Origin: an uncultured Lachnospiraceae bacterium | GTDB lineage: Bacteria > Bacillota > Clostridia > Christensenellales > UBA1242 | Length of the DNA: 64,000 nucleotides | Direction: 5' to 3' | Assembly: GCA_964393975.1 (NCBI GenBank) | Contig: CAYMVO010000001.1 | Location: forward strand, 4,055-68,054 | Shown: positions 1-64,000 of the stretch, one piece after another | Numbering within the stretch: the first letter of the stretch is position 1 | Layout: each line of letters starts with the position of its first letter | Program-made: the position numbers and the translations under genes | The notes under the pieces: generated by a model | The model's database searches: none | Told to the model about the DNA's origin: nothing | What the model saw: only the letters and a program-made list of their open reading frames with translations

Positions 1-1
1 A

Positions 2-190
2 TTGACCGAATTATTTATAATGCAAGGTATCAGTTTCGGTGCGCTAGTGAGTGGTCTATGCGTCAATGCAGGACTAGGAATGGTGTTCTTATTTAAAAAC
101 AATAAAAATATAAAAGAAAATCTATTTGTATTATCATTCTTATATGTTATGAGTGTAATGCTTGGATATATTGTTGGGTTGTTTTGTTAA
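2..190 (+). CDS. 3' end of a polytopic membrane protein (5' part outside window)
   Basis: ORF is open to the window edge. It has hydrophobic Gly-rich helices (GISFGALVSGLCVNAGLGMVFLF, FVLSFLYVMSVMLGYIVGLF). Family not identifiable. Confidence 0.45.
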   Translation: MTELFIMQGISFGALVSGLCVNAGLGMVFLFKNNKNIKENLFVLSFLYVMSVMLGYIVGLFC

Positions 191-413
191 AGCACCCTTT
201 TTTGTTGTAAAAACATCACATCAGTTTATTTAATGTATAAAATTATACTTTTTTAAAATTGGTCATTTCTTTAATTATATTTTTATCAAAATTTTGTATT
301 TAGACTTTATTTTTTATAAAAATAATGCTATAATAAACTAAAATTTTATTAGCTTATGGAGAAAGTAATTCGTTTTTTTAATGTTAATTTTAATCATTTA
401 CTGAGGAGAAAGT

Positions 414-1184
414 ATGGATAGTTTAGTATTTTACAATTTAGGTCGTTTGGCATCAACTAGCGAGATAAATTTAAGAGGGATGCAAGGTGTTATTGTGCTT
501 TTTTTAGGGAAGCATTTTGTTACTGCTTGTAAATCTTTAGGACTAAATATAGAGCTAGTGGATGTGTTGGAACCAGAAGCTTTTGAAAAGCACAAGGATG
601 AGCTAGAAATGTTGGTGAAATACATAAAATCAGTAAATACTCTATGCTCAAAAGGTGGTTGGGACACTAAGCAAGTAAATAAGTTTTTAAAAACTTTTGG
701 GGTGCGTGCTGAGATGGGCGCTATTGATAATATTAAGCAACTTTTTGACTCATTAAATCAAATGAAAGAAATAACAAACCCTTTTTCATTTAATTTGATT
801 TGTAGTGGCTTGATAAATATATATTTTGTGAATAATGGCTACTTAAAATATCCTGTTATTGATTGTGTTAAGGAGCTTAATGATAGCGGTCTAATATATG
901 CTTTGGAGTCATCTTTAAAGACGATTAATATGATTAAAAAACTCGTTAAGACTGACAAAGAAAAGCTATTAGATTACACCAAATCAGTACCAAATATGTT
1001 TGATTATGCTATTACAAATCCTGTATTTGACGTCGGGATGAGTATTGAAGATACAAAGCTCAGTTTTGCGACTGCTAGCAAGGTTGTTGGTGTGCTTGAA
1101 AAAGAAAAAATTTTACAAAAAATCAGTGGAAATATGCGATATCGTGTATATAAATATTCCGCGTTATTAGATTTATTTAAGTAG
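414..1184 (+). CDS. Fic/Doc-fold-like protein with degenerate active-site motif and C-terminal wHTH-like tail
   Basis: GAGGAG Shine-Dalgarno (SD) sequence lies just upstream of the ATG. The Fic-like helix context LINxxxVNNGYxxxPVI is retained, but the motif position reads NPFSFNLICSGL instead of HxFx(D/E)GNGRxxR. The C-terminal segment SFATASKVVGVLEKEKILQKISGNMRYRVYKY resembles a winged helix. Confidence 0.45.
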   Translation: MDSLVFYNLGRLASTSEINLRGMQGVIVLFLGKHFVTACKSLGLNIELVDVLEPEAFEKHKDELEMLVKYIKSVNTLCSKGGWDTKQVNKFLKTFGVRAEMGAIDNIKQLFDSLNQMKEITNPFSFNLICSGLINIYFVNNGYLKYPVIDCVKELNDSGLIYALESSLKTINMIKKLVKTDKEKLLDYTKSVPNMFDYAITNPVFDVGMSIEDTKLSFATASKVVGVLEKEKILQKISGNMRYRVYKYSALLDLFK

Positions 1185-1318
1185 GCGTCTTTAGAAAATC
1201 ACTTATACGTTACCTTTGACAATGCAAATATTAATAAAAAACCAGTGTTTTAAAAAGAAATTTGTGTGTCTATTAACTAAAAAATCAATATTATTGGTAT
1301 AAAAATTAATTACCCATA

Positions 1319-1347
1319 TTGACTTTTTTAAAGTTTAATAGTATAAT
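1319..1347 (+). promoter_or_regulatory. sigmaA-type promoter (TTGACT-17-TATAAT)
   Basis: Near-consensus -35 at 1319-1324 and consensus -10 at 1342-1347 with 17-nt spacing. It lies ~180 nt upstream of the ATG at 1527. Confidence 0.55.
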
Positions 1348-1526
1348 ACAAATGTGAAGTCACTGAATTGGGTGAGGTTTACTTGATTGTAATAAAACAC
1401 TGAGGGAAATATATTGTTATGCACTATTTTGTGAATTAGTTAATAATCTTATAGTTTACAATCTAATTACAGTCCACTATGACGTACTTTTTATACAACA
1501 ACAAACTAAATATTAGGGAGAGATTT

Positions 1527-2456
1527 ATGAAATTGTTAAATGATTACGAAAAATTACAAAATGAAAATAAGATCATCACGCCACTTTTGGCTAATTGTAA
1601 ATCTAATAACAACGGCAGTGCTATAAATATTATGAAAGAACACAGATATGGTTTTCGTGTACTTAGACCTATAGATGATATTAATACTGAGTTTACACTA
1701 GCTAGAGTTGAGGGGAATGGTGCCATTCGTAATAGTTTGCAAGGTATAGCGAATAGTATATTTGCTAGCTTGGGGATTGAGCCTTGCGAGGTGGTTTTAT
1801 ATAAGGAACCGAATAATATAAATGATATTTATAGCGGTTCTTATAGTCACAGAGAGGGTTTTATTTATTATAACTTAGGTAATTTTTCATATAATGAAGA
1901 TTGCGGCAAGCATGTGGGTGCGAGCGTATATGCTAATTTGATTAAATTATGTGTGGATAGAGCAAGGTTTATTGAATTGGCAGAATATATAAACAATTCT
2001 AAAAATTATAACGCCTATGAAAAGGCGGTGAATAGTTACTTTATCGCATCTAAGAGCATTGAAGCGTTTAAAAAATTGAATAATATTAAAGAGGATGTTT
2101 CGCAAATAAATTTTAATAAATTTGATAGTTTTTATAGAGTAATGGACGTATTAAGTAGGACTAATGATGATATGTTAAATGCGCAATTAAGACCTATAAT
2201 GAAAGAGGAACTATCTGAAATCGCTAAAGCGAATACGAGAAGATTAGCATCTCAATTAATCGCTGATTATAAGAGTAATATGGAGGAGTTTGGTTGCTAT
2301 TTTGATGGCGTAGTAAGTAATAAAGTGAAAAATAGTATAGATTTGAAAGAAAACTCTAATGATTTATTGTATTTGCAAAACGCTCTTGAGGTCAAGATAA
2401 ATAGATTAAAGGATATATACGCTGAAAAAGATAATTTACAAGATAGAGGCTTGTAA
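1527..2456 (+). CDS. hypothetical protein (orphan, no recognisable motif)
   Basis: 309-aa ORF. I moved the start to ATG 1527, which follows a GGGAGAG SD; the track start at 1479 has none. It has its own promoter and is followed by a strong terminator. Confidence 0.6.
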   Translation: MKLLNDYEKLQNENKIITPLLANCKSNNNGSAINIMKEHRYGFRVLRPIDDINTEFTLARVEGNGAIRNSLQGIANSIFASLGIEPCEVVLYKEPNNINDIYSGSYSHREGFIYYNLGNFSYNEDCGKHVGASVYANLIKLCVDRARFIELAEYINNSKNYNAYEKAVNSYFIASKSIEAFKKLNNIKEDVSQINFNKFDSFYRVMDVLSRTNDDMLNAQLRPIMKEELSEIAKANTRRLASQLIADYKSNMEEFGCYFDGVVSNKVKNSIDLKENSNDLLYLQNALEVKINRLKDIYAEKDNLQDRGL

Positions 2457-2460
2457 AATA

Positions 2461-2487
2461 AAAGCACGAATTTTGTCGTGCTTTTTT
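2461..2487. terminator. bidirectional rho-independent terminator
   Basis: AAAGCACGA-attttg-TCGTGCTTT hairpin flanked by A and T runs, between convergent genes (1527-2456 on + and dnaI on -). Confidence 0.75.
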
Positions 2488-3397
2488 ATATGTTTATTCT
2501 ATTATCTTGACCTGATACTAGGATAGGTACACTCTTGCTTTTATCAAACATCCTACTAAATATTCTCTCATCGTAAATATTTAAAATCGCTTCTGGAGTC
2601 AAATTTGTGGTGAAAATTGTCAATTTGTCTTTTTGATTTCTAGAATTAATCAAAAATAAAAGATATTCATTTGTAACATTTTTTAGTTTTGGTTCTGCGC
2701 CAAGGTCATCTATCACCAATAGGTCGCTAGTTAGTAGCGGTTCTAAAATGTTTTGTTTTTCTTCTACTGATGCTAAATGATAGTTTAAAAAATCTTGATT
2801 AAGTCTAGCGGATGATATGAAAAGTGCTACAAAATCTTTTTTAATAAAATAATTAGTAATTGCCTCAGCCATACGAGTCTTGCCAACACCCGAAGAGCCA
2901 CTTAATATTATCTTATTAAATTTAAGATTAGGAAATGATACGCATATTTTTTCTAGTTTGTCTATTAAATTTTCTGGTTGTTTATCGCAATCTTTAAATT
3001 CTATTTCCTCTAAGACACCATTTATATCATTTAGCTTTTTTGCTAATTTTTGTCTATAACAATTACAATATTCACCATTAGGTAGTATACCCTCATCACC
3101 ACAAACATTACAATCAAATTGAGGAGTTAAATCATTACTAGTAAAGCCAATTTTTATCAAAATGAGGTCCATTTTTTTCTTTAAACTATCCATTTGAGAG
3201 AGTATTTGCTTTTCATCTAGTCCATTTATTCTTGCTTTTGCCAAATCTATTTTTAGTCCACCCAACTTGTTAGCTGAGTCTAGATATTCTTGATTTTGAT
3301 AGGCTAAGTGTTTGTTGCGTTCCGCTTGGTTTATAGCGTTTTGTCTTTGTTTTCTAATATCATTTAATATTGATTTTTTTATTTCACTTATGTTCAC
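2486..3397 (-). CDS. dnaI: DnaI/DnaC-family replicative helicase loader
   Basis: Walker A GSSGVGKT and Walker B LLVIDDLGAE are present. There is an N-terminal Cys cluster (CNVCGDEG...CNCY). The GTG start is coupled to the upstream gene's stop (GAGGTGTAGAGTG). Confidence 0.8.
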   Translation of the reverse strand: MNISEIKKSILNDIRKQRQNAINQAERNKHLAYQNQEYLDSANKLGGLKIDLAKARINGLDEKQILSQMDSLKKKMDLILIKIGFTSNDLTPQFDCNVCGDEGILPNGEYCNCYRQKLAKKLNDINGVLEEIEFKDCDKQPENLIDKLEKICVSFPNLKFNKIILSGSSGVGKTRMAEAITNYFIKKDFVALFISSARLNQDFLNYHLASVEEKQNILEPLLTSDLLVIDDLGAEPKLKNVTNEYLLFLINSRNQKDKLTIFTTNLTPEAILNIYDERIFSRMFDKSKSVPILVSGQDNRINI

Positions 3398-3398
3398 T

Positions 3399-4841
3399 CT
3401 ACACCTCTATATTATCAATGTTTTTAAATAATGAATTTAATTCTTCAGGGGAGTAACTATGCGATGTTACTTTATTCTTTGTAGGTGCTTCAAAATCTTT
3501 TGTGTCCTTCTCTGCTTGCTCTACGGTCTTAATATTGCTATCATTATAATGATGTAGTATCTTATTTAAATACTGCATAGGTTGTACCTTTTGACTAGAT
3601 TTTGTTATGGCATAATCTAACAATTCCTTTGATACATTAAACTTTTCTGTCCATATTTTGTACATATCTCTATCAAAAGTATTTACCGCTCTAGTGGTTC
3701 CTAACTTTTCTAAAATAATCTTGATATTAGCATCAATATCCGCTAAATCATTCATATATTCATTTAGTGCGTCTATAGTTATTATACCGAGGCGATAAAA
3801 TTTGTCTAATTTTGAGTCCATACCTTCTAGAGTCCTTGTAGATGTTTTAAAGCAATATGTAGCAATTTCTCCTAACACATCGCTTGTAAACCCTAGATTT
3901 AACCATTTACACACATAATTTTCTACCACAGGCTCAAGATTTTCATAATAAACACCTAATCTCGATGCGATAGTCTTTGCGATAGTGTAGTAGGTCGTTT
4001 TTTGAGTCTCATAAGACTCAATGAGTTCAATACTATTTAGTTGCATCGTATGATACTTTTGTAGCTTATTAGCTAATAATGTCAATCCAGATTTGTTTTT
4101 TGTTTTGAGTGATTTGGCGACGTAAAAAATGATGCTTTTATCAAAATTTAGTTCATTTTTTATTTTTGCCCATAAATCTCGCTCTTCAAAAGATGCGGTT
4201 CTGCGTATGCCAAATATCTTGAGTAATTCTCTTAAATCTTCATCATCAGAGAAATTGTCCTTGATTTCGTTGAGTACGGCTTCTAAAGTAAGTAGCCCTT
4301 TGTATGCCCACGATTTTGCTACGGTTAGAATATATGAATATCCAACATCGCCACCTTTTAGCTCTACGCAAAACTTTATGATTTGCATCAATGCTTGTGG
4401 ATCCATGTGCATACTTTCCAAAAAATTTATGTATTCATAATACTCGTTTGTACTAATCATTCTATTAGGCAACAACTCTTGCGCGCAATAACAAAATTCG
4501 CTATATTTTCCTTTTGTGATATCGTTTTCACCTATTTTAACCGCTTTTTTGACAGGTAAGTAGCGTATTTGAATAGGCTCAATATTTAACACCTTGACAA
4601 GACCTATATCTTGCAAATACATAAAGTATGCTATAACATCTTGCTCGCTAATGCTAAGCTTGTCCATAAAAGTCTTGATGTCGTTGCTTGGGTGAGAGGA
4701 GTTGTTGCAAAAATATAAACCCAATAAATAGGTCTTTACTGCTCCTTCTGGCGCCAAAGGCATATATTCAGTAATAAATAAATTGCTAACCTTTACACTA
4801 TCAATAATCGTGCGTTCATTAGAAAATTTGCAAAAATCCAT
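3399..4841 (-). CDS. DnaD/DnaB(B. subtilis)-type replication initiation and membrane attachment protein
   Basis: It carries repeated DnaD-like C-terminal (DnaB_2) modules, e.g. YILTVAKSWAYKGLLTLEAV and MQYLNKILHHYNDSNIKTVEQAE. It sits immediately upstream of dnaI, as in Bacilli. I moved the start to ATG 4841, which follows AAGGAGAAGG. Confidence 0.7.
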   Translation of the reverse strand: MDFCKFSNERTIIDSVKVSNLFITEYMPLAPEGAVKTYLLGLYFCNNSSHPSNDIKTFMDKLSISEQDVIAYFMYLQDIGLVKVLNIEPIQIRYLPVKKAVKIGENDITKGKYSEFCYCAQELLPNRMISTNEYYEYINFLESMHMDPQALMQIIKFCVELKGGDVGYSYILTVAKSWAYKGLLTLEAVLNEIKDNFSDDEDLRELLKIFGIRRTASFEERDLWAKIKNELNFDKSIIFYVAKSLKTKNKSGLTLLANKLQKYHTMQLNSIELIESYETQKTTYYTIAKTIASRLGVYYENLEPVVENYVCKWLNLGFTSDVLGEIATYCFKTSTRTLEGMDSKLDKFYRLGIITIDALNEYMNDLADIDANIKIILEKLGTTRAVNTFDRDMYKIWTEKFNVSKELLDYAITKSSQKVQPMQYLNKILHHYNDSNIKTVEQAEKDTKDFEAPTKNKVTSHSYSPEELNSLFKNIDNIEV

Positions 4842-4964
4842 ATCCTTCTCCTTAATATATACAAGCATTATATCACAAACGAATAAAAAGTACAACGTAA
4901 TAGTTATAATTAAGACAAACTTTTTATATAAATATTTAAAGTCAAGGAGGTTGATTGATAGTTT

Positions 4965-6437
4965 ATGAAAAGAGTTTTTGTATGCCTTATACTAGTTATG
5001 GTGTTATTCACTGGTTGTAGTACACTAGATATAGATAAACAATCACAAAACCTAACAAATTATTATATGGATGTTGATTTAAATTTTAATGAAAAGACTG
5101 CTACATTAAATGAAAAAATAGATTACTATAATAAATGTGATATCGTATTAGACGAATTAAGATTTCACTTGTATCCGAACGCATTTACATCTAGAGACTT
5201 AAGTGTTTTACCGGTGACAGAGTTTAACTATGCAAAAGCTTATCCAAACGGGTTTGATGCGGGGAGTATAAAGATAGAATCGGTCAGCATAGATAACAAA
5301 CAAATTGATTTTGAATTACTAAACGAGGACTCAATTTTAAAAATCAATTTATTAGAAGGACTATATCCTACCAAACGAGTGGAAATCAGTTTATCTGCGA
5401 AAATAAAAATCCCAAACCTAAAACATAGATTTGGTTATGCGGAAGACACACTAAATTTTTGTAATTTTTACCCGATAGCGTGTGTTTATGAAAACGGTGA
5501 GTTTATACAAGATAGGTATACTAGCAATGGGGATCCTTTTTACAGTGAAGTCAGTAATTATCTAGTAAATGTGACTTATGATTCAAATCTAAAAGTTGGT
5601 TCTACTGGGTGGCTGGAAAAATCAGTCACGGCGGATAAAACTACTAGCACATACAAAGCAAAAGTGGTGCGTGATTTTGGTATGACTTTTAGCGAAAAGT
5701 TTGAAAAACTGGAAAAAACCGTTGATGGCATTAAATACACCTACCTTTATTATGATGATGATTTAGCGGAAAAGCACTTGCAAACGATGATAGATGCTGT
5801 AAATACTTTTGGTAATCTTCTTGGTAAATATCCTTATCCCACTATTACGGCTGTAAAAAGTGATTTTATTTACGGCGGAATGGAATATCCAAATTTTGTG
5901 ATAATTAGTGATGATTTAGTGAACGAACGCGATTATCTAAACGCACTTATTCACGAGATAGGTCATCAATGGTTTTATGGGATAGTTGGAAATAACGAAG
6001 TAAAAGAAGCGTGGCTAGATGAAGGATTGACTGAGTGTATAACGGCATTGTTTTACGAATTGAACCCAAGCTACGGAGTAGAATATCAAGAAGTTGTAGC
6101 AAGTGCTCTCAGTAGTTATATGCTATTTGTTGATGTCTATGAAGATGTTTTTGGTGAAAGATTTAACACGAGTATGAATAGGAGTTTGAGTGAGTTTAAT
6201 AGTGAACCTGAGTACACTTATCTTATCTATGTAAAAGGTCTTCTTTTGCTGGATAACCTAAGGTCGGTGGTGGGAGATAGTGGATTTTTTCTAGGTTTAA
6301 AGAGTTATTACGAAAATAGTAAATTTGGTGTCGCTACGACTGATTGTTTTATCGCTATGTTTGAAAAGGCGACCAACAAAAATCTTGAAAACATTATAAA
6401 ATCGTGGCTAAATGGAAATGTGGTCATAGAAGGATAA
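4965..6437 (+). CDS. M1-family (gluzincin) zinc metallopeptidase, predicted lipoprotein
   Basis: HEIGHQWFYGIVGNNEVKEAWLDEG matches HExxH-x18-E. The N-terminal signal peptide has a lipobox-like LFTGC. Confidence 0.8.
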   Translation: MKRVFVCLILVMVLFTGCSTLDIDKQSQNLTNYYMDVDLNFNEKTATLNEKIDYYNKCDIVLDELRFHLYPNAFTSRDLSVLPVTEFNYAKAYPNGFDAGSIKIESVSIDNKQIDFELLNEDSILKINLLEGLYPTKRVEISLSAKIKIPNLKHRFGYAEDTLNFCNFYPIACVYENGEFIQDRYTSNGDPFYSEVSNYLVNVTYDSNLKVGSTGWLEKSVTADKTTSTYKAKVVRDFGMTFSEKFEKLEKTVDGIKYTYLYYDDDLAEKHLQTMIDAVNTFGNLLGKYPYPTITAVKSDFIYGGMEYPNFVIISDDLVNERDYLNALIHEIGHQWFYGIVGNNEVKEAWLDEGLTECITALFYELNPSYGVEYQEVVASALSSYMLFVDVYEDVFGERFNTSMNRSLSEFNSEPEYTYLIYVKGLLLLDNLRSVVGDSGFFLGLKSYYENSKFGVATTDCFIAMFEKATNKNLENIIKSWLNGNVVIEG

Positions 6438-6465
6438 ATTTTTGTGTGTTTTTATCTATTTGATA

Positions 6466-6494
6466 TTGACTTGAATGTAAAATTTTGTTATAAT
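6466..6494 (+). promoter_or_regulatory. sigmaA-type promoter (TTGACT-17-TGtTATAAT)
   Basis: -35 at 6466-6471 and extended -10 at 6486-6494, about 30 nt upstream of the 6526 ATG. Confidence 0.55.
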
Positions 6495-6525
6495 ACTAAT
6501 GAAAAAATAAAAAGGATGTGTCTTT

Positions 6526-9500
6526 ATGATTTTGGAATATACTGGTAGACAACTTAAAATGTTTGACGAGAGAAGATTGGATGATACTTTTTACAAGGCA
6601 TTTTTGAATGATTATAGTGCTATTAGCACGAGAGATATGATTATCAAAGAGTATGATGCTTTGACTAATTTTGACGACTTTAGCAATCTTAAAAAAGCGG
6701 AAGATATATTTTGGGCTAAGGATAAAGGCACAGTAAGGCGTCGTTCATATTTTGATAGTCAACGCAAGAATATGATTAGAAACGCAATGCAAGAATACGA
6801 TAAGTGCTTGAATAATGTTATTATTTCTTTAAAAAAGAGTGAAGTGTTAGAGGAGCAAGTAAAAAATGCGACAAATCTTTTTGCTAGACAAGATCCTGAC
6901 CAACTAAGTCCAGAAGCATTGAAGGAAGCGCAACAAACGGTTGCTAATAATAATTTAATCTCTGAATTGTATGCGAAAGGCATTTTAGGACAAACTCTAG
7001 CTGAGGCGTTTAGCATTAGTAAGGCGCTTGAGTCAACATATAAGGGTGTTGATGGTGGCAAACTAAATGAGTTGCTCAGAGGTTCAAATTTTGAGCTCGC
7101 TTATAATAAAGTCAAAAATATTGACTTGACTGATGCTTTAAATAAAAAGAATATGGAAGAGACAATTGAAAAGTTTAAAGAATTAAAGTATTCTATAACT
7201 TATCTCAAAATGAATTTATCAAATACCAATTTATTGACGGAAAATGAAAAAACCAATTATAATCTTTTTAGAAAGCGTATAAGAGAGAATGAAAAAATAA
7301 TTTTTCCTAAGTTTAGAGATGAACAATTAAAAGAGTTTGAAAAAGCAGAAAAAGTCTTAGACAAAGAAAGTCTGAGAGAGGTGTTTAATAATATACTTGT
7401 CTCTAATAGAGTACAAAGAAAGCTAACTGCACCTTGTTACAATTATTCACAAATGGATTTTAGAAACGCAAGTTTTTGTGATCGTATTTTAATGGAAGCG
7501 AGCTTTTGGACTGGGGATGAAAGAACTAAAAAAGTTTTTGCGGAAATCAAGAATAAATTTATGTATGATCCAAAAACAGTAGAAAGAGCAAATTTGTATC
7601 GTGGGTTAGTGGCTAATGTGGAAGATTTGAAATTGTCTAACAATATCTTTACAAACGGTTTAATGATTGATGAGTTCCAAAAAAGAGCTGGAGCCTACAG
7701 AAGTAAAAAAAGTAGCAATAAACCTTTTATGGAGGAGTGCAAATTTCAAGATGCAATAAATAATTCTTTTGATGCTTCATATAGGCTCATCCATAGACCA
7801 CCGTATGATAAAGATTTGACACTAGATAAAGAGGCAAAGGTAAATGATGAAATTGCTAAATTTTTGGCAAAAGAAAAGCTTCATATGTTTATGCAAGGTG
7901 TGGAAGTTTCCAATCAAATGATTGTGGAAGCGACAAATGGAGACAAGGAGCAATATGACAAACTAATAAAGGCGTCAAATTCGTTCTCTAAGTCATACGT
8001 TTCAAATGTTTATGAGGCGTTTCGTGATGTGGTGTTAAATAACAAAGTAGAGAAGTTATACAGTTATTTCAATAAAAATAATGACGCTAGTAGGATTTTG
8101 GGCAATGATGATATGCTTAGTTACGCAAAGACTTTAGCGGAATGTGAGTATTTAGTTTATTCACTTGATGAAAATCAATTTAAAGAATTTAAAAACTTAT
8201 TAGCGGAGAAAAATAAAAGTTTAAATTCAATCATTGAACCATTATATAAAGATGAAAATAATGCCTCAATCAAAAATACAATTGACGCTTTGACTATATT
8301 AAATAGAGAGCATCTACGTTCATTATCACTAGAAGACAAACAATCAATTTTCAATAGAAGACTATATACTTATGCTCATCAATACAATAACGAAGGGGTT
8401 TTATCTGCTAGGGAGCATAATGAATTTATTGAGCGTTTTAAAGGGTTTATGGACTCCGAAGACGAAATGGTCTCTGCAATTATTAAGGAACAAAGATTTG
8501 CGGATATTAGCGATAGTATTAAAAGAGGTAGTAATTTATCCGCGGGACCTACTGGACCAAGCGCACCAACTGGTGCGGGTGCATCTGTTAGAGCAGGTGA
8601 ACCTATTATGATAGCAGGTGCGCCAACTGGTGCGGGTGCTGAGCCAACTGCGTCTACGCCAGCAAAGGAACCTAGCGAAGATGCTAAGGCAAAAAAAGAA
8701 GATAAAAAACCTGAAGCAAAGGCAGAAGCAAAAGAAAAACTAGACAGTCTAAAAGAGCTACCAGATTATGAAAAAGATATGGCGACTTTAAAAGACATTA
8801 AAAAGAAATATAGCAAGGCAGATTTTGCTCAAGATAATAAAAAATTTTGGAACGGACTTGGTTTTGTTGCGTGCGTATTAATAGGTATTGCAATGGTGCT
8901 TACAGGTGCCGCTTTACCAGGGCTTGCTGCTTACGCGTTAGGTAACTTTGCGGCTATAGGTATAGGTGCCGGTTACTTTTGGACCAAGCGCGAAGAAGTC
9001 GCCGGACCACGCCGAGCTGACGCTAGACGAGTACAAGAAATTATGGATAAATATGGCATCAAGACTATACCTCAAAGAGCGTTAGGATTTTTAGGTAGGT
9101 TTAACCCATTCCAAAGGTCAATGGAGCGTAATATGGTCGAGGCACCTGAAATTTATATCAATGACGCTATAGCTAGAATGCAAAAAATGAGATGTGAAAC
9201 TGATTTGTATAATAGCACAATATGTGGTGGAACTGGTCTTGGAGAGAGTAGTGAAGTTAAAGCTGATAAAGGGGAAGAAATAGACCACGAAGCTAGTGAA
9301 AAGAAAGAGCCTGAAAAAGAAGCTATTGCTAAGACTGAGGAAACTGAAAAAGCTGAAGAGAAAAAGCCTGAAGAAAAAGCAAAAGCTCCAGAAACGGCAA
9401 GTACTGAAGAATCTAAAGGGGAGACGGTCGAAACTTTAGGCGCTGGTGATGAGTCAAAAGAAGAGGTTGAACCAACTACTTTGGAAGAACCTAAAGAAGT

Positions 9501-9699
9501 TGAAGAGAAAGAGGCTAAAACATCTACCCCAGAAGAAACTAAAGAAACCGAAGTATTGGAGAAAGGTGGGGAAACTAAAGCTCCAGAACCTAAAGAAGTG
9601 GAAGAGATTACTCCAAAAGGACTAGAGGAGGAAAAGACTCCAACAAGACAAATGACGCTAGATGACTTTGGCGGAAGGACTATGGAAAGGTGGTCTTAA
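6526..9699 (+). CDS. large orphan membrane-anchored protein (1057 aa) with low-complexity linker and acidic tail
   Basis: Uninterrupted 3.2 kb ORF. It begins with a ~650-aa helical N-terminal region without known motifs. A G/A/P/T repeat linker follows (~8536-8760), then a hydrophobic hairpin FWNGLGFVACVLIGIAMVLTGAALPGLAAYALGNFAAIGIGAGYFW (~8845-8985). The tail is E/K/T/P-rich (~9240-9696). Confidence 0.75.
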   Translation: MILEYTGRQLKMFDERRLDDTFYKAFLNDYSAISTRDMIIKEYDALTNFDDFSNLKKAEDIFWAKDKGTVRRRSYFDSQRKNMIRNAMQEYDKCLNNVIISLKKSEVLEEQVKNATNLFARQDPDQLSPEALKEAQQTVANNNLISELYAKGILGQTLAEAFSISKALESTYKGVDGGKLNELLRGSNFELAYNKVKNIDLTDALNKKNMEETIEKFKELKYSITYLKMNLSNTNLLTENEKTNYNLFRKRIRENEKIIFPKFRDEQLKEFEKAEKVLDKESLREVFNNILVSNRVQRKLTAPCYNYSQMDFRNASFCDRILMEASFWTGDERTKKVFAEIKNKFMYDPKTVERANLYRGLVANVEDLKLSNNIFTNGLMIDEFQKRAGAYRSKKSSNKPFMEECKFQDAINNSFDASYRLIHRPPYDKDLTLDKEAKVNDEIAKFLAKEKLHMFMQGVEVSNQMIVEATNGDKEQYDKLIKASNSFSKSYVSNVYEAFRDVVLNNKVEKLYSYFNKNNDASRILGNDDMLSYAKTLAECEYLVYSLDENQFKEFKNLLAEKNKSLNSIIEPLYKDENNASIKNTIDALTILNREHLRSLSLEDKQSIFNRRLYTYAHQYNNEGVLSAREHNEFIERFKGFMDSEDEMVSAIIKEQRFADISDSIKRGSNLSAGPTGPSAPTGAGASVRAGEPIMIAGAPTGAGAEPTASTPAKEPSEDAKAKKEDKKPEAKAEAKEKLDSLKELPDYEKDMATLKDIKKKYSKADFAQDNKKFWNGLGFVACVLIGIAMVLTGAALPGLAAYALGNFAAIGIGAGYFWTKREEVAGPRRADARRVQEIMDKYGIKTIPQRALGFLGRFNPFQRSMERNMVEAPEIYINDAIARMQKMRCETDLYNSTICGGTGLGESSEVKADKGEEIDHEASEKKEPEKEAIAKTEETEKAEEKKPEEKAKAPETASTEESKGETVETLGAGDESKEEVEPTTLEEPKEVEEKEAKTSTPEETKETEVLEKGGETKAPEPKEVEEITPKGLEEEKTPTRQMTLDDFGGRTMERWS
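8566..8639 (+). repeat. in-frame 17-bp perfect direct repeat (CCAACTGGTGCGGGTGC) inside the large ORF
   Basis: Copies lie at 8566-8582 and 8623-8639, 57 bp (19 codons) apart. Both encode PTGAGA in a locally GC-richer block. Confidence 0.9.
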
Positions 9700-9752
9700 A
9701 ATTTTCAATAAATTATTTGCGTTATTATTCTAATATAGTAAAACAATAGACA

Positions 9753-9780
9753 AAAGAGGCTATAAACTAGTCTCTTTTTA
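9753..9780 (+). terminator. rho-independent terminator
   Basis: AAAGAGGCTA-taaac-TAGTCTCTTT stem with one G.U pair, followed by a T run, downstream of the 9699 stop. Confidence 0.65.
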
Positions 9781-9902
9781 TTTATTCGTTTAGTAAATGA
9801 ATATTTATTTGTAGTAAGTCACTTATGAAATAAATATGATTTTAATTGCTATTATTTAATTTTTTTGATATACTAAAATAAATAAAAGTAAATAGGTGAG
9901 AT

Positions 9903-10823
9903 ATGATTTATGATAGTATTATAGTGGGCGGTGGACCTTGTGGTGTTACTGCAGGGATTTATTTGGCGAGAAGCGGTAGGAAAGTCTTATTATTGGAAAA
10001 ATCTATGATTGGTGGGCAAATTTTGTATACTCCAAATATAGAAAATTATCCTGGGTTTGTTGGTGGTGATGGATTTACACTATGTCAAAATTTTATGCGA
10101 CAATTAAGTCACGAAAAAGTTGAGGTAAAGTACGAAGAAGCAATATCTTTTGATTTTAGTGAAAAAATTAAAAAAATTTTGACATCAAAAGGAACATATT
10201 TAGCTAAAACTGTCATATTATGCTTAGGAGCGGAAAGCAAAAAACTTAATGTCGCTAATGAGTCAAATTTAGCAGGGAAAGGCGTTTCTTATTGTGCCGT
10301 GTGCGATGGTTCGCTGTTTAAAGACAAAAGTGTTTGTGTGATAGGTGGGGGAAACACGGCTGTAGAAGAAGCGATTTATCTCAGTGACATAGTAAAGACT
10401 GTCAATCTAGTTGTGAGGCGAGATGAGTTTCGTGCCGAACGCTCTTTGGTCGATACACTATATTCTAAGAAAGAAAATGGTAAAGATATCAATATTATTT
10501 TTAATAGTGTTGCTTGTGATATAGAGGGTTTTGACAAAGTTACAAGTATCAATTTGGAAAATACTATAGACAATACAAAATCTAACATCAAAGTAGATGG
10601 CGTGTTTGTAGCTATAGGATGCGTACCAAATACAAAAGCACTAAAAGGGATACTTGATTTGGATGAAATGGGATATATTAAGACTTCAGTTTATGAGACT
10701 AGCGTCAGTGGTGTGTTTGCCGGCGGTGATGTTATTCAAAAAAACCTTCGTCAAGTAGCAACCGCTGTGGCAGATGGTGCTTTGATAAGTGTTGAAATCA
10801 ATAATTACCTAAGAAAAATTTAA
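9903..10823 (+). CDS. trxB: thioredoxin-disulfide reductase
   Basis: FAD motif GGGPCG, redox-active CAVCDG and NADPH motif GGGNTAVEEA are present. Confidence 0.9.
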   Translation: MIYDSIIVGGGPCGVTAGIYLARSGRKVLLLEKSMIGGQILYTPNIENYPGFVGGDGFTLCQNFMRQLSHEKVEVKYEEAISFDFSEKIKKILTSKGTYLAKTVILCLGAESKKLNVANESNLAGKGVSYCAVCDGSLFKDKSVCVIGGGNTAVEEAIYLSDIVKTVNLVVRRDEFRAERSLVDTLYSKKENGKDINIIFNSVACDIEGFDKVTSINLENTIDNTKSNIKVDGVFVAIGCVPNTKALKGILDLDEMGYIKTSVYETSVSGVFAGGDVIQKNLRQVATAVADGALISVEINNYLRKI

Positions 10824-10908
10824 AGTATCTAAGATTGATGGTTATTTGAAATAGTAAAATAAATCTGATATGTTAGATTGGCGTAAATTATTTTTAGGAG
10901 GCTTTCTT

Positions 10909-12237
10909 TTGCAAGAGGTAAGATTTGGTACTGACGGGATAAGGGATATTGTAAACAAAGGATTAACCGCAAGCGTAGCTTTTGACGCGGGATGTGCTTT
11001 AGCACTGAGTCTAAAGGAAACAGTGTCAAAACCACAGGTAGTCATAGGTCACGACACTAGAAAGAGTGCGGATATGCTGATAAATGCTTTTAGTAGTGGC
11101 TTGATGAGTTATGGTGTTGATGTGGTAGATTTGGGGTTGGTATCGACTCCTGCAGTGTCATATATCACCGAAAAAAGTAATGCTGATGCTGGCGTGATGA
11201 TTACTGCTAGTCATAACACAAGCGAGTATAATGGTATTAAGATTTTTAACCAAAATGGTGAAAAAGTCGGAATGCAGTCTGAGGGTGTTTTAGAAAAATA
11301 TGCAAAATCACTTAATAAATACGAACTTTGCGATAGTGAAGAAGTAGGGGTGAAGAGTGAAGATTTCAAAGCGCTAAATGGTTATTTGAGTTTTTTGAGA
11401 AAAAAATTAAAGAAAAACGAACTAAAAGTTGCTTTTGATTGTGCAAATGGTGTAACAAATATCATTGTGCCGAAAGTCTTTAAAAAAATTAATACTACTA
11501 TCTTGGGAGATTCTACAGTCAGTTGTATGGTCAATAAAGGTAACGGTGTTATGGATATCAAAAAACTACAAACAACAGTAGTCTCAGAAGGCTTGGATGT
11601 GGGCTTTGCTTTTGACGGCGATGGCGATAGGATATATGCCGTTGATGAAAAAGGTAAAGTGCTAGATGGCGATGATATCTTAGGTGTTATAGCACTCTAT
11701 GCGTTATCCAAAAGGAAACTCAAAAATAACACCGTTGTAGGTACTGTAATGACAAATTATGGGATAGAGGGTTCGCTAAAACTATATGGAATAAAACTCA
11801 TTCGTCAAAATGTTGGAGATAGGTTTATACAAGGCGAGATGAGAAAAAATGGCTATGTCTTGGGTGGCGAACAAAGTGGGCATATTATAATAGGTGATAA
11901 ACTAAACACGGGTGATGGTGTATTGACTGCGATAACTATTTTAAATATAATGAGAGAGACGCGTAAGCGTTTGAGCGAATTGACCGAACCTTTGCGGAGA
12001 TTTCCGTCTGAGTTGATTAACGTTGCGGTTCGCGAAGAAAGTAAAAATTATATTTTGACTAGTGTAGATTTGCAAGATTTCATTAGAGACTTAGAGCAAG
12101 AGTTAGGTTGCAAAGGTCGTATACTAGTGCGTGCTAGTGGCACCGAGAGTAAAATAAGAATCCTTGTAGAAGGTGAGGATAAAAAACTAATAAAATCAAT
12201 TGCTGAGACTCTCAAATTTAAAATTTTATCAATGTGA
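10909..12237 (+). CDS. glmM: phosphoglucosamine mutase
   Basis: FGTDGIRD, active-site TASHNTSEYNGIK, Mg site FDGDGDR and GEQSGH are present. A TTG start at 10909 lies 7 nt after AGGAGG; the track ATG at 10870 is the alternative. Confidence 0.9.
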   Translation: MQEVRFGTDGIRDIVNKGLTASVAFDAGCALALSLKETVSKPQVVIGHDTRKSADMLINAFSSGLMSYGVDVVDLGLVSTPAVSYITEKSNADAGVMITASHNTSEYNGIKIFNQNGEKVGMQSEGVLEKYAKSLNKYELCDSEEVGVKSEDFKALNGYLSFLRKKLKKNELKVAFDCANGVTNIIVPKVFKKINTTILGDSTVSCMVNKGNGVMDIKKLQTTVVSEGLDVGFAFDGDGDRIYAVDEKGKVLDGDDILGVIALYALSKRKLKNNTVVGTVMTNYGIEGSLKLYGIKLIRQNVGDRFIQGEMRKNGYVLGGEQSGHIIIGDKLNTGDGVLTAITILNIMRETRKRLSELTEPLRRFPSELINVAVREESKNYILTSVDLQDFIRDLEQELGCKGRILVRASGTESKIRILVEGEDKKLIKSIAETLKFKILSM

Positions 12238-12241
12238 TTAA

Positions 12242-12270
12242 GGCTCTAAAGTTAGTTTAGAGTCTTTTTT
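12242..12270 (+). terminator. rho-independent terminator after glmM
   Basis: GGCTCTAAA-gttag-TTTAGAGTC stem followed by T6. Confidence 0.75.
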
Positions 12271-12337
12271 GCATTTTCGCTTGCTAACATTTTTAAAATA
12301 TGTTAGAATATACTAAAAATTTAAAGGATAAGTAGCG

Positions 12338-13021
12338 ATGAGTGTTTGTAGTTTTTGTGGCAGTGAATTGGTGTCTTTAAATGAGGCAGAGCAAAAAGTT
12401 TTAGCGGGGTTAATAAATAGTAGTAAATGTGGCGATTTATACAAATTGTATCCACACGTTTTTGAATATTGTCCTAATTGCCTTGTTTGTAAGGATGTGA
12501 CAGAAGATGATATAAAAAAAATAACTTTGCGTAAAGATGATTTACAAAAAGCATTTGAAAATAAAAAAATTGAGGATGTGGATATTTTTAAGTGGGCGAG
12601 GATAGCGGAGTTGGTTGGCTTTAATTATGAAATATTAGGTGATTATAGAAAAAGCACGCTTGCTTACAAGGCTTGCACTGATATATTAGATTTGATGATA
12701 TCTACTTATATATCTAAAAATCAGCATTTAGTGGATGAGAACGGTGAGACAGTCAGTCTTTTAAAAGAAGAAGCTTTTGAAAAATGCAAAAATGCTTTGA
12801 TATATAGTAAAAGTTTGAAAAGATTGACCTTAGGGCATTGTCAAAAATGTTTAAGTGATGATGATTTTTTAATGTTTTTAATTTATTTTGATACTTTGAT
12901 TGAGTTGGGTGTAAAAGATGAATGCGTAAAAATATCAACAGTTTTACAAAAAGAAAAACATCCTAATAGTGATTATCAGAATGCAATCAATTGTTTGATA
13001 CAAAAAGCATCAAATTTCTAG
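12338..13021 (+). CDS. zinc-ribbon plus helical (TPR-like) protein, DUF2225-like; paralog of 14239-14904
   Basis: N-terminal CxxC...CPNC (CSFCGSEL ... YCPNCLVC) is followed by a helical C-terminal part. The architecture matches that of 14239-14904. Confidence 0.5.
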   Translation: MSVCSFCGSELVSLNEAEQKVLAGLINSSKCGDLYKLYPHVFEYCPNCLVCKDVTEDDIKKITLRKDDLQKAFENKKIEDVDIFKWARIAELVGFNYEILGDYRKSTLAYKACTDILDLMISTYISKNQHLVDENGETVSLLKEEAFEKCKNALIYSKSLKRLTLGHCQKCLSDDDFLMFLIYFDTLIELGVKDECVKISTVLQKEKHPNSDYQNAINCLIQKASNF

Positions 13022-14095
13022 TCTAGTCACATATCTTTTTGTTAGATTATTGGCACTATTTGAGAAGTTGCTAGATTGGTCAGCTTGTAACTTTTCAATG
13101 ACGTATTTAAAATTGCACGGTGGATTGTAGCCGTGTATTTGACCTAATTGAATAGAGTCTTTCGAGTTGGTGTGTTTATCCGAACCATAGGAAGTGAATT
13201 TAACATTTTGATATAATGCGTTATAAGTTTCTTTAATATCATCGTTAGTGTAGCTTATAAGCTCCACACCATCAACGCCCATTTTTAGAAGTGTGTTTGT
13301 CATCATTTCTGCGTAGCTAAAACGTTGAATCTTATTATGATTGTATCGGTCGGAAAATTTTTTAAAACTTTTTAGTGGGTGCGCTATCATACATTTTCCA
13401 CCTGCTTTATGGACCGCATCAATCACGCTTTTTACATTTAAAATAATATTGTCTCTTGTTTTAAATAAGTTTCTTAATCTTAATAGCTCCAACTTTAACC
13501 TTTCACTAGAAAAACCTTTATTACTAAAATAATCGATTACTTCTTCCCAAGTGTATTTATCATGTATGCTTGAATTTTCAGACACGCGTTTGTCAAAAAC
13601 ATAATTTTTAAAATCATCTCTACTATACACCTTGCCATAGTTTTCATTCCCATATTTTACCAAGGTCTCTGGAATTGTAAAAAATGTCTCAAGATAATCT
13701 TCATATTTATCTCTTAAAAGACGCATAAATGGATTGTTCGGATCACGATTGAACCCGTAACATAATATGTGTAGTTTTTGTTTTTTCTTAGCGGAATGTG
13801 AGTAATAGCAAGTGATTTCAGCACCACATGCTACCTTTATCCCATCTTGTTGAAAATAAATTTTATCATCACTTAGTCCCAATGAACGCATATAGTTATC
13901 TACACCTGCGCAAGTATTGTGGTCGGTGATAGCGATATGAGATAAGTTTCTTTCTTTTGCTTCTTTTATAACTTCTTCAATAGTAAGATTAGCATCAGGA
14001 GAGCTGGCGGTATGAATATGCCCGTCAATATTATTGCTTTCTTTACAAAGTTGGTTCATATTATACGTCTTTAAGGACGGTTTTTTAACTCTCAT
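13010..14095 (-). CDS. PHP-domain metal-dependent phosphoesterase (TrpH/YciV-like)
   Basis: PHP motif series DGHIHTASSPDA, IAITDHNT, GAEITC, HILCYGF, MIAHP, GVELISY, GSDKH. A TAGGAGG SD and TTGAAT-17-TGaTAAAAT promoter lie on the minus strand. Confidence 0.75.
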   Translation of the reverse strand: MRVKKPSLKTYNMNQLCKESNNIDGHIHTASSPDANLTIEEVIKEAKERNLSHIAITDHNTCAGVDNYMRSLGLSDDKIYFQQDGIKVACGAEITCYYSHSAKKKQKLHILCYGFNRDPNNPFMRLLRDKYEDYLETFFTIPETLVKYGNENYGKVYSRDDFKNYVFDKRVSENSSIHDKYTWEEVIDYFSNKGFSSERLKLELLRLRNLFKTRDNIILNVKSVIDAVHKAGGKCMIAHPLKSFKKFSDRYNHNKIQRFSYAEMMTNTLLKMGVDGVELISYTNDDIKETYNALYQNVKFTSYGSDKHTNSKDSIQLGQIHGYNPPCNFKYVIEKLQADQSSNFSNSANNLTKRYVTRLEI

Positions 14096-14169
14096 AATAA
14101 GCCTCCTAAACTCGTTATTACAATTTTATCACATTTTCAAAAAAAATTCAATACCTATGCTTTAATTAT

Positions 14170-14198
14170 TTGACAAAATAACATAATATTAGTATAAT
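14170..14198 (+). promoter_or_regulatory. sigmaA-type promoter (TTGACA-17-TATAAT)
   Basis: Consensus hexamers at 14170-14175 and 14193-14198, upstream of 14239. Confidence 0.6.
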
Positions 14199-14238
14199 AG
14201 GATATAAAGAAAAATTAAATTGAGTTTTAGGAGGCTCT

Positions 14239-14904
14239 ATGCAGTTTGAAGATAAATTGACATACGAAAAAAGGGAGTGTGGTATATGCCACTTTAGTTG
14301 GTATTATCCAAAATTTAATGAGGAAGTCTTAACCCCTATAGAAAAGTTATTTTATTTACAAATTGATATTTGCCCTAATTGTAAGTACACTAGCGAAGAC
14401 GTTACTCAAATTATGGATGGCGAAGCGGAGTTGATGAAGACTAAAGAGTATGAGGAGTTGATAAAATCTAAAAACGCTAAATATGCTTTAGTTTGTCACA
14501 GAGAGTCGTATATTTGTCTAGCTTATGCGTTTTTAAAAGAGAAATTGCACCAATTTGGACTTGCAGGGAAAGCGTATTTAGTTGCATCTGAAATAGAAAC
14601 AATGCAATATGAAACATATCTAAATAGCAATTTGTATAATGAAAAACTTGATAAAGAAATGATAGAAGAGTCAAAGAAAAATGTGACAAAGTACATACAA
14701 AAGGGACTTAGTAACATTTTGGTGTATGCCCAACAAAAAAGTACACTAGATATAAAAGATTACTTGTTAATTAGTTACGCTTACGTGAGAAATGGCGAAA
14801 AGGAAAACTCACTAAGGTATTTGAGTCAAGCAATAAAATTAAAACCAACCGATGATTTGATTGATATTATACAACAAATTAATAATATGACAAAGGAGCT
14901 TTAA
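14239..14904 (+). CDS. zinc-ribbon plus helical (TPR-like) protein, DUF2225-like; paralog of 12338-13021
   Basis: CGICHFSW ... ICPNCKYTSEDV zinc ribbon is followed by a helical repeat region. A TAGGAGG SD is present. Confidence 0.5.
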   Translation: MQFEDKLTYEKRECGICHFSWYYPKFNEEVLTPIEKLFYLQIDICPNCKYTSEDVTQIMDGEAELMKTKEYEELIKSKNAKYALVCHRESYICLAYAFLKEKLHQFGLAGKAYLVASEIETMQYETYLNSNLYNEKLDKEMIEESKKNVTKYIQKGLSNILVYAQQKSTLDIKDYLLISYAYVRNGEKENSLRYLSQAIKLKPTDDLIDIIQQINNMTKEL

Positions 14905-14909
14905 AAAAA

Positions 14910-15455
14910 ATGGAAACAGTTTTGATAGTTGTCATTATAATGATAATAGCGTTACTACTTGGATGTATGAGTTTTTATTACATAAAGTATAAGCGCCCTG
15001 AAAAGGATCCATTTGAGGAGGAGTTAGCTTTAAAGATTACTGATAACTTTTTAGGTAAAGAGGAGTTGAAATTTTACAATTTTATGGTGAATAATATGGG
15101 GAGTGAATGGAGAATTTTGCCACGAGTAGGTGTGGACACCGTTTTGCAACCAACCATAAATAAAAATCAGTATAATATGCTAATGAGCAATTATTTTGAT
15201 TTTGTCGTTTTTGACTCAACGTTTAAGCCGTTATTCGTAATTGACCTTATAAAGGGAAGCATTAGTAAAGGTACTATGCTCAATAAATATGACAAGCACG
15301 TGACTATGGCGCTTGATGCGGTAAAACTACCTGTGGTGATAATAAAGACTGCGGATTTTTATATCTATGACGAAGTCAAAGCGATTATTGATGAAGTCTT
15401 AAATGGCGAAATAAAAGAAACAAATAATGAAGTAAAGATAAATAATGGTAAATAA
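14910..15455 (+). CDS. membrane-anchored DUF2726-like (restriction-endonuclease-fold) protein
   Basis: It has an N-terminal TM helix (VLIVVIIMIIALLLGCMSFYYI). The following sequence, EELKFYNFM...WRILPRVGV...YFDFVVFDSTFKPLFVIDL, resembles the DUF2726 core. Confidence 0.5.
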   Translation: METVLIVVIIMIIALLLGCMSFYYIKYKRPEKDPFEEELALKITDNFLGKEELKFYNFMVNNMGSEWRILPRVGVDTVLQPTINKNQYNMLMSNYFDFVVFDSTFKPLFVIDLIKGSISKGTMLNKYDKHVTMALDAVKLPVVIIKTADFYIYDEVKAIIDEVLNGEIKETNNEVKINNGK

Positions 15456-15472
15456 AAATAAAGGTTTATACA

Positions 15473-17671
15473 ATGATAGATTTAAATGAATTAAACGAAG
15501 AGCAAAGGCAAGCGCTAGAATGCTCTAATGGAGCGGTTCTTGTGACTGCGGGAGCGGGCAGTGGCAAGACTAGATTACTGACGCATAGAATCGTTTATTT
15601 GATACAAGAAAAAAATGTGGCACCATATAATATTCTTGCCATAACTTTTACGAATAAAGCCACCAAAGAAATGAAAGAACGTATTGCGAGTATGCTTGGG
15701 TTTGAAGGCGGTGTGTGGATTTCAACTATACACTCAATGTGTGCAACAATTTTGAGAAATTTCATACAAAAATTAGATGCAAGATACACATCTAATTTTT
15801 CTATATATTCACCTGATGAATGTCAAAAAGAAGTAAAACGCATTTTGGAAAATAAAAACTTATCTAAAAATGACAAAGAGGGAATGGTAAAAACAATACT
15901 CTTTCATATAGGTAATTACAAGAACGAAAACATTGATTTGCAAGAATATAAAAAGATTATCGCAGGCGAAAAAAACGCTGATATTATTATTGATTGTATA
16001 TATGAATACAACTACGCACTAAGGGAGAGTAATGCGGTTGATTTTGATGATTTACTCGTTTTGACTGAACAACTTTTACGTAAGGATAGTGAAGTGCTAG
16101 ATTTTTACGCTAGTAGATTTAAATACATTCACGTAGATGAGTTTCAAGATACTAATGTTGTGCAATATAATATAGTAAAGCTCCTCGCTAGTAAATACGG
16201 CAATGTGTTTGTTGTAGGTGATGAGGACCAATGTATTTATGGGTGGCGAGGGGCAAGCATAGCGAATATATCTAATTTTATAAAAGATTTTAGTGATTGT
16301 CACGTGTTTAAACTGGAAAGAAATTATCGTAGTACAAAAAAGATTTTAGACTTAGCAAATAAATTAATAAGTCACAATTCAAAGCGTATAACTAAAAATC
16401 TTTATACGGAAAACAACGACGGTGAGAACATCGTTTACAAGACTCTAGGAAGTGATAGAGGGGAGACGGAGTTTGTAGCACAAAAAATTTGTGAACTGAA
16501 AACACTAGGATATGAATATAAAGATATTGCTGTGCTTATGCGACTCAATGCCTTGTCTAGAGGTTTTGAACAAAAATTTTTAAACTATAATATTCCTTAT
16601 GTGGTTTATGGTGGCTTTAAATTTTTTGATAGACTGGAAATTAAAAATGTGTTGGCGTATCTAAGACTCGTAAACAACCCTAGTGACAACGCTAGTTTTA
16701 TGCGGGTTATCAATTTTCCAAAGCGTGGTTTGGGGGATGCAAGTATCACCAAACTAAGAGAGTTTGCTGAAGATAGACAAATGTCACTCTTTACTATATG
16801 TGGTGTAATTCAAGAGTGCGACACACTAAATAACGGAACTAAGAAAAAGTTTGAAGAGTTTTACAACTTGATACAAAACATAAAGGAATTTAGTAAACAA
16901 AATGATATACCTAGTCTAATAAATTTTGTGGTAAAAAATGTTGCTATTTTGGATGCTTTTGAAGATACAAAAGAAGACAGAATGAATAGAGAGCTCAATA
17001 TAAATTCACTTATTCAAAGTGCAGATGAGTTTGTAAAAAGCAATGAGGACACCTCTTTAAATAAATATCTAGAAAGCGTATCACTTATTAGCGACCTAGA
17101 CACCGCCGAAGATGTCAATAACGCTGTGACCTTAGCGACCGTACATGCAGTCAAGGGACTTGAATTTAAAGTGGTATTTATAGTGGGCGTGGAGCAACAA
17201 ATTTTTCCTATTGTTAGATATGATACTGATGAAGAAGAGGAACGCCGTTTGATGTATGTTGCGATAACTCGTGCGGAAAATTTATTATTTTTAACAAACA
17301 CACAAAATAGATATCTATACAATAAGGCGGACTTTATGACTCCTTCAATTTTCTTGAAAGAAATGGGACTAGATAGTGTGATTTCGTACAAAGAACAAAA
17401 GGAGCGTTCTTTTTACGATGATGAGTCTACTCAAATGACAAGAACGAATAAGTCGCTAGTGGAATTAAATCAGTTTGATTACAAACTCAAAAAGTCTAAT
17501 AACGGGTTTAATGGGTTTGTTGAGGGTGCAAAAGTGTCACATAATAAATTTGGTGATGGTGTGATATTACAAATTTCGGGTAGTGGCATAAACACAGAAG
17601 CGCTCATAAAATTTGAGAGCGTTGGTGTCAAAAATTTAATGCTACAATATGCAAATTTAAAACTAATCTAA
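15473..17671 (+). CDS. pcrA: ATP-dependent DNA helicase PcrA (UvrD family)
   Basis: Walker A GAGSGKTR, VDEFQDTN and the remaining SF1 motifs are present, with a C-terminal Tudor-like FGDGVILQ. ligA follows directly. Confidence 0.9.
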   Translation: MIDLNELNEEQRQALECSNGAVLVTAGAGSGKTRLLTHRIVYLIQEKNVAPYNILAITFTNKATKEMKERIASMLGFEGGVWISTIHSMCATILRNFIQKLDARYTSNFSIYSPDECQKEVKRILENKNLSKNDKEGMVKTILFHIGNYKNENIDLQEYKKIIAGEKNADIIIDCIYEYNYALRESNAVDFDDLLVLTEQLLRKDSEVLDFYASRFKYIHVDEFQDTNVVQYNIVKLLASKYGNVFVVGDEDQCIYGWRGASIANISNFIKDFSDCHVFKLERNYRSTKKILDLANKLISHNSKRITKNLYTENNDGENIVYKTLGSDRGETEFVAQKICELKTLGYEYKDIAVLMRLNALSRGFEQKFLNYNIPYVVYGGFKFFDRLEIKNVLAYLRLVNNPSDNASFMRVINFPKRGLGDASITKLREFAEDRQMSLFTICGVIQECDTLNNGTKKKFEEFYNLIQNIKEFSKQNDIPSLINFVVKNVAILDAFEDTKEDRMNRELNINSLIQSADEFVKSNEDTSLNKYLESVSLISDLDTAEDVNNAVTLATVHAVKGLEFKVVFIVGVEQQIFPIVRYDTDEEEERRLMYVAITRAENLLFLTNTQNRYLYNKADFMTPSIFLKEMGLDSVISYKEQKERSFYDDESTQMTRTNKSLVELNQFDYKLKKSNNGFNGFVEGAKVSHNKFGDGVILQISGSGINTEALIKFESVGVKNLMLQYANLKLI

Positions 17672-17691
17672 AAAATTAAGAGGACTTTTTT

Positions 17692-19647
17692 ATGGAATTA
17701 GAAAGAATGCGTGAATTGATTAAGTTAATAGAGAAGTACAACTATTACTATTACACGCTAGACCAACCTGTTATATCCGACTATGAATACGATAAATTGT
17801 ATGATGAGTTGGTCGCTTTGGAAAAATCTACTGGCGTAACACTAGAAAATTCACCTACTACAAGAGTTGGCGATACAGTGCTAGAGGGCTTTGAGAAAAA
17901 GACACACAAAATCAAATTATTTAGTCTAGACAAGGTAAACAATTTTGGAGATTTGCAAAAATGGGTTTTAGATGTCAAAAAACATTATAAAAATGCGACT
18001 TTTGACCTAGAATACAAGTATGACGGACTAAAGATATGTTTGACATATAAAAATGGCTTATTAGAGTCGGCGGTTACTCGTGGGAATGGATTAGTCGGCG
18101 AAGATGTCACTAAACAAGTGAAAACCATAAAAAGTATACCTCTTAGCATTGACTATAAAAAAGATTTGATTTTGCAAGGCGAAGGAATGATGTTTTTAAG
18201 CGACCTAGAAAAGTATAATAAAACATATCCAAATGAACCACTTAAAAACGCTAGGAATGCAGTCGCTGGTGCTATAAGAAACTTAGATCCAAAAGAGACT
18301 GCAAAACGAAATTTAAACCTTATTTTATATGATATCCTATATATTGAAGATAAAGATTTGATAAAAAAGCAGAGCGATGCGGAGAAGTTTTTATTAGAAA
18401 ATAAATTTAAACATTTTAAGGGATCGTATTTCAAAGATTTTGATAAAATAGAAAATGCTATTAAAGAATTGGATAAAAAGCGAAAGGCACTAGATTTTTT
18501 AGTGGATGGTGCAGTGATTAAAATAAATGAGTTTGATATCCGTAATGAACTAGGCGAAACTTCCAAATTTCCTAGATGGGCTATGGCTTTTAAGTTTGAG
18601 GCGGAGGAGATTAGTACTAGGCTAATCGATATTATTTGGCAAGTCGGGCGTAGCGGGAAAGTGACACCAACGGGTATTTTAGAACCTGTAACGCTAGCGG
18701 GTGCGTTAATTAGTCGTGCTACGCTAAATAATTATGCGGATATTATGAGAAAACAACTGAAACTACCTTGTAGGGTGTTTATTCGTCGTAGTAACGAGGT
18801 TATTCCAGAGGTGCTTGGTTTAGCTGAATTAGAAGAAAACTCAATGAATATAATAAAACCCAATATTTGCCCTTGTTGCGGTTCGAAACTAATTGAGAAA
18901 GGTCCGAATATTTATTGTCCTAACTTTGATTGTCCTGAAAGGGTAAAGAGCCAATTATCACATTTTGTGTCAAAAGAAGGTATGAATATTGAGGGTGTAA
19001 GTGATAGCACGATTGAGGCGATGTATGACACATTAAATGTTCGAAGTGGTGCTGATTTGTATGATTTGACAAAAGATGATTTGTATAAATTAGAGTCGTT
19101 TAAGGACAAAAAAGTAGATAGTTATTTAAGCTTTATTGAAAAAAGCAAAAATGTATATGCTGGTAATTTTCTATATGCACTTTCAATCCCAAATGTTGGT
19201 AAAAAGACCATAAAAGATTTGCTTAATTATTTTGGTGATTTGGATACTTTAAAAAATGCAAGCATAGAGGATATTATGAACGTATATCAAATAGGTGATG
19301 TTGTTGCAAATGATATTTACACATTTTTTAAAGATGAACGAAATATATCTCTTATCAATAATCTTTTTGCAAAAGGCATAAAAATTTACTACAAAGACAA
19401 TACTAAAAAGGATGAGTTTTGGAGTGGCAAAAAGGTCGTTTTAACTGGAACACTTACAAATTATACTAGAAATGAAGCGACGGAATTGCTGGAAAATATG
19501 GGTGCACAAGTTTTAAGTAATGTTAGTGCTAAATGTGATTATGTAATTTATGGCGAGAATGCAGGTTCGAAACTTACAAAAGCAAAAGAATTAAGAGTGA
19601 ATTTGCTGACTGAAAAAGAGTTTATCGACTTAATTGTAAAGGACTAA
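17692..19647 (+). CDS. ligA: NAD-dependent DNA ligase
   Basis: Adenylation motif KYDGLK, four-Cys zinc finger CPCCGSKL...CPNFDCP, HhH region and C-terminal BRCT-like segment are present. Confidence 0.9.
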   Translation: MELERMRELIKLIEKYNYYYYTLDQPVISDYEYDKLYDELVALEKSTGVTLENSPTTRVGDTVLEGFEKKTHKIKLFSLDKVNNFGDLQKWVLDVKKHYKNATFDLEYKYDGLKICLTYKNGLLESAVTRGNGLVGEDVTKQVKTIKSIPLSIDYKKDLILQGEGMMFLSDLEKYNKTYPNEPLKNARNAVAGAIRNLDPKETAKRNLNLILYDILYIEDKDLIKKQSDAEKFLLENKFKHFKGSYFKDFDKIENAIKELDKKRKALDFLVDGAVIKINEFDIRNELGETSKFPRWAMAFKFEAEEISTRLIDIIWQVGRSGKVTPTGILEPVTLAGALISRATLNNYADIMRKQLKLPCRVFIRRSNEVIPEVLGLAELEENSMNIIKPNICPCCGSKLIEKGPNIYCPNFDCPERVKSQLSHFVSKEGMNIEGVSDSTIEAMYDTLNVRSGADLYDLTKDDLYKLESFKDKKVDSYLSFIEKSKNVYAGNFLYALSIPNVGKKTIKDLLNYFGDLDTLKNASIEDIMNVYQIGDVVANDIYTFFKDERNISLINNLFAKGIKIYYKDNTKKDEFWSGKKVVLTGTLTNYTRNEATELLENMGAQVLSNVSAKCDYVIYGENAGSKLTKAKELRVNLLTEKEFIDLIVKD

Positions 19648-19858
19648 TTAATTCTTTGAAGTAAGAACTATATCTTTATGAGTATATTAAAAAACTAAAT
19701 CAAATAAAAATCATTACTAACGGATATAACCATCTAAACGACCATAGAGTTAATATTGATGTATAGAATTCGAGTAGTCCCAAGTGTGAGTTTTGGTGTG
19801 TATTTTAGAAAAGATTGCATGAGAGCGGTCTATATTTATGATATTTATGCTGATAGAG

Positions 19859-19887
19859 TTGACATTTTTCATAAAACACAGTATGAT
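19859..19887 (+). promoter_or_regulatory. sigmaA-type promoter (TTGACA-17-TATGAT)
   Basis: -35 at 19859-19864 and -10 at 19882-19887, upstream of queH. Confidence 0.55.
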
Positions 19888-19918
19888 ATATAGTATTGAA
19901 TAATATGGAGTGCGAAAG

Positions 19919-20470
19919 ATGAAGTTACTTTTACATAGTTGTTGCGCACCTTGCAGTAGTTCGGTGCTAGAACAATTAATAACAACTGAGAGATTTGATG
20001 AAATTTCTATATATTATTACAATCCAAATATTTTCCCTGAGACTGAGTATCTAAAAAGAAAGTCGGAGCAAATACGAATGCTAAGTATCTTGTATCCTTT
20101 TGTTAAGATAATAGATAGTGATTATGAAAACAAAACTTTTTTAAATGCTGTAAAGGGTTTGGAAAAAGAAAAAGAGGGTGGTGCTAGATGTGATGTTTGT
20201 TATAGACTTAGAATGAAAAGCACCGCCGAGAAAGCAAAAGAGTTAGGTTATGATTATTTTGGAACAACGCTATCGGTTAGTCCATACAAAAACGCCGAGC
20301 ATTTAAACAATATTGGATTTGAGTTGCAAAGAGAGATCGGCGTAAATTATTTGGAAGCAAATTTCAAAAAGAAAAATGGCTATCTTAGGTCTATTCAATT
20401 AAGTAAAGAATTAAATTTGTATAGACAAAATTATTGTGGCTGTCCATTTAGTATGCCACGCAATGAATAA
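19919..20470 (+). CDS. queH: epoxyqueuosine reductase QueH (DUF208)
   Basis: LLHSCCAPCSS, CDVCYRLR and YCGC cysteine motifs are present. ATG 19919 lies 8 nt after GGAG; the track GTG at 19910 overlaps the SD. Confidence 0.8.
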   Translation: MKLLLHSCCAPCSSSVLEQLITTERFDEISIYYYNPNIFPETEYLKRKSEQIRMLSILYPFVKIIDSDYENKTFLNAVKGLEKEKEGGARCDVCYRLRMKSTAEKAKELGYDYFGTTLSVSPYKNAEHLNNIGFELQREIGVNYLEANFKKKNGYLRSIQLSKELNLYRQNYCGCPFSMPRNE

Positions 20471-20511
20471 CTATACATTATAAAGAATATTTATGCAAAA
20501 CGGAGAGTTTT

Positions 20512-21012
20512 ATGGATATAAAAAAATATAATATGGGATCATATTTTGCTATTGGTTTATCATTTATAAATATTATACTATTTTTTATGCCTTTTACATT
20601 TAGTAGGATAATCCCTTCACAAATAAGTGCTTATGGTATGTTTTTAAATATGTTTGATCCCGTACACGCTGAAGGTGTAGGAGCGTCACTTTTAAATGCG
20701 GGTTATAATGAAGGTGTAGGTGTTGTGTATAGTGTTTATGCTTATATTATTCCTATAATGGCGGTAGTGTTTTTGTGTTTTTCAGTGATGATTATGGTGT
20801 ATAGTTTTGTTGATCTATATGGTCTTAGGGCAAACAAAAAATTAGTGACGTACTTGTCTTATGCACTTGTAATAATTCTCGTGATTATATCTATTTTACT
20901 TATAATTCGTAGCGGTCAAGTCGCTGGTGGTATTGGAATAGGTTATGGATTAGTTATGGCTTTTGTGACTAGTTCAATACTTGCAGTAATGAGATATTTA
21001 AAAATTCAATAA
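20512..21012 (+). CDS. integral membrane protein, unknown function
   Basis: Four or five hydrophobic helices and no recognisable motif. Confidence 0.55.
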   Translation: MDIKKYNMGSYFAIGLSFINIILFFMPFTFSRIIPSQISAYGMFLNMFDPVHAEGVGASLLNAGYNEGVGVVYSVYAYIIPIMAVVFLCFSVMIMVYSFVDLYGLRANKKLVTYLSYALVIILVIISILLIIRSGQVAGGIGIGYGLVMAFVTSSILAVMRYLKIQ

Positions 21013-21045
21013 AAAATATACTATTAGTTTTATATAAACCAAATT

Positions 21046-21070
21046 AGAGCGTAGGAGTCGCTCTTTTTTG
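21046..21070 (+). terminator. rho-independent terminator
   Basis: AGAGCG-taggagt-CGCTCT stem followed by a T run. Confidence 0.7.
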
Positions 21071-21097
21071 TTTTTATTTTGCTATGTTTAGTGTTTT

Positions 21098-21104
21098 TTC
21101 GGCA
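21098..21104 (-). promoter_or_regulatory. possible Spo0A box (TGCCGAA on minus strand) upstream of spoIIAA
   Basis: Single 7-mer match to the TGNCGAA consensus about 70 nt upstream of the spoIIAA ATG. A short motif like this could easily be chance. Confidence 0.2.
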
Positions 21105-21170
21105 AAAGTATTTAAGATTTTTTTATCAATTAATGTTATTATTTTACTGAATTACTAAAAGGAGGAATTT

Positions 21171-21479
21171 ATGCAAGTAAAACACAGATTATATAGCGGT
21201 TCGCTTTATGTCGTGCTTAGCGGTGAATTAGACCAACATAGCGCAGATTATGTGCGTACTAGATTGGATGAAGTATTTATGACAAATAAATGCAAGCAAG
21301 TAATAGTAGATTTATCCGAACTAGAATTTATGGATTCGACTGGGATAGGCGTGTTACTCGGTCGTTATAAAAAACTAAAAGAATTTGGCGTACCGATATA
21401 TATATGTAACCCATCTTCACACGCTGAAAAAATATTTAAAATGACAGGCTTATATGATATTATGCCAAAAATAAGTTAA
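21171..21479 (+). CDS. spoIIAA: anti-sigma-F factor antagonist SpoIIAA (STAS domain)
   Basis: STAS fold sequence with the phosphorylatable serine context FMDSTGIGVLLG. AAGGAGG SD. It is first in the spoIIA operon. Confidence 0.85.
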   Translation: MQVKHRLYSGSLYVVLSGELDQHSADYVRTRLDEVFMTNKCKQVIVDLSELEFMDSTGIGVLLGRYKKLKEFGVPIYICNPSSHAEKIFKMTGLYDIMPKIS

Positions 21480-21488
21480 GGAGTAGAT

Positions 21489-21941
21489 ATGATAGCAAAT
21501 AACATAATGGAAATAAAATTCCCAGCATTATCTGTAAATGAAGGGTTTGCGAGGACTTGTGTTGCGTCGTTTTGTTTGCAATTAAACCCAACAATAGAGG
21601 AATTAAACGATGTGAAAACTGCAGTAAGTGAGGCGGTAACAAATTGTGTGGTGCACGCTTATCCAACCAAAGTAGGTGAGGTTTATCTAAAGGCTGAAAT
21701 TTTTGATGATAGCGTAACCATTACAATAAAAGATGATGGTATAGGGATAACCGATTTTGAAAAAGCGAGGCAACCATTTTTTACCACAAAACCAAATAGC
21801 GAACGTAGTGGAATGGGGTTTGCTGTAATGGAAAGTTTTATGGATGAGTTGACATTAGCTAAAAACGAAGAAAGAGGTCTTGTTGTGGTAATGAAAAAAC
21901 GATTTGGGAAAATACCAATGAGCGAGGCTATAGGAGGTTAG
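21489..21941 (+). CDS. spoIIAB: anti-sigma-F factor / serine kinase SpoIIAB
   Basis: HATPase N box EAVTNCVVHAY, G1 DDGIGI and G2 GMGFAVM are present. It lies in the operon between spoIIAA and sigF. Confidence 0.85.
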   Translation: MIANNIMEIKFPALSVNEGFARTCVASFCLQLNPTIEELNDVKTAVSEAVTNCVVHAYPTKVGEVYLKAEIFDDSVTITIKDDGIGITDFEKARQPFFTTKPNSERSGMGFAVMESFMDELTLAKNEERGLVVVMKKRFGKIPMSEAIGG

Positions 21942-21946
21942 ATTTT

Positions 21947-22672
21947 GTGCTGGAACACGCAGAGACATTGAGACTCATAAAAGAGGCTCAAAACGGAAGT
22001 GAAAGAGCGAAATCTACCTTATTGGAGAATAATTATCCTTTGATTAAGAGTGTGATAAAGCGTTTTAAAAACAAAGGAATAGAGTATGATGACTTGTATC
22101 AACTTGGGTGTGTTGGTTTTTTGAAAGCAATTAAAAATTTTAATGAGGAGTTTAATGTTAAATTTTCTACCTATATTGTACCTATGGTCGCGGGAGAAGT
22201 AAAACGATTTATGCGTGATGACGGGGCGATTAAGGTGAGTAGAGCATTAAAAAGTTTACATTATAACATTACTAAATTAACCAATGACTATAGACAAAAA
22301 AATAACGGTCAAAGTCCAAGCATTGAGTATTTAGCGCAAGAGCTCAAAGTAGATACGCAAGAAATTGTTATGGCGTTGGATAGCAGTAAGAGTCTTATTA
22401 GTCTAAATGAAAAATATGATGAAGATGATAGCAATAGTCCTTGCATTATAGAAAGAGTTGCGGTAAAAGATGAGTCGCACGAGGTGATAGATTATATCCT
22501 TTTAAAAGAAGCGTTAGAGGAATTAGATGATAGAGAGAAAAAAGTCATAATACTAAGGTATTTTAGAAATAAAACGCAAAGTGAAGTAGCTTTGGCGTTA
22601 GGTGTATCGCAGGTACAAATAAGTAGACTAGAGACAAAAATCCTCAATAAAATGCGTAAAAAAATAGAATAA
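21947..22672 (+). CDS. sigF: sporulation sigma factor SigF
   Basis: Sigma-70 regions 2 to 4 are recognisable (DDLYQLGCVGFLKAIKNF, FSTYIVPMVAGEVKRFMRDDGAIKVSR, QSEVALALGVSQVQISRLE). The sequence is close to the B. subtilis SigF pattern. Confidence 0.85.
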   Translation: MLEHAETLRLIKEAQNGSERAKSTLLENNYPLIKSVIKRFKNKGIEYDDLYQLGCVGFLKAIKNFNEEFNVKFSTYIVPMVAGEVKRFMRDDGAIKVSRALKSLHYNITKLTNDYRQKNNGQSPSIEYLAQELKVDTQEIVMALDSSKSLISLNEKYDEDDSNSPCIIERVAVKDESHEVIDYILLKEALEELDDREKKVIILRYFRNKTQSEVALALGVSQVQISRLETKILNKMRKKIE

Positions 22673-22742
22673 AAAAGCACGCTTTTAAGTGTCTAATGCG
22701 ACTCATACGGAGTCTACGATTAGCATTTAAGCGTGCTTTTTT
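22673..22742. terminator. long bidirectional terminator hairpin
   Basis: AAAAAGCACGCTT ... AAGCGTGCTTTTT outer stem with an inner GACTC-atacg-GAGTC hairpin, between convergent sigF and the SDR gene. Confidence 0.7.
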
Positions 22743-22743
22743 A

Positions 22744-23469
22744 CTAGATGACTACACCACCATTTGGACTAATGACTTGTCCTGTCAAATAATTTGAGTC
22801 TAATATATAGTTCACAGCGAGAACAACCTCGTTTGGCGAACCTATTTTACCAAGTGGCACTTCTTCTAAATAGACTTTTAAATCTTTATTAGATAACATT
22901 TTCATCATATCCGTGTCTATTGCCCCTGGTGCTATAGCGTTTACCGTGATACCGCTTGGAGCGAGCTCCATAGCGAGTGCTTTTGTGAGTCCAATTACGC
23001 CACTTTTGCTGGCACTATAGTGACATTCGCAACTAGCACCTTGAATACCCCACATAGATGAAATATTGATAATTTTACCGCTTTTTCGCTCAATCATTAG
23101 TTTCGCACTTTCACGGCACGCATAAAAAGTACCTGAAAGATTTACACTAATCATATCATCCCATTCACTATCGGTGATATCGGTGATTGTATTAAATCTA
23201 CTAATGCCAGCATTGTTTATAAGTACATCCAAGTGACCAAATTCGTTTTTTACAAACGCAAACATTCCCCGCACTTCATCTGCATTTGCTATATTGCATT
23301 TGTAAGCGATAGCGACCGCGCCTTTTTCGGTCAAATCTTTTTGTAAAAGTTTTGCTTCTTTTTCGCTAGTGTTATAATTAATTATAACAGCATAACCTAA
23401 TTTTGCTAAAGACTCACATAGTATTTTACCTATTCCTTTTCCGCCACCTGTAACTAGCGCAACCAACAT
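22744..23469 (-). CDS. short-chain dehydrogenase/reductase, FabG-like 3-oxoacyl-ACP reductase
   Basis: TGGGKGIG cofactor motif, NNAG, and the catalytic YSASK are present. Confidence 0.75.
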   Translation of the reverse strand: MLVALVTGGGKGIGKILCESLAKLGYAVIINYNTSEKEAKLLQKDLTEKGAVAIAYKCNIANADEVRGMFAFVKNEFGHLDVLINNAGISRFNTITDITDSEWDDMISVNLSGTFYACRESAKLMIERKSGKIINISSMWGIQGASCECHYSASKSGVIGLTKALAMELAPSGITVNAIAPGAIDTDMMKMLSNKDLKVYLEEVPLGKIGSPNEVVLAVNYILDSNYLTGQVISPNGGVVI

Positions 23470-23483
23470 ATATACACCTCTTT

Positions 23484-23807
23484 TTAAATAATCACGAGAG
23501 CAATCATTGCAATTCCTGCCAAAAATGAGTCAAGAGCCAAATGTCTATCGTGTTTTGCGTTTTTTATACCACAAACAAGAGCAAGAAAACCCGCCACTCC
23601 AGCTAAGATATATAGCATCATAACAAGCCCTAGACTATTATATCCAAACATCCGCATAAGCTTATTAAACATTGTGATAATTATTGAGATAGTGGCTGAA
23701 AAAACGCCAATATTGCCCGCATTTAACATCCAACCGACAGGTTCGTTTTCCGCGTTTAACTTGTTATCACTATCTAAATTGCTTGTTTTGCTATCTTTTT
23801 CTTGCAT
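23484..23807 (-). CDS. small membrane protein, unknown function
   Basis: Three hydrophobic helices. TAGGAGGA SD, with TTGAAA-17-TATACT upstream on the minus strand. Confidence 0.5.
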   Translation of the reverse strand: MQEKDSKTSNLDSDNKLNAENEPVGWMLNAGNIGVFSATISIIITMFNKLMRMFGYNSLGLVMMLYILAGVAGFLALVCGIKNAKHDRHLALDSFLAGIAMIALVII

Positions 23808-23888
23808 AAGGTATAAAAATCCTCCTAGTTAGTATATATTATTATTGTCAAATTTTCAAGTTTTTTATGCAAAAAGTATCAAAAGTTA

Positions 23889-23917
23889 TTGACAAATTAG
23901 TATCATTTATGTATAAT
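23889..23917 (+). promoter_or_regulatory. sigmaA-type promoter (TTGACA-17-TATAAT) for rpsU
   Basis: Consensus hexamers at 23889-23894 and 23912-23917. Confidence 0.65.
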
Positions 23918-23951
23918 AACACTATCTTAGATGGAAAGGCGGGTGATTGAT

Positions 23952-24131
23952 GTGACTACAGTCAGAGTTGGCGAGAATGAAACTTTAGACAGTGCTATGA
24001 AGCGTTTTAAGAGAAGATGCCAAAAAGACGGTATCATAGGCGAACTTCGTAAACGCGAAGCTTATGAAAAGCCAAGCGTAAAGCGTAAACTAAAGTCTGA
24101 ACTAGCTAGAAAAAGAAATCGTAAGAGATAA
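23952..24131 (+). CDS. rpsU: 30S ribosomal protein S21
   Basis: [24 protein letters not shown]...[12 protein letters not shown] is typical of S21. A GTG at 23952 gives the usual ~59 aa; the track ATG at 23931 is the alternative. Confidence 0.85.
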
Positions 24132-24178
24132 TTTTTTTAAATGCACTTATGTGCGTTTTTTTGTAATAAGGGGTGTAT

Positions 24179-24763
24179 ATGGAGATACAAAGAATAGTTA
24201 ATGCAGATAAATTTTACAATTCTAATACCTATATCGTAAAGTCTAATAATGAATGTATTGTTATTGATCCGGTAGATATAGACAAAATTATTGCAAGCAC
24301 GCTAGGAGTAAAGATAGTAGGTGTGCTAGTGACTCATGGACATTTTGATCACTGTTATAGCGCAAAGGCAATGCAAAGATTGGGATATAGTATCTATATG
24401 TCACCGCTAGATGCTAGCAAGGAGATGATTGATTTAGCGAAAAAGTTTGCTAGTGATTTTGAACCTTTTGATATAGATATACCTATTATAGAGGGTGAGT
24501 ACAAAATAGGCGGGTTTGATGTCAAGGTTTTAAATACGAGTGGTCATAGTAAAGGCTCTGTGGTCTACATTATAGGCGGGGTGATGTTTACAGGAGATAC
24601 ATTATTTCGTGGTGCTTATGGTAGATATGATTTGTTTGGTGGTAGTTTTCTTGAGATTAGACAATCATTAAAAAAATTGTTTACACTAGAAAATATGACT
24701 ATTTATCCTGGTCATAATGAAGCATCTTCACTACTAGAAGAAAAAAAGCGTTATATGAGGTAA
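24179..24763 (+). CDS. metallo-beta-lactamase-fold hydrolase
   Basis: THGHFDH metal-binding motif, later GH and D ligands, and an AAGGGG SD before ATG 24179. Confidence 0.7.
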   Translation: MEIQRIVNADKFYNSNTYIVKSNNECIVIDPVDIDKIIASTLGVKIVGVLVTHGHFDHCYSAKAMQRLGYSIYMSPLDASKEMIDLAKKFASDFEPFDIDIPIIEGEYKIGGFDVKVLNTSGHSKGSVVYIIGGVMFTGDTLFRGAYGRYDLFGGSFLEIRQSLKKLFTLENMTIYPGHNEASSLLEEKKRYMR

Positions 24764-24795
24764 CAAAACTATCTCTATATTCATATTAAGATAGT

Positions 24796-25812
24796 ATGAA
24801 TATCATTGAAATTGACAAAAACAACTTAATATATAATTTTGAGTTTTTTAAAAAACAAACAAAAGCGAAAATTTGTGCAATGGTAAAAGCGAACGGATAT
24901 GGACACGACGCTAAGACTGTCGCACAAATTTTGTGTAAATATGTGGACTATTTCGGAGTAAATAATCTCAACGAAGCAATAGAAATCCGTAAGGTCACGA
25001 ATAAACCTATTTTAGTAGTCGGTGCTAGCGAAGAAAATTTTATTGATGCAATAAAATATGATATTGAGTTGACTGTTTACAATGCGGAAATCTTGCAAGC
25101 GCTAATAATCACAAACCTACCGATTAAAGTACATATAGCGGTCAATACTGGTATGAATAGGTTAGGGTTTCGACCTAATGAATTAAAAACTGTTGTAGAT
25201 AAAATAACTCAAAGCGATCTGATACTAGTAGGAATTTTTACGCATTTTTCCACCGCAGATAATGATAAAGACTATTTTAAATTACAAGTAAAGCAATTTA
25301 AAAAGGCGCTAATAAATATAGATACAAGTGGGTTGATTATACACGCTAGCAATACTAGCGCATTTAAATATTTAGGCGTACATTATGATATGGTTAGACT
25401 CGGAATAGGACTTTATGGATATGGGCAAAAGGGATTGAGACCAGTAATGCGAGTGAAATCAAGAGTTGTTGCTATTAATGAAATAGACAAAGGTGAAAGC
25501 GTCGGTTACGGACTAGGTTATATAGCGAATGAACCTTGCAAGGTGGCGGTTATTCCGCTTGGATATGCAGATGGCGTAAATAGGCACTTGGCACGGAAAA
25601 TTTTTGTTAAAATCAATGATAAACCTTGTTTTGTGGTTAGCAATATATGTATGGATATGTTTATGGTAAAGGTGCCAAATGAGACAAAAATAGATGATGA
25701 AGTGATAGTTATGGATAATGCGGATTTGTGGGCGGATGAACTTAAAACGATAAATTATGAGGTTTTGACTGCATTTAACCACAAAAGATTTGAAATAAAT
25801 ATCATAAACTGA
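24796..25812 (+). CDS. alr: alanine racemase
   Basis: PLP-lysine motif AMVKANGYGHD, and length and C-terminal beta domain typical of Alr. Confidence 0.85.
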   Translation: MNIIEIDKNNLIYNFEFFKKQTKAKICAMVKANGYGHDAKTVAQILCKYVDYFGVNNLNEAIEIRKVTNKPILVVGASEENFIDAIKYDIELTVYNAEILQALIITNLPIKVHIAVNTGMNRLGFRPNELKTVVDKITQSDLILVGIFTHFSTADNDKDYFKLQVKQFKKALINIDTSGLIIHASNTSAFKYLGVHYDMVRLGIGLYGYGQKGLRPVMRVKSRVVAINEIDKGESVGYGLGYIANEPCKVAVIPLGYADGVNRHLARKIFVKINDKPCFVVSNICMDMFMVKVPNETKIDDEVIVMDNADLWADELKTINYEVLTAFNHKRFEINIIN

Positions 25813-25882
25813 CAATATTACTTGATTTTTATACAAAATGTGATATACTAAATCTCAAGAAAAAATAAAGCGAGGATATGCA

Positions 25883-27166
25883 ATGCTAGATATTAATTAC
25901 ATTAAAGAAAATACTAAAAAAGTCGTAGACGGTCTCAAAAAGAAAGGTTGGGATGTGGACTTTACTGAAGTATTTGCGTTGAATGATAAGAGAAAAGAGC
26001 TTATAGCGGAGGTAGAAAAGCTTAAGGCTGAAAAAAATAGACTATCCGCTACTGTCCCTATGGTCAAGAAAGAAGGCGGAAATGTTGAGGAGATATTTGC
26101 TAAAGTCAAAGGACTAAATACTACTATTGATGAATTAGATAGCGAATTAAAGGTAATAGAAGGTAAAATATTTGATTTTATGGCTGTGCTACCTAATGTA
26201 CCTGATGAAGATTTGCTTGCCGGTGAAAAAGAGAACAACAAAGCAATATATACTTTTGGTAAAAAACCTGAGTTTGATTTTAAACCGAAAGACCACGTAG
26301 ACCTTTGTGAGTCATTAGGACTAATTGATTATCAAAGAGCTAGCAAACTAAGCGGTAGAGGTACTTGGATATATACTGGTCTTGGTGCTAGACTTGAGTG
26401 GGCTATACTAAACTTTTTAGTTGGTGAGCACATAAACGCGGGCTATGAGTTTATTTTGCCACCACACATTTTAAATGAAGAGAGTGGATATTGCGCTGGT
26501 CAATTTCCTAAGTTTAAGGAAGATGTGTTTTGGCTAGAAAAGGAGGAACCTAAAAAGTTTATGCTTCCTACTGCCGAGACCGCTTTGGTAAATCTTTATC
26601 GTGATGAGATTTTGAGCGAAGATGAGTTACCTAAGAGATTATTTGCATACACTCCTTGTTATCGTAACGAGGCGGGCAGTTATCGTACAGAAGAGCGTGG
26701 TATGATTAGAGGGTATCAATTTAATAAGATTGAGATGTTCGCTTATGCGACTGAGAAAAACAATAAGCAAATGTTTGATGAACTTGTTGGTCGTGCAAAA
26801 GATTTAGTGGAAAAATTAGGTTTGCATTTTCAAATTAGCAAACTCGCCGCTGGTGATTGTTCTCATAGTATGGCTAGGACTTATGATATAGAAGTATGGA
26901 TACCTAGTATGGGTATATACAAAGAGGTAAGTAGTGCTAGTACCGCAAACGATTACCAAGCAAGACGTGGCAACATTCGCTATAGAGATAAAGAGACTGG
27001 TAAAATAAAATTTTGTTGTACTCTAAACGCTAGTGGACTCGCTACATCTAGATTGATACCTGCTATAGTAGAACAATATCAAAACGCCGATGGTAGCGTG
27101 ACTGTACCTAGTGTGCTAGTGCCATTTATGGGCGGTATCACTAGACTAGAACCTATTAAAAAATAA
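25883..27166 (+). CDS. serS: seryl-tRNA synthetase
   Basis: N-terminal coiled-coil arm and class II motifs (YTPCYRNEAGSYRTEERGMIRGYQFNKIE, GLATSR). Confidence 0.9.
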   Translation: MLDINYIKENTKKVVDGLKKKGWDVDFTEVFALNDKRKELIAEVEKLKAEKNRLSATVPMVKKEGGNVEEIFAKVKGLNTTIDELDSELKVIEGKIFDFMAVLPNVPDEDLLAGEKENNKAIYTFGKKPEFDFKPKDHVDLCESLGLIDYQRASKLSGRGTWIYTGLGARLEWAILNFLVGEHINAGYEFILPPHILNEESGYCAGQFPKFKEDVFWLEKEEPKKFMLPTAETALVNLYRDEILSEDELPKRLFAYTPCYRNEAGSYRTEERGMIRGYQFNKIEMFAYATEKNNKQMFDELVGRAKDLVEKLGLHFQISKLAAGDCSHSMARTYDIEVWIPSMGIYKEVSSASTANDYQARRGNIRYRDKETGKIKFCCTLNASGLATSRLIPAIVEQYQNADGSVTVPSVLVPFMGGITRLEPIKK

Positions 27167-27186
27167 TCGGTCGTGATTAGTTATTT

Positions 27187-27222
27187 AAGACACAAAGGCA
27201 AAATGCTTTTGTGTCTTTTTTG
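27187..27222 (+). terminator. rho-independent terminator after serS
   Basis: AAGACACAAA ... TTTGTGTCTT stem followed by T6. Confidence 0.8.
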
Positions 27223-27377
27223 TAATATTTAGGTACATTTGTATTTGATGTATCTAAAAGAAAATTTTTATGGCTGATATAAAAGTTTTAGAAAAAAAGT
27301 AGCTACTCCATTAAACGCAAAAAATAAAGGTTTGTTTAAAATCAGTAGTAGTGATGAAGATTACTATTCTTAAGTAC

Positions 27378-27406
27378 TTGCAAATAAAGACAAAATGTAC
27401 TACAAT
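27378..27406 (+). promoter_or_regulatory. sigmaA-type promoter (TTGCAA-17-TACAAT) abutting the nth start codon
   Basis: -35 at 27378-27383 and -10 at 27401-27406. Only 6 nt separate the -10 from ATG 27413, and there is no SD. Confidence 0.5.
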
Positions 27407-27412
27407 AGTATT

Positions 27413-28045
27413 ATGAGTTACTTAGACATTTATGATGGTTTAAAGGCAATGTTCCCTAATGCAGTTTGCGAGCTTGAGTACAAATCTCCATACACGCTAC
27501 TAGTGGCAGTCATTTTATCTAGTCAATGTACGGATAGAAGAGTAAATCTAGTGGCTCCTAGTGTTTTTGAGAGGTATCCGACAGTGTTTGATATGGCAAA
27601 AGCAAAGCAAGGAGAATTGGAAACACTCATTCATTCGTGTGGGTTTTATAGAAACAAATCAAAAAACATTATAACAGCGTGTCAAGAAATCGTAGAGAGG
27701 TTTAGTGGCGAGGTTCCACGCTCGCTAGAAGAACTAACATCGCTAAAAGGGGTTGGACGAAAGACTGCAAATGTTATGCTAAGCACTATTTTTGATAGTC
27801 CCGCTATAGCGGTCGACACGCATGTATTTAGGGTAGCGAATAGACTCGGACTAACAAATGCAAAAACGCCAAAACAAAGCGAAGAACAGTTGATGCAAGT
27901 CATTCCTAAAAACCTTTGGAGTGATTCACATCAAATGTTAGTGTATTTGGGTAGGTATGTTTGCAAAGCAAGAAAACCAAATTGCGAAGAATGTAAACTA
28001 AAACAATATTGTAAAGGATATCAAAATGCAAAAGATAACGGGTGA
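27413..28045 (+). CDS. nth: endonuclease III
   Basis: HhH-GPD motif LKGVGRKTANV and the 4Fe-4S cluster loop C-x6-C-x2-C-x5-C (CKARKPNCEECKLKQYC) are present. The track start at 27395 lies inside the promoter -10 region. Confidence 0.85.
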   Translation: MSYLDIYDGLKAMFPNAVCELEYKSPYTLLVAVILSSQCTDRRVNLVAPSVFERYPTVFDMAKAKQGELETLIHSCGFYRNKSKNIITACQEIVERFSGEVPRSLEELTSLKGVGRKTANVMLSTIFDSPAIAVDTHVFRVANRLGLTNAKTPKQSEEQLMQVIPKNLWSDSHQMLVYLGRYVCKARKPNCEECKLKQYCKGYQNAKDNG

Positions 28046-28691
28046 TTGGTTTATAGCGTTAAAAGACGAATTTGAAAAACCATATTTTAAAGAATTAGAA
28101 AAAAAGATAGAAATAGCTAAAAAGACTCACGAAGTCTATCCTCCAGAAAATTTAATATTTAATGCGTTAGACCTCACACCGCTTTATAATGTTAAAGTAG
28201 TTATCATAGGTCAAGATCCTTATCACGAGCCTATGCAAGCACACGGGTTATGTTTTTCTGTACCAAGTGGCGTAAAACTACCACCATCTCTAGTAAATAT
28301 ATATAAAGAAATTGAAAACGAACTCGGCATCAAAATGTCTAATAGTGGAGATTTGAGTAAGTGGGCAAGGCAAGGAGTGTTACTTTTAAATAGCACACTT
28401 ACAGTAAACCGTGGGCAAGCGGGCAGTCATAAAGACTTTGGTTGGCAAGAATTTACTAAAAAAATAGTAGAAGTTATTAACGAAAGACTTTGTGAAGTTA
28501 TTTTTGTATTGTGGGGAAATTTTGCAAAAGCATTTGAACCACTTATAAACACAAACAAACATTTTGTTTTAAAGTCTGCGCATCCAAGTCCTTTATCCGC
28601 TTATAATGGTTTTTTTGGCAATGGTCACTTCAAACGCATAAATGACATCCTAAAAGACCTAAATAAACAAGAAATTGATTGGAAAATTTAA
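28026..28691 (+). CDS. ung: uracil-DNA glycosylase
   Basis: GQDPYH water-activating loop and HPSPLSA motif are present. It overlaps the nth 3' end by 20 nt. Confidence 0.9.
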   Translation: MQKITGDWFIALKDEFEKPYFKELEKKIEIAKKTHEVYPPENLIFNALDLTPLYNVKVVIIGQDPYHEPMQAHGLCFSVPSGVKLPPSLVNIYKEIENELGIKMSNSGDLSKWARQGVLLLNSTLTVNRGQAGSHKDFGWQEFTKKIVEVINERLCEVIFVLWGNFAKAFEPLINTNKHFVLKSAHPSPLSAYNGFFGNGHFKRINDILKDLNKQEIDWKI

Positions 28692-28785
28692 AAAAAATTT
28701 TAAAAGATAAGACGCTAAAAAGTGGCGTTTTTCTTTTTTATATACGATTTTACGATGTGATTTTGTATATATGTTCTAAATTAAA

Positions 28786-28824
28786 AAAGTGGTTAAAAGT
28801 GGTTGAAAGTGGTTAAAGTTTGTT
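28786..28824 (+). promoter_or_regulatory. MraZ-box array: three 10-bp-phased AAAGTGGTT repeats plus a degenerate fourth
   Basis: AAAGTGGTT at 28786, 28796 and 28806, then AAAGTTTGTT at 28815, immediately before a TATACT -10 (28826-28831) and mraZ. Confidence 0.7.
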
Positions 28825-28866
28825 GTATACTATGCTTGAAATAGAATGAGGGAGGTGTAGTTACTT

Positions 28867-29295
28867 ATGATATTTGGTGAATATAAACATCAGTTAGATG
28901 AAAAAAATCGACTACGCCTACCTGTAAAGCTAAAGCAGAAATTAGGCGAAAGATATGTAATCTTGAAAGGTTCTAATAGAAGTTTATTTGTATTTTCTCA
29001 AAGTGAATTAGAGACTACTATGCTAGAAAAATTAAAATCTTTACCTCTTCTTGATGCGAAAGCACAAAAGACTGTAAGAGCGATGTTTAGTTCAGGGTTT
29101 GAAGTGGAAGAGGACAATCAAGGTAGATTTGTATTACCTACTGCGTTGAAAGAGTTTGCTGGGATAAAGAAAAATGTTGTCAGTATCGGAGCAGGTAATA
29201 GGGTAGAGATTTGGGCTGAAGAACAATGGAATGATTACAACTCTAATGAAGATTACGATTCTATTTTGGAGGAACTAGGCGATTATGGAATTTAG
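28867..29295 (+). CDS. mraZ: transcriptional regulator MraZ
   Basis: Two SpoVT/AbrB-like halves (LDEKNRLRLP, VEEDNQGRFVLP). GGGAGGTG SD. It is first in the dcw cluster. Confidence 0.9.
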   Translation: MIFGEYKHQLDEKNRLRLPVKLKQKLGERYVILKGSNRSLFVFSQSELETTMLEKLKSLPLLDAKAQKTVRAMFSSGFEVEEDNQGRFVLPTALKEFAGIKKNVVSIGAGNRVEIWAEEQWNDYNSNEDYDSILEELGDYGI

Positions 29296-30217
29296 TCACA
29301 TTCCCGTTATGCTTAACGAATGTATTGAAGGGCTAGACATCAAACCTAATGGCATTTACATTGATGGTACACTTGGTGGAGCAGGTCACTCAAGCGAAAT
29401 TCTTAAGCGATTGGCGAACGGAAAACTTATTGCTATAGACAAAGACAATGATGCAATAAATGCGTCAAGAGAAAAATTAAGCAAAATATCATCAAATTTT
29501 GAAATAGTCCATAATGATTTTAACAATATTAAGTCAATATTAAATCAACTTGGCATAGATAAGGTGGATGGTATACTATTAGATTTGGGTGTTAGTTCGT
29601 ATCAAGTGGACAATCCAGAAAGAGGGTTTTCATATAGATATGATTCAAAACTTGATATGCGTATGGATAAAGACCAGCATTTTACCGCTTTTGATGTAGT
29701 AAATGGATACACGGAAGAAAGATTGATAAAAATTCTTTATGATTATGGCGATGAGAGTTTTGCGAAAAAAATTGTGAGAAATATTGTAACCGCTAGAAAA
29801 ATCAAACCTATTGAGACCACTAGCGAACTCGTAGGTTTGATAGAGAAAGCATATCCAGCAAAAATATTACATAAGGGTGGCAGTGTAGCAAAAAAGACTT
29901 TTCAAGCTATCCGTATAGAAGTCAATGGTGAATTAAATAGACTAGAAAACACTCTTTCGGATATGATAGATAGTCTAAATAAGGGCGGAAGATTATGCGT
30001 GATAACATTTCATTCAGCGGAAGATAAGATTGTAAAGCATTTGTTTAAGGATAAAGCAATAAAATGTGTTTGTCCAAAAGAGGCAATAAAATGTACTTGC
30101 AATCATAAACCTGATGTGAAGCTAATCACTAAAAAATCTATCACCGCAAGCATTGATGAACTTGCTATAAACAAGCGTTCGCACAGTGCAAAACTAAGGA
30201 TTGTAGAAAAACTTTAG
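29285..30217 (+). CDS. rsmH: 16S rRNA (cytosine1402-N4)-methyltransferase RsmH
   Basis: HIPVML, DGTLGGAGHS and DLGVSS motifs are present. Confidence 0.9.
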   Translation: MEFSHIPVMLNECIEGLDIKPNGIYIDGTLGGAGHSSEILKRLANGKLIAIDKDNDAINASREKLSKISSNFEIVHNDFNNIKSILNQLGIDKVDGILLDLGVSSYQVDNPERGFSYRYDSKLDMRMDKDQHFTAFDVVNGYTEERLIKILYDYGDESFAKKIVRNIVTARKIKPIETTSELVGLIEKAYPAKILHKGGSVAKKTFQAIRIEVNGELNRLENTLSDMIDSLNKGGRLCVITFHSAEDKIVKHLFKDKAIKCVCPKEAIKCTCNHKPDVKLITKKSITASIDELAINKRSHSAKLRIVEKL

Positions 30218-30247
30218 CATAAATAAAGTAAAAGGAGAATATATTGT

Positions 30248-30754
30248 ATGGAGCAAATGAAGACTAGAACAACTGTATTAGATAGACAAATAGACAAGTT
30301 TGATAATTATTCCGACTTGGAATACGCAAGTTGTAAAAATTTGGGTAGTTTGGTTTCAAAAAGACAAACTAGAGTATCATCTCAAATAAATGTTAAGTAT
30401 AACGCTCTTGGAGTGGTAAGGGTGATTGCGTTAGTGTTGATAGTGGCGCTACTAGGATTTTTGCTAATATACAATGTATTTGCAATGGCAAAGGTTAGTA
30501 GTAATATCGCTATTACAGAGGGGCTGATTGCTAGTGAACAAGCGGAAGTTAACCTTTTAAAAGAAAAATTAAACGCATTAGATAATGAGTCTGTGTTAAA
30601 TGAGAAGGTTTTAAATGCCGGTTATACAGAAAATGGTGGGGTGGTTATTACAAATTGCACAACTCTTCCCGTAGCTAATGCAATTACATACGACAAACAA
30701 ACCAACTGGTTTGACAAATTATGCGAGATTTTATCAAGTATTTTTGGAGGATAA
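30248..30754 (+). CDS. ftsL: FtsL-like bitopic cell-division protein
   Basis: Single TM helix followed by a coiled-coil segment, in the position between rsmH and the PBP gene. Primary-sequence evidence is weak. Confidence 0.5.
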   Translation: MEQMKTRTTVLDRQIDKFDNYSDLEYASCKNLGSLVSKRQTRVSSQINVKYNALGVVRVIALVLIVALLGFLLIYNVFAMAKVSSNIAITEGLIASEQAEVNLLKEKLNALDNESVLNEKVLNAGYTENGGVVITNCTTLPVANAITYDKQTNWFDKLCEILSSIFGG

Positions 30755-32658
30755 TGGTGATTAATACCTTTTATTCAATAGGTCGTTTACAAAAGAGGTT
30801 GTTAGTAATTATATTACTAATAACTTTTTTATTTGGCGCAATTTTTTTACGGCTTAGTTACTTGCAACTAATAAACGGGCAGTGGTTACAAGCAAAAGCG
30901 CTAGATCAATGGACTCGTGATGTCCCTATAAAAGCAAAAAGGGGTACGATTTACGACGCAAATGGCAGTGCGATAGCAGTAAATTATGCAACTTATGATG
31001 TCTATGTAAGAGCTAAAAATGTAGAAAAACCAAAAGAACTCGCCGAGGTTTTGTCAAGAGTTTTAGACTTGGATTATTCTGCCGTTTACAAAAAAGTCAC
31101 AAATAAAAGCGTTAGTGAGAGCAGTGTAAAGTTGCAAGTCACCGATGATAAGGTCAAAGAAATCATATCATACGGGCTTAAAGGTGTGGTATTTTCAGAA
31201 AACTCAAAACGCTATTATCCTTATAGTGATCTATTTACGCAAGTTTTAGGCTATACAACCGTAGATGGTATAGGGCAATCGGGGCTAGAAGCTTACTACA
31301 ATAATTTTTTAAAAGGTGAAGACGGCTATGTTCTTACACAAGCGGATGTGCAAGGAATAGAACTAGACAACAAACTAGATATGTATATCCCTTCAATATC
31401 TGGTATGAACATAAAAACCACTCTAAATGCCACAATACAAAAATTATTAGAACAAGCAATGTCTTTAGCTCTTGTAGAACAAAAAGCAAAAAAAGTTAGT
31501 GGTATAGTAATGAATCCAAACACAGGTGAAATCTTAGCGATGGGTAGCGTGCCAAATTTTGATCTAAACAATATTCCTCGTGACAATATCAGTGCGCTAT
31601 TTGATATGAGCAAAAACTCTCTTGTAGTAGATATTTATGAGCCGGGTTCAACTTTTAAAATTCTCACTAGTGCAATTAGTTTAGATGAAGGTATTGTGAC
31701 TACTTCCGATTCATTTTACGATCCAGGATATAGAATAGTGGATGGCGAAAAAATAAAGTGCTGGAAAACAGTCGGTCACGGTCAACAGACTTTTACAGAT
31801 GGATTTTGTAATTCTTGCAATGCCGTGTTTATTGATTTAGCGTTAAGATTAGGTCTGGATACTTTTTATAAGAGATTTGATGAGTTTGGTTTAGGACAAC
31901 TAACTGGTATAGATTTTTTAGGCGAAGCGAGTGGCATACTAATGCAAAAAGATAGTGTCAAGACAGTAGACCTTGCGCGTATGGGGTTTGGTCAGGCAAT
32001 CGCGGTGAGTCCTATTCAACTCGCTACCGCATTATCAGCTACCGTAAATGGTGGTAATCTAATGACTCCCTATCTAGTGAGTGAAATTACTGATGTGAAT
32101 GGTGATTTAATTTACGCAACATCACCAAAAAAGGTGCGTTCGGTAATAAAAGGCAATGTAAGTGCGACTATTTGTTCTTTTTTAGAGGAGGCAGTTAGTA
32201 GACCTTTGGGTAAATATACTTTTATACCAGGATATTCTGTTGGGGGTAAAACGGGAACAACACAAAAATATGTTGACGGCAAAATATCCGGTACGTATAT
32301 AGCGAGTTTTTTCGGTGTTTTCCCGTGTGATAACCCCGAGTACGTCATACTTTTTATCGTGGATGAACCTACTGCGGGCTCGTATTATGGTAGTATCGCT
32401 GCAACGCCGTATGCAAAAAAGATTTTTGAGGGTATAATAGACTATTACAATTATAAGCCCGTTGCGCAAACAGATGAAATAGAAGATGTACAAATGCCTA
32501 ATCTAGTCGGGATGAGTCTAAGCACTGCTATAAACGCGCTTATAGAAATCGGTCTTGCGTATGAGATAGGTGGCGATGGTGGTGTAGTAACCGAACAATT
32601 CCCACCGCCAAATACAACACTTAAAAAAGGTCAAGTGGTTCAAATCAACACAACTTAA
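30754..32658 (+). CDS. class B penicillin-binding protein (FtsI/PBP2B/SpoVD type) with C-terminal PASTA domain
   Basis: SxxK (STFK), SxN (SCN) and KTG (KTGT) are present, with one PASTA-like module at the C-terminus. ATG 30754 overlaps the ftsL stop (TAATG) after GGAGG. Confidence 0.85.
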   Translation: MVINTFYSIGRLQKRLLVIILLITFLFGAIFLRLSYLQLINGQWLQAKALDQWTRDVPIKAKRGTIYDANGSAIAVNYATYDVYVRAKNVEKPKELAEVLSRVLDLDYSAVYKKVTNKSVSESSVKLQVTDDKVKEIISYGLKGVVFSENSKRYYPYSDLFTQVLGYTTVDGIGQSGLEAYYNNFLKGEDGYVLTQADVQGIELDNKLDMYIPSISGMNIKTTLNATIQKLLEQAMSLALVEQKAKKVSGIVMNPNTGEILAMGSVPNFDLNNIPRDNISALFDMSKNSLVVDIYEPGSTFKILTSAISLDEGIVTTSDSFYDPGYRIVDGEKIKCWKTVGHGQQTFTDGFCNSCNAVFIDLALRLGLDTFYKRFDEFGLGQLTGIDFLGEASGILMQKDSVKTVDLARMGFGQAIAVSPIQLATALSATVNGGNLMTPYLVSEITDVNGDLIYATSPKKVRSVIKGNVSATICSFLEEAVSRPLGKYTFIPGYSVGGKTGTTQKYVDGKISGTYIASFFGVFPCDNPEYVILFIVDEPTAGSYYGSIAATPYAKKIFEGIIDYYNYKPVAQTDEIEDVQMPNLVGMSLSTAINALIEIGLAYEIGGDGGVVTEQFPPPNTTLKKGQVVQINTT

Positions 32659-32668
32659 CGAGGTAAAA

Positions 32669-34099
32669 ATGAAACTAAAAACTTTACTTGAAAATGTTAC
32701 TTATGATACTAAAAATTATGCTAATATTGAAGTACACTATTTATGCGTAGATAGTCGCAAAGTGCAAAAAGGCTCATTGTTTTTCTGCATTGAAGGAGGT
32801 AAAGTGGATGGTCATAATTTCGTGCTTGAAGCCATATCTAAAGGTGCGGTCGCGGTGGTTGTTAGTCACGAGATACCTATTTACGATGTACCTGTTATTT
32901 TGGTGGATAATGTTCGCAAAGCTCTAACAATTATTTGTAGTAATTTTTATAATAATGTAGACAAAAAATTAAGATTTATAGGTATCACTGGCACCAATGG
33001 TAAGACCACTACGAGCTTTATTTTAAAATCAATTTTAGGGACAAAATACAATGTTGGCGTAATAGGTACGAGTGGGTGCTTTATAGGTAATGAAAAAATA
33101 GAAACACATTTAACTACACCTGACACTTTAGAGCTTTTTAGTTTGCTTTATCAAATGTATAATAAAGGTGTGGTTTATGTAATAATGGAAGTGTCAGCTC
33201 ACGCTATAGCATTGAATAAGATTTACGGGTTAAACTTTGATATAGGAATATTTACAAATCTCACACATGACCATTTAGATTATTTTGGCGATATGGAAAA
33301 TTACTGGAACGTAAAAAAGCATTTTATGATGCAATATTGTAAAAAGATTGTTGTAAATATTGATGATAAATACGCAAGAGAACTTTTAGATTTTAGTGGG
33401 ATAGTGTACACTTATGGACTTGAAAACCCTAGTGATATCTTTGCGGTTAACATAAATATAGATTTAGACGGAAGCAGTTTTTATGTAAATTTAAACGATG
33501 AAATTGCAAAAGTACATTTTGGTTTAGCAGGTATATACAATGTTTATAATGTAATGGCGGGACTACTTGTGGGGAGTCTTTGCGGTGTCGACTTAATAAA
33601 CGCGGTAAAAGGTGTGGAAAAAGTTACGGCAGTAGACGGTCGATTTGACCTAAAAAGCATAAATGATTTTTATGCGATAATAGACTATGCACACAGTCCT
33701 GATGCTCTTGAAAACGTACTAAAGACCGTGCGTACATTTGCGAAAAGACGAGTTATTGTTGTGTTTGGTTCTAGTGGTTATCGAGATAGTTTAAAACGAC
33801 CTAAAATGGGTGCAGTAGTATCAAAATATGCTGATTTTAGCGTGATTACTAGCGACAATCCGCGTTACGAAAACCCTATGGATATAATACGAGATATTGA
33901 AAAAGGATACATAAATGACAAATATTTGACCGAACCTGACAGGGTAAAAGCAGTACAAAAAGCTTTGTCCCTTGCTCAAAAAGATGATATAGTTGTGATA
34001 TGCGGGAAAGGTCACGAACTTGGTCAAAATATTATGGGCGTTGATGTACCGTATTCCGACTACGATGAGGTAGAAAAATTTGCTAAAAACACGCCGTAA
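32669..34099 (+). CDS. murE: UDP-N-acetylmuramoyl-tripeptide synthetase MurE (meso-DAP type)
   Basis: GITGTNGKTTT P-loop is present, and the DNPR motif (TSDNPRYENP) is indicative of meso-diaminopimelate addition. Confidence 0.85.
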   Translation: MKLKTLLENVTYDTKNYANIEVHYLCVDSRKVQKGSLFFCIEGGKVDGHNFVLEAISKGAVAVVVSHEIPIYDVPVILVDNVRKALTIICSNFYNNVDKKLRFIGITGTNGKTTTSFILKSILGTKYNVGVIGTSGCFIGNEKIETHLTTPDTLELFSLLYQMYNKGVVYVIMEVSAHAIALNKIYGLNFDIGIFTNLTHDHLDYFGDMENYWNVKKHFMMQYCKKIVVNIDDKYARELLDFSGIVYTYGLENPSDIFAVNINIDLDGSSFYVNLNDEIAKVHFGLAGIYNVYNVMAGLLVGSLCGVDLINAVKGVEKVTAVDGRFDLKSINDFYAIIDYAHSPDALENVLKTVRTFAKRRVIVVFGSSGYRDSLKRPKMGAVVSKYADFSVITSDNPRYENPMDIIRDIEKGYINDKYLTEPDRVKAVQKALSLAQKDDIVVICGKGHELGQNIMGVDVPYSDYDEVEKFAKNTP

Positions 34100-34145
34100 A
34101 GAATAAAAAATTTACACCTAGCATAGACTAACTAAAGGAGGTAAT

Positions 34146-35144
34146 ATGAATAATTTATTACTATCACTTAGTCTGTCTTTTTTTGTGGCGTGGTTGCTCG
34201 CTATACCTATTATAAAAATTTTAAAAAAACAAAAAGTCGGTCAAAATATCTTAGAGTATGTTGATTTACATAATGCAAAACAAGGTACACCTACTATGGG
34301 TGGGATTATATTTTTGTCCGCTATGTGCGTTGTCGGTTTGTTAATGATAGGAAAAGATAGCTTTTTGAGTACACTCACTATGTTAGTGGGGTTAGGGTAT
34401 GGATTGATAGGTTTTTTGGATGATTATATAAAAATTAAATTTAAAAGAAATTTGGGACTTAGGGCATATCAAAAAATCATCGGTCAAGGTGGACTAGCTA
34501 TAATAATTGGATTTATCTGTTACTTTAACCGCCTTATCCCTACATCGTTAATTTTACCTTTTGGACTAGGTGAGTGGGAGGTTGGGATATGGATAATTCC
34601 TATAGTAATCTTCATTTTTTTAGCGGTCACAAATGCGGTAAATTTAACAGATGGGCTAGATGGACTCGCTGGAGGAGTTAGTGTAGTATATCTAATTGGT
34701 TTTGGCTGTATTTTAAGCTCTTTAAGCGGGTATTTATATAGCGAAGGTGCTAGCGATGAACTGATAAATGAATACAACAACCTACTAGTAGTGAATGGCG
34801 CTTTGGTGGGTGGGGTACTCGGGTTTTTACTCTTTAACACTTATCCTGCAAAGATTTTTATGGGTGACGTCGGTTCGCTAGCTATAGGGGCGGTGATAGC
34901 GTGTTTAGCATGCTTTACGGGACTTATCTTTTACATTCCGTTATTGGGAATAATGTTTGTCTTGTCTACAGTATCAGTTATTCTTCAAGTATTGCATTAC
35001 AAACGCACAAAAAAGAGAATTTTCCTTATGGCACCATTGCATCATCATTTTGAGAAAAAAGGAGTGAATGAAAGCAAAATCGTCAGCATATATATTATAA
35101 CAACTATAATTGTTTGTGCTACCACTATAGCACTCGGGATATAA
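34146..35144 (+). CDS. mraY: phospho-N-acetylmuramoyl-pentapeptide transferase
   Basis: Polytopic protein with DDYIKI, NAVNLTDGLDGLA and APLHHHFE motifs. Confidence 0.9.
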   Translation: MNNLLLSLSLSFFVAWLLAIPIIKILKKQKVGQNILEYVDLHNAKQGTPTMGGIIFLSAMCVVGLLMIGKDSFLSTLTMLVGLGYGLIGFLDDYIKIKFKRNLGLRAYQKIIGQGGLAIIIGFICYFNRLIPTSLILPFGLGEWEVGIWIIPIVIFIFLAVTNAVNLTDGLDGLAGGVSVVYLIGFGCILSSLSGYLYSEGASDELINEYNNLLVVNGALVGGVLGFLLFNTYPAKIFMGDVGSLAIGAVIACLACFTGLIFYIPLLGIMFVLSTVSVILQVLHYKRTKKRIFLMAPLHHHFEKKGVNESKIVSIYIITTIIVCATTIALGI

Positions 35145-35154
35145 AGGAGTATAT

Positions 35155-36468
35155 ATGCGATTTAAAAACAAAAAAATCTTAGTGTATGGTTTGGGTAAAA
35201 GCGGTCTTGCTGTAATAGAGCGACTTATACGACTAAAAGCTAAGATTTTTTTATTGGATACAAACAAAAAAGTTTTAGATAAAATAGCAAGTAGCTATGA
35301 TTTAAGTACAGAGTTTGATATTTCTTCACTTGATATGATAATAGTTAGCCCTGCTATTGCAAAAAATGACGCCGTTTTAGAGCAAGCGAAAATGTCTAAA
35401 ATAAAAATAATAAGCGAGTTAGAGTTTGGGTTTTTACTAAACAAAAAAGCAACATACATTTCAGTCACAGGTACAAACGGCAAGACTACAACTGTAAATA
35501 TAATTTATAACATTTTAAAATCTAGCGGTAAAAATAGTTATTTGCTCGGTAATGTAGGGACGCCTCTCAGTAGTGCCACTATAAAAAAAGGAATAGTAGC
35601 ATTAGAGGTTAGTAGTTTTCAACTAGAATATATAGATAAGTTTAGACCGCAAATAGCTATTATTTTAAACTTGGCACCCGATCATCTAAATAGATATACA
35701 AGTCTGTCGGAATACTATAGTTATAAAAAGAAAATTATACAAAATAGCAAAAACGATATTCTTATATTAAATAAAGATGATAATAACCTAAAAAATTTCA
35801 ACCCGCAAAACACAAAAGTATATTATATAAGTCTCAATAAATTTGATGGGAAAGGTGCCTTTATTTTTGATGGAAAAATATGTTATCACGACAAAAGCAC
35901 GGAGGAGATTTGCGGCATAAAAGACCTGAAACTCATAGGTATACACAATCTTTATAACATTATGGCATCGGTGGTGGCGTGCAAACTTATGGGTATTTAC
36001 AATGAAGCTATAAAAACTGCTATTACGCAATTTTCAGGACTAGCACATAGGTTTGAGTTTGTGCTAGAAAATAACGGTGTGATAGTGATAAATGATAGTA
36101 AATCTACTAATGTCGCTAGTACACTATCCGCTTACAAGAGTACGACTAGTGGTTCACATATCATACTAGGAGGTAGTAGTAAAGGTGAATGTTTTGATGC
36201 CCTATTTAGCGAGAAACCTAAATATCATTTTTACCTTTACGGAGAGACGGCGAAAGAGATTTACGCTACAGCTAAAAAATACAATCAGCAAAAAAAATGT
36301 ACTATATTTGACAATTTATTTGACGCTACCAATTACGCATTATCAAAAGCAAAAAGAGGTGAAATGGTGGTCTTATCACCGGCGTGCGCGAGCTACGATG
36401 CTTTTGTTAGTTATGAGGATAGAGGTGAACAATTTAAAGAATACGTGAGGACTTATTATGAAAAATAA
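35155..36468 (+). CDS. murD: UDP-N-acetylmuramoylalanine--D-glutamate ligase
   Basis: VTGTNGKTTT P-loop, Mur ligase domain order and dcw position support the call. Confidence 0.85.
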   Translation: MRFKNKKILVYGLGKSGLAVIERLIRLKAKIFLLDTNKKVLDKIASSYDLSTEFDISSLDMIIVSPAIAKNDAVLEQAKMSKIKIISELEFGFLLNKKATYISVTGTNGKTTTVNIIYNILKSSGKNSYLLGNVGTPLSSATIKKGIVALEVSSFQLEYIDKFRPQIAIILNLAPDHLNRYTSLSEYYSYKKKIIQNSKNDILILNKDDNNLKNFNPQNTKVYYISLNKFDGKGAFIFDGKICYHDKSTEEICGIKDLKLIGIHNLYNIMASVVACKLMGIYNEAIKTAITQFSGLAHRFEFVLENNGVIVINDSKSTNVASTLSAYKSTTSGSHIILGGSSKGECFDALFSEKPKYHFYLYGETAKEIYATAKKYNQQKKCTIFDNLFDATNYALSKAKRGEMVVLSPACASYDAFVSYEDRGEQFKEYVRTYYEK

Positions 36469-37612
36469 AGAGCCACTATTCCTACCAAAACACTACAAAA
36501 ATATAGAACTTAAAATCATTTTGATTACTATTATACTTTGCGTTTTTGGGTGTGTAATGGTCTATAGTGCTAGCAGTTATTCCGCTAGCATAAACTACAA
36601 TAACGAATATCATTTTTTAACAAAACAAATCATAGGTGTCGCCTTAGGGGCTATTTGTATGACGGTTATGTGCTTTGTGGACTATCGCATACTAAAGCGG
36701 TTTAAATGGTGGGCGATATTAGTGTCTTTTGTGGTATTGCTTCTTGTCTTTATACCAAATATAGGTGTCAGTAATTATGGTGCGCAAAGGTGGATAGGGT
36801 TACCTGGGTTTACCATTCAAGCAAGTGAGATAGCAAAATTTTGCTTTGTGCTATTTTGCGCGAGTTACTTATGCGACAAAGCGGACTCTATACATAAATT
36901 CAAGACTTTGTTGCCCGTTTTAGGTGTTGGACTAGCTACTTGTTTACTCATTTTATTAGAACCTAATATGTCTATCACTATGTGTGTTGGGCTAGTAATG
37001 CTAACTATGTTATTTATTGGTGGTATGCGACTAAAACATTTAGGTTTACTCTCTATACCCGCTATTATGCTCGTTCCTATGCTTATCATATTAGAACCAT
37101 ATCGTTTAAAGAGGCTTATGGCATTTATAAACCCGTGGGCATCACCACAAGGTGAGGGGTTTCAATTAATTCAGTCACTTTATAGTCTCGGAGCGGGAGG
37201 ATTATTTGGCGTCGGACTTTTTAATTCTAGACAAAAATATCAATTTTTACCTTTTTCAGAAAGTGATTTTATCTTTAGTATTATCGGCGAAGAATTTGGT
37301 CTATTTGGTGCGGGGGTTTTGATATTACTATTTTTAGCACTTATTATCAATATGCTAAAAGTCGCTAGACGTTCCGCGGATAGATTTGGGTATCTTTTAG
37401 TGGTAGGTATTACAAGCGTGCTGGCAATACAAGTCCTCATAAACCTTGCCGTAGTCACAGGCAGTATACCACCAACGGGCGTACCTTTGCCACTAATTAG
37501 TGCAGGTAGTAGTAGTCTAATTGTGTTTATGAGTGCGATAGGTGTAGTGTTAAATATAAATCGTGTAAACTCCATTCAAAATCCATATATGCTTGTCAAA
37601 TATAAACCATAA
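36458..37612 (+). CDS. ftsW: SEDS-family peptidoglycan polymerase FtsW/SpoVE
   Basis: Ten-TM pattern with SDFIFSIIGEEFG and GVPLPLISAGSSS motifs. Confidence 0.85.
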   Translation: MKNKEPLFLPKHYKNIELKIILITIILCVFGCVMVYSASSYSASINYNNEYHFLTKQIIGVALGAICMTVMCFVDYRILKRFKWWAILVSFVVLLLVFIPNIGVSNYGAQRWIGLPGFTIQASEIAKFCFVLFCASYLCDKADSIHKFKTLLPVLGVGLATCLLILLEPNMSITMCVGLVMLTMLFIGGMRLKHLGLLSIPAIMLVPMLIILEPYRLKRLMAFINPWASPQGEGFQLIQSLYSLGAGGLFGVGLFNSRQKYQFLPFSESDFIFSIIGEEFGLFGAGVLILLFLALIINMLKVARRSADRFGYLLVVGITSVLAIQVLINLAVVTGSIPPTGVPLPLISAGSSSLIVFMSAIGVVLNINRVNSIQNPYMLVKYKP

Positions 37613-37724
37613 TGTAAAAATCATTAATTCTTAAAGTAATATTTTTCCTATCTTTTTTAAAATACTTGATATTCATTTAAATTTAAGTCAAAATTTAATT
37701 TGATAAAATAAATGAAAATAATTT

Positions 37725-38114
37725 ATGACCTACGAAATGAAATTAAAAGAAAAATATTTTGATATGATTAAATGTGGAGGAAAAATTTACGAAATTAGGC
37801 TAAATGATGAAAAAAGATGACTTATTGATGCTGGTGATATTATCGTTTTCAAAAAAGAACCATGTTTGATTGAAAAAATCAATACGATAGTTAAAGATAT
37901 AATATATTTTAGTTCTTTTGAAGAAATGGCTAGCACTCTTCCACTTGAAAAAGTCGGTTTTTTAAAAGAAAGGAGTGAGGATGTTGCTAATATTTATCAC
38001 GAATTTTACACTGTTGAAGATGAAACAAAATATGGAGTTGTTGCTATAAAAGTTGAAAAAATCAATAAGATTGGGATATTTTTATATAAAAAAATTAAAA
38101 TTTTATCAATATGA
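37725..38114 (+). pseudogene. ASCH-domain-like gene interrupted by a single in-frame TGA (37818-37820)
   Basis: Reading ATG 37725 through to 38114 gives MTYEMKLKEKYFDMIKCGGKIYEIRLNDEKR*LIDAGDIIVFKK...YGVVAIKVEKI, an ASCH-like pattern. The track ORF 37866-38114 is the in-frame 3' remnant. No SD is present. Confidence 0.5.
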
Positions 38115-38133
38115 AATTTACTTTGAGAATTAA
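38111..38133 (+). repeat. left copy of 23-nt direct repeat (ATGAAATTTACTTTGAGAATTAA)
   Basis: 22/23 nt identical to 39314-39336, with the 19-mer AATTTACTTTGAGAATTAA exact. It overlaps the ASCH stop codon. CTTTGAGAAT (38121-38130) pairs with ATTCTCAAAG (38151-38160). Confidence 0.9.
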
Positions 38134-38209
38134 TAAAAAGCAAATAAAATATTCTCAAAGAGGTTTACATTTTTTTGTTGTATGATATAATAATATCATC
38201 GGAGGAAAT

Positions 38210-39091
38210 ATGAATAAGATATTATATAGTTATATTCCGTATATTGATGAGGATGTTTTTTATAATCTATTGAAAAAGACTGATAATCTAGAATATAGCA
38301 AAAGTGGTAGCAATAGTAAGTGTGCGATCATTGATAATTTTGCTGTGCTCAAAACAGGGAATATTCCAAGTCATGATAATAGTTTTCCTAAAATGATTAA
38401 TTGTTTGCATAATTTAAAAAAGGAAAATGTAAATGTCGTACAGATTTTAGGTTATGCCGTCACACGCTTAGGTGATACTTTTAACGATGGGGCTAGATAC
38501 GATAAAGGATACATAGTTCAAGAAAAGGCAAAGGGGAGCGAACTTTTATGTCCTAGTGAATTTATGGGTAAGAGCGAACAAGAATGTTATGATATCGTCA
38601 TTCGTTATTTGAAAACGCTAGATAATATCCCACAACAACATTTTGATAAATGGGTTGCTGATTATAAAATAATTACGGACAATATGGTTTTAATTGATCC
38701 AAGCAAAGAATCTAATTTTTTTTATGATGACAAAAATGGGTTCAGTTTTATTGACCTAAACTTTTTCAGTAAACAACGACTTTTTGATAAAACTAATAGT
38801 GACGGGACACTGCATCACGATTTGTTTATAGATTATACATTTTTACCTTTTAGGGCGTTAGCGTTTGGACGTTATGATAAGTATTTTAAAACTTCAAAAG
38901 ATGTTGAATTTGCGCAAAAAGTTATGAGGGGTGGATATGATAAAATGGTGAATGCTCTGCTAAAAATTGGCGTTACTTTGGAGGATATTGAATATTGTTT
39001 AGAAAAAGGCGGAATGCGAAATTCGCGAATGAGTAGTTTTAAGACTGAACGTAATGTGAAAAAAGATTTTACAGATGATTTAACAATATAA
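38210..39091 (+). CDS. hypothetical protein with protein-kinase-like/aminoglycoside-phosphotransferase-like motifs
   Basis: GGAGG SD. It has the order: SKSGSNSK loop, AVLK (candidate beta3 Lys), hinge-like IVQEKAKGSEL, catalytic-loop-like LIDPSKESN, then FIDLNF (DFG-equivalent). The assignment is by eye only. Confidence 0.35.
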   Translation: MNKILYSYIPYIDEDVFYNLLKKTDNLEYSKSGSNSKCAIIDNFAVLKTGNIPSHDNSFPKMINCLHNLKKENVNVVQILGYAVTRLGDTFNDGARYDKGYIVQEKAKGSELLCPSEFMGKSEQECYDIVIRYLKTLDNIPQQHFDKWVADYKIITDNMVLIDPSKESNFFYDDKNGFSFIDLNFFSKQRLFDKTNSDGTLHHDLFIDYTFLPFRALAFGRYDKYFKTSKDVEFAQKVMRGGYDKMVNALLKIGVTLEDIEYCLEKGGMRNSRMSSFKTERNVKKDFTDDLTI

Positions 39092-39250
39092 AAGTGTTAC
39101 TTGATTGCGTGTTTAAATTTTTAGCGTGACAACAAATAGCTTTAAAAGGCATACACTACAGGCGTACATTTACTACTAAATAACGCAGTTATTGTGCAGG
39201 TATGAGGTAATGAATAAATAAAGTTATATCAAAACTTTTAAACATAAAAC

Positions 39251-39277
39251 AGCAAAGCGTAATAACTTTGCTATTTT
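39251..39277. terminator. rho-independent terminator (usable on both strands)
   Basis: AGCAAAG-cgtaataa-CTTTGCT stem flanked by A-rich 5' and ATTTT 3' sequence. Confidence 0.6.
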
Positions 39278-39313
39278 CGTTAATTCCCAAAGTAAATTTT
39301 TTTAATTTCCACT

Positions 39314-39336
39314 ATGGAATTTACTTTGAGAATTAA
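39314..39336 (+). repeat. right copy of 23-nt direct repeat (ATGGAATTTACTTTGAGAATTAA)
   Basis: It lies 1203 bp downstream of the left copy. Here AATTTACTTT pairs with an upstream AAAGTAAATT (39291-39300). Both copies are followed ~25 nt later by AGAGGTTT...TTTGTTG and then a promoter. Confidence 0.9.
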
Positions 39337-39375
39337 CATTTATCAACCTTTGCTAGTAAATAGAGAGGTTTTTTG

Positions 39376-39404
39376 TTGACTTTGTTCTAAATGTTTAGTA
39401 TAAT
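39376..39404 (+). promoter_or_regulatory. sigmaA-type promoter (TTGACT-17-TATAAT) abutting the ruvC start codon
   Basis: -35 at 39376-39381 and -10 at 39399-39404. Only 7 nt separate the -10 from ATG 39412, and there is no SD. Confidence 0.55.
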
Positions 39405-39411
39405 AAAAATT

Positions 39412-39906
39412 ATGAGAGTTTTAGGTATTGATCCGGGATACGGAATAGTTGGGTTTGGTGTGATTGATAGCGAAAGATATGGGAGTTATAATGTAGTCGA
39501 TTATGGTGTGATAAATACGCCAAAAGAAAAATCTATTGCTGATAGAATAACACAGATTTACGACGGTATGATAAAGCTTATAGAGACATTCAAGCCCGAT
39601 GCCTTAGCGGTGGAGGAATTGTTTTTCAATACAAACATCACTACCGGTATAAAAGTAGCGGAGGCAAGAGGTGTGATACTATTAGCTGGGAGAAAAAACA
39701 ATCTTCCGACCTATGAATACACACCTCTTCAAATCAAGCAAGCGCTAACAGGTCAAGGGCGAGCAGAAAAGACACAAGTGCAATTTATGGTGAAATCTAT
39801 TTTAGGACTCAGTGCAATACCAAGACCTGATGATGCGGCGGATGCGTTAGCAGTAGCAATATGCCAACTGCAAACAAACAATTTACTGACGAATAATTTA
39901 GTTTAA
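39412..39906 (+). CDS. ruvC: crossover junction endodeoxyribonuclease RuvC
   Basis: MRVLGIDPGYG N-terminus, EELFFNTN and DAADALAVA catalytic acidic motifs are present. The track start at 39391 lies inside the promoter spacer. Confidence 0.85.
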   Translation: MRVLGIDPGYGIVGFGVIDSERYGSYNVVDYGVINTPKEKSIADRITQIYDGMIKLIETFKPDALAVEELFFNTNITTGIKVAEARGVILLAGRKNNLPTYEYTPLQIKQALTGQGRAEKTQVQFMVKSILGLSAIPRPDDAADALAVAICQLQTNNLLTNNLV

Positions 39907-39918
39907 AAAAGGTGAAAA

Positions 39919-40506
39919 ATGATTAATTATATTATAGGGACTGTAGAACACAAAGGTGATGGTTATGTTGTGTTAGAGGCAAATAGTATAGGCTATACAA
40001 TTTATGTTAGTAATAACGCGCTTGTAAACCTTATCGAAGGCGAAAAAGCAAAGCTTTTGACCTATCTTCAAGTGCGAGAAGATGGTGTATCGCTTTTTGG
40101 TTTTGAATCAATTGAAGAAAAAGAGATGTTTTTAAATCTTATCAGTGTCAGTGGAATAGGTGCAAAGATGGCTATGACGATACTTTCCGGTATTCGCTTG
40201 ACCGACCTCGGTGTCGCGATAATTTCGGGTGACCTGTCTGCTTTGACTCAAATAAAAGGTTTGGGTAAAAAGACCGCTGAGCGTATAATTGTAGAGCTAA
40301 AAGACAGAGTTAATTGTTTTGGTCTTATTGATTGTGCAGACACTTTACCGCTTGATAGCGTTTCTAATGATATTACAAATGATGCAATAGAAGTTTTAAT
40401 TAGTTTAGGACTTAGCAAGACTGATGTCGTTAAGACAGTGAAACGCGTAGCAAAAGCAGGTGACAAGAGTGAAGATATTGTGGCAAAAGTTTTAAAGGGG
40501 TTGTAA
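39919..40506 (+). CDS. ruvA: Holliday junction DNA helicase subunit RuvA
   Basis: N-terminal OB-like region, two HhH motifs ([23 protein letters not shown]) and operon position support the call. Confidence 0.9.
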
Positions 40507-40507
40507 T

Positions 40508-41554
40508 ATGGATGATGAGAGACTGATAACTAGCACAAAAGGTTTAAGCGAATCTGAAATGGAAAACTCGCTAAGACCTACACAATTAAGTGATTATGTT
40601 GGACAAGACAAGATAAAAAAGAGCCTTAATGTCTATATAGAAGCCACCAAAAAAAGAGGTGAGGCGTTAGACCATGTATTGCTTTATGGTCCACCAGGAC
40701 TCGGAAAGACCACGCTTAGCCATATTATAGCAAGCGAACTTGGTGTGCAAATAAAGGTCACTAGCGGACCAGCTATTGAGCACGCTGCAGACTTAGCAAG
40801 TATATTGACAAACTTAGGCAAAAATGATGTGCTATTTATAGACGAGATACATAGACTTAATAGAAATATTGAAGAAATCTTATATCCTGCGATGGAAGAT
40901 TTTGCGCTAGATTTTATAGTAGGAAAAGGTCCGTCTGCTAGAAGTATGCGATTAAAGATACAACCTTTTACGCTAATAGGAGCGACCACTAGAGCGGGAA
41001 TGTTGACCTCGCCGTTAAGAGATAGATTTGGTATTCTCGCTAGACTAGAAATGTATTCAAAAGAAGAGTTAAATAAGATTATTAAACGAAGTGCAACTAT
41101 TTTAGGTGTGCAAATTAGCGATGAAGCAAGTGGTGAAATAGCGAGTCGCAGTCGTGGGACACCTCGTATAGCGAATAGACTTTTAAAACGTATTAGAGAT
41201 TTTGCGGAGGTCAAGAATAGTAAAGAAATCACTCTTGAAATTGCAAACGACGCACTAGAAATTATGGAGATAGACGAACTCGGTCTTGATTTTGTGGACA
41301 GAAGAGTACTGGGTGCTATAATAGACAAGTTTAATGGAGGACCAGTAGGACTAGATACACTATCCGCTTCAACAGGCGAAGAGGCAACTACTATTGAGGA
41401 TGTCTATGAACCATATTTACTACAATTGGGATTTATCGCAAGAACCCCTAGAGGTAGAGTCGCTATGCCAAATGCCTATAAACATTTAGGTATAGAACTC
41501 AGTGATAAAAAAGCTAATGAATTAAAACAATATGAGGAATTTAAAGAAAATTGA
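40508..41554 (+). CDS. ruvB: Holliday junction DNA helicase RuvB
   Basis: LRP..L..YVGQ, Walker [10 protein letters not shown], Walker B FIDEIHR, and [11 protein letters not shown] are present. Confidence 0.95.
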
Positions 41555-41556
41555 CT

Positions 41557-42588
41557 ATGAATATTTATGATAAGAAAACATACTTCTATGATTTACCTGA
41601 GGAATTAATTGCACAATCACCGGTGGAACCACGAGACAGTTCTAGACTGCTTGTATATAATAGAGAGACAAAGCAAATACAACACAAACATTTTTATAAT
41701 ATCATTGACTACTTAAAAGCTGGTGATGTGCTAGTCATAAATGATACAAAAGTATTACCCGCTAGAATGTTTGGAATAAAAGAGGAGACGGGTGCAAAGA
41801 TAGAGGTTTTACTCAGTAAACGTGAAGATTTAAAGACTTGGCAAGTGCTTTTAAGACCTGCAAAGCGTTGTAAAGTGGGGAGCATTATAAAGATAAATGA
41901 TGAATTGAAATTTGAAGTCTTAGAAGATTTGCAAGAAGGACTGAAGAGAGTTCGTTTTGATTACGAGGGGACCTTTGAAACAATAATAGCAAAGGTCGGC
42001 ACAATGCCATTACCTCAATATATAAAGAAAAAATGCGAAGATCCTACTAGATATCAAACCGTTTATGCGAATAAAGAAGGTTCCTCGGCTGCGCCAACTG
42101 CAGGGTTACATTTTACAAATGAATTGCTAGATAAGATAAGAGAAAAAGGTGTCACTATTGTAAAGGTGTTATTGCACGTAGGACTAGGGACTTTTAGACC
42201 TGTGAAAACGGATAATATTTTAGAGCACACTATGCACAGTGAACATATAGAAATTAGTGAAGAAAGCGCTAATATAATCACTAGGGCTAAGGCTGAAGGA
42301 CGAAGGGTGATAGCTGTCGGTACTACTAGCGTTAGGGTACTTGAGGGCGGGAGTACACAAGATGCAGTATTACACGCGGGCTCTAGTGATACAAACATCT
42401 TTATTTATCCTGGGTATAAATTTAAAATAGTCGATGCCATTATCACAAACTTTCATTTGCCAGAAAGTACTCTTATTATGCTAGTGAGTGCTTTTGCAGG
42501 GTTGGATGAAACGATGAATATATATAATATAGCTGTACAAGAAAAATATAGATTTTTTAGCTTTGGCGATGCTATGTTTATAGAATAA
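41557..42588 (+). CDS. queA: S-adenosylmethionine:tRNA ribosyltransferase-isomerase
   Basis: YDLPEELIAQSP N-terminus, GTFRPV and FFSFGDAMFI C-terminus are present. ATG 41557 lies just after the ruvB stop. Confidence 0.9.
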   Translation: MNIYDKKTYFYDLPEELIAQSPVEPRDSSRLLVYNRETKQIQHKHFYNIIDYLKAGDVLVINDTKVLPARMFGIKEETGAKIEVLLSKREDLKTWQVLLRPAKRCKVGSIIKINDELKFEVLEDLQEGLKRVRFDYEGTFETIIAKVGTMPLPQYIKKKCEDPTRYQTVYANKEGSSAAPTAGLHFTNELLDKIREKGVTIVKVLLHVGLGTFRPVKTDNILEHTMHSEHIEISEESANIITRAKAEGRRVIAVGTTSVRVLEGGSTQDAVLHAGSSDTNIFIYPGYKFKIVDAIITNFHLPESTLIMLVSAFAGLDETMNIYNIAVQEKYRFFSFGDAMFIE

Positions 42589-43713
<1,125 letters not shown>

Positions 43714-43782
43714 ACGTTTCAGTTGACAAATCTAAAAAAATAATACACAATGTTAATAGTTTATTAAAGTGAGGATAGATTT

Positions 43783-44292
43783 ATGAATATTACAAATTTA
43801 TTGGTTAATGCGCAAGATTTTATTTTGCCAGGGATTTTGCTAGTTTTGCTCGTGATTAGTGCAGGTATGGCTTTTATGAGAAAGAGTAAATATACTCAAA
43901 GCGCTATGGAAATGAAAAACAACCTTAAGATAGGCGATAAAGTAAAGACTTACGCTGGAATGTATGGTGAAATTGTTGCTATAAAAGAGGCTGTTGATGG
44001 TAGCAAATATGTAATTTTAAAGAGTGGCGAGGGTGAGTATATCTCATATTTTAGCATAGATATTGAGGCTATTTATGGTATTGATTATAAAGATGAAATA
44101 GACGATATGACAGAAAATGCCACAGAGGTGACACCTACTAATACTGAAGAAACCACTGAGGAGCTAGCTCCAGCTGAAAATATTGCAAAGGCAACAGCTC
44201 CAGTAGAAGATACTAAAATTAATGGTGAAGCAGTAGAAGAAGTGAAAGAGAAAAAGACTAGAAAATCAAAAACTGCTAAAAAGGAAAATTAA
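43783..44292 (+). CDS. yajC: YajC-like preprotein translocase subunit with extended acidic C-terminal tail
   Basis: Single N-terminal TM, then MRKSKYTQSAMEMKNNLKIGDKVKTYAGMYGEIVAI, which matches the YajC core pattern. It sits after tgt as in many Firmicutes. About 70 extra E/T-rich residues follow. Confidence 0.6.
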   Translation: MNITNLLVNAQDFILPGILLVLLVISAGMAFMRKSKYTQSAMEMKNNLKIGDKVKTYAGMYGEIVAIKEAVDGSKYVILKSGEGEYISYFSIDIEAIYGIDYKDEIDDMTENATEVTPTNTEETTEELAPAENIAKATAPVEDTKINGEAVEEVKEKKTRKSKTAKKEN

Positions 44293-44350
44293 TTTTTTGG
44301 TATAATATCTCTCTTTTCCTAATAATATATACCAATTAGGAGGAGTGAAG

Positions 44351-44752
44351 ATGACGAGTAAAGTAAATACTTGTGCGGTAAATAATAGAAGTTTTTTGTA
44401 TGCTCTAGCAAAGGGTGCGCTTGTCGCGCTTTTGGTGTCAATGATAAGTATATTGCTTTTTGCGTTAATTTTAAAATTTATAGTAATGAGCGATAGTACT
44501 ATTGCTACTATAAATCAAATAATTAAGGCTATGAGTATTTTGTTTGGTGTGAGAGCGACGTTAAAAGTTAGTCAAGGCAAAGGACTGATAAAGGGAACTA
44601 TGCTAGGATTGGCATATACACTTGTTGCTTATCTTGTCTTTAGTTTTTTAAGTGCGAGTATCAGTTTTGATGCAACTATACTAGTTGATATGGTTTTTGG
44701 CGGAGTTATGGGCGCTATATGTGGCATTATAATGAATAATTCAAATAAATAA
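44351..44752 (+). CDS. small integral membrane protein (TIGR04086-like)
   Basis: Four hydrophobic helices. ATG 44351 lies 8 nt after AGGAGG; the track GTG at 44345 is the alternative. Confidence 0.5.
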   Translation: MTSKVNTCAVNNRSFLYALAKGALVALLVSMISILLFALILKFIVMSDSTIATINQIIKAMSILFGVRATLKVSQGKGLIKGTMLGLAYTLVAYLVFSFLSASISFDATILVDMVFGGVMGAICGIIMNNSNK

Positions 44753-44765
44753 CTACTTAAAATAA

Positions 44766-44794
44766 TTGACAATACCTTTTTCGTGTGGTAATAT
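44766..44794 (+). promoter_or_regulatory. sigmaA-type promoter (TTGACA-17-TGgTAATAT)
   Basis: -35 at 44766-44771 and extended -10 at 44786-44794, upstream of the gatC leader. Confidence 0.55.
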
Positions 44795-44845
44795 CTAACT
44801 AGACAAAAGGTAATTTCTACATACTTAATTAAGGATTTTTATCCT

Positions 44846-44875
44846 ATCACTTAGAAATTGCTAAGTGATTTTTTG
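44846..44875 (+). terminator. intrinsic-terminator-like hairpin in the gatC leader
   Basis: ATCACTTAG-aaattg-CTAAGTGAT followed by TTTTTG. It is preceded by a small AAGGAT-tttt-ATCCT hairpin and lies 29 nt before the gatC ATG. Confidence 0.6.
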
Positions 44876-44903
44876 TTTGTCTAATGAAATTAGGGAGATT
44901 GTA

Positions 44904-45179
44904 ATGGGAAAAATTGATATTGACCACTTGGCAAATCTTTCCGCTTTGGAAATAAGCGAAGAGCAAAAAGCCATATTTGAAAAAGAATTTGAAGGAATTA
45001 TGGGATTGGTTGAAAAAATTAATAATGCAAAAGTAACAAACGAGATAGAGTACGAACCTATTGATGTTAGCGAACTTCGCGATGATGTTGCGGAGGTCGG
45101 ACTAACACAAGAAGAAGTGTTGACTAATGCACCAGAAAAAAAGCAAGGTTGTTTTGCAGTACCTTTGATGATGGAGTAA
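44904..45179 (+). CDS. gatC: aspartyl/glutamyl-tRNA amidotransferase subunit C
   Basis: IDHLANLSALEISEEQ pattern, GGGAG SD before ATG 44904, and gatA/gatB follow directly. Confidence 0.85.
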   Translation: MGKIDIDHLANLSALEISEEQKAIFEKEFEGIMGLVEKINNAKVTNEIEYEPIDVSELRDDVAEVGLTQEEVLTNAPEKKQGCFAVPLMME

Positions 45180-45182
45180 GAT

Positions 45183-46595
45183 ATGAGTACGGTTATAGAA
45201 TTGGTAGAAAAAATAAAATCAAGAGAGTTAAAGTCTTACGATGTTGTAAAAAAATATATTGAGACTATTGAAAATAAAAAAGAATACAATGCGGTACTAG
45301 AGATTTTTTACGATGCACTGGATATAGCAAAAGATATTGATGCTAGACTAGATAACGGCGAAAATGTCGGCAAACTCGCAGGCGTACCTATTATTATAAA
45401 GGATAACATTTTGTACAAAGGTAAGATTGCTAGTTGTGCTTCAAAGTTTTTGCAAAACTATCACGCTGAATACAATTCCACAGTTGTCAGTAAACTATTA
45501 AAAGAGGGTGCTGTGATAATTGGTAGAGCAAATATGGATGAGTTTGCTATGGGTGGTTCTACTGAAAATAGTGCCTATGGTCCTTGCTTAAATGCGTTAG
45601 ACAAGACTCGTGTACCAGGTGGTAGTAGCGGTGGTAGTGCGTCTGCAGTCGCGGGAGATATGGCTCCTTGTGCTTTAGGTACGGACACGGGTGGATCTAT
45701 TAGACAACCTAGTTCCTTTAATGGTATTGTAGGTATAAAACCTACTTATGGTCGTGTGTCTAGATATGGCGTAGTTGCATTTGCATCTAGTCTAGATCAA
45801 GTAGGACCTATCACCACAAATGTAGCGGATAATGCCTATATGCTTAGCATCTTAGCGGGTGAGGATAAGCATGATGAGACTACTTTAAGGGTGGAAGTAC
45901 CAAACTATTTAGAGGCAATAGGTCAGGATATAAAAGGCTTGAAAATTGGTGTTATCAATCAAGTAAAATCACTAATGAAAGATTCGACCGCTTTTGATAA
46001 TGCGGTAGCGTGGTTCAAAGAAAATGGCGCTGAAATAGTGAATGTAGATATAAAAGATATAGAGCTTTGCCTACCAGTATACTATATTGTCGCTCCAGCT
46101 GAAGCTAGTAGCAACTTAGGTCGTTTTGATGGCGTTAAATATTCCACTAGGTCAAAAGAAGCAAAGACTTTGGACGAGATTTATACAAAGAGTCGTAGCG
46201 AAGGATTTGGTCCTGAGGTCAAGAGACGTATAATGCTCGGTAACTTCGTTTTAAGTAGTGGTTTTTACGATGCTTATTATTTAAAAGCTAAAAAAGTGCA
46301 ACAAGCTGTTCGCAAGCAATTTAAAGAAGCGTTTACAAAATGTGATTGCATCATTATGCCGACCACTTTAGGCGAGGCATATAAAATAGGTACTATTACC
46401 AATCCTGTAGATATGTACGTTGAAGATATATTTACTATCCCAGCCAATATTGCGGGTATTCCAGCGATTAGTATCCCTTATGCAAAAGGTGAAAGTGGTA
46501 TGCCACTAGGACTACAAATTTTAGGTAAAGAACTAGATGAAATGATGGTTTATAGAGTGGCAAGTTTCTACGAAAGAAATCACGAGGAGAATTAG
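45183..46595 (+). CDS. gatA: aspartyl/glutamyl-tRNA amidotransferase subunit A
   Basis: Amidase signature GGSSGGSASAVA and catalytic Ser/Lys context are present. Confidence 0.95.
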   Translation: MSTVIELVEKIKSRELKSYDVVKKYIETIENKKEYNAVLEIFYDALDIAKDIDARLDNGENVGKLAGVPIIIKDNILYKGKIASCASKFLQNYHAEYNSTVVSKLLKEGAVIIGRANMDEFAMGGSTENSAYGPCLNALDKTRVPGGSSGGSASAVAGDMAPCALGTDTGGSIRQPSSFNGIVGIKPTYGRVSRYGVVAFASSLDQVGPITTNVADNAYMLSILAGEDKHDETTLRVEVPNYLEAIGQDIKGLKIGVINQVKSLMKDSTAFDNAVAWFKENGAEIVNVDIKDIELCLPVYYIVAPAEASSNLGRFDGVKYSTRSKEAKTLDEIYTKSRSEGFGPEVKRRIMLGNFVLSSGFYDAYYLKAKKVQQAVRKQFKEAFTKCDCIIMPTTLGEAYKIGTITNPVDMYVEDIFTIPANIAGIPAISIPYAKGESGMPLGLQILGKELDEMMVYRVASFYERNHEEN

Positions 46596-46596
46596 T

Positions 46597-48015
46597 ATGA
46601 GAGAAGATTATGATATAGTTATAGGATTAGAGGTGCACGCAGAACTCAATACTAATACCAAAGTATTCTGTTCGTGTCCAAATCATTTTGGCAGTGAAAC
46701 AAACACAAATTGTTGTCCAGTGTGTATAGGATTACCTGGTGCTTTACCTATCCTAAATAAAAAGGCTGTAGAACTCACCATCAAAGCAGGTCTTTGTATG
46801 GGATGTGAAATAAACGATATTGCGGTTTTTGAGCGTAAAAACTATTTTTATCCAGATCTTAGTAAAGCATATCAAATCAGTCAATTAGTGCGTCCAATTT
46901 GTATTGGCGGTGGTGTGATGCTAGATAGCGGTAAATTTATAAGACTCAATCGTATACATCTAGAGGAAGACGCCGGCAAACTTATTCACAAAAATTCAGC
47001 GGTCGGAACGTTAATAGATTACAATCGTGGTGGTGTTCCACTAATTGAGATGGTTAGCGAACCTGATATTTCTAGCGCTAGTGAAGCGGTAGAGTATCTA
47101 AACAAACTAAGAAACAACCTTATTTATGCCAGAATTGCGGAGTGTAAAATGGAGCAAGGCGGAATGCGTTGTGATGTAAACCTTAGTATAAAGAAAAAAG
47201 GTTCAACCGAGCTCGGCACAAGGACTGAAATGAAAAATCTAAACTCTTTTAGGTCAGTGGAACGTGCTATTGAATACGAGACTACCCGCCAAATAGAGTT
47301 AGTGGAGTCTGGTGATAGGGTTCGTCAAGAAACTAGAAAGTGGGATGATGAAAAGGGTGAGAGTTTTGCTATGCGTTCAAAAGAGACAGCGAACGACTAT
47401 AGATATTTTCCGGATCCTGATTTGTTGTCGGTTAAGATTGAGAGAAATTTGGTTGCAAGACTCAAAAGCGAATTACCAAAACTACCATTAGAGCGTAAAA
47501 AGACTTATATGGAAGAATATGGTTTATCCAACTATGACACCGATATTTTGTTATCAAATAGAGAAATATCAGATTTCTTTGATAAGGCTTTAAATTATTA
47601 TTCAAAACCTAAAATTTTGGCGAACTGGATTATGACAGAAGTACTAAAACATATAAAAGCAGATGAAGAGTTTAGTATGCCTATCAATCCAAAAGCATTG
47701 ACCGATGTCATAACAATGTATGACAAGAAAGAAGTCAGTCAAGCAAACGCAAAGCAATTAATAGAGAAACTTTTAAATAGCGATGCGGACGCAAAAGAAC
47801 TCGCTAAGAGTCTAAATCTCTTGAATGATGTAAGTGATGATGAAGTAGAAAATGCGGTGAAAGCGGTTATTGAGGCAAATCCAAAAGCGTGTGAAGATTA
47901 TAAAGTTGACGCTAGTAAAGTGACTTCGTTTTTTGTAGGTCAAGTAATGCGTGCAACAAAAGGAAAAGCAAATCCAGATAAGGTAAAGGAATTATTAAAC
48001 AATTTGTTGAAATAG
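46597..48015 (+). CDS. gatB: aspartyl/glutamyl-tRNA amidotransferase subunit B
   Basis: IGLEVHAELNT N-terminus, a GatB cradle domain and a C-terminal YqeY-like tail are present. Confidence 0.95.
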   Translation: MREDYDIVIGLEVHAELNTNTKVFCSCPNHFGSETNTNCCPVCIGLPGALPILNKKAVELTIKAGLCMGCEINDIAVFERKNYFYPDLSKAYQISQLVRPICIGGGVMLDSGKFIRLNRIHLEEDAGKLIHKNSAVGTLIDYNRGGVPLIEMVSEPDISSASEAVEYLNKLRNNLIYARIAECKMEQGGMRCDVNLSIKKKGSTELGTRTEMKNLNSFRSVERAIEYETTRQIELVESGDRVRQETRKWDDEKGESFAMRSKETANDYRYFPDPDLLSVKIERNLVARLKSELPKLPLERKKTYMEEYGLSNYDTDILLSNREISDFFDKALNYYSKPKILANWIMTEVLKHIKADEEFSMPINPKALTDVITMYDKKEVSQANAKQLIEKLLNSDADAKELAKSLNLLNDVSDDEVENAVKAVIEANPKACEDYKVDASKVTSFFVGQVMRATKGKANPDKVKELLNNLLK

Positions 48016-48034
48016 TTTACAAAAGGTGAAGTAG

Positions 48035-49570
48035 ATGTTATCAAAAGTAAAAAGTTTTGGACTACTCGGAGTAGAAGGGTATTTAGTTGATGTTGAGGTT
48101 GATATAAACTATGGTTTACCATCGTATGATATAGTGGGGTTAGGAGATACTGCTATAAAAGAATCTAAATACAGAGTCAAAAGTGCTATCAGAAATAGTG
48201 GCTTTCAATTTCCTATAGACAAAATCACAATAAATCTTGCACCTGCAGACATAAAAAAGGAGGGTCCTATTTATGACCTTCCTATTTGTGTAGGTATTAT
48301 GGTGTGCGGAGAACTTTTTGACAAAAAATTAGCTGAGAGTTTTGCTTATGTGGGGGAATTGTCTTTAGATGGTACGATAAAAAAAGTGAATGGTATTTTG
48401 CCTGCTTTAATTAGCGCTAGGGACCTCGGGATTAAGAAAATAGTCATTCCTTATGACAACCTTAACGAGGCTAGTTATATTGAGGGGATAGAGGTCTACG
48501 GTGTAAAAGATTTATTTCAAATGTATCAATTTTTATGTGGTTCGTTAGAAATTTTTCCTGCCAATCTAAAAAGTTTTACTGAAGCAAAAATAACGCAGAC
48601 TTTTATCAATGATTTTAAAAATATTAAAGGACAATCTTCCGCAAAAAGAGCACTTGAAATAGCGGCGGCGGGTGGTCATAACGTAGTAATGGTCGGACCT
48701 CCTGGTTCGGGTAAAAGTATGCTTGCAAAAGCTTTTCCATCTATTTTACCTGAAATGACCTTTGAAGAGGCGCTAGAGGTCACAAAGATACATAGTATTG
48801 CGGGTGTGTTGGATAATAGTATAGGTATTGTGGCAAACCGTCCATTTAGGAGCCCACATCATACAACAACAACAATCGCGCTTACCGGTGGTGGAAAGGA
48901 TAGTAAACCTGGTGAGGTGAGTCTCGCACATAATGGTGTGCTATTTTTGGATGAGTTGCCCGAATACAACAGACACACGATAGAGACTTTGAGACAACCT
49001 CTTGAGGATGGTTATATTACGGTCGCCAGACTACAACAAACCATTGAGTATCCCGCGAGTATCACCCTTATAGCTAGTATGAATCCTTGCCCTTGTGGGT
49101 ATCTTGGACAAGGTGGTGGCAATCAGTGCCGTTGTTCTAGTTCTCAAATACTAAAATACCGCTCAAAACTCAGCGGTCCATTAATGGATAGAATAGACTT
49201 GCACGTGGAAGTAGACGGTATTTCTTATAGTGAACTCAGTGCTAAAATTGACGAAGAAAGCAGTGCGGAAATTAAAAAGAGGGTAGATAAAGCTCGAAAA
49301 ATACAACTAGAACGATTTAAAGGTGAGAAAAATTTTAGCAACGCAAAAATGAATAACGAGCATATCAAAAAATATTGTGCATTAGATGAAGAATGTGCAT
49401 CCTTAATGGAACTCGCTTTTGAAAAATTAAATCTTTCTGCACGTGCTTATACAAGGATACTCAAAGTCGCTAGGACAATTGCAGATTTAGCGGAGAGTGA
49501 AAATATACGACCTGAGCATATTGCGGAAGCCATACAATATAGGTCATTAGACAAGAAATACGGAATTTAA
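48035..49570 (+). CDS. comM: YifB/ComM-family Mg-chelatase-like AAA+ ATPase
   Basis: N-terminal Lon-protease-like domain, Walker A GPPGSGKS, Walker B LFLDELPE and a Cys cluster (CPCGYLG...CRC) are present. Confidence 0.85.
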   Translation: MLSKVKSFGLLGVEGYLVDVEVDINYGLPSYDIVGLGDTAIKESKYRVKSAIRNSGFQFPIDKITINLAPADIKKEGPIYDLPICVGIMVCGELFDKKLAESFAYVGELSLDGTIKKVNGILPALISARDLGIKKIVIPYDNLNEASYIEGIEVYGVKDLFQMYQFLCGSLEIFPANLKSFTEAKITQTFINDFKNIKGQSSAKRALEIAAAGGHNVVMVGPPGSGKSMLAKAFPSILPEMTFEEALEVTKIHSIAGVLDNSIGIVANRPFRSPHHTTTTIALTGGGKDSKPGEVSLAHNGVLFLDELPEYNRHTIETLRQPLEDGYITVARLQQTIEYPASITLIASMNPCPCGYLGQGGGNQCRCSSSQILKYRSKLSGPLMDRIDLHVEVDGISYSELSAKIDEESSAEIKKRVDKARKIQLERFKGEKNFSNAKMNNEHIKKYCALDEECASLMELAFEKLNLSARAYTRILKVARTIADLAESENIRPEHIAEAIQYRSLDKKYGI

Positions 49571-49575
49571 GGTGA

Positions 49576-50679
49576 ATGATGAGAGAATTAACCGATGATG
49601 AAAAAGGTTGGATTGTTTTGCACGAGTGTTGCTTTAGCAGTGGTACGACTGGACTCACGAGTAAAATATACAAATACGTTAGTCGTGGAAGCGATATTTT
49701 AAACTATGAAGACCACAAAGATGCTTTCATAAAAATACTTGGTATAGAAAAATACAACTATTTAGTAGAAATGTGTAGCTATGAAACACTTGTGCTTTTT
49801 GAAAATAAAAACCTTCTTAATGGAATAGGTTTTTTGACAATTGAGAGTGTAGGGTACCCTAAAAAACTCAAAGAAATGAGTAATCCGCCAATAATATTAT
49901 TTTATATAGGTGATGTTTCATTGCTTGACACAAAGAGCATCGCTATTGTTGGCACTCGTGCGACTAGTAATTATGGTGCAAATATAACTAAAAAATTTGC
50001 TACAGAACTTGCTCAAAACGGACTCACTATTGTTAGTGGGTTAGCGGAAGGCGTAGATACTTTTGCGCATAGTGGTGCATTAGAAGCTGGCGGAAAGACT
50101 ATTGCAGTACTTGCTGGTGGTCTAAAAAAGATTTATCCCGTTATGAATCAAAATCTTGCGAAAGAAATCGCAAAAAAAGGACTCATTGTGACTGAGTATT
50201 CATATAGCACTGAATTTATGAAATACAATTTTCCTTTTAGAAATCGTATAATAGCAGGTCTCAGTGAAGGCGTGCTAGTGACCGAAGCTAGTGCGAAAAG
50301 TGGTTCTCGTTACACAGTACAGTATGCTATGGAAATGAATAGAAATATTTACGCTATCCCTGGCAATATAACGAGTTATAAAAGCGACTATCCTAACAGA
50401 CTGATAAAAGGCTGTAACGCATGTATGGTTATGGAACCAAAAGACATACTTTCTGACCTAAATTGCGTGTTTGTTGCAAAAAATAACACACAAGTAAAAC
50501 AAATGGATTTGACAGAAAGTATGATTTTGGATATAATCAAAGATGGTGAAGAAGTATATTACTATGAAATTCAAGAAAAAACGCAAATAGAAATCAGTAA
50601 ATTAAACGGTATTTTATTGCGTATGGAATTGATGGGATTAATTGTACAACTTCCTGGTAATAAATATAGAATTAACTAA
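49576..50679 (+). CDS. dprA: DNA-processing protein DprA
   Basis: Rossmann-like core with IVGTRATSNYG and SGLAEGVDTFAH, plus a C-terminal wHTH-like segment. Confidence 0.85.
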   Translation: MMRELTDDEKGWIVLHECCFSSGTTGLTSKIYKYVSRGSDILNYEDHKDAFIKILGIEKYNYLVEMCSYETLVLFENKNLLNGIGFLTIESVGYPKKLKEMSNPPIILFYIGDVSLLDTKSIAIVGTRATSNYGANITKKFATELAQNGLTIVSGLAEGVDTFAHSGALEAGGKTIAVLAGGLKKIYPVMNQNLAKEIAKKGLIVTEYSYSTEFMKYNFPFRNRIIAGLSEGVLVTEASAKSGSRYTVQYAMEMNRNIYAIPGNITSYKSDYPNRLIKGCNACMVMEPKDILSDLNCVFVAKNNTQVKQMDLTESMILDIIKDGEEVYYYEIQEKTQIEISKLNGILLRMELMGLIVQLPGNKYRIN

Positions 50680-50688
50680 TGGAGATTT

Positions 50689-52923
50689 ATGAAATTATTT
50701 ATCATAGAAGGTCCTGGTAAACAAGGGGCAATAAAAAAATATTTAGGGGATGATTATGCGGTCTTCCCTACAAAAGGACATATTAGAGATTTGCCCGAAA
50801 AGACTTTAGGTATAGATGTGAATAATAATTTTGAGCCGACTTACACAAATTTACCCGATAAAAAGTCCATTATTAGCGAATTGAAAGTTCTAGCGAAAAA
50901 ATGCGATGGTGTGTATCTTGCGACAGATCCTGATAGAGAAGGTGAAGCAATTAGTTGGCACGTAGCGTATGTGCTTGGATTGGATAAAGATGCAAAGTGC
51001 CGTATAACTTTTAATGAGATTTCACAAAAGGCGATTTTAAAAGCACTTGAAAATCCTCGCGCTTTGAACTATGATTTAATTGATGCGCAACAAGCAAGAA
51101 GGGTGTTGGATAGATTAGTTGGTTATAAGATTTCACCTATTCTAAATAAGAGTCTATTAGAAAAGCAACTCAGTGCTGGTCGTGTACAGTCTGTCGCTTT
51201 AAAATTAGTAGTAGAAAGAGAGCGTGAAATACAAAATTTTAAACCCGAAGAGTATTGGACGCTTAACGCGCTTTGTGAAAAAGATAATATTGAGTTTAAA
51301 TCGGCATTAGTGAGTAAGAACGGCAAAAAATACACAATAAAAAGTCAAAAAGAGATGGATGAAGTTTTAGATATTTTAAGACGAAACATTTTCAAAGTCA
51401 GCAAAGTTGCTCGTGAGCTTAAAAAAGTTAGACCTCAACCACCATTTATCACTAGCAGTATGCAACAAGACGCAGGTTCAAAACTCAAATTTGCTCTTAG
51501 CACGACTACAAAAGTTGCTCAAAGTTTGTATGAGGGCGTCACCACAAAATCTTATGGTAAAAAAGCGTTAATCACCTATATTCGTACAGACTCTACAAGA
51601 GTGAGTACTGATGCGCAAATCGCTACAAAAGAGTTTATTTTGAAAAAATATGGTAGCAAATACGCGCCAGAAAAATTTAATATCTACGCTTCAAAAGCCT
51701 CCGCTCAAGAAGGTCACGAAGCAATAAGACCTATTGATATAAATATAACGCCTGAGTCTATAAAAACGGAAATCACTACAGAACAGTATAAACTTTACAA
51801 ATTGGTATACGATAGATTTTTAGCAAGTCAAATGAGTGATGCGGTTTTTGACACATTGACTGTAGAAATAGATTCGGATATATACACATTTAAGGTTGTA
51901 GGTAAAACACCTATTTTTGATGGCTTTCAAGCGGTCTATAAGGCAGTCCAAAATGATGAAGAGGAGTCAAACGACAAAGAAATCAAATTGCCAAACCTTA
52001 ACGAGGGCGATATTTTAAGATTGGTAGATTTACTCCACGAGCAAAAGTTTACCAAACCACCACTTAGATATACCGAGCCGTCGTTTATAAAATTAATGGA
52101 AGCTAAAGGCATAGGCAGACCAGCGACTTACGCTCAAACAGTCAACATTTTATTTAAGCGAAATTATTGCGTTTTAGATGGAAAATATTTTGTTCCCACT
52201 GAGATAGGTTTTGCGGTTTGTGACTTTTTGGAGAAAAACTTTGAGGATATTATGAATGTCAGTTTTACCGCTGAAATGGAGGAAAAACTTGATGAAATCT
52301 CAAAAGGTAAAATTGAATGGCATAAAGTCATTAGTGATTTTTATGGTGGGTTTGAAAAACAATTAATAAAGGTTAATGGTTACATCCAAGATAACCCTAT
52401 TGAAAGCGATGAGGTTTGCGAAAAGTGCGGAAGTAAAATGTATATAAAGACTAGTGCAAATGGTAAATTTTTAGGTTGTTCAAAGTATCCTGAATGTACA
52501 TTTACAAAAAGTCTTGTCACAAAGGAAAAAACGCCCGTTATAGAGACCGATATTTTATGCGAAAAATGTGGTAGTAAACTAGTAATAAGGACTGGAAAGA
52601 ATGGTAAATTTTTGGCTTGTCCAAAATTTCCTACTTGCAAATTCACTATGCCTTATATTGATGAAAGTGCGGAGACGGGTGTCTGTCCTGATTGTGGCAA
52701 AAAGGTTGTACAGAAAAAGTCTAAAAATGGAAAAATATTCTTTGGTTGCATTGGGTATCCTAATTGTGGATTTATTAGTTGGGATTTACCACTAAAAGAT
52801 GTTTGCCCAAATTGTAAAGCACATCTATTTAAAAAGTTTAGAAATGATTATACCGAAGTGTACTGTTCAAAACGATGCGGTTATTGTGTAAAAACAAAAA
52901 AGGAAGATAAGAATGAAGATTAA
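50689..52923 (+). CDS. topA: DNA topoisomerase I
   Basis: TOPRIM (LFIIEGPGK, DPDREGEAISWH), active-site Tyr context ITYIRTDS, and four C-terminal C4 zinc ribbons are present. Confidence 0.95.
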   Translation: MKLFIIEGPGKQGAIKKYLGDDYAVFPTKGHIRDLPEKTLGIDVNNNFEPTYTNLPDKKSIISELKVLAKKCDGVYLATDPDREGEAISWHVAYVLGLDKDAKCRITFNEISQKAILKALENPRALNYDLIDAQQARRVLDRLVGYKISPILNKSLLEKQLSAGRVQSVALKLVVEREREIQNFKPEEYWTLNALCEKDNIEFKSALVSKNGKKYTIKSQKEMDEVLDILRRNIFKVSKVARELKKVRPQPPFITSSMQQDAGSKLKFALSTTTKVAQSLYEGVTTKSYGKKALITYIRTDSTRVSTDAQIATKEFILKKYGSKYAPEKFNIYASKASAQEGHEAIRPIDINITPESIKTEITTEQYKLYKLVYDRFLASQMSDAVFDTLTVEIDSDIYTFKVVGKTPIFDGFQAVYKAVQNDEEESNDKEIKLPNLNEGDILRLVDLLHEQKFTKPPLRYTEPSFIKLMEAKGIGRPATYAQTVNILFKRNYCVLDGKYFVPTEIGFAVCDFLEKNFEDIMNVSFTAEMEEKLDEISKGKIEWHKVISDFYGGFEKQLIKVNGYIQDNPIESDEVCEKCGSKMYIKTSANGKFLGCSKYPECTFTKSLVTKEKTPVIETDILCEKCGSKLVIRTGKNGKFLACPKFPTCKFTMPYIDESAETGVCPDCGKKVVQKKSKNGKIFFGCIGYPNCGFISWDLPLKDVCPNCKAHLFKKFRNDYTEVYCSKRCGYCVKTKKEDKNED

Positions 52924-54220
52924 TGTTATAGGTGCGGGGCTTGCGGGTACGGAGGCGAGTTATCAACTAGCAAAACGAGGTTATGAAGTCAATCTTTACG
53001 ATATAAAACCAAATCATTTTACTGATGCTCACACGGATAAAAATTTTGGCGAACTAGTTTGTAGCAACTCTCTTAAGAGTAGTGAATTGACAAACGCTTG
53101 CGGATTGCTCAAAAAAGAAATGGAGCTATTAGACAGTTTGTTTATAAAGTCTGCTAACGCAAATAGTTTGCCTGCGGGGACTGCTTTGGCGGTGGATAGA
53201 GAAGGGTTTGCAAAGTTTATAACCGATGAAATTAAGAGTAATTCTAATATTCATTTTACATCAAAAGAAATCACGAATATTGACCTTAATGAACCTACCA
53301 TAATTGCCACAGGTCCATTGACTACACCTGCACTTGCTGGGTTTTTGCAAAAAATATTCAATGAAAAATATCTTAGTTTTTACGATGCAGTTGCACCTAT
53401 CATATCGCTTGATAGCATTGATATGACTAAAGCATTTATAGCGGATAGATATGAAAAAGGTAATGGTGATTATATAAACTGCGGACTTAACAAAGAAGAA
53501 TATTATACCTTTGTAAACGAACTAGTTAAAGCAGATTGTGTGGTGTTAAAGTCTTTTGAAACAGGCGATGTTTTTGAAGGGTGTATGCCAGTAGAGGTCT
53601 TAGCGAAACGTGATTTGAACGCTTTAAGGTTTGGTCCTATGAAACCTATTGGTATAAAGCACCCCGTTACAAACGAAAAATATTATGCGGTTTTGCAATT
53701 AAGAAGAGATAATCAGCAAAACACGCTTTATAATATGGTAGGTTTTCAAACAAATTTGACTTTTGGTGAGCAAAAACGAGTTTTTAGACTTATTCCAGCG
53801 CTTGAAAACGCCGAGTTTGTGAGATTTGGTGTTATGCATAAAAACACATTTATCAATGCCCCATGTTTGATTAACGAATTTTATCAACTAAAAAACTATC
53901 CAAATATTTTTATTGCCGGACAATTGAGCGGTGTAGAAGGATATGTAGAGAGTGCTAGCAGTGGGCTTATGTGCGGTATCAATATGGATAAGTTTTTGAA
54001 AGGGGAAAGTCTGATAGACTTTACTAGTAAAACCGCTATCGGTTCATTACCAAACTATATTTCAAGAGCTAATAGTAAAAATTTTCAACCAATGAATGCA
54101 AATTATGGTATAATGGATACTGTAGCACTAGATACTAAAGACAAAAAGGTCATTAGAACTGAAATTGCAAATCGTGCTATAGACATAATAAAAAAATATT
54201 TAGAAAATCAGGAGATATAA
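52913..54220 (+). CDS. trmFO: methylenetetrahydrofolate--tRNA-(uracil-5-)-methyltransferase TrmFO
   Basis: FAD motif VIGAGLAGTEA, conserved ELVCSNS, and position after topA as in Bacilli. Confidence 0.9.
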   Translation: MKINVIGAGLAGTEASYQLAKRGYEVNLYDIKPNHFTDAHTDKNFGELVCSNSLKSSELTNACGLLKKEMELLDSLFIKSANANSLPAGTALAVDREGFAKFITDEIKSNSNIHFTSKEITNIDLNEPTIIATGPLTTPALAGFLQKIFNEKYLSFYDAVAPIISLDSIDMTKAFIADRYEKGNGDYINCGLNKEEYYTFVNELVKADCVVLKSFETGDVFEGCMPVEVLAKRDLNALRFGPMKPIGIKHPVTNEKYYAVLQLRRDNQQNTLYNMVGFQTNLTFGEQKRVFRLIPALENAEFVRFGVMHKNTFINAPCLINEFYQLKNYPNIFIAGQLSGVEGYVESASSGLMCGINMDKFLKGESLIDFTSKTAIGSLPNYISRANSKNFQPMNANYGIMDTVALDTKDKKVIRTEIANRAIDIIKKYLENQEI

Positions 54221-54754
54221 ATGGAATTTAGAGGAACAACAATTATTGCTGTCAAAAAAGATGGTAAAACGGTTATCGCGGGTGATGGGCAAGTAACATT
54301 TAATCAAAATGTTGTGCTAAAAGGCAACGCTGTAAAGGTAAGAAGAATTTTTAAAGACCAAGTAATCGTTGGTTTTGCAGGGAGCGTGGCTGATGCTTTT
54401 AGTCTAAGTGACAGATTCGAAAAAATGTTAAATAAATTTTCGGGCAATTTAATGCGTAGCGCAGTGGAACTAGCACAACTTTGGCGTACGGACAAGGCTA
54501 TGAGACAATTAGAAGCAATGCTACTCGTAGCAGACAAAGACCAAATCTTGCTTATTAGCGGTACAGGTGAGGTGATAGAACCTGAATATGGAGTAATTGC
54601 TATCGGTTCGGGTGGCAATTATGCGTTATCTGCTGGTAAAGCGTTATTAGATAACACTGACCTAAGCGCAAGGGAAATTGCTTTGAAAGCAATGCAAATC
54701 GCTAGTGAAATCTGTATTTTTACAAACAATAATTTTGTAGTAGAGGAGGTGTAA
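54221..54754 (+). CDS. hslV: ATP-dependent protease subunit HslV (ClpQ)
   Basis: GTTIIAV N-terminal nucleophile region preceded by a short propeptide (as in B. subtilis ClpQ), plus GSGG. Confidence 0.9.
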
Positions 54755-54755
54755 T

Positions 54756-56060
54756 ATGGGATTGTCACCAAAACAAATTTGCAATGAATTAGATAAATAC
54801 ATTATAGGTCAAGACCACGCAAAAAGAGCTGTGGCTATTGCTCTTAGAAACCGCTATAGAAGAAGTATGCTTAGTGACGAACTAAAGGAAGAAATTACAC
54901 CTAAAAATATCATTATGAGAGGTCCTACGGGCGTAGGTAAGACCGAGATTGCAAGGAGACTAGCAAAATTAGTCAAAGCACCTTTTATAAAGGTAGAGGC
55001 GACAAAATTTACCGAGGTTGGATATGTTGGTCGTGATGTTGAGAGTATGGTTAGAGATCTAGTTGAAATGTCTATTCGTATGGTCAAGGATGAAAAGAGA
55101 AAGACTGTAATGGAAAAGGCAAAAGCTAGCGTAGATACAAGACTTATTGATGCAATTTATATAAATGTATTAAAAACGGAGAAAAAGGAAACATCAACTG
55201 ATGTTAAAGAGGCTGTAATCAATGACTACAATGCGGGTAAATACGAAGACTATTTAATAGAGATTGATGTAATCTCAAACGCCAAACAAGTAGATGTTAT
55301 AGGTGGAATGGAGATAAATATTCAAGATATGCTTGGTTCTATTTTTCCTCCTAAAAAACAACGACGCAAACTCAAAGTCAAACAAGCAAGAGATTTGTTA
55401 TTTAATGAAGAGGCGGATAAACTCATTGACCAAGATAGCGTAAACGCTGAAGCTATTCGCAGAGCAGAGCAAGATGGTATTATATTTATTGATGAAATAG
55501 ATAAAATTGCTACTGCACACGGCGGTAACAACGGGACAGATGTTTCTCGTGAAGGTGTACAACGGGATATTTTACCTATTGTGGAGGGGTGCACTGTTAG
55601 CACAAAATACGGTCAAATACGTACAGATTATATTTTATTTATTGCATCGGGTGCATTTCACGTATCAAACATAGAAGATTTGATTCCTGAATTGCAAGGT
55701 AGATTTCCTATCCGTGTTGACCTAGACAACCTTACTAGAGCAGATTTTTTGAAAATACTTGTGCAACCACAAAACGCTATTGTAAAACAATATCAAGAGT
55801 TGCTCAAAACTGATAAAATCGACCTTAGTTTTAGCGAAGGCGCTTTGGAAACTATTGCCGAAATTGCCGAGCAAGAAAACGAGACTAGTGAAAATATTGG
55901 CGCTAGAAGGCTCCATACCGTAATGGAAGAACTTTTGGAAGATATATCGTTTAATGCCGATGGTGAGGTCGCAGTAAAAGTAGATATAACAAAAGAATAT
56001 GTTGAAAATATTTTCAAAGGTAATATTGGTCAATACGATTTGAAGAAGTATATTCTTTAA
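54756..56060 (+). CDS. hslU: ATP-dependent protease ATPase subunit HslU (ClpY)
   Basis: LDKYIIGQ, Walker A GPTGVGKTEIARRLA, Walker B IIFIDEIDK, and GARRLHTVME sensor region are present. Confidence 0.95.
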   Translation: MGLSPKQICNELDKYIIGQDHAKRAVAIALRNRYRRSMLSDELKEEITPKNIIMRGPTGVGKTEIARRLAKLVKAPFIKVEATKFTEVGYVGRDVESMVRDLVEMSIRMVKDEKRKTVMEKAKASVDTRLIDAIYINVLKTEKKETSTDVKEAVINDYNAGKYEDYLIEIDVISNAKQVDVIGGMEINIQDMLGSIFPPKKQRRKLKVKQARDLLFNEEADKLIDQDSVNAEAIRRAEQDGIIFIDEIDKIATAHGGNNGTDVSREGVQRDILPIVEGCTVSTKYGQIRTDYILFIASGAFHVSNIEDLIPELQGRFPIRVDLDNLTRADFLKILVQPQNAIVKQYQELLKTDKIDLSFSEGALETIAEIAEQENETSENIGARRLHTVMEELLEDISFNADGEVAVKVDITKEYVENIFKGNIGQYDLKKYIL

Positions 56061-56108
56061 TCAATTTACAAAAACTAAACGTAGTATTTTATGTAGGAGA
56101 AAATAAAT

Positions 56109-56429
56109 ATGAGAGAATTAAAACATATAAACGAAAATGAATTTGAGTCAGTAGTTAGCTCAAACAAACTTGTTCTGGTTGACTTTTTTGCTACTTGGTG
56201 TCCGCCTTGCAAGATGCTTGGACCTGTGCTAGAAGAAACTTTACAAGAAGTAGGCGATGATACTGATATTGTCAAGATAAATGTTGATGAAAATGAAAAA
56301 TTGAGTCAAAAATTTAATATTATGAGTGTTCCGACACTTATTCTATTCAAAGATGGTGAAATGGTTGATAAGACTATAGGTTATCAACCTAAAGAGCAAA
56401 TATTAAATTTTATAAATCAAAATAAATAA
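56109..56429 (+). CDS. trxA: thioredoxin
   Basis: WCPPCK active site is present, in a 106-aa protein. Confidence 0.9.
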   Translation: MRELKHINENEFESVVSSNKLVLVDFFATWCPPCKMLGPVLEETLQEVGDDTDIVKINVDENEKLSQKFNIMSVPTLILFKDGEMVDKTIGYQPKEQILNFINQNK

Positions 56430-56439
56430 GTGCAAAATT

Positions 56440-56474
56440 AAGTAGCGCGTCAATATTGACAACTACTTTTTTTT
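56440..56474 (+). terminator. rho-independent terminator after trxA
   Basis: AAGTAG ... CTACTT outer stem enclosing the perfect palindrome GTCAATATTGAC (56449-56460), followed by T8. Confidence 0.65.
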
Positions 56475-56484
56475 GTGGTAAAAT
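56456..56484 (+). promoter_or_regulatory. sigmaA-type promoter (TTGACA-17-TGgTAAAAT) for nifS
   Basis: -35 at 56456-56461 is embedded in the trxA terminator. Extended -10 at 56476-56484. Confidence 0.5.
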
Positions 56485-56522
56485 TACATATATTAAACAT
56501 TTTTATATAAAAGGGGTACAAA

Positions 56523-57707
56523 ATGGAAATACGTAAAGTTTACCTTGATAACTCGGCTACAACATTTGTTGGTAGTGATGTCTTGAGAGAAATGCTTCCT
56601 ACTTTTAACGCTAGTTTTGGCAATCCTAACAGTCCAAATTCTTATGGTAGGGAGGCGCACGCTTTAGTGGAGCTTGCTCGTGAGAGAGTCGCAAAGTCTA
56701 TCGGTGCGAAAGCTAGCGAAATTTATTTTACATCAGGTGGCACAGAGTCTAACAACTGGGCTATAAAGGGTATTGCTCATAAATTAAAAGAAAAAGGTAA
56801 TCATATTATCACATCTGCCATTGAGCACGATAGTATACTCAATGCTTGTAAGCAACTAGAGGGTGAGGGGTTTAAGGTAACATATCTTAGACCTGACGAA
56901 AATGGTATAATCAGTATAGCAGATTTGATGCACAATATCGGCAAAGGCACTATTTTAATATCAATAATGTCAGCTAATAATGAGCTAGGCACTATCCAAA
57001 ATATTCAAGCGCTCGCTCATACAGCACAAGAAAAAGGTATTGTTTTTCACACTGATGCCACACAAGCTTATGGCGCTATAAACTTTCATGTAAATGATAT
57101 GTGTATAGATATGATGAGTATTAGTAGTCATAAGATATATGGTCCAAAAGGTGTTGGTGCGTTATATATTCGTGAGGGGATTGAGCTAGAGCCACTTTTA
57201 AATGGTGGCGAGCAAGAAAACGGAATGCGTGGTGGCACTAGCAATGTACCTGGTATAGTTGGCTTTGGCAAGGCGTGTGAGATAGCTACTAGAGATATGA
57301 GTATCAATGCACATAAAATAAGATCTCTAAAAGAGCATTTTATAAAAAAATTAACCGCCGAAGTACCGAACTTTAAAATCAATGGTCACAATTACCAAAG
57401 ATTACAAGGCGTTTTGAGTATTACTTTTGAGGGGGTGGATGGTGAGGCGTTAACCACACTTTTGGATATGAAAGGTATTGCAGTCAGTACTGGAAGTGCT
57501 TGCAATAGTGGTTCACATAAACCTAGTTACGTTTTGACAGCTATCGGTTTAGATACTATCGAGGCAAAAAGTACTATACGAATTTCTATAGGTAAAAGTA
57601 ATACAAAAGAAGAGCTTGACTATGTGGTTTTGACTATCAAAGATGCTGTGGAAAATTTGAGAGCAATAAGTCCTATTAGAATAAAAAAGAAAAAGTTGGA
57701 GGATTAG
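56523..57707 (+). CDS. nifS: cysteine desulfurase (NifS/IscS class I)
   Basis: PLP-lysine context SSHKIYGPKG and catalytic Cys loop STGSACNSG are present. Confidence 0.9.
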   Translation: MEIRKVYLDNSATTFVGSDVLREMLPTFNASFGNPNSPNSYGREAHALVELARERVAKSIGAKASEIYFTSGGTESNNWAIKGIAHKLKEKGNHIITSAIEHDSILNACKQLEGEGFKVTYLRPDENGIISIADLMHNIGKGTILISIMSANNELGTIQNIQALAHTAQEKGIVFHTDATQAYGAINFHVNDMCIDMMSISSHKIYGPKGVGALYIREGIELEPLLNGGEQENGMRGGTSNVPGIVGFGKACEIATRDMSINAHKIRSLKEHFIKKLTAEVPNFKINGHNYQRLQGVLSITFEGVDGEALTTLLDMKGIAVSTGSACNSGSHKPSYVLTAIGLDTIEAKSTIRISIGKSNTKEELDYVVLTIKDAVENLRAISPIRIKKKKLED

Positions 57708-57710
57708 TAT

Positions 57711-58100
57711 ATGTATAGTGAAAAAGTTATGCAAATATTTGCACATCCAAAAAACGTAGGTATCATAAAAAATGCCGATGCAGTCGGTGAAGCGGAAAAC
57801 AAGTCTCGCGGTGCTGTTATAAAGCTTTATTTGAGTGTTGATATTGACACCATTGCTGAAGTAAAATTTAAAGCATTCGGAGATCCATACATAATCGCTT
57901 GTATGTCAGTGCTAACTGGTATGCTAAAAGATAAAAACATTGACACTATTGAAACATTTAATAGTGAAGCGGTACTAAGTTATTTAGGCGATATTCCGAA
58001 AGAACAAGAGTATATAGTAGGATTGATTAATGATTTAATAGCTGATACTTTAAAAGATTATCACAAAAAATTACAAAAATTATCCGAATTTGATGCATAA
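57711..58100 (+). CDS. NifU/IscU-like protein lacking the canonical Fe-S ligand cysteines
   Basis: N-terminus MYSEKVMQIFAHPKNVG and FKAFG, LKDYHKK match U-type scaffold framework residues. However, CGD reads RGA, FGCG reads FGDP and HCS reads YIV. Only one Cys is present in 129 aa. Confidence 0.6.
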   Translation: MYSEKVMQIFAHPKNVGIIKNADAVGEAENKSRGAVIKLYLSVDIDTIAEVKFKAFGDPYIIACMSVLTGMLKDKNIDTIETFNSEAVLSYLGDIPKEQEYIVGLINDLIADTLKDYHKKLQKLSEFDA

Positions 58101-58235
58101 GTTTAATAAATTAGAACAAAATAAGATTGAACATAGATTTTATTGGTGTATTCAATGAAAACTGTGTTCTTTTTTTCATTTATCTATTATGTATAAATTT
58201 AGTAAAGTTACAGATACTAATAGCAAAGGAGGTAT

Positions 58236-58397
58236 ATGATGAAAGATTGTTTAATCATCGGTATGGCACTAGGGTTTTTAGTTGGTGCTGTTTTGGTGCA
58301 AAGCAACAAAAGCGTCCAAAACTTAGTCAAACAAGGTAAAGAAAAAGCACAGAAGAAAATACAAGAGCTCACGCAAAATAGCCCCCAAGAAAACTAA
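58236..58397 (+). CDS. small membrane protein (53 aa, YtxH-like), not in the ORF track
   Basis: AAGGAGG SD (58226-58232) precedes the ATG. The product is MMKDCLIIGMALGFLVGAVLVQSNKSVQNLVKQGKEKAQKKIQELTQNSPQEN, one TM helix plus an amphipathic tail. A terminator follows at 58424. Confidence 0.6.
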   Translation: MMKDCLIIGMALGFLVGAVLVQSNKSVQNLVKQGKEKAQKKIQELTQNSPQEN

Positions 58398-58423
58398 AGA
58401 TTTAGTACATATCATTTATTAAT

Positions 58424-58457
58424 ACCAAAAGCGTATATGCAGAGCTTTTGGTATTTT
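58424..58457 (+). terminator. rho-independent terminator
   Basis: ACCAAAAGC-gtatatgcaga-GCTTTTGGT stem followed by ATTTT. Confidence 0.75.
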
Positions 58458-58477
58458 AAGTTTTTTGCGTATTTTAT

Positions 58478-58506
58478 TTGACAATACAATTTTTTTATTG
58501 TATAAT
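58478..58506 (+). promoter_or_regulatory. sigmaA-type promoter (TTGACA-17-TATAAT) for ruvX
   Basis: Consensus hexamers at 58478-58483 and 58501-58506. Confidence 0.65.
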
Positions 58507-58549
58507 TTGCTTATACCTTTAAGTTAGGTATTAAATAAAAGAGGTACTT

Positions 58550-58966
58550 ATGCGTAAGATGTCACTTGATTTAGGAGATAGGCGAATAGGAGTCGCTACT
58601 AGTGATTTATTGGGATTGATTGCAAACCCTCTAGAGACTTATACCCGTTCTAGTCTAAAAGCTGATATAGAACATATTGCAAAACTAGTAAAAGATTATG
58701 AGGTCGATTGCATCGTACTCGGTCTACCTATAAATATGGATGGGACAGAGGGCGAGCGTGTTGAAAAATCTCGTGAATTTGGTAGAATTCTTAGTGCAAA
58801 CATTCCTAATATCAGGATAGATTATATGGATGAGCGTTGGACGACTGTTAGTGCTGAACGAATGCTTATTGAGGCGGACGTTAGTCGGGAAAAGCGTAAA
58901 ACGGTGATAGACAAAGTCGCTGCGACAATTATTTTGCAAAGTTACCTTGATAAAACAAAAAAATAA
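58550..58966 (+). CDS. ruvX: putative pre-16S rRNA nuclease / Holliday-junction-resolvase-like YqgF
   Basis: LDLGDRRIGVATSD N-terminus, LGLPINMDGTEGE and DERWTT motifs are present. Confidence 0.9.
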   Translation: MRKMSLDLGDRRIGVATSDLLGLIANPLETYTRSSLKADIEHIAKLVKDYEVDCIVLGLPINMDGTEGERVEKSREFGRILSANIPNIRIDYMDERWTTVSAERMLIEADVSREKRKTVIDKVAATIILQSYLDKTKK

Positions 58967-58984
58967 ATATTTAAGGAGTCTTTT

Positions 58985-59320
58985 ATGAAAGAACTTACCC
59001 CTATTGAAAAAATTTTTAGTGATGATAACAACGAAAACGTTGTTCTTTACAATGGCAATGATGAACCTGTTGAGTTTGAGCAAATTGCTATCGTTCCAAT
59101 GGATGATAAAGACTATTGTATCTTGAAGCCTGTAAAGCCACTTGAAGGTATGGCTGAAGACGAGGCGTTAGTATTCTTCTTGAAAGAAGATGAAGATGAT
59201 GACTCTATGTCTTTGGAGCTTGAGCCTAATGAGGAAATAGTAGATAAAGTCTTTGATGTATATTACGAACTTTTAGCAGAACAAGCATCTGAGGATGATG
59301 CCAAAGACAACAATGACTAG
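58985..59320 (+). CDS. DUF1292-family acidic protein
   Basis: Pattern of VEFEQIAIVPMDDKDYCILKP...EDEALVF plus an acidic tail. It sits directly after ruvX, as yrzB does in Bacilli. Confidence 0.7.
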   Translation: MKELTPIEKIFSDDNNENVVLYNGNDEPVEFEQIAIVPMDDKDYCILKPVKPLEGMAEDEALVFFLKEDEDDDSMSLELEPNEEIVDKVFDVYYELLAEQASEDDAKDNND

Positions 59321-59354
59321 ATATAATTTTTAATTATTTATTCAAAATTTTGAT

Positions 59355-59383
59355 AAAATCGCTATTTTGGGGCGATTTTTTTT
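59355..59383 (+). terminator. rho-independent terminator
   Basis: AAAATCGC-tattttggg-GCGATTTT stem followed by a T run. Confidence 0.75.
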
Positions 59384-59393
59384 GATAAAGTAA

Positions 59394-59422
59394 TTGATTT
59401 TTTAAATAAACTATGTTATCAT
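59394..59422 (+). promoter_or_regulatory. sigmaA-type promoter (TTGATT-17-TGtTATCAT) for rpsB
   Basis: -35 at 59394-59399 and extended -10 at 59414-59422. It leaves a leader of ~110 nt. Confidence 0.5.
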
Positions 59423-59540
59423 ATTTTTTGTTCATAAAATACACACTTTTAGGCTATTGTAAGAATGTTGCTCGTTGGAGTTAGTCTTATGAGTTTTTAA
59501 GCCTATTAGGAGGACGAAACAAATTTTAGGAGGTATAAAA

Positions 59541-60302
59541 ATGTCTGTTATTTCTATGAAACAGTTATTGGAAGCAGGCGTTCACTTTGGTCATCCAACT
59601 AGAAGGTGGAACCCAAAAATGAAGAAATACATTTTTCAAGAACGCAATGATATCCATATTATAAATTTGGAAGACAGTAGCAACTGTCTAGATAAAGCGT
59701 ATAACTTTGTTAGAGCGCAAGTAGCGGAGGGCAAGTCTGTGCTTTTTGTAGGCACTAAAAAGCAAGCTCAAGACGCTATCAAAGAGGAAGCATTGAGATG
59801 TGGTATGTACTATATCAATTCTAGATGGTTGGGTGGTACACTTACAAACTTTAAGACTATCAGGACTAGAGTAGATAGATTGAACAAGATCAATCAAATG
59901 GAAAAGACTGGTGAATTTGGTCTATTACCTAAGAAGGAAGTTTTAAAGCTTATAGCTGAACGTGACAAGCTTGAAACAAACCTTGGTGGAATAAAGGATA
60001 TGACTTCTTTCCCTGGAGTTATATTTGTAGTTGACTTGGAGAAAGAGCATATTTGCATAGAAGAAGCTAATAAACTTGGTATCCCTACTGTAGGTTTGGT
60101 TGACACAAATTGCAACCCTGAATTAGTTACTTACCCTATCCCAGGTAACGATGACGCAATTAGAGCAGTGAAACTCGTTACTAGTGCCATTGCAGATGCC
60201 GTGATTGAAGCTAGAGAAGGCGTTACAAACGCGACTGAGAGCGACGCAACTGAGAGTAAGGAAGTCGCAACTACGGAAGTTCAAACCGAAGATCAAGAAT
60301 AA
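59541..60302 (+). CDS. rpsB: 30S ribosomal protein S2
   Basis: [23 protein letters not shown]-terminus and an AGGAGG SD are present. Confidence 0.95.
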
Positions 60303-60324
60303 TTTTTTTAAGGAGAATTCATTT

Positions 60325-60972
60325 ATGTTTACAGCACAAGATGTTGCTAATTTGAGAACAAGAACTGGAGCAGGTATGATGGACTGCAAGACTGCATTGA
60401 CTGAATGCGGTGGTGATATGGATAAAGCGGTTGATTTTTTGAGAGAAAAAGGAATCGCTAAAGCTTCTAAAAAAGCAAGTAGAATTGCAGCTGAGGGCGT
60501 TGTGCAATCTTACATCCATATGGGTGGTAAAATAGGCGTTTTGGTGGAAATAAACTGCGAGACTGACTTTGTTGCGAGAAGTGAAAACTTTATTCAATTT
60601 TCAAAGAACATTGCTATGCACATTGCCGCATCAAACCCTAAATGCATTGCTATTAGTGATGTTGATCCAAAAGATTTAGAGCATGAAAAGGAGATTATCA
60701 AAGCGCAAACTATGAGTGAGGGTAAGCCTGAAAGCGTTGCTGAAAAAATGATTGAAGGTCGTATCAAAAAGTACTACGGAGAAGTTTGTTTGCTTGAGCA
60801 ACCTTATGTTAAAAATCCTAGTCAAACCATCAATGATTTGCTAAATGAAACAATTTTAACAATTGGTGAAAAGATTTCTATAAGAAGATTCGTAAGATAT
60901 GAAATGGGCGAAGGTCTCGAAAAACGTCAAGACAATTTTGCTGAAGAAGTTATGAGCCAAATAAATAAGTAA
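60325..60972 (+). CDS. tsf: translation elongation factor Ts (short form)
   Basis: [19 protein letters not shown]-like N-terminus is present, with ATG 60325 after AAGGAG. The track start at 60205 would overlap rpsB by ~100 nt. Confidence 0.9.
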
Positions 60973-60986
60973 ATTTGTTTGTTAAG

Positions 60987-61020
60987 ATAGAAGAAACGAG
61001 TCTGTTTTCTTCTATTTTTC
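60987..61020 (+). terminator. rho-independent terminator after tsf
   Basis: ATAGAAGAAAC-gagtct-GTTTTCTTCTAT stem with one bulge, followed by TTTTT. Confidence 0.7.
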
Positions 61021-61254
61021 TAATAGTTTAGATATGTTTACACTATTATTAGATAAATTTTACGCTATAAAAGATACCTTAACCATTTAAAATTAAGGCG
61101 ATTTGTTTGAATGAAAACCAAGCAAATATTTATTTTAGATTTATTTATTAATAGTAAACTAATTTTTATTTAAACAACGATTTTATTTGCTTTTTTAATG
61201 AATTTAGTGTACACTATAAGTATATTATTTATTTACAAGGAGAAAATATTTAAA

Positions 61255-61815
61255 ATGGATTTTAATGAAATAAAACAATCTATGAATGAGGATATAGACA
61301 AAGCTTTTAATTTTTTAGGTAATGAATTATCCTATATCAGAGCTGGTCGTGCTAATCAGCATATTTTAGATAAAGTTATGGTTGAATATTATGGCTCTAT
61401 GACACCTTTAAATCAAATGGCTAATTTTGCTATACCAGAAGCGCATACGTTACTTATTAGCGTATGGGATCAATCAGCTTTAAAAAGCGTAGTTAAAGCA
61501 ATTCAAGAGAGTGATATAGGTATCAATCCTACCGATGATGGCAAAGTTATAAGATTAAACTTTCCTCAACCAACAGAAGAACGCCGTAAAGAATTAGTTA
61601 AACAAACCAAACAACTCGGTGAGACCACAAAAGTCAATATTCGAAACGCTAGAAGAGATGCCTTGGAGGTTTTGAAAAATCTTAAAAAAGATGGCGAGAT
61701 TAGTGAAGATGATTTGGTTGGATACGAAAAAGACATCCAAAAAATTATTGATTTAAAAAATCAAGAAGTTGATACAATACTAGCAAACAAAGAAAAAGAA
61801 ATTATGGAGATATAA
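61255..61815 (+). CDS. frr: ribosome recycling factor
   Basis: LSYIRAGRAN and NFPQPTEERRKELVK motifs are present, with ATG 61255 after AAGGAG. Confidence 0.9.
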   Translation: MDFNEIKQSMNEDIDKAFNFLGNELSYIRAGRANQHILDKVMVEYYGSMTPLNQMANFAIPEAHTLLISVWDQSALKSVVKAIQESDIGINPTDDGKVIRLNFPQPTEERRKELVKQTKQLGETTKVNIRNARRDALEVLKNLKKDGEISEDDLVGYEKDIQKIIDLKNQEVDTILANKEKEIMEI

Positions 61816-61982
61816 TGGATTTTATTGGTCTACCACTAGATGAAGTAATAGATAAGTTAAAAAATGAAAATTTAGCATATAATATAATTGACAATAGTAT
61901 TAATATAGGTAGACCTTTTGTTACTAACTGCATTCAAAAAGACGGCTACATATTAATAACTATATCAAATTTTGATTTATGA
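61815..61982 (+). CDS. 55-aa PASTA-like mini-protein, not in the ORF track
   Basis: The ATG overlaps the frr stop (TAATG), and the uppS SD (GAGG) overlaps its stop codon. The product is MDFIGLPLDEVIDKLKNENLAYNIIDNSINIGRPFVTNCIQKDGYILITISNFDL. It resembles the PASTA module of the PBP in this window (LVGMSLSTAINALIEIGLAYEI...). Confidence 0.5.
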   Translation: MDFIGLPLDEVIDKLKNENLAYNIIDNSINIGRPFVTNCIQKDGYILITISNFDL

Positions 61983-61989
61983 GGTTATA

Positions 61990-62718
61990 ATGGGGCTATT
62001 TAAGAAAAAGAAAGATAAACTAATTACCGAAAAATTGCCAAAACATATCGCTTTTATTATGGATGGCAATGGGCGTTGGGCTACATCTCGTGGTATGCCA
62101 AGGACATTTGGACATAGAGAAGGTGCAAATGCTATGGCTAGGGTAGTCGAGGCGTGTTTAGAATATGGTATAAAAGTAGCATCGTTTTTCACATTTTCTA
62201 CAGATAATTGGAAGCGTCCGAAACAAGAAATTGATTATATCTTTGAACTAGCATCTGAATTTAGTAAAAAATTAACTGAACAACCATACGCTAATGATAT
62301 AAAAATAGTCACTATAGGAGACATTAGTAAACTACCGCAAGAAACGCAAAATATAATAAACGAAGCTAAAGAACGAACAAAAAATGGTGGCAACTTAATC
62401 GTGAACCTCGCGATTAATTACGGTGGGAGAGAAGAAGTAATTTCCGCTATTAACACTATGATTAACGACGGAGTGAAAAATGTGACTAAAGATATATTAA
62501 ATAATTACCTATATACTAAAGAAATTTGTGATCCAGATTTTGTTGTGCGTTCTAGCGGTGAAAAAAGAGTTAGTAATTTTATGATTTATCAAATGGCTTA
62601 TTCAGAATTTTATTTTATCGACAAGCATTGGCCAGATTTTGATAAAGAAACGGTCTATGATTGTTTGTTGGAATATCAAAAAAGAAATCGCCGTTTTGGA
62701 GCTGTTTCTAATAAATGA
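61990..62718 (+). CDS. uppS: undecaprenyl-diphosphate synthase
   Basis: HIAFIMDGNGRWA and RTSGEKR-like SSGEKRVSNF motifs are present. ATG 61990 lies after GAGG. Confidence 0.9.
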   Translation: MGLFKKKKDKLITEKLPKHIAFIMDGNGRWATSRGMPRTFGHREGANAMARVVEACLEYGIKVASFFTFSTDNWKRPKQEIDYIFELASEFSKKLTEQPYANDIKIVTIGDISKLPQETQNIINEAKERTKNGGNLIVNLAINYGGREEVISAINTMINDGVKNVTKDILNNYLYTKEICDPDFVVRSSGEKRVSNFMIYQMAYSEFYFIDKHWPDFDKETVYDCLLEYQKRNRRFGAVSNK

Positions 62719-62776
62719 TTTTACAAAAAGACAAAAAATTAAGATTTTTAAATCTTAAAAATTAAAAGGAGTTTTT

Positions 62777-63721
62777 ATGAAAAGAGTCTTTACTGGAGTT
62801 GTAATCGCTTTACTAGTTGTAATCGCTTTTCTTATTAGAGAGGTGAATTTATATTTATTTGATATTTGTATTGGAATTATAACTGTATTTGCAAGTCTTG
62901 AGGTCGCAAAATTGCTTCAAGGAGCAAAAAGGAAAAATTTACTAATACCTTCATTAATTTTCCCATCACTTGCTTATATTTTAATGCTTCTTGGCATAAA
63001 TTGGGAATGGGGTATAGATAAACTTTTATTTGCTGAATGTATCCTCCTAATTGTTTTCTTTGTCGCTTTACTAATTATTGAGTGTTGTTTTTGGAACAAA
63101 AACACAGTCGAGAAAAAATTGGACAAGTTTGAGGGTAGTACATTAGCTTATAATTTTAAAATATGTATGGATACATTATTTGGCTTGGTTTACCCTACGT
63201 TATTCTTGTTGTGCTTTGTTTTATTAAATCATATTGATGGTTTTAGCGGATTATCAAAAGTTGCTACTTTTGACGAAAAATTAGGCTTAGTTGTATTACT
63301 ATTTGCTATAATGACATCCGTTATATCAGACATTTGCGCGCTTTATGTGGGGACACTATTCAAAGGGAGGAAACTCGCTCCGAGCATTAGTCCTAATAAA
63401 ACAATCTCGGGTAGTATAGGTGGATTTATTGGTGCTATTTTGTTTTCCGTAGCATTGTATTTAATAGTTTGTGCTGATTCAAGTATTGCAAATGGGTTTA
63501 ATAGCATTGGATTTACTGTTTGGATAGCGATTATCTATGGTGTACTCGCATCATTATTTACACAAATCGGTGATTTGTTTGAGTCAAAACTAAAAAGACT
63601 TGCTAATGTGAAAGATAGCGGTAACGTCTTACCTGGTCACGGCGGATTTATGGATAGATTGGATGGGGTGTGTGTGAATGCAACATTCACAATCATATTT
63701 TTCGCACTATTATTAATTTAA
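62777..63721 (+). CDS. cdsA: phosphatidate cytidylyltransferase
   Basis: Polytopic protein with SPNKTISGSIGG and the C-terminal signature KDSGNVLPGHGGFMDRLD. Confidence 0.9.
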   Translation: MKRVFTGVVIALLVVIAFLIREVNLYLFDICIGIITVFASLEVAKLLQGAKRKNLLIPSLIFPSLAYILMLLGINWEWGIDKLLFAECILLIVFFVALLIIECCFWNKNTVEKKLDKFEGSTLAYNFKICMDTLFGLVYPTLFLLCFVLLNHIDGFSGLSKVATFDEKLGLVVLLFAIMTSVISDICALYVGTLFKGRKLAPSISPNKTISGSIGGFIGAILFSVALYLIVCADSSIANGFNSIGFTVWIAIIYGVLASLFTQIGDLFESKLKRLANVKDSGNVLPGHGGFMDRLDGVCVNATFTIIFFALLLI

Positions 63722-63745
63722 CACATAACTTTAAAAGGGGAATAA

Positions 63746-64000
63746 ATGAATTCTATCAACTTAGCCTTTAGTTTAGGCGGTTTGCTTACGTATATTTTTT
63801 ACATCGGCGTTGCACTTTTGGCGCTTATGATAATGGTTACAATACACGAATTTGGGCATTTTATTGCAGGTAAATTATTAGGCTTTAAAATCAATGAATT
63901 TGCAATAGGTTTTGGTAAACCTATTTTTAAGAAAAAGACCAAAGATGGTATGGATTTTTCTATCAGACCTATACCATTAGGTGGATATTGTGCGTTTGAT
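63746..64000 (+). CDS. rseP: RIP site-2 metalloprotease RseP/RasP (M50), 3'-truncated by window edge
   Basis: HEFGHF zinc motif lies in the first TM region. The ORF is open to the window end, in the position after cdsA. Confidence 0.85.
   Translation, partial: MNSINLAFSLGGLLTYIFYIGVALLALMIMVTIHEFGHFIAGKLLGFKINEFAIGFGKPIFKKKTKDGMDFSIRPIPLGGYCAFD

Follow-up and report, generated by a model that had tools for sequence, protein, structure and literature searches.

What is the role of a 1057-residue bacterial protein that belongs to no curated family and has neither a solved relative nor a name in any source searched? The question is raised by the largest open reading frame in the window (the whole 64,000-nucleotide stretch of DNA analysed here). 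The initial annotation had already singled it out as the largest gene, and the runner-up is indeed only 744 residues long. It is proposed here, tentatively, that the protein founds a family that has not been described before and is restricted to one lineage, and that it most likely serves as a scaffold in the cytoplasm, anchored to the inner face of the cell membrane.

The gene and its expression signals

The reading frame begins with ATG, and its coordinates include the stop codon (Table 1). It is uninterrupted in seven conspecific alleles, each encoding 1057 residues, as well as in five more diverged lineages, and an identical protein is found on eight contigs that were assembled independently from several samples. 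The dN/dS ratio of the gene shows purifying selection. In the comparison of lineages L001 and L002 it is 0.20 for the N-terminal domain, 0.03 for the hydrophobic hairpin and 0.13 for the tail, well under 1 in every segment. The reading frame is a real, conserved gene under selection.

A change of composition near nucleotide 8350 is the sole pointer to an artefact of assembly or annotation, or to the fusion of two genes that the initial annotation had considered. The identical protein on the eight contigs rules out the artefact. Furthermore, the full architecture is kept in the five diverged lineages, GC3 is uniform along the gene, and architecture and chromosomal position are the same in six lineages, showing a single gene; the probability of a spurious reading frame is negligible. 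The 3' third of the gene has a higher GC content (0.425) and a genome-typical GC3 of 0.26. The increase is thus due to amino-acid composition, a foreign origin of this part is ruled out, and the gene is native rather than acquired.

The sequence TTGACT-17(TGn)-TATAAT is situated 54-60 nucleotides before the ATG in L001, L003, L004 and L005, while TCGACT replaces TTGACT in L002. The promoter is kept in five of the six lineages, and so is a conserved leader (ACTAATGAAAAAATAAAAAGGATG...), which is near-identical among lineages whose proteins are only 23-26% identical and carries the ribosome-binding site AAAGGA 9 nucleotides upstream of the ATG. A hairpin with a T-run follows the stop codon also in L002, L003 and L004, and terminators occupy this position in four of the six lineages. 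The promoter and terminator ascribed earlier to the gene alone are therefore present, and they are conserved in its orthologues. The gene would be transcribed alone during vegetative growth from a near-consensus extended -10 sigma-A promoter, and its product is probably abundant. An Rfam scan of nucleotides 4800-10900 gave no match.

Table 1. Features of the locus, with positions in the window.
Feature	Position	Strand	Basis
Sigma-A-type promoter: TTGACT, 17-nt spacer ending in TGT (extended -10), TATAAT	6466..6494	+	11/12 matches with TG
Short conserved leader with ribosome-binding site AAAGGA at 6511-6516	6495..6525	+	Lineage comparison
Coding sequence, 1057 aa, including stop	6526..9699	+	Orthologues, dN/dS 0.03-0.2
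N-terminal all-alpha domain (predicted), residues 1-665	6526..8520	+	AlphaFold, six-sequence alignment
Disordered linker (predicted), residues 666-713, G/A/P block and repeat	8521..8664	+	Composition, repeat scan
K/E/D-rich segment and conserved premembrane helix (D..L..I..KY), residues 714-772	8665..8841	+	Composition, conserved columns
Hydrophobic hairpin, residues 773-820	8842..8985	+	Kyte-Doolittle hydropathy
Basic post-hairpin segment, residues 821-905, net charge +4	8986..9240	+	Composition, family alignment
Acidic, predicted-disordered tail, residues 906-1057	9241..9696	+	Composition, AlphaFold
Conserved C-terminal peptide DDFGGRT, residues 1046-1052	9661..9681	+	Aligned tail ends
Intrinsic terminator: 11-pair stem (hairpin 9752-9778), then T-run	9752..9788	+	Sequence scan

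Architecture of the protein

The N-terminal region, described earlier as about 650 helical residues without a recognizable motif, extends over some 660 residues in the AlphaFold prediction, with helix as the only secondary structure through residue 661. The model has 26 helices, a pTM of 0.76 and a pLDDT of 80, although it is the outlier of five models, the other four having pLDDT values of 60-64. It was built on six sequences, with P0005 used instead of the L003 sequence. Three motifs are invariant in the family, namely LV(S/L)NR..+KL..P.Y (residues 291-305), F.N....D (375-382) and EAT (468-470). The model suggests that this region is a folded all-alpha domain with invariant patches. The catalytic signatures sought in it (P-loop, HExxH and CxxC) are all absent, and no internal repeats are detectable. 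With Foldseek, the model found no significant counterpart in PDB or BFVD, the best solved structure having an E-value of 0.34. The region thus resembles no characterised family, in agreement with the initial annotation.

The linker that follows is 23% alanine, 19% glycine and 15% proline. It contains a perfect 17-nucleotide repeat, CCAACTGGTGCGGGTGC, at 8566-8582 and 8623-8639; the two copies are 57 nucleotides apart and are therefore in frame. The G/A/P block and its in-frame repeat are thus present as the initial annotation stated, but they are confined to this species rather than being a feature of the family. The block is an insertion, as it is missing from orthologues that are 58-59% identical, and it should carry no functional weight. 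The K/E-rich segment noted earlier was located next to it and has a lysine content of 29%.

The hairpin, previously placed at about 8845-8985, is the sole hydrophobic stretch in the protein. It consists of two G/A-rich helices connected by a TGAALPG turn, preceded by KK and followed by KR, and the hairpin proper is about 44 residues long or more. All members of the family have one such span, in which 34-57 residues exceed the hydropathy threshold; a GG or PG turn lies at its centre, and K/R on either side. No other part of the protein is as constrained, and not a single site of the hairpin varies among the seven alleles. The segment beyond it, estimated earlier at about 100 residues, is 85 residues long; residues 842-846 carry the family-conserved motif KYG(I/L)K(T/F), and the stretch 842-876 is moderately amphipathic.

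The tail had been described as some 150 residues rich in E, K, T and P with repeated PKEVEE units. It has 152 residues (30% E, 14% K and 12% T) and a net charge of -25, and the unit encoding EPKEVEE occurs twice, at 9486-9508 and 9585-9607, with 96% identity. In all members the tails are 151-206 residues long with a net charge of -18 to -25. AlphaFold gives the tail no secondary structure, at low confidence; the full-length model, based on four sequences, has a pLDDT of 41 and is unusable, with hairpin and tail both of low confidence. Each of the tails terminates in a conserved peptide, D-x-G-R-x-(R/M); its family consensus is (D/E/N)-x-G-R-(K/T/Q)-(R/M), and L003 has two copies of it (DDGGRQRTMDDGGRQRTID). 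Matches to the pattern [DEN][DENG]GR[KTQR] were found in the related loci at family C-termini only. Neither this peptide nor the unusually fast divergence of the protein had been recorded in the initial annotation.

Predicted membrane topology

The hydropathy and flanking charges of the hairpin fit two transmembrane helices with both ends in the cytosol. The N-termini of all members are hydrophilic and lack a signal peptide, and the hairpin is flanked by basic residues; both large parts of the protein are therefore predicted, by hydropathy and the positive-inside rule, to be cytoplasmic. The membrane anchorage by a two-helix hairpin that had been proposed earlier is supported by hydropathy and by the presence of the hairpin in all members, and the anchor is probably on the inner face of the cell membrane.

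This topology counts against an envelope-exposed or spore-surface role. The initial annotation had suggested a scaffold or an envelope- or spore-associated protein. The scaffold is the part of that suggestion preferred here, whereas spore association is not supported. A pair resembling spoIIAB-sigF is found in the genome, and the organism may thus sporulate; coat morphogenetic proteins contain acidic regions of low complexity; and there is a short collagen-like fragment, GPTGPS. However, the promoter conserved in the orthologues matches the sigma-A consensus with an extended -10 and is not of the sporulation type, the protein has no signal peptide and no LysM, SLH or other wall-binding domain, and the G/A/P block, inserted in this species alone, holds fewer than four GXY triplets. 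A structural protein of sporulation, the spore envelope or the cell envelope is accordingly improbable. The GPTGPS fragment falls within the insertion, and a collagen-like exosporium protein of the BclA type was rejected, as no member has a run of at least four GXY triplets.

The same topology could instead belong to a protein that shapes the membrane or responds to membrane stress, in which the hairpin would wedge into the inner leaflet while the helical domain oligomerises on the membrane. Such a protein would be topologically like atlastin, mitofusin, bacterial dynamin-like and reticulon-type hairpin proteins, without the GTPase. The predicted cytosolic N-terminal domain, the closely spaced transmembrane hairpin, the basic and moderately amphipathic segment by the membrane and the strong constraint on the hairpin all agree with this. 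On the other hand, a P-loop is missing from every member, Pfam gave neither a dynamin nor an SPFH match, no fold match was obtained, and the long acidic tail with its conserved terminal peptide would be left unexplained, so that this alternative appears rather unlikely.

Search for relatives

The orphan status claimed earlier is confirmed, there being no sequence match in Pfam, NCBIfam, PHROG, PADLOC or PDB. Upon scanning the window protein and family members against Pfam, NCBIfam, PHROGs and PADLOC, inconsistent sub-threshold noise was all that was found; in Pfam, the window protein and six family members gave nothing at E <= 1 besides noise. A phmmer search of PDB sequences with the single sequence gave no match, and the best profile match there, to a coiled-coil M protein (E = 0.013), was judged compositional.

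Several specific identities were rejected. An alpha-helical pore-forming toxin of the ClyA/Nhe/Hbl type would carry a signal peptide, which is absent, and the NheB model, which has a cut-off of 500 bits, reached just 9.3 bits (E = 0.54) and matched a single member. A phage tape-measure protein is contradicted by the housekeeping neighbours and by BFVD matches with E >= 0.15 and a TM of about 0.1; there is no PHROG match of known function and no relative in viral contigs. In PADLOC the best anti-phage candidate was PD-Lambda-2_A (E = 0.0038, 15.7 bits), which matched the K/E-rich segment of one member only.

Distribution, neighbourhood and divergence

When 1.84 billion representatives were scanned exhaustively with HMMER, four family clusters and one doubtful match were returned, and P0004, P0005 and P0006 were added to the family. 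The doubtful match, P0007 (247 residues, two hairpins, E = 2e-4), involves the hairpin only and is encoded beside yajC-secDF, an unrelated context, and is for these reasons probably compositional. A word-indexed search of 5.8 billion proteins gave three close clusters only, among the matches listed, low-complexity words having probably filled the list of candidates, and a scan of GTDB genomes found one MAG. No member was found in a JGI metagenome scan with the family profile, and no relative in a scan of viral contigs. In 80 metagenome loci baited by the M1 peptidase, hmmsearch detected no family member and no similar architecture was seen; no positional analogue was thus found outside the clade. 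The phyletic check called for in the initial annotation therefore places the family only in a small clade of uncultured Clostridia.

The upstream gene (4965-6437) encodes a Peptidase_M1 protein with a lipoprotein-type N-terminus (...LFTGC), and this neighbour, reported earlier, is conserved in the loci of the orthologues. The order M1 peptidase, 1057-residue protein, trxB, glmM is common to six lineages. The adjacency is no evidence of a functional link, because it is part of a block of about 15 kb that is syntenic throughout (dnaI, dnaB_2, M1 peptidase, the 1057-residue protein, trxB, glmM, ..., pcrA, ligA).

The gene diverges far faster than these neighbours, with 23-26% identity against their 51-79%. 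At this level of identity the architecture is retained, including the N-terminal domain, the hairpin, the KYG(I/L)K motif, the acidic tail and the terminal G-R peptide. Helical scaffold proteins and disordered tethers typically diverge fast. The divergence would also fit a part in genetic conflict, whether as a toxin, an effector, a component of anti-phage defence or a phage target, in which case it would reflect an arms race and not relaxed structural constraint. The position of the gene as by far the most diverged of its block and its very narrow phyletic range speak for such a role. However, it is a single-copy gene in a fixed position among housekeeping genes, its dN/dS is well below 1 in each segment, its GC3 is native, and no immunity-like or partner gene travels along with it. 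PADLOC and PHROG gave no match, viral contigs contain no relative, and there is no LXG, WXG or toxin domain. A conflict protein is therefore very improbable.

Proposed function

In the preferred reading, a scaffold at the inner face of the membrane, the G/A-rich helical hairpin would enter the cytoplasmic membrane from inside, leaving both ends in the cytoplasm. The N-terminal domain would hang from the membrane by the disordered linker of variable length and might offer a conserved surface for interaction or oligomerisation. The basic segment with its KYG(I/L)K motif, on the other side of the hairpin, would be situated at the membrane interface. The polyanionic tail of 150-200 residues, presumably disordered, would act as a flexible tether, and the terminal D-x-G-R-x-(R/M) peptide would dock a partner; alternatively, this peptide could be a degron or a processing site. 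The logic of tail and tip may be that of the SSB acidic tail and its tip, or of the acidic cytoplasmic region of HubP/FimV.

A more far-reaching version of the scaffold, which seems somewhat unlikely, would make the protein the first of a new class of bacterial organisers held at the membrane. An all-alpha fold not seen before would be joined to a hairpin anchor inserted from the cytoplasmic side and to a polyanionic "fishing line", the conserved terminal D-x-G-R-x-R peptide of which would recruit a core machine of division, chromosome segregation or envelope synthesis, replacing a scaffold such as EzrA, MinJ or DivIVA in this clade.

If the scaffold reading is true, a 1000-residue protein that has no relatives and is probably abundant organises a portion of the membrane's inner face in a clade of uncultured Clostridia. 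It would represent a new fold and would add a further design with a disordered polyanionic tail and a terminal docking peptide to the few known bacterial hub proteins. The conserved terminal peptide provides a directly testable handle. "New" refers here to a new family of unknown function and not to a demonstrated new mechanism, and since lineage-restricted orphans are common, the family will gain more than modest practical importance only once a partner or a phenotype has been identified.

Comparison with known systems

The hairpin invites comparison with atlastin, mitofusin, bacterial dynamin-like and chlamydial Inc proteins. With the predicted topology, the present protein would follow their design, in which the N-terminal domain is cytosolic, a pair of closely spaced hydrophobic helices forms a bilobed stretch of 40-60 residues, and the C-terminal segment, also cytosolic, is led by a basic or amphipathic helix. 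Unlike atlastin and the dynamin-like proteins, the protein has no GTPase or P-loop ([AG]xxxxGK[ST] is absent from five family members). It also differs from the Inc and atlastin group in having no SNARE-like coiled coil, type III secretion context or sequence similarity, whereas its polyanionic tail is absent from all of these proteins.

The SSB acidic tail has a long disordered linker and a short conserved, partly acidic terminal peptide, which, as in the tails of the present family, is the only alignable part. The SSB tip is D-D-D-I-P-F, in contrast to D-x-G-R-x-(R/M), and the present protein has no OB fold or DNA-binding domain and is predicted to be membrane-anchored, so that the resemblance is an analogy only.

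EzrA is a division regulator of Firmicutes and a spectrin-like scaffold (PMC5354558). The likeness lies in a Firmicute host, a predicted tether to the membrane, a long all-helical, putatively cytoplasmic domain of similar size, a proposed scaffolding role and a short conserved C-terminal motif. However, EzrA has an N-terminal transmembrane anchor, whereas the present protein has a hydrophilic N-terminus, as do all members of its family, and its anchor follows residue 770. EzrA is also built of spectrin-like repeats, and its Pfam profile PF06160 matched neither the window protein nor the six family members.

The polar hubs HubP/FimV of Vibrio and Pseudomonas are large membrane-anchored proteins with an extensive acidic-rich cytoplasmic region and a conserved C-terminal element, and serve as recruitment hubs (PMC12918733). 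They have a periplasmic LysM-like domain and a single transmembrane helix, whereas the present protein has a hairpin anchor, no LysM match and no predicted periplasmic domain. Their C-terminal FimV/TPR domain has as its counterpart only a terminal peptide of 6-7 residues, with no FimV match in NCBIfam or Pfam. The 660-residue helical N-terminal domain and the host phylum set the two further apart, and no sequence or profile similarity was found between them. What they have in common is the acidic region, in the present family the tails, whose location is predicted to be cytoplasmic. By analogy, HubP/FimV thus appear to be the best functional parallel for the tail.

The gene and its expression signals

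The ORF for the 1057-aa protein exceeds all others of the window in length, the second longest being 744 aa. The description in the initial annotation was accurate, all of its features (ORF, segments, repeat, promoter, terminator and M1 peptidase neighbor) having been found. The GC content of 0.425 in the 3' third of the gene is raised by the amino-acid composition, as GC3 there is 0.26, like that of the neighboring genes. The tail has two copies of a unit coding for EPKEVEE.

Eight contigs, assembled independently from several samples, encode the identical protein. In its 90% cluster, seven alleles share the length of 1057 aa; their nine variable sites all lie outside the hairpin. The overall layout is shared by orthologs at 58-59% identity (P0002 at locus L001 and P0003 at L002), at 26% (a 1048-aa ORF at L003, from the GTDB MAG 'uncultured Clostridia bacterium BRZ_T_bin79', of which P0005 is a truncated copy) and at 23% (P0004 at L004 and P0006 at L005). 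These contigs, alleles and distant relatives rule out an artefact or a fusion of two genes, the possibility left by the initial annotation, with near certainty; the ORF is a single gene. The dN/dS ratios between L001 and L002, calculated segment by segment according to Nei and Gojobori, are 0.20 for the N-domain, 0.13 for the linker, 0.03 for the hairpin, 0.21 for the post-TM segment and 0.13 for the tail, showing that purifying selection acts over the full length of the gene.

The promoter and terminator ascribed to the gene are both present. The ribosome-binding site AAAGGA lies 9 nt upstream of the ATG. Five of the six lineages (the window and L001-L005) have TTGACT-17(TGn)-TATAAT at 54-60 nt before the ATG, the sixth having TCGACT, and at least four have a hairpin terminator after the stop codon. 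The gene is therefore monocistronic, and its promoter is strong and of the vegetative type.

The leader of about 30 nt between the -10 box and the ribosome-binding site is nearly identical across lineages. This constancy is seen upstream of the orthologs in L001, L002, L003 and L004, across proteins sharing only 23-26% identity, and exceeds what a plain 5' untranslated region requires. The leader may thus act as an operator or serve to control translation; Rfam gave no family match over the gene region.

Positions of the features in window nucleotides, except where residues or other loci are named
Feature	Position	Remarks
Extended -10 promoter	6466-6494	near-consensus: TTGACT, 17 nt ending in TGT, TATAAT
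Leader	6495-6516	ACTAATGAAAAAATAAAAAGGA
ORF (+)	6526..9699	ATG-initiated, 1057 aa
N-domain	residues 1-665	mixed composition; predicted helical throughout
Motif LV(S/L)NR..+KL..P.Y	residues 291-305	
Motif F.N....D	residues 375-382	
Motif EAT	residues 468-470	
G/A/P block	residues 666-713	A 23%, G 19%, P 15%
Perfect 17-nt repeat	8566-8582, 8623-8639	CCAACTGGTGCGGGTGC; spacing 57 nt, in frame
K/E-rich segment	residues 714-772	K 29%
Hairpin	residues 773-820 (nt 8842-8985)	sole hydrophobic stretch; two G/A-rich halves, TGAALPG between
Basic segment	residues 821-905	net charge +4
Acidic tail	residues 906-1057	E 30%, K 14%, T 12%; net charge -25
Intrinsic terminator	9752-9778	
Genes upstream of dnaI	414-1184 and 1479-2456 (+); L002 1298-5212; L004 2014-5944	no Pfam domain
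227-aa protein (+)	12338-13021	no Pfam match
PHP-domain gene (-)	13010-14095	
166-aa ORF	20512-21012	no Pfam match
Anti-sigma-factor kinase and sigma factor (+)	21489-22672	
Duplicated terminal peptide	L003 7021-7080	ortholog C-terminus
P0007	L090 6001-6744	247 aa

Conserved elements

In the alignment of the six lineages, the N-domain has scattered invariant residues and three compact motifs. The linker differs in length and sequence. Its G/A/P block with the 17-nt repeat, part of the linker in the initial annotation, is present as an insertion in the window species only and is not a feature of the family. All six lineages share a pre-membrane helix (D..L..I..KY). They also share a hydrophobic span, whose portion over the hydropathy threshold is 34-57 aa long, which turns at a GG or PG in its center and is flanked by basic residues on either side, and a KYG(I/L)K(T/F) motif about 20 residues past the hairpin, followed by a basic helix.

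The tails are 151-206 aa long, have a net charge of -18 to -25 and can be aligned only at their very end. They terminate in ...DDFGGRTMERWS (window), ...NEDGRTR (P0002), ...NENGRTR (P0003), ...EDGGRKRIID (P0004) and ...DDDGGRKRKKQ (P0006). The pattern [DEN][DENG]GR[KTQR] was restricted to ortholog C-termini in a scan of L001-L005; the FGGRT variant of the window lies outside the exact pattern. A terminal peptide that stays constant after 150-200 freely diverging residues would, judging from the sequences, mark a short linear docking motif. The L003 ortholog carries the peptide as a tandem duplicate (DDGGRQRTMDDGGRQRTID), which fits a functional short linear motif of variable copy number.

Genomic neighborhood and divergence

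The gene lies in one and the same block in every lineage. Minus-strand dnaI and a DnaB_2/DnaD-type gene, also on that strand, are followed by the M1 peptidase, the 1057-aa protein, trxB and glmM, and the block continues through a 227-aa Cys-rich protein and a PHP-domain gene to pcrA and ligA. The M1-family peptidase immediately upstream, with its lipoprotein-type N-terminus, had been noted as a neighbor. It is conserved in every lineage, but as part of the general synteny and not as a specific pairing, so that its adjacency is uninformative.

The 1057-aa protein is by far the most diverged of its block. Its identity between the window and L001/L002 is 58%, versus 85-94% for the neighbors (64% for the PHP gene), and between the window and L003/L004 it is 23-26%, versus 51-79%. 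This fast divergence is at least part of the reason why remoter relatives went undetected. A conflict-driven toxin or defense protein might also diverge rapidly, but is improbable here: the gene keeps a fixed place among housekeeping genes, its dN/dS is far below 1, and neither a partner gene nor any defense or phage match was found.

The window is otherwise an ordinary Firmicute chromosome, with a dcw cluster (mraZ, mraW and a PASTA-containing PBP), ruvABC and rpsB-tsf-frr. The PHP-domain gene is the second most diverged of the block between close relatives. The 227-aa protein has a zinc-ribbon-like N-terminal Cys-x2-Cys...Cys-x2-Cys and follows glmM in L001-L004, the four loci reaching that far, with 56-87% identity. 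The consecutive conserved genes upstream of dnaI, two in the window and four in L002 and L004, are another clade-specific block of uncharacterized genes. An HATPase_c_2-type anti-sigma-factor kinase followed by a 241-aa group-3 sigma factor resembles spoIIAB-sigF, suggesting that the host may sporulate; the 166-aa ORF lies upstream of this pair. The window species and that of P0003 (58% identical) occur in one metagenome assembly (ENA sample ERZ27279226; L002, L089), so two members of this rare clade share a habitat.

Search for relatives

The orphan status assigned initially stands after a thorough search. Pfam, NCBIfam, PHROGs and PADLOC gave no consistent match for any family member, and PDB sequence searches with the single sequence and with the profile gave no credible one. 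In an exhaustive profile scan with HMMER, 1.84 billion cluster representatives yielded five proteins, of which four are family members. One member was present among GTDB species representatives and none in JGI metagenomes or IMG/VR. Eighty metagenomic loci with M1 peptidase relatives held neither family members nor proteins of similar architecture, and the window has no paralog. The phyletic spread is a narrow uncultured clade.

The fifth HMMER match, P0007, was rejected as a hairpin-only match in an unrelated context. It adjoins yajC-secDF and has two tandem G/A-rich hydrophobic hairpins with a GLPIGLG turn, weakly similar to the hairpin of the 1057-aa protein (E = 2e-4). The likeness may be compositional or the sign of a reusable hairpin module.

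AlphaFold, run on the N-domain with the six-sequence alignment, gave a usable model of 26 helices (pLDDT 80, pTM 0.76; the other four models 60-64). Foldseek with this model found no significant match among 350,542 PDB chains (best E 0.34) or in BFVD (best E 0.04), the TM-score being about 0.12 in both. The N-domain has no detectable internal repeats, and the family has no P-loop, HExxH, LPXTG or collagen-like run. On this model, the N-domain is provisionally a novel all-alpha fold.

Topology and proposed function

The membrane anchor and the architecture of the 1057-aa protein are demonstrated computationally. All members have a hydrophilic N-terminus without a signal peptide. Their single hydrophobic stretch is over-long for one helix, with a conserved central turn and basic residues on both flanks. 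The most economical topology would be a hairpin whose two ends both lie inside the cell; the N-domain and the acidic tail would then be cytoplasmic.

The predicted cytoplasmic topology, combined with the strong sigma-A-type promoter, leads to a tentative proposal, the best supported of those considered: an abundant scaffold protein anchored on the cytoplasmic side of the membrane. Its helical N-domain would provide a conserved surface for interaction or oligomerization, the basic KYG(I/L)K segment, which has a moderate hydrophobic moment, would lie at the membrane interface, and the polyanionic tail would serve as a flexible tether offering its terminal peptide to a partner. We infer both this tether-plus-tip function and the scaffold role. 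A membrane-shaping or membrane-stress protein, with an atlastin-like topology and no GTPase, is unlikely. Slightly less likely still is a structural protein of sporulation or the envelope, one of the roles suggested initially, as both the promoter type and the predicted topology are against it.

Comparison with known systems

Added to the first reading are the architecture across six lineages, the conserved promoter, rapid divergence under purifying selection, the conserved C-terminal peptide and the provisionally novel all-alpha fold. The main interest of the protein is as a candidate lineage-specific membrane organizer with a clear experimental handle.

The systems closest to it are analogs in function or architecture and not evolutionary relatives. 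HubP/FimV hubs are anchored in the membrane and have a large acidic region in the cytoplasm and a conserved element at the C-terminus (PMC12918733); the 1057-aa protein has neither the LysM domain nor the single TM segment nor the FimV/TPR domain of these hubs. EzrA is a helical, membrane-tethered Firmicute scaffold (PMC5354558), whereas the 1057-aa protein has no N-terminal anchor, detectable spectrin-like repeats or profile match. Atlastin-type, dynamin-like and chlamydial Inc proteins have in common with it the predicted hairpin topology with both ends cytosolic, but the GTPase of the atlastin-type and dynamin-like proteins is missing. With SSB, the only common point is the logic of an acidic tail with a docking tip. 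At least one defining feature failed in every membership test run, so the protein is placed in none of the compared families; it is a new family of a narrow uncultured clade.

Follow-up and report, generated by a model that had tools for sequence, protein, structure and literature searches.

A direct repeat around a kinase-like gene between ftsW and ruvC is formed by ends of an IS30-family element

In the 64-kb stretch of uncultured gut Clostridia DNA analysed here (the window), the interval between the dcw cluster of division genes, which ends in ftsW, and the ruvCAB operon carries an ASCH-domain gene and a kinase-like gene, the latter bracketed by a short direct repeat. The initial annotation took this arrangement for a recombinase-less, 1.2-kb single-gene cassette, whose insertion upstream of ruvC had duplicated a target site or a recombination site. 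Is the repeat a trace of such an insertion, or does it have another origin? The genes and predicted signals on which the question turns are the following:

37725–38114, + strand: ASCH-domain gene (Pfam ASCH, 4e-9), with an in-frame TGA at 37818–37820
38164–38191, + strand: predicted promoter of the kinase-like gene (TTTACA, 16 nt, TGnTATAAT; 11/12 consensus)
38210–39091, + strand: kinase-like gene, 293 aa, predicted protein-kinase-like fold
39251–39272, + strand: predicted intrinsic terminator of the kinase-like gene (7-bp stem with 3 G-C pairs, T-rich tail)
39376–39404, + strand: predicted ruvC promoter (TTGACT, 17 nt, TATAAT; 11/12 consensus)

The repeat and the genes around it

The 22/23-nt direct repeat is real (ATGAAATTTACTTTGAGAATTAA at 38111–38133 and ATGGAATTTACTTTGAGAATTAA at 39314–39336), the spacing of its copies is 1203 bp as claimed, and the TGA that ends the ASCH gene (38112–38114) does lie within the left copy. 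The repeat is longer than had been noted, extending over 27 nt with 25/27 identical (38107–38133 versus 39310–39336), and its local alignment score of 44 is well above chance (shuffled sequences: mean 21.3, maximum 34). A search for its 19-mer core, AATTTACTTTG[A/G]GAATTAA, with up to 3 mismatches gave 4 matches in the 64-kb window versus 0.28 expected, all of them confined to 37624–39336:

37624–37642, – strand: core match c1 (16/19)
38115–38133, + strand: core match c2
39280–39298, – strand: core match c3 (18/19)
39318–39336, + strand: core match c4

The hairpin at the right site has arms of 20 nt (39279–39298 and 39318–39337) and not of 10 bp as originally described; the arms are 95% complementary and enclose a 19-nt loop (-13.7 kcal/mol, z = -7.3). 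The 10-bp hairpin reported for the left site is not significant (z = -1.1). A similar AGAGGTTT...TTTGTTG segment plus promoter, said to follow both copies of the repeat, was not borne out either: with the 27-mer masked, the intergenic regions to the left and right resemble each other no more than shuffled sequences do (p~0.11), which led us to discard the idea of a duplicated junction-plus-promoter module, and the number of promoter-like sites in the region is that expected from shuffles. Also discarded was a fifth, inward-facing copy at 38151–38160 (ATTCTCAAAG), which would make the kinase-like gene a unit of its own bounded by terminal inverted repeats (TIRs), as this copy is missed by the profile of IS ends described below; the hairpin that it forms is not significant. 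An Rfam scan of 36500–40500 at E<=1 gave no match.

The kinase-like protein has no match in Pfam, NCBIfam or PADLOC and nothing meaningful in PHROGs, and the matches of its sequence profile in the PDB were set aside as spurious designed-repeat matches only. Foldseek comparison of its AlphaFold model (pLDDT 89.7) with the PDB returned kinases (PknB, AmiN, Rio2) as all of the top 50 matches, with E~1e-4 and TM-scores of just 0.3–0.38. The motif D163-x-S-K-x-x-N169 and D182 are invariant, and the modelled bilobal fold, together with the putative catalytic-loop Asp/Asn and metal-binding Asp, places the protein in the protein-kinase-like superfamily. The family is very rare, with 21 homologues among 5.8 billion proteins. 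The homologues in the relatives L085 (73% identity), L003 (57%) and L086 (52%) have no flanking repeat, and those in L004 and L087 are also free of IS ends. In relatives, homologues are located close to ftsW with no IS present, which speaks for IS insertion around a gene already resident there. Since a similar TACATTTTTTT...TGTGATATAAT precedes the L085 homologue, the promoter seems to be a feature of the gene rather than of the repeat.

The ASCH gene of the window, the last ~15 codons of which run into one of the IS-end relics described below, is probably a pseudogene. The same in-frame TGA is found in the strains L001, L002 and L216, and an apparently intact ASCH protein (P0022, 140 aa) was rejected as a read-through prediction, its contig having the same in-frame TGA. 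In L217 and L218, ASCH homologues of 113–114 aa (79% identity) follow ftsW without IS ends. On the other side of the interval, the ruvC ATG lies at 39412, 7 nt past the predicted promoter, and the RuvC Pfam match begins at that Met. The ruvC promoter of L009 has the same geometry; in this one relative, which is syntenic on both sides, ftsW is directly followed by ruvC, the ASCH and kinase-like genes being absent, and it provides the only empty-like site found. Because L009 is a distant relative (66–69% amino-acid identity), it does not represent a true empty site.

An IS30-family element and its relics

A metagenome scan for exact matches to AATTTACTTTGRGAATTAA found the core in at least 120 contigs. 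In the metagenome matches listed, the sequence on the inner side of the core is conserved and that on the outer side varies; 78 of the 115 listed matches with at least 60 nt of inner flank form two subfamilies, each with a conserved inner flank (...CCACTGTGG or ...TTTGAACTGG), and divergence begins directly outside ...AATTAA(C). At 10 loci among the matches listed, the motif is present in inverted orientation at both ends of units of 1.48–1.94 kb, and tblastn identified a homologue of the L174 transposase inside each of the 10 units (27–100% identity, some fragmentary). The transposase of L174, the one copy tested against a curated model, matched NF033563 'IS30 family transposase' with 94.6 bits (cut-off 80 bits) and also matched HTH_38. 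The terminal inverted repeats of the element family comprise ~29 nt, (G)TTAATTCCCAAAGTAAATTCCACAGTGG, and a subterminal inverted copy at the element ends gives rise to a hairpin. TIR-bounded MITEs of ~234 nt belonging to the same IS family were found in other metagenome contigs; the family is widespread in metagenomes in these two forms, as full-length ISs of 1.5–1.9 kb and as MITEs. IS30-family elements produce target duplications of just 2 bp (PMC5821093), and the flanks of the 10 full-length copies revealed no consistent target-site duplication. The group was not matched to any named IS, as PLSDB plasmids contained no DNA match to it and a literature search retrieved no paper containing the TIR/repeat sequence.

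A profile of 80 nt, derived from 13 distinct ends of subfamily A, identified two regions when compared with the 64-kb window, 39278–39337 with E=2e-9 (profile positions 19–80) and 38111–38133 with E=0.013, and gave no other convincing match there. The relics, with a third candidate from the core search, are as follows:

37624–37642, – strand: c1 (TTAATTCTTAAAGTAATAT; 16/19 to the window 19-mer), possible third, degenerate IS-end relic
38079–38134, + strand: c2 relic, IS30-family end with its terminus at the right edge; its start may lie near 38079
39278–39337, + strand: c3/c4 relic of ~60 nt, IS30-family end with its terminus at 39337, facing ruvC

The direct repeat thus represents the outer ~27 nt of an IS30-family IS, present twice in one orientation, and the window holds relics only, ~60 nt at 39278–39337 and 27–55 nt (38079/38107–38134) fused to the 3' end of the ASCH gene. 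The right edge of both repeat copies is the exact IS terminus, as one would expect of transposon ends but not of a junction duplication. The c3/c4 relic is composed of the subterminal inverted c3, the 19-nt loop and the terminal c4, in which the right copy of the reported repeat is contained; it is 80–97% identical over 30–55 nt to the ends of full-length ISs in L111, L174, L203 and L206. Its hairpin has the topology of the ends in L174 and L206, its arms are spaced by 38 nt where those of full-length ISs are spaced by 40 nt, and it reproduces a structure natural to the IS ends, their subterminal hairpin. The c2 relic contains the left copy (38107–38133) and lacks a subterminal inverted copy; inward of the outer 27 nt its resemblance to IS ends is weak, the match to the end of a full-length IS in L115 being 73% over 56 nt. 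The assignment of c1 as a third relic is tentative: it lies 11 nt past the ftsW stop codon with its terminus toward ftsW, its flanks align with c3, and it gave no match to the IS-end profile at E<=10.

IS relics are present on both sides of the kinase-like gene. The end of c2 is 30 nt upstream of the -35 box of the predicted promoter of that gene; on the other side the c3/c4 relic, which begins 6 nt past the terminator stem, sits between the terminator and the ruvC promoter. 'Recombinase-less' was an apt description, as no recombinase is found among the called genes nearby and tblastn revealed no transposase in the 64-kb window. No convincing target duplication of 2–3 bp surrounds any relic pair in the window; just the pair c1...c4 has the same dinucleotide, 'CA', outside both ends, as would happen by chance in 1 of 16 cases. 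The motif is absent from ~1 Mb of loci of relatives and was found only in the same-species strains L001, L002 and L216, and no full-length copy of this IS was seen in this species (64 kb plus short contigs).

Possible histories of the locus

In our opinion it is likely (with a probability of about 80%) that IS30-family relics left by decayed IS copies provide the explanation of the repeat around the kinase-like gene. IS copies would have inserted in the AT-rich intergenic regions that flank the gene, together they would have formed a composite-transposon-like structure, in situ or on arrival, and internal deletions would have left one end per IS copy, as in ISApl1-mcr-1-ISApl1 (Tn6330). The relics would now be inert DNA and the gene would be immobilised, with a promoter and a terminator of its own. 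As a counterpoint, two independent decays, each leaving ~55–60 nt of the same-facing end, would be a coincidence. The searches revealed neither the kinase-like gene together with the IS as a unit at other sites nor an empty site in close relatives.

Could the whole segment 37624–39336 (c1–c4, 1.7 kb, including the ASCH and kinase-like genes) be instead one non-autonomous TIR-bounded transposon between ftsW and ruvC, in the form of a mobile insertion cassette or a decayed composite? The mutually inverted c1 and c4 with their termini outward, the 'CA' directly outside both ends and the ftsW-ruvC arrangement of L009, with synteny on both sides, would agree with such a unit, but two matching base pairs carry little weight, L009 is too distant to count as a true empty site, c1 is just a 16/19 match missed by the IS-end profile, and in L217 and L218 an ASCH gene is found after ftsW with no IS ends, which gives this gene the appearance of a resident rather than of cargo, all of which makes the single transposon unlikely. 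The position of ASCH in L217 and L218 was also the ground for rejecting the gene as cargo of a c1...c2 element. It is even harder to believe that c2 arose when the kinase-like gene inserted, by a locus-specific junction duplication that copied 27 nt from the end of an IS relic already present. Such a copy would explain why the 25/27 identity stops abruptly at 27 nt and why c2 has no subterminal inverted copy, junction duplications do bracket single genes at the locus in two relatives (L217 and L003), and a borderline ftsW 3'-end-like stretch is found at 39158–39191 (E 0.003–0.01). However, c2 stops on the right exactly at the IS terminus, a limit to which a generic duplication would not keep, c2 has an extra similarity to the IS end (over 56 nt in total), and the order of gene, terminator and full relic does not correspond to a simple tandem junction duplication.

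The mobile-DNA footprint perceived by the initial annotation stands, but its interpretation as the trace of a recombinase-less 1.2-kb cassette, which entered upstream of ruvC and duplicated a 23-nt site as attL/attR or as a long target-site duplication, is disfavoured and we give it very little credence. A direct repeat that brackets a single gene with its own promoter and terminator, the absence of this gene in L009, and the analogous junction duplications around single genes in L217 (45 nt) and L003 (~330 nt) are what a cassette would predict. Yet an att-site or target-site duplication should be unique to the locus and absent from unrelated genomes, and the repeated sequence is an IS30-family terminus dispersed over at least 120 unrelated contigs; elsewhere it flanks transposase genes and not other cargo, it stops exactly at the IS terminus, further inverted copies are present, the similarity of the promoter modules is not significant, and the homologues in L085, L003 and L086 do without such a repeat. 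The 19-mer might also be a host operator or a structural RNA element common to the ASCH, kinase-like and ruvC promoters, given that all copies are intergenic, 30–40 nt upstream of predicted -35 boxes, and that the core is better conserved than its surroundings. This explanation, likewise disfavoured, has next to no probability in view of the varying promoter spacing between copies, the negative Rfam scan, the lack, in every relative, of the motif ahead of ruvC or the kinase-like gene, and a distribution elsewhere that is that of a transposon end. Operators of the CodY, LexA and CIRCE types and dif/pdif sites were considered by eye and none fits.

In two relatives, junction duplications of another kind were observed in the same interval. 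In L217, a 45-nt repeat (43/45 identical) made up of the ftsW stop codon and the terminator flanks the ASCH gene on both sides. The gene so enclosed in L003 encodes a fucosidase, and the duplicated stretch there, ~330 nt long, takes in the ftsW 3' end, the intergenic region and the promoter. In the window, the stretch at 39158–39191, between the kinase-like gene and ruvC, is the best non-self match to the ftsW end (z~2.9 with lenient scoring), and with its borderline E-value we do not claim it as a remnant of ftsW. Whether the interval after ftsW in these uncultured gut Clostridia is an insertion hot spot that operates via junction duplication is doubtful; if it were, single genes would be swapped there by a Campbell-type or another recombinase-independent route, and the IS30 relics would be the remains of a composite transposon that once moved the kinase-like gene. 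The duplications in relatives offer a modest lead on how accessory genes enter the interval.

Comparison with known systems

Integron cassettes, att-site duplications and Xer/pdif modules share with this locus single genes, short structured repeats of alternating orientation and the lack of an internal recombinase. Unlike integron cassettes, the locus has no integrase and no attI, and its repeat is a transposon terminus; unlike Xer/pdif modules, it shows on inspection by eye no dif-like 11-6-11 arrangement. MITEs and mobile insertion cassettes, e.g. MIC231, are TIR-bounded non-autonomous elements, and the pairs c1...c2 and c1...c4 resemble them in being inverted and enclosing genes. Unlike in such elements, c3/c4 is colinear with one IS end including the subterminal repeat, and ASCH is syntenic with ftsW in relatives without TIRs; no second copy of any candidate unit of this type was found in the window or in relatives.

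With the IS30 family (IS30, ISApl1) the reference elements from metagenomes share a length of 1.5–1.9 kb, a single transposase-related ORF and ~29-nt TIRs, and the L174 transposase has the N-terminal HTH_38 and passes the NF033563 cut-off. Compared with named ISs of the family, the element has a pronounced subterminal hairpin at its ends, and what the window contains are end fragments of ~27–60 nt without a transposase, i.e. relics and not an IS. The ~29-nt end with its subterminal hairpin, characteristic of an IS30 group common in metagenomes, should help to annotate ISs, MITEs and assembly breaks in uncultured Clostridia.

The nearest precedent is decayed Tn6330 (ISApl1-mcr-1-pap2-ISApl1), in which internal deletion leaves the cargo with right-end relics of 42 or 90 bp, or with no IS at all; these relics include an intact inverted repeat, and the decay immobilises the cargo (PMC5821093). 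The window similarly presents a cargo with relics of ~27–55 nt and ~60 nt. Unlike in Tn6330, the cargo is an uncharacterised kinase-like gene of uncultured gut Clostridia, with no sign that the unit ever transposed, and the two relics of the window could be the same or opposite ends of the IS. The analysis places a kinase-like gene of a very rare family in an interval that is variable and visited by ISs, and it removes a false lead: what looked like a cassette with a duplicated recombination site is IS30-family debris, ordinary remains of a transposon and not a new kind of gene cassette.

The direct repeat and its copies

The genes run in the order mraY, murD, ftsW (ending at 37612), ASCH (37725–38114), a 293-aa kinase-like ORF (38210–39091), ruvC (from 39412), ruvA, ruvB, queA and tgt. 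The 23-mers reported by the initial annotation as bracketing the kinase-like gene are both in place, and the left copy indeed overlaps the end of ASCH. The repeat extends over 27 nt (38107–38133 and 39310–39336, 25/27 identical, spacing 1203 bp), with an alignment score of 44, whereas shuffled sequences average 21.3 and reach 34 at most. Its 19-mer core, AATTTACTTTGAGAATTAA, has four matches with up to three mismatches in the 64 kb (0.28 expected), all confined to 1.7 kb.

Copies of the 19-mer core in the window
c1, 37624–37642, minus strand: 16/19, just 3' of the ftsW stop
c2, 38115–38133, plus strand: 19-mer match, overlaps the ASCH end
c3, 39280–39298, minus strand: 18/19
c4, 39318–39336, plus strand: 19-mer match

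c3 pairs with c4 in a hairpin whose arms are 20 nt long and whose loop spans 19 nt (-13.7 kcal/mol folded as DNA, z = -7.3). Of the 10-bp hairpins proposed for both sites, the right one stands, with longer arms, while the left one is not significant (z = -1.1). The proposed duplication of a junction-plus-promoter module did not survive masking of the 27-mer, after which the downstream segments (AGAGGTTT...TTTGTTG plus promoter) are about as similar as shuffled sequences (p about 0.11); hence the duplicated unit is the 27-mer. The 40.6-kb Logan contig L001 from the same species ends at window position 39307, in the c3/c4 hairpin loop; assemblies apparently break at the palindromic IS end.

The repeat as an IS30-family terminus

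A scan of public metagenome contigs for exact AATTTACTTTGRGAATTAA identified at least 120 contigs. Among the matches listed, orientation of the hits on the motif revealed one flank conserved across unrelated contigs, comprising TTCCCACACTAAATTCCA and, immediately before the motif, CCACTGTGG in one subfamily, or TAAATTCCAGTTTTTTATTTGAACTGG immediately before the motif in another (together 78 of the 115 hits with enough flank), while on the opposite side divergence starts right after AATTAA(C). In many of these matches the motif lies about 100 nt from a contig end, as would be the case for a multicopy element. Locus L174 holds a 1501-bp unit that encodes a 412-aa protein and is bounded at either end by the motif in inverted orientation; the protein matches HTH_38 and NCBIfam NF033563 "IS30 family transposase" (94.6 bits, cut-off 80). 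Ten loci among the matches listed exhibit this architecture (1.48–1.94 kb), each with a homolog of the L174 transposase inside the unit (tblastn, 27–100% identity, some copies fragmentary), and such a homolog adjoins the motif in 18 of the 124 listed loci. The conserved inner flank and the transposase units with inverted motif ends identify the 19-mer as the outer portion of a ~29-nt terminal inverted repeat (TIR) of an IS30-family insertion sequence (IS).

The same group includes ~1.07-kb deletion derivatives (L104 and L176) and, in metagenome contigs, TIR-bounded derivatives of ~234 nt devoid of transposase (MITEs):

L100, 882–1115
L145, 6039–6272
L183, 9955–10187
L187, 993–1226
L128, 8204–8440

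Two related viral contigs (L092, 3887–3905, and L095, 8191–8209) carry a single 19-mer each, directly 3' of a G+C-rich hairpin (GGGAGTGTAATGCTCCC); no IS-like inner flank is present at these sites, so the 19-mer there is probably a chance match.

Relics in the window and competing explanations

A profile made from the CCACTGTGG subfamily (13 distinct ends of 80 nt each) matched the window at 39278–39337 (E=2e-9, colinear over profile positions 19–80) and 38111–38133 (E=0.013), with no further convincing match across the 64 kb. In full-length elements, part of the terminal 19-mer recurs in inverted form ~40 nt inward from each terminus and folds into a hairpin; c3 and c4 exhibit the same arrangement (spacing 38 nt) and are therefore read as a single ~60-nt IS end with its natural subterminal hairpin, 80–97% identical over 30–55 nt to full-length ends in L111, L174, L203 and L206. 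This arrangement led us to set aside the interpretation of c3/c4 as two ends or as a site-specific recombination site. The c2 relic is shorter, with the outer 27 nt secure; its region aligns with the IS end in L115 (56 nt, 73%), and it may start near 38079. As c1 matches at only 16/19 positions and is missed by the profile, it is a possible third relic. The initial annotation regarded the cassette as recombinase-less, and tblastn likewise detected no transposase in the window.

Three contigs of the same species (L001, L002 and L216, 99.5–100% identical) share the layout of the window. The species is not included among the genome representatives, where the best RuvC match is 68%. The only relative syntenic on both sides, L009, has ruvC directly after ftsW, with a 116-nt spacer lacking the motif; it resembles the empty site sought for the cassette, but is too distant (66–69% amino-acid identity) to count as a true one. 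ASCH follows ftsW in L217 and L218 (79% identity) without IS ends, hence it looks like a resident gene. Homologs of the kinase-like gene occur in the ftsW-to-murA interval of L003 (57%), upstream of murA-ftsA-ftsZ in L086 (52%, on a contig without ftsW) and in a different context in L085 (73%), which has the gene's promoter sequence in common with the window. The motif is absent from these three loci, and the profile gave zero matches in ~1 Mb of relatives' loci, from which we infer that the IS visited the ftsW-ruvC interval in the window's species only.

The initial reading of the repeat as a duplicated target or att site of an inserted cassette fails, since what is repeated is a transposon terminus found dispersed elsewhere, and since the kinase-like gene occurs in relatives without it; the mechanism proposed was wrong. 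It is possible that c1 through c4 delimit a 1.7-kb non-autonomous transposon: the outer ends are inverted, a 2-bp "CA" occurs on both sides of this span only (full-length IS copies show no consistent target-site duplication pattern), and ftsW and ruvC are direct neighbors in L009, but it is weakened by the poor match of c1 and by ASCH looking resident. Part of an older IS relic may instead have been copied in a junction duplication, yet this leaves unexplained why both repeat copies stop exactly at the IS terminus, a behavior of transposon ends, unlike that of a generic duplication. Nothing supports an operator or RNA element: Rfam gave no match, and relatives do not conserve the motif upstream of the homologous genes. 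The observation is real, and the feature consists of IS30-family end relics around a rare kinase-like gene.

Neighboring genes and proposed history

The 293-aa protein belongs to no family in Pfam, NCBIfam or PADLOC and has only 21 homologs among 5.8 billion proteins. An alignment of 18 sequences yielded an AlphaFold model of high confidence (pLDDT 89.7), and every one of the model's best PDB matches is a protein kinase (PknB, amicoumacin kinase AmiN and Rio2; E about 1e-4), with low TM (0.3–0.38). D163-x-S-K-x-x-N169 and D182 are invariant in the alignment, and "kinase-like" is a fair description of the predicted fold.

ASCH contains an in-frame TGA (codon 32, 37818–37820) in the window and the three same-species contigs (4/4 sequences) and is otherwise well conserved; the L217 homolog has CAA (Gln) at this position. 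Either the gene is a pseudogene that has become fixed, or the stop is read through; the database protein P0022 is predicted straight across it. Homology to the 113–114-aa relatives ends near 38065; the c2 relic thus appears to supply the final ~15 codons of the ORF. The ruvC ATG lies 7 nt past a perfect TATAAT, without a Shine-Dalgarno sequence, both in the window (39399–39414) and in the distant relative L009 (6989–7003), which suggests a conserved leaderless transcript.

The interval downstream of ftsW is variable. In L217, a 45-nt direct repeat (43/45; 2772–2816 and 3214–3258), comprising the last ftsW codons, stop and terminator, brackets the 342-bp ASCH gene; the second copy includes the ASCH stop codon. 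L003 has a fucosidase gene inserted after ftsW and bracketed by a decayed ~330-nt duplicate (2712–2940 and 3963–4280) that covers the 3' end of ftsW, the intergenic region following it and the promoter; a frameshifted FtsW C-terminus is recognizable in the duplicate (RGSIPPTGLP and AIRVVLNVDRQSRK are still readable). Window positions 39158–39191, after the kinase-like gene, match the 3' coding end of ftsW (37475–37508) at 76% identity across 34 nt; with a borderline E (0.003–0.01) this is the best non-self match in the 64 kb, and the stretch may be a remnant of such an event. These similarities suggest that single genes enter the interval with junction duplication, the type of event meant by the initial annotation, but this is not the origin of the window's repeat. 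L218 has ~900 nt without a called gene after ASCH (5346–6237). In L015 (2316–4211), from the same MAG as L003, ruvC and ruvA, adjacent in the window and most other loci, are about 860 nt apart, apparently due to an insertion.

We propose that IS copies inserted in the intergenic regions on both sides of the kinase-like gene, and that each would later have lost everything except one end. The closest documented case is that of the IS30-family element ISApl1 and Tn6330 (ISApl1-mcr-1-pap2-ISApl1), which arises by insertion at both sides of a chromosomal gene and decays by deletion to 42- or 90-bp right-end relics with an intact inverted repeat, or to nothing, thereby immobilizing its cargo (PMC5821093).

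Follow-up and report, generated by a model that had tools for sequence, protein, structure and literature searches.

Our analysis shows that the gene directly downstream of the cysteine desulfurase gene nifS, in the 64,000-nucleotide stretch of DNA studied here (the window), encodes a full-length protein of the IscU/NifU family in which every ligand of the iron-sulfur (Fe-S) cluster has been replaced. We refer to this gene and its product as nifU*. The reading that we favour, at a probability of roughly 55%, is that nifU* occupies the place of the clostridial NifU/IscU-type (MIS-type) scaffold as its positional orthologue, is no longer a cluster site, and has been kept as a non-catalytic subunit of NifS. 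Its binding to NifS and its effect on NifS are what we infer from sequence comparison. Ligand-free U-type partners of NifS, of which we found no prior description, are a broad group in uncultured gut Clostridia.

All cluster ligands of nifU* are replaced

The window has a base composition of 34% G+C and belongs to the genome of a Clostridia-type spore-former. Its genes around nifU* are, in order, topA, trmFO, hslV, hslU, trxA, nifS, nifU*, a small ORF, ruvX, DUF1292, rpsB, tsf, frr, uppS and cdsA. A first-pass annotation of this DNA had placed a 129-aa gene right after a cysteine desulfurase, and this holds: the ATG of nifU* (57711) follows the TAG stop codon of nifS (57705-57707) with a gap of 3 nt. 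The features used below are as follows, the codons and the Shine-Dalgarno having been read directly from the sequence.

56109..56429 (+), trxA, thioredoxin (Pfam Thioredoxin, E=1e-30)
56456..56484 (+), match to a sigma-70-type promoter (TTGACA-17-TAAAAT, extended -10 with TG) within the 93 nt between trxA and nifS
56523..57707 (+), nifS, type I (NifS/IscS-like) cysteine desulfurase (Pfam Aminotran_5, E=1e-84)
57698..57702 (+), GGAGG Shine-Dalgarno of nifU*, within the 3' end of nifS and 8 nt 5' of the ATG
57711..58100 (+), nifU*, 129-aa IscU/NifU-fold protein without any cluster ligand
57807-09 (+), nifU* R33, codon cgc
57813-15 (+), nifU* A35, codon gct
57882-84 (+), nifU* D58, codon gat
57900-02 (+), nifU* C64, the sole Cys, in the motif IIACMS; not conserved among relatives
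58011-13 (+), nifU* Y101, codon tat
58014-16 (+), nifU* I102, codon ata

The framework of a U-type scaffold, also recognised in the first-pass annotation, was recovered with Pfam PF01592 (NifU_N; E=9.2e-24, 84.4 bits vs a cutoff of 22, residues 1-121) and by alignment to solved IscU chains. Every curated NCBIfam scaffold equivalog cutoff was missed, with 87 bits for TIGR03419 (NifU_clost; cutoff 187.9), 51.6 bits for TIGR01999 (IscU; cutoff 192.4), 58.9 bits for TIGR02000 (cutoff 273.3) and 31.5 bits for TIGR01994 (SufU; cutoff 92.5). AlphaFold2, run with 44 family sequences, gave a model at a mean pLDDT of 94.7 with the predicted IscU fold, that is, an N-terminal helix, a three-stranded sheet and a helical bundle. 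The Foldseek matches of this model in the PDB were 4eb5_C, 7c8m, 2z7e and 3lvl (TM 0.83-0.87), the best being 4eb5_C, the IscU chain of the A. fulgidus IscS-IscU complex (TM 0.87). By sequence and fold, nifU* is a member of PF01592.

Residue-by-residue alignment with 4eb5_C and other solved IscU chains shows that the CGD motif of IscU has become R33-G34-A35, FGC has become F56-G57-D58 and HC has become Y101-I102. The cluster site has undergone five swaps: Cys to Arg33, Asp to Ala35, Cys to Asp58, His to Tyr101 and Cys to Ile102. Alignment and codons agree in every detail with the earlier description of three replaced motifs and a single cysteine in IIACMS. In our comparison set 58/58 canonical representatives carry C, G, D, C, H and C at the ligand columns, and five simultaneous swaps are therefore outside the normal variation of the family. 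When the Cys, Asp and His columns were inspected after the PF01592 match, nifU* proved to belong to the same family and to have no ligand Cys at equivalent positions. The claim that such a protein cannot assemble a cluster in the canonical way is supported, all of these columns being replaced in nifU* and kept in the 58 canonical proteins.

U-type scaffolds are defined by three cysteines. In nifU* all three are lacking (R33, D58, I102), together with the Asp of CGD and the His of HC (A35, Y101), which are 100% D and H in canonical proteins; what nifU* and all Cys-less loci examined do have is the adjacent type I cysteine desulfurase. As for SufU, nifU* has no ligand Cys, scores below the HMM cutoff and has a partner that is not a type II SufS. 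By its defining functional features nifU* is neither an IscU/NifU/MisU scaffold nor a SufU.

nifU* is coupled to nifS

The best match of the window desulfurase is NifS/IscS (487 bits, vs 178 bits for SufS), the score against NCBIfam FeS_nifS being below the equivalog cutoff of 530.75. Judging from its residues, the enzyme is apparently catalytically intact: it keeps the PLP-lysine motif SSHK, the catalytic loop STGSAC, the substrate Arg and the C-terminal LRxxSP helix, which is the IscU-binding helix of E. coli. The catalytic Cys is present in 120/120 of its nearest NifS homologues. In eight Cys-less loci (the window, L001, L026, L081, L083, L089, L090 and L091), representing seven distinct proteins, nifU* lies directly 3' of nifS, with an overlap or a gap of 1-3 nt. 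These data show that nifU* shares a transcript, or is translationally coupled, with an intact nifS.

The promoter match in the trxA-nifS spacer, likely the start of a bicistronic nifS-nifU* unit, agrees with the consensus at 11/12 positions; it is a consensus match only, the number of such sites in the region not being above the shuffled expectation. A terminator scan found no intrinsic terminator after nifU*.

A different situation was observed for the NifS encoded beside the Cys-less NifU P0006 (L081:6824-8008, L082:2517-3701), which keeps the PLP lysine and has lost the catalytic Cys, its loop reading STGTASTS and not S-x-GSAC. The two independent contigs differ by 14 nt but by only 2 aa in this NifS (dN/dS about 0.05). 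As P0006 is itself Cys-less, both partners are 'dead' for persulfide chemistry and yet conserved, a hint that this pair has a PLP-dependent function that has nothing to do with persulfide transfer.

A large Cys-less group keeps most of the putative desulfurase-contact residues

The first-pass annotation had treated nifU* as a lone oddity, and on this point it needs correcting, since nifU* is one of a large and diverse group. When 1.84 billion cluster representatives were searched exhaustively with HMMER, 2106 matches were obtained, and the best 150 (50%-identity clusters) were analysed. Among these best 150, about 58-60 were canonical, 43 had none of the three Cys and 20 had only one. A word-index search, with the window protein excluded, returned five homologues, 5/5 without ligands. 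We define the Cys-less group here, not as a curated family, by the IscU framework, the absence of all three Cys and a position directly after nifS. Several members, for example P0008, P0028, P0044 and P0056, have no Cys anywhere, so that Cys chemistry cannot be the common function of the group. The taxonomic placement of the group rests on the source names of NifS homologues, which are Christensenellales, Christensenellaceae and Clostridia, and on MAG titles. Neither the curated NCBIfam models nor the literature yielded a ligand-free U-type form: a full-text search found nothing relevant on Cys-less or degenerate IscU/NifU, and a 2026 review treats MisU and SufU and no ligand-free form (PMC13066941).

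The residues most conserved across the 43 Cys-less representatives are listed here in nifU* numbering, with the E. coli IscU equivalent where it is a contact.

Y2, 93% (E. coli IscU Y3)
F10, 91% (E. coli IscU Y11)
N15, 93%
G17, 100%
A22, 84%
G26, 84%
K38, 84% (E. coli IscU K42)
Y40, 79%
K52, 77%
F53, 91%
K54, 91% (E. coli IscU K59)
G57, 93% (E. coli IscU G62)
Y117, 93%

The window nifU* retains all the residues of the group (Y2, F10, N15, G17, K38, F53-K54, G57 and Y117). In the E. coli IscS-IscU structure the contacts of IscU are Tyr3, Tyr11, Gly38, Val40, Lys42, Lys59-Gly64 and Lys103, and binding to IscS is abolished by removal of the first 12 residues of IscU as well as by the K103E mutation (PMC2854127). 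Five of the conserved positions coincide with these contacts (Y3, Y11, K42, K59 and G62) and are kept in 84-93% of the 43 proteins. In the ligand columns 33, 35, 58 and 102, on the other hand, no single residue exceeds 47%. Column 101, the former His, is Tyr in 24/43 members (57%), and position 35 is Asp or Glu in 36/43 (84%) and Ala in the window nifU*. Across the 43 Cys-less relatives the alignment shows conservation of the putative E. coli-type desulfurase-contact surface while the pocket drifts. The main weakness of this argument is the position of E. coli K103, which is Gln99 in the window nifU* and Lys in 59% of the Cys-less members. Furthermore, Y2, F10, K38 and G57 are also determinants of the fold and core, so that their conservation does not specifically prove an interface.

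nifU* is the positional counterpart of a canonical scaffold

A canonical counterpart of the window locus was found on an 828-kb contig named Christensenellaceae (L092), whose NifS is 58% identical to that of the window. Its gene order (comM, dprA, topA, hslU, hisS, trxA, Rrf2, nifS, nifU ... ruvX, frr, uppS, cdsA) is syntenic with the window, and its NifU is fully canonical (CGD/FGC/HCS), as is the NifU of L093. By this synteny, nifU* and a normal scaffold are positional orthologues. In a neighbour-joining tree of NifS, the partners of Cys-less proteins cluster with L092 and L093 in a single clade (99.5% bootstrap), and in 0/200 replicates do they group without these two canonical loci; the internal nodes are weak. 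The insertion of hisS is common to the Cys-less locus L083 and the canonical L092. Because the tree never groups the Cys-less partners alone, ligands were probably lost more than once, and our data provisionally suggest more than one independent loss.

The neighbourhood of nifU* differs from that of canonical loci. An Rrf2 gene adjoins nifS in 0/4 scored Cys-less loci vs 38/78 canonical loci, and mnmA follows nifS-nifU in 0/4 vs 17/78. No Rrf2/IscR homologue was found by tblastn anywhere in the window, and no Rrf2 match is listed in the gene tables of the remaining Cys-less loci. The loss of an Rrf2/IscR that relatives have before nifS is consistent with a nifS-nifU* pair that has ceased to serve as an operon for Fe-S homeostasis.

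The thioredoxin gene trxA was considered as a specific functional partner and rejected. It lies 5' of nifS in the Cys-less L001, L083, L089 and L091, but also 5' of Rrf2-nifS in the canonical L092, and it is absent from this position in L081 and L090. As the canonical relative has it too, the adjacency of trxA predates the loss of ligands.

In L001 (3725-4405) and L091 (4242-4919) a ThiF-family gene of 225-227 aa separates hslU from trxA and stands two genes before nifS-nifU*. Its best NCBIfam match, below cutoff, is TcdA, the tRNA ct6A37 synthase, and we take this linkage to resemble that of E. coli CsdA-CsdE-TcdA. As a partner of nifU* this gene was rejected, since it occurs in these two loci only, is two genes away and has no homologue in the window.

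Alternative roles for nifU*

The alternative that survives best, although we consider it unlikely, is that nifU* has taken on a new function for which it need not dock on NifS at the IscU site, for example as an iron or other metal chaperone or as an adaptor bringing another client to NifS. The Tyr at the former His position and the Asp/Glu at position 35 hint at a new local constraint, and the TcdA-like gene of L001 and L091 goes in the same direction. Against it, the strongest conservation is found on the desulfurase-contact residues and not in the pocket, nifS is the only invariant partner, and the window, without any TcdA-like gene, otherwise surrounds the pair with unrelated housekeeping genes.

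The supply of Fe-S clusters bears on a second alternative. Two Fe-S clients are intact in the window: endonuclease III (Nth), with its C-X6-C-X2-C-X5-C motif, and QueH, whose Cys motifs are conserved and which is a marker of continuing Fe-S demand. The organism therefore still needs Fe-S assembly. The window contains three queuosine pathway genes, queH, queA and tgt (19910-20470 and 41551-43713, both +). The window and a 10-kb extension, together about 5% of the genome or less, contain neither a SUF gene nor an A-type carrier, a second U-type protein or Rrf2. These intact clients, and the lack of another assembly gene within 64-74 kb, would be explained if nifU* were still the Fe-S scaffold of the cell, using non-Cys ligands (Asp/Glu at 35, Tyr101 and Asp58, maybe shared with the loop Cys of NifS or across a dimer), with NifS-NifU* as an Fe-S assembly machine; the partial constraint on the pocket at positions 35 and 101 goes in the same direction. 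We nevertheless regard this as very unlikely. Position 35 of the window nifU* is Ala, no residue is preferred in columns 33, 58 and 102, several members are Cys-free, and the pocket differs even between relatives that are 88% identical, reading NKSRGAV in the window and NTLSGDV in the other. The loss of Rrf2/IscR also speaks against an Fe-S homeostasis operon, and to our knowledge there is no Fe-S scaffold without Cys ligands.

Our results further show that nifU* is not decaying. Compared with its 88%-identical relative P0002 (locus L089), nifU* has a dN/dS of 0.070 at a dS of 0.89, which is in the range of the housekeeping neighbours in the same comparison (nifS 0.036, hslU 0.058, frr 0.062, cdsA 0.088 and trxA 0.15). 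An identical nifU* protein is carried by 21 contigs read from several samples. Where NifS pairs are equally diverged (55-60% identity), identity is ~70% between canonical NifU proteins and ~38% between Cys-less ones. nifU* is evolving about twice as fast as canonical NifU, and the constraint on it is therefore weaker than on a true scaffold; it is relaxed but real. A non-functional remnant on its way out, surviving through co-transcription or translation with the essential nifS, would explain this faster evolution and a former active site that is free to vary, but can practically be dismissed, since the selection test largely refutes it, the ORF is full-length with its length and N- and C-terminal motifs conserved in at least 43 divergent clusters, the predicted fold is confident, and the gene has been kept in lineages that apparently lost the ligands independently.

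A proposed non-catalytic subunit of NifS

If nifU* is a retained NifS subunit, as we favour, it would dock on NifS at the IscU site, beside the mobile Cys loop and the C-terminal helix, and once docked it may stabilise, gate or tune the enzyme. The persulfide sulfur of NifS would then be delivered not to a U-type scaffold but to other acceptors, for example enzymes that thiolate tRNA or cofactors, or an Fe-S scaffold encoded elsewhere. The role proposed in the first-pass annotation, a pseudo-scaffold regulating NifS or an adaptor, fits the selection on nifU*, the putative desulfurase-contact surface kept beside a relaxed pocket, and the invariable coupling to nifS.

Among known systems, nifU* is closest to the clostridial-type NifU or IscU-like MisU (TIGR03419, PF01592), with which it shares the best HMM match, the length, the fold and the place after a type I NifS. 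It differs from these proteins in the loss of the three Cys, the Asp and the His, in a score far below their cutoff, in having no Rrf2 upstream or mnmA downstream and in its faster evolution. The nearest solved structures are those of IscU in the IscS-IscU complexes of A. fulgidus (4EB5) and E. coli (3LVL). Compared with E. coli IscU, nifU* keeps most of the IscS contacts but has no cluster or persulfide acceptor site, and a Gln stands at the equivalent of K103.

The nearest conceptual precedent is SufU, which has the same fold. In SufU the Cys and Asp are retained and serve as zinc ligands and persulfide acceptor, and its partner desulfurase is a type II SufS. As the zinc-dependent sulfurtransferase of the Gram-positive SUF system, it is a U-type protein turned desulfurase accessory that has given up the scaffold role (PMC13066941). 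Unlike SufU, nifU* has no Cys ligands, a type I NifS as partner and an HMM score well below the SufU cutoff. In eukaryotes the small protein ISD11 (LYRM4), which performs no chemistry itself, is required for a cysteine desulfurase to be stable or active. The role proposed for nifU* is alike, but this is an analogy only, the two proteins having no homology and ISD11 using a different site on the desulfurase.

Automated annotation would probably label nifU* as an Fe-S scaffold from its Pfam match, and reconstructions of gut MAGs would then credit these genomes with a working NIF/MIS Fe-S system that the nifU* sequence cannot deliver. The protein raises the question of how Fe-S clusters are supplied in this clade. 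Moreover, a ligand-free IscU beside an intact NifS is a natural separation-of-function variant, in which the effects of IscU binding stand apart from sulfur acceptance. A broader proposal, which we regard as possible but on balance doubtful, is that uncultured gut Clostridia (Christensenellales-like) repeatedly turned their only U-type scaffold into a Cys-free, obligatory NifS subunit, a new class of pseudo-scaffold. Were this true, binding of an IscU fold would have a cluster-independent role in controlling cysteine desulfurase; were SUF and SMS also absent from these genomes, Fe-S clusters would be built by a route without a recognised scaffold.

Other features of the locus and window

Between nifU* and ruvX lies a 53-aa ORF (58236-58397, +) with a hydrophobic N-terminal segment, whose sole Pfam match is weak and ZapG-like. 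It is kept in L089 (87% aa identity, dN/dS 0.04), and small unannotated ORFs of 46-52 aa occupy the equivalent position in L083, L085 and L091. A perfect 12/12 sigma-70 consensus (TTGACA-17-TATAAT) is found at 58478-58506 (+), 44 nt 5' of ruvX.

Five window ORFs, all on the + strand (414-1184, 1479-2456, 6526-9699, 12338-13021 and 14239-14904), had no match in Pfam, and those of them also scanned against NCBIfam had none there. One encodes a protein of 1057 aa, and two others encode Cys-rich proteins with 12 and 6 Cys and N-terminal CxxC pairs.

Finally, in L085 (19601-20390), about 9.6-10 kb past nifU* and beyond the window end, genes for a LexA-like repressor and an integrase of phage type come after an RNase T-like gene, and a prophage or integrative element may lie just downstream of the window.
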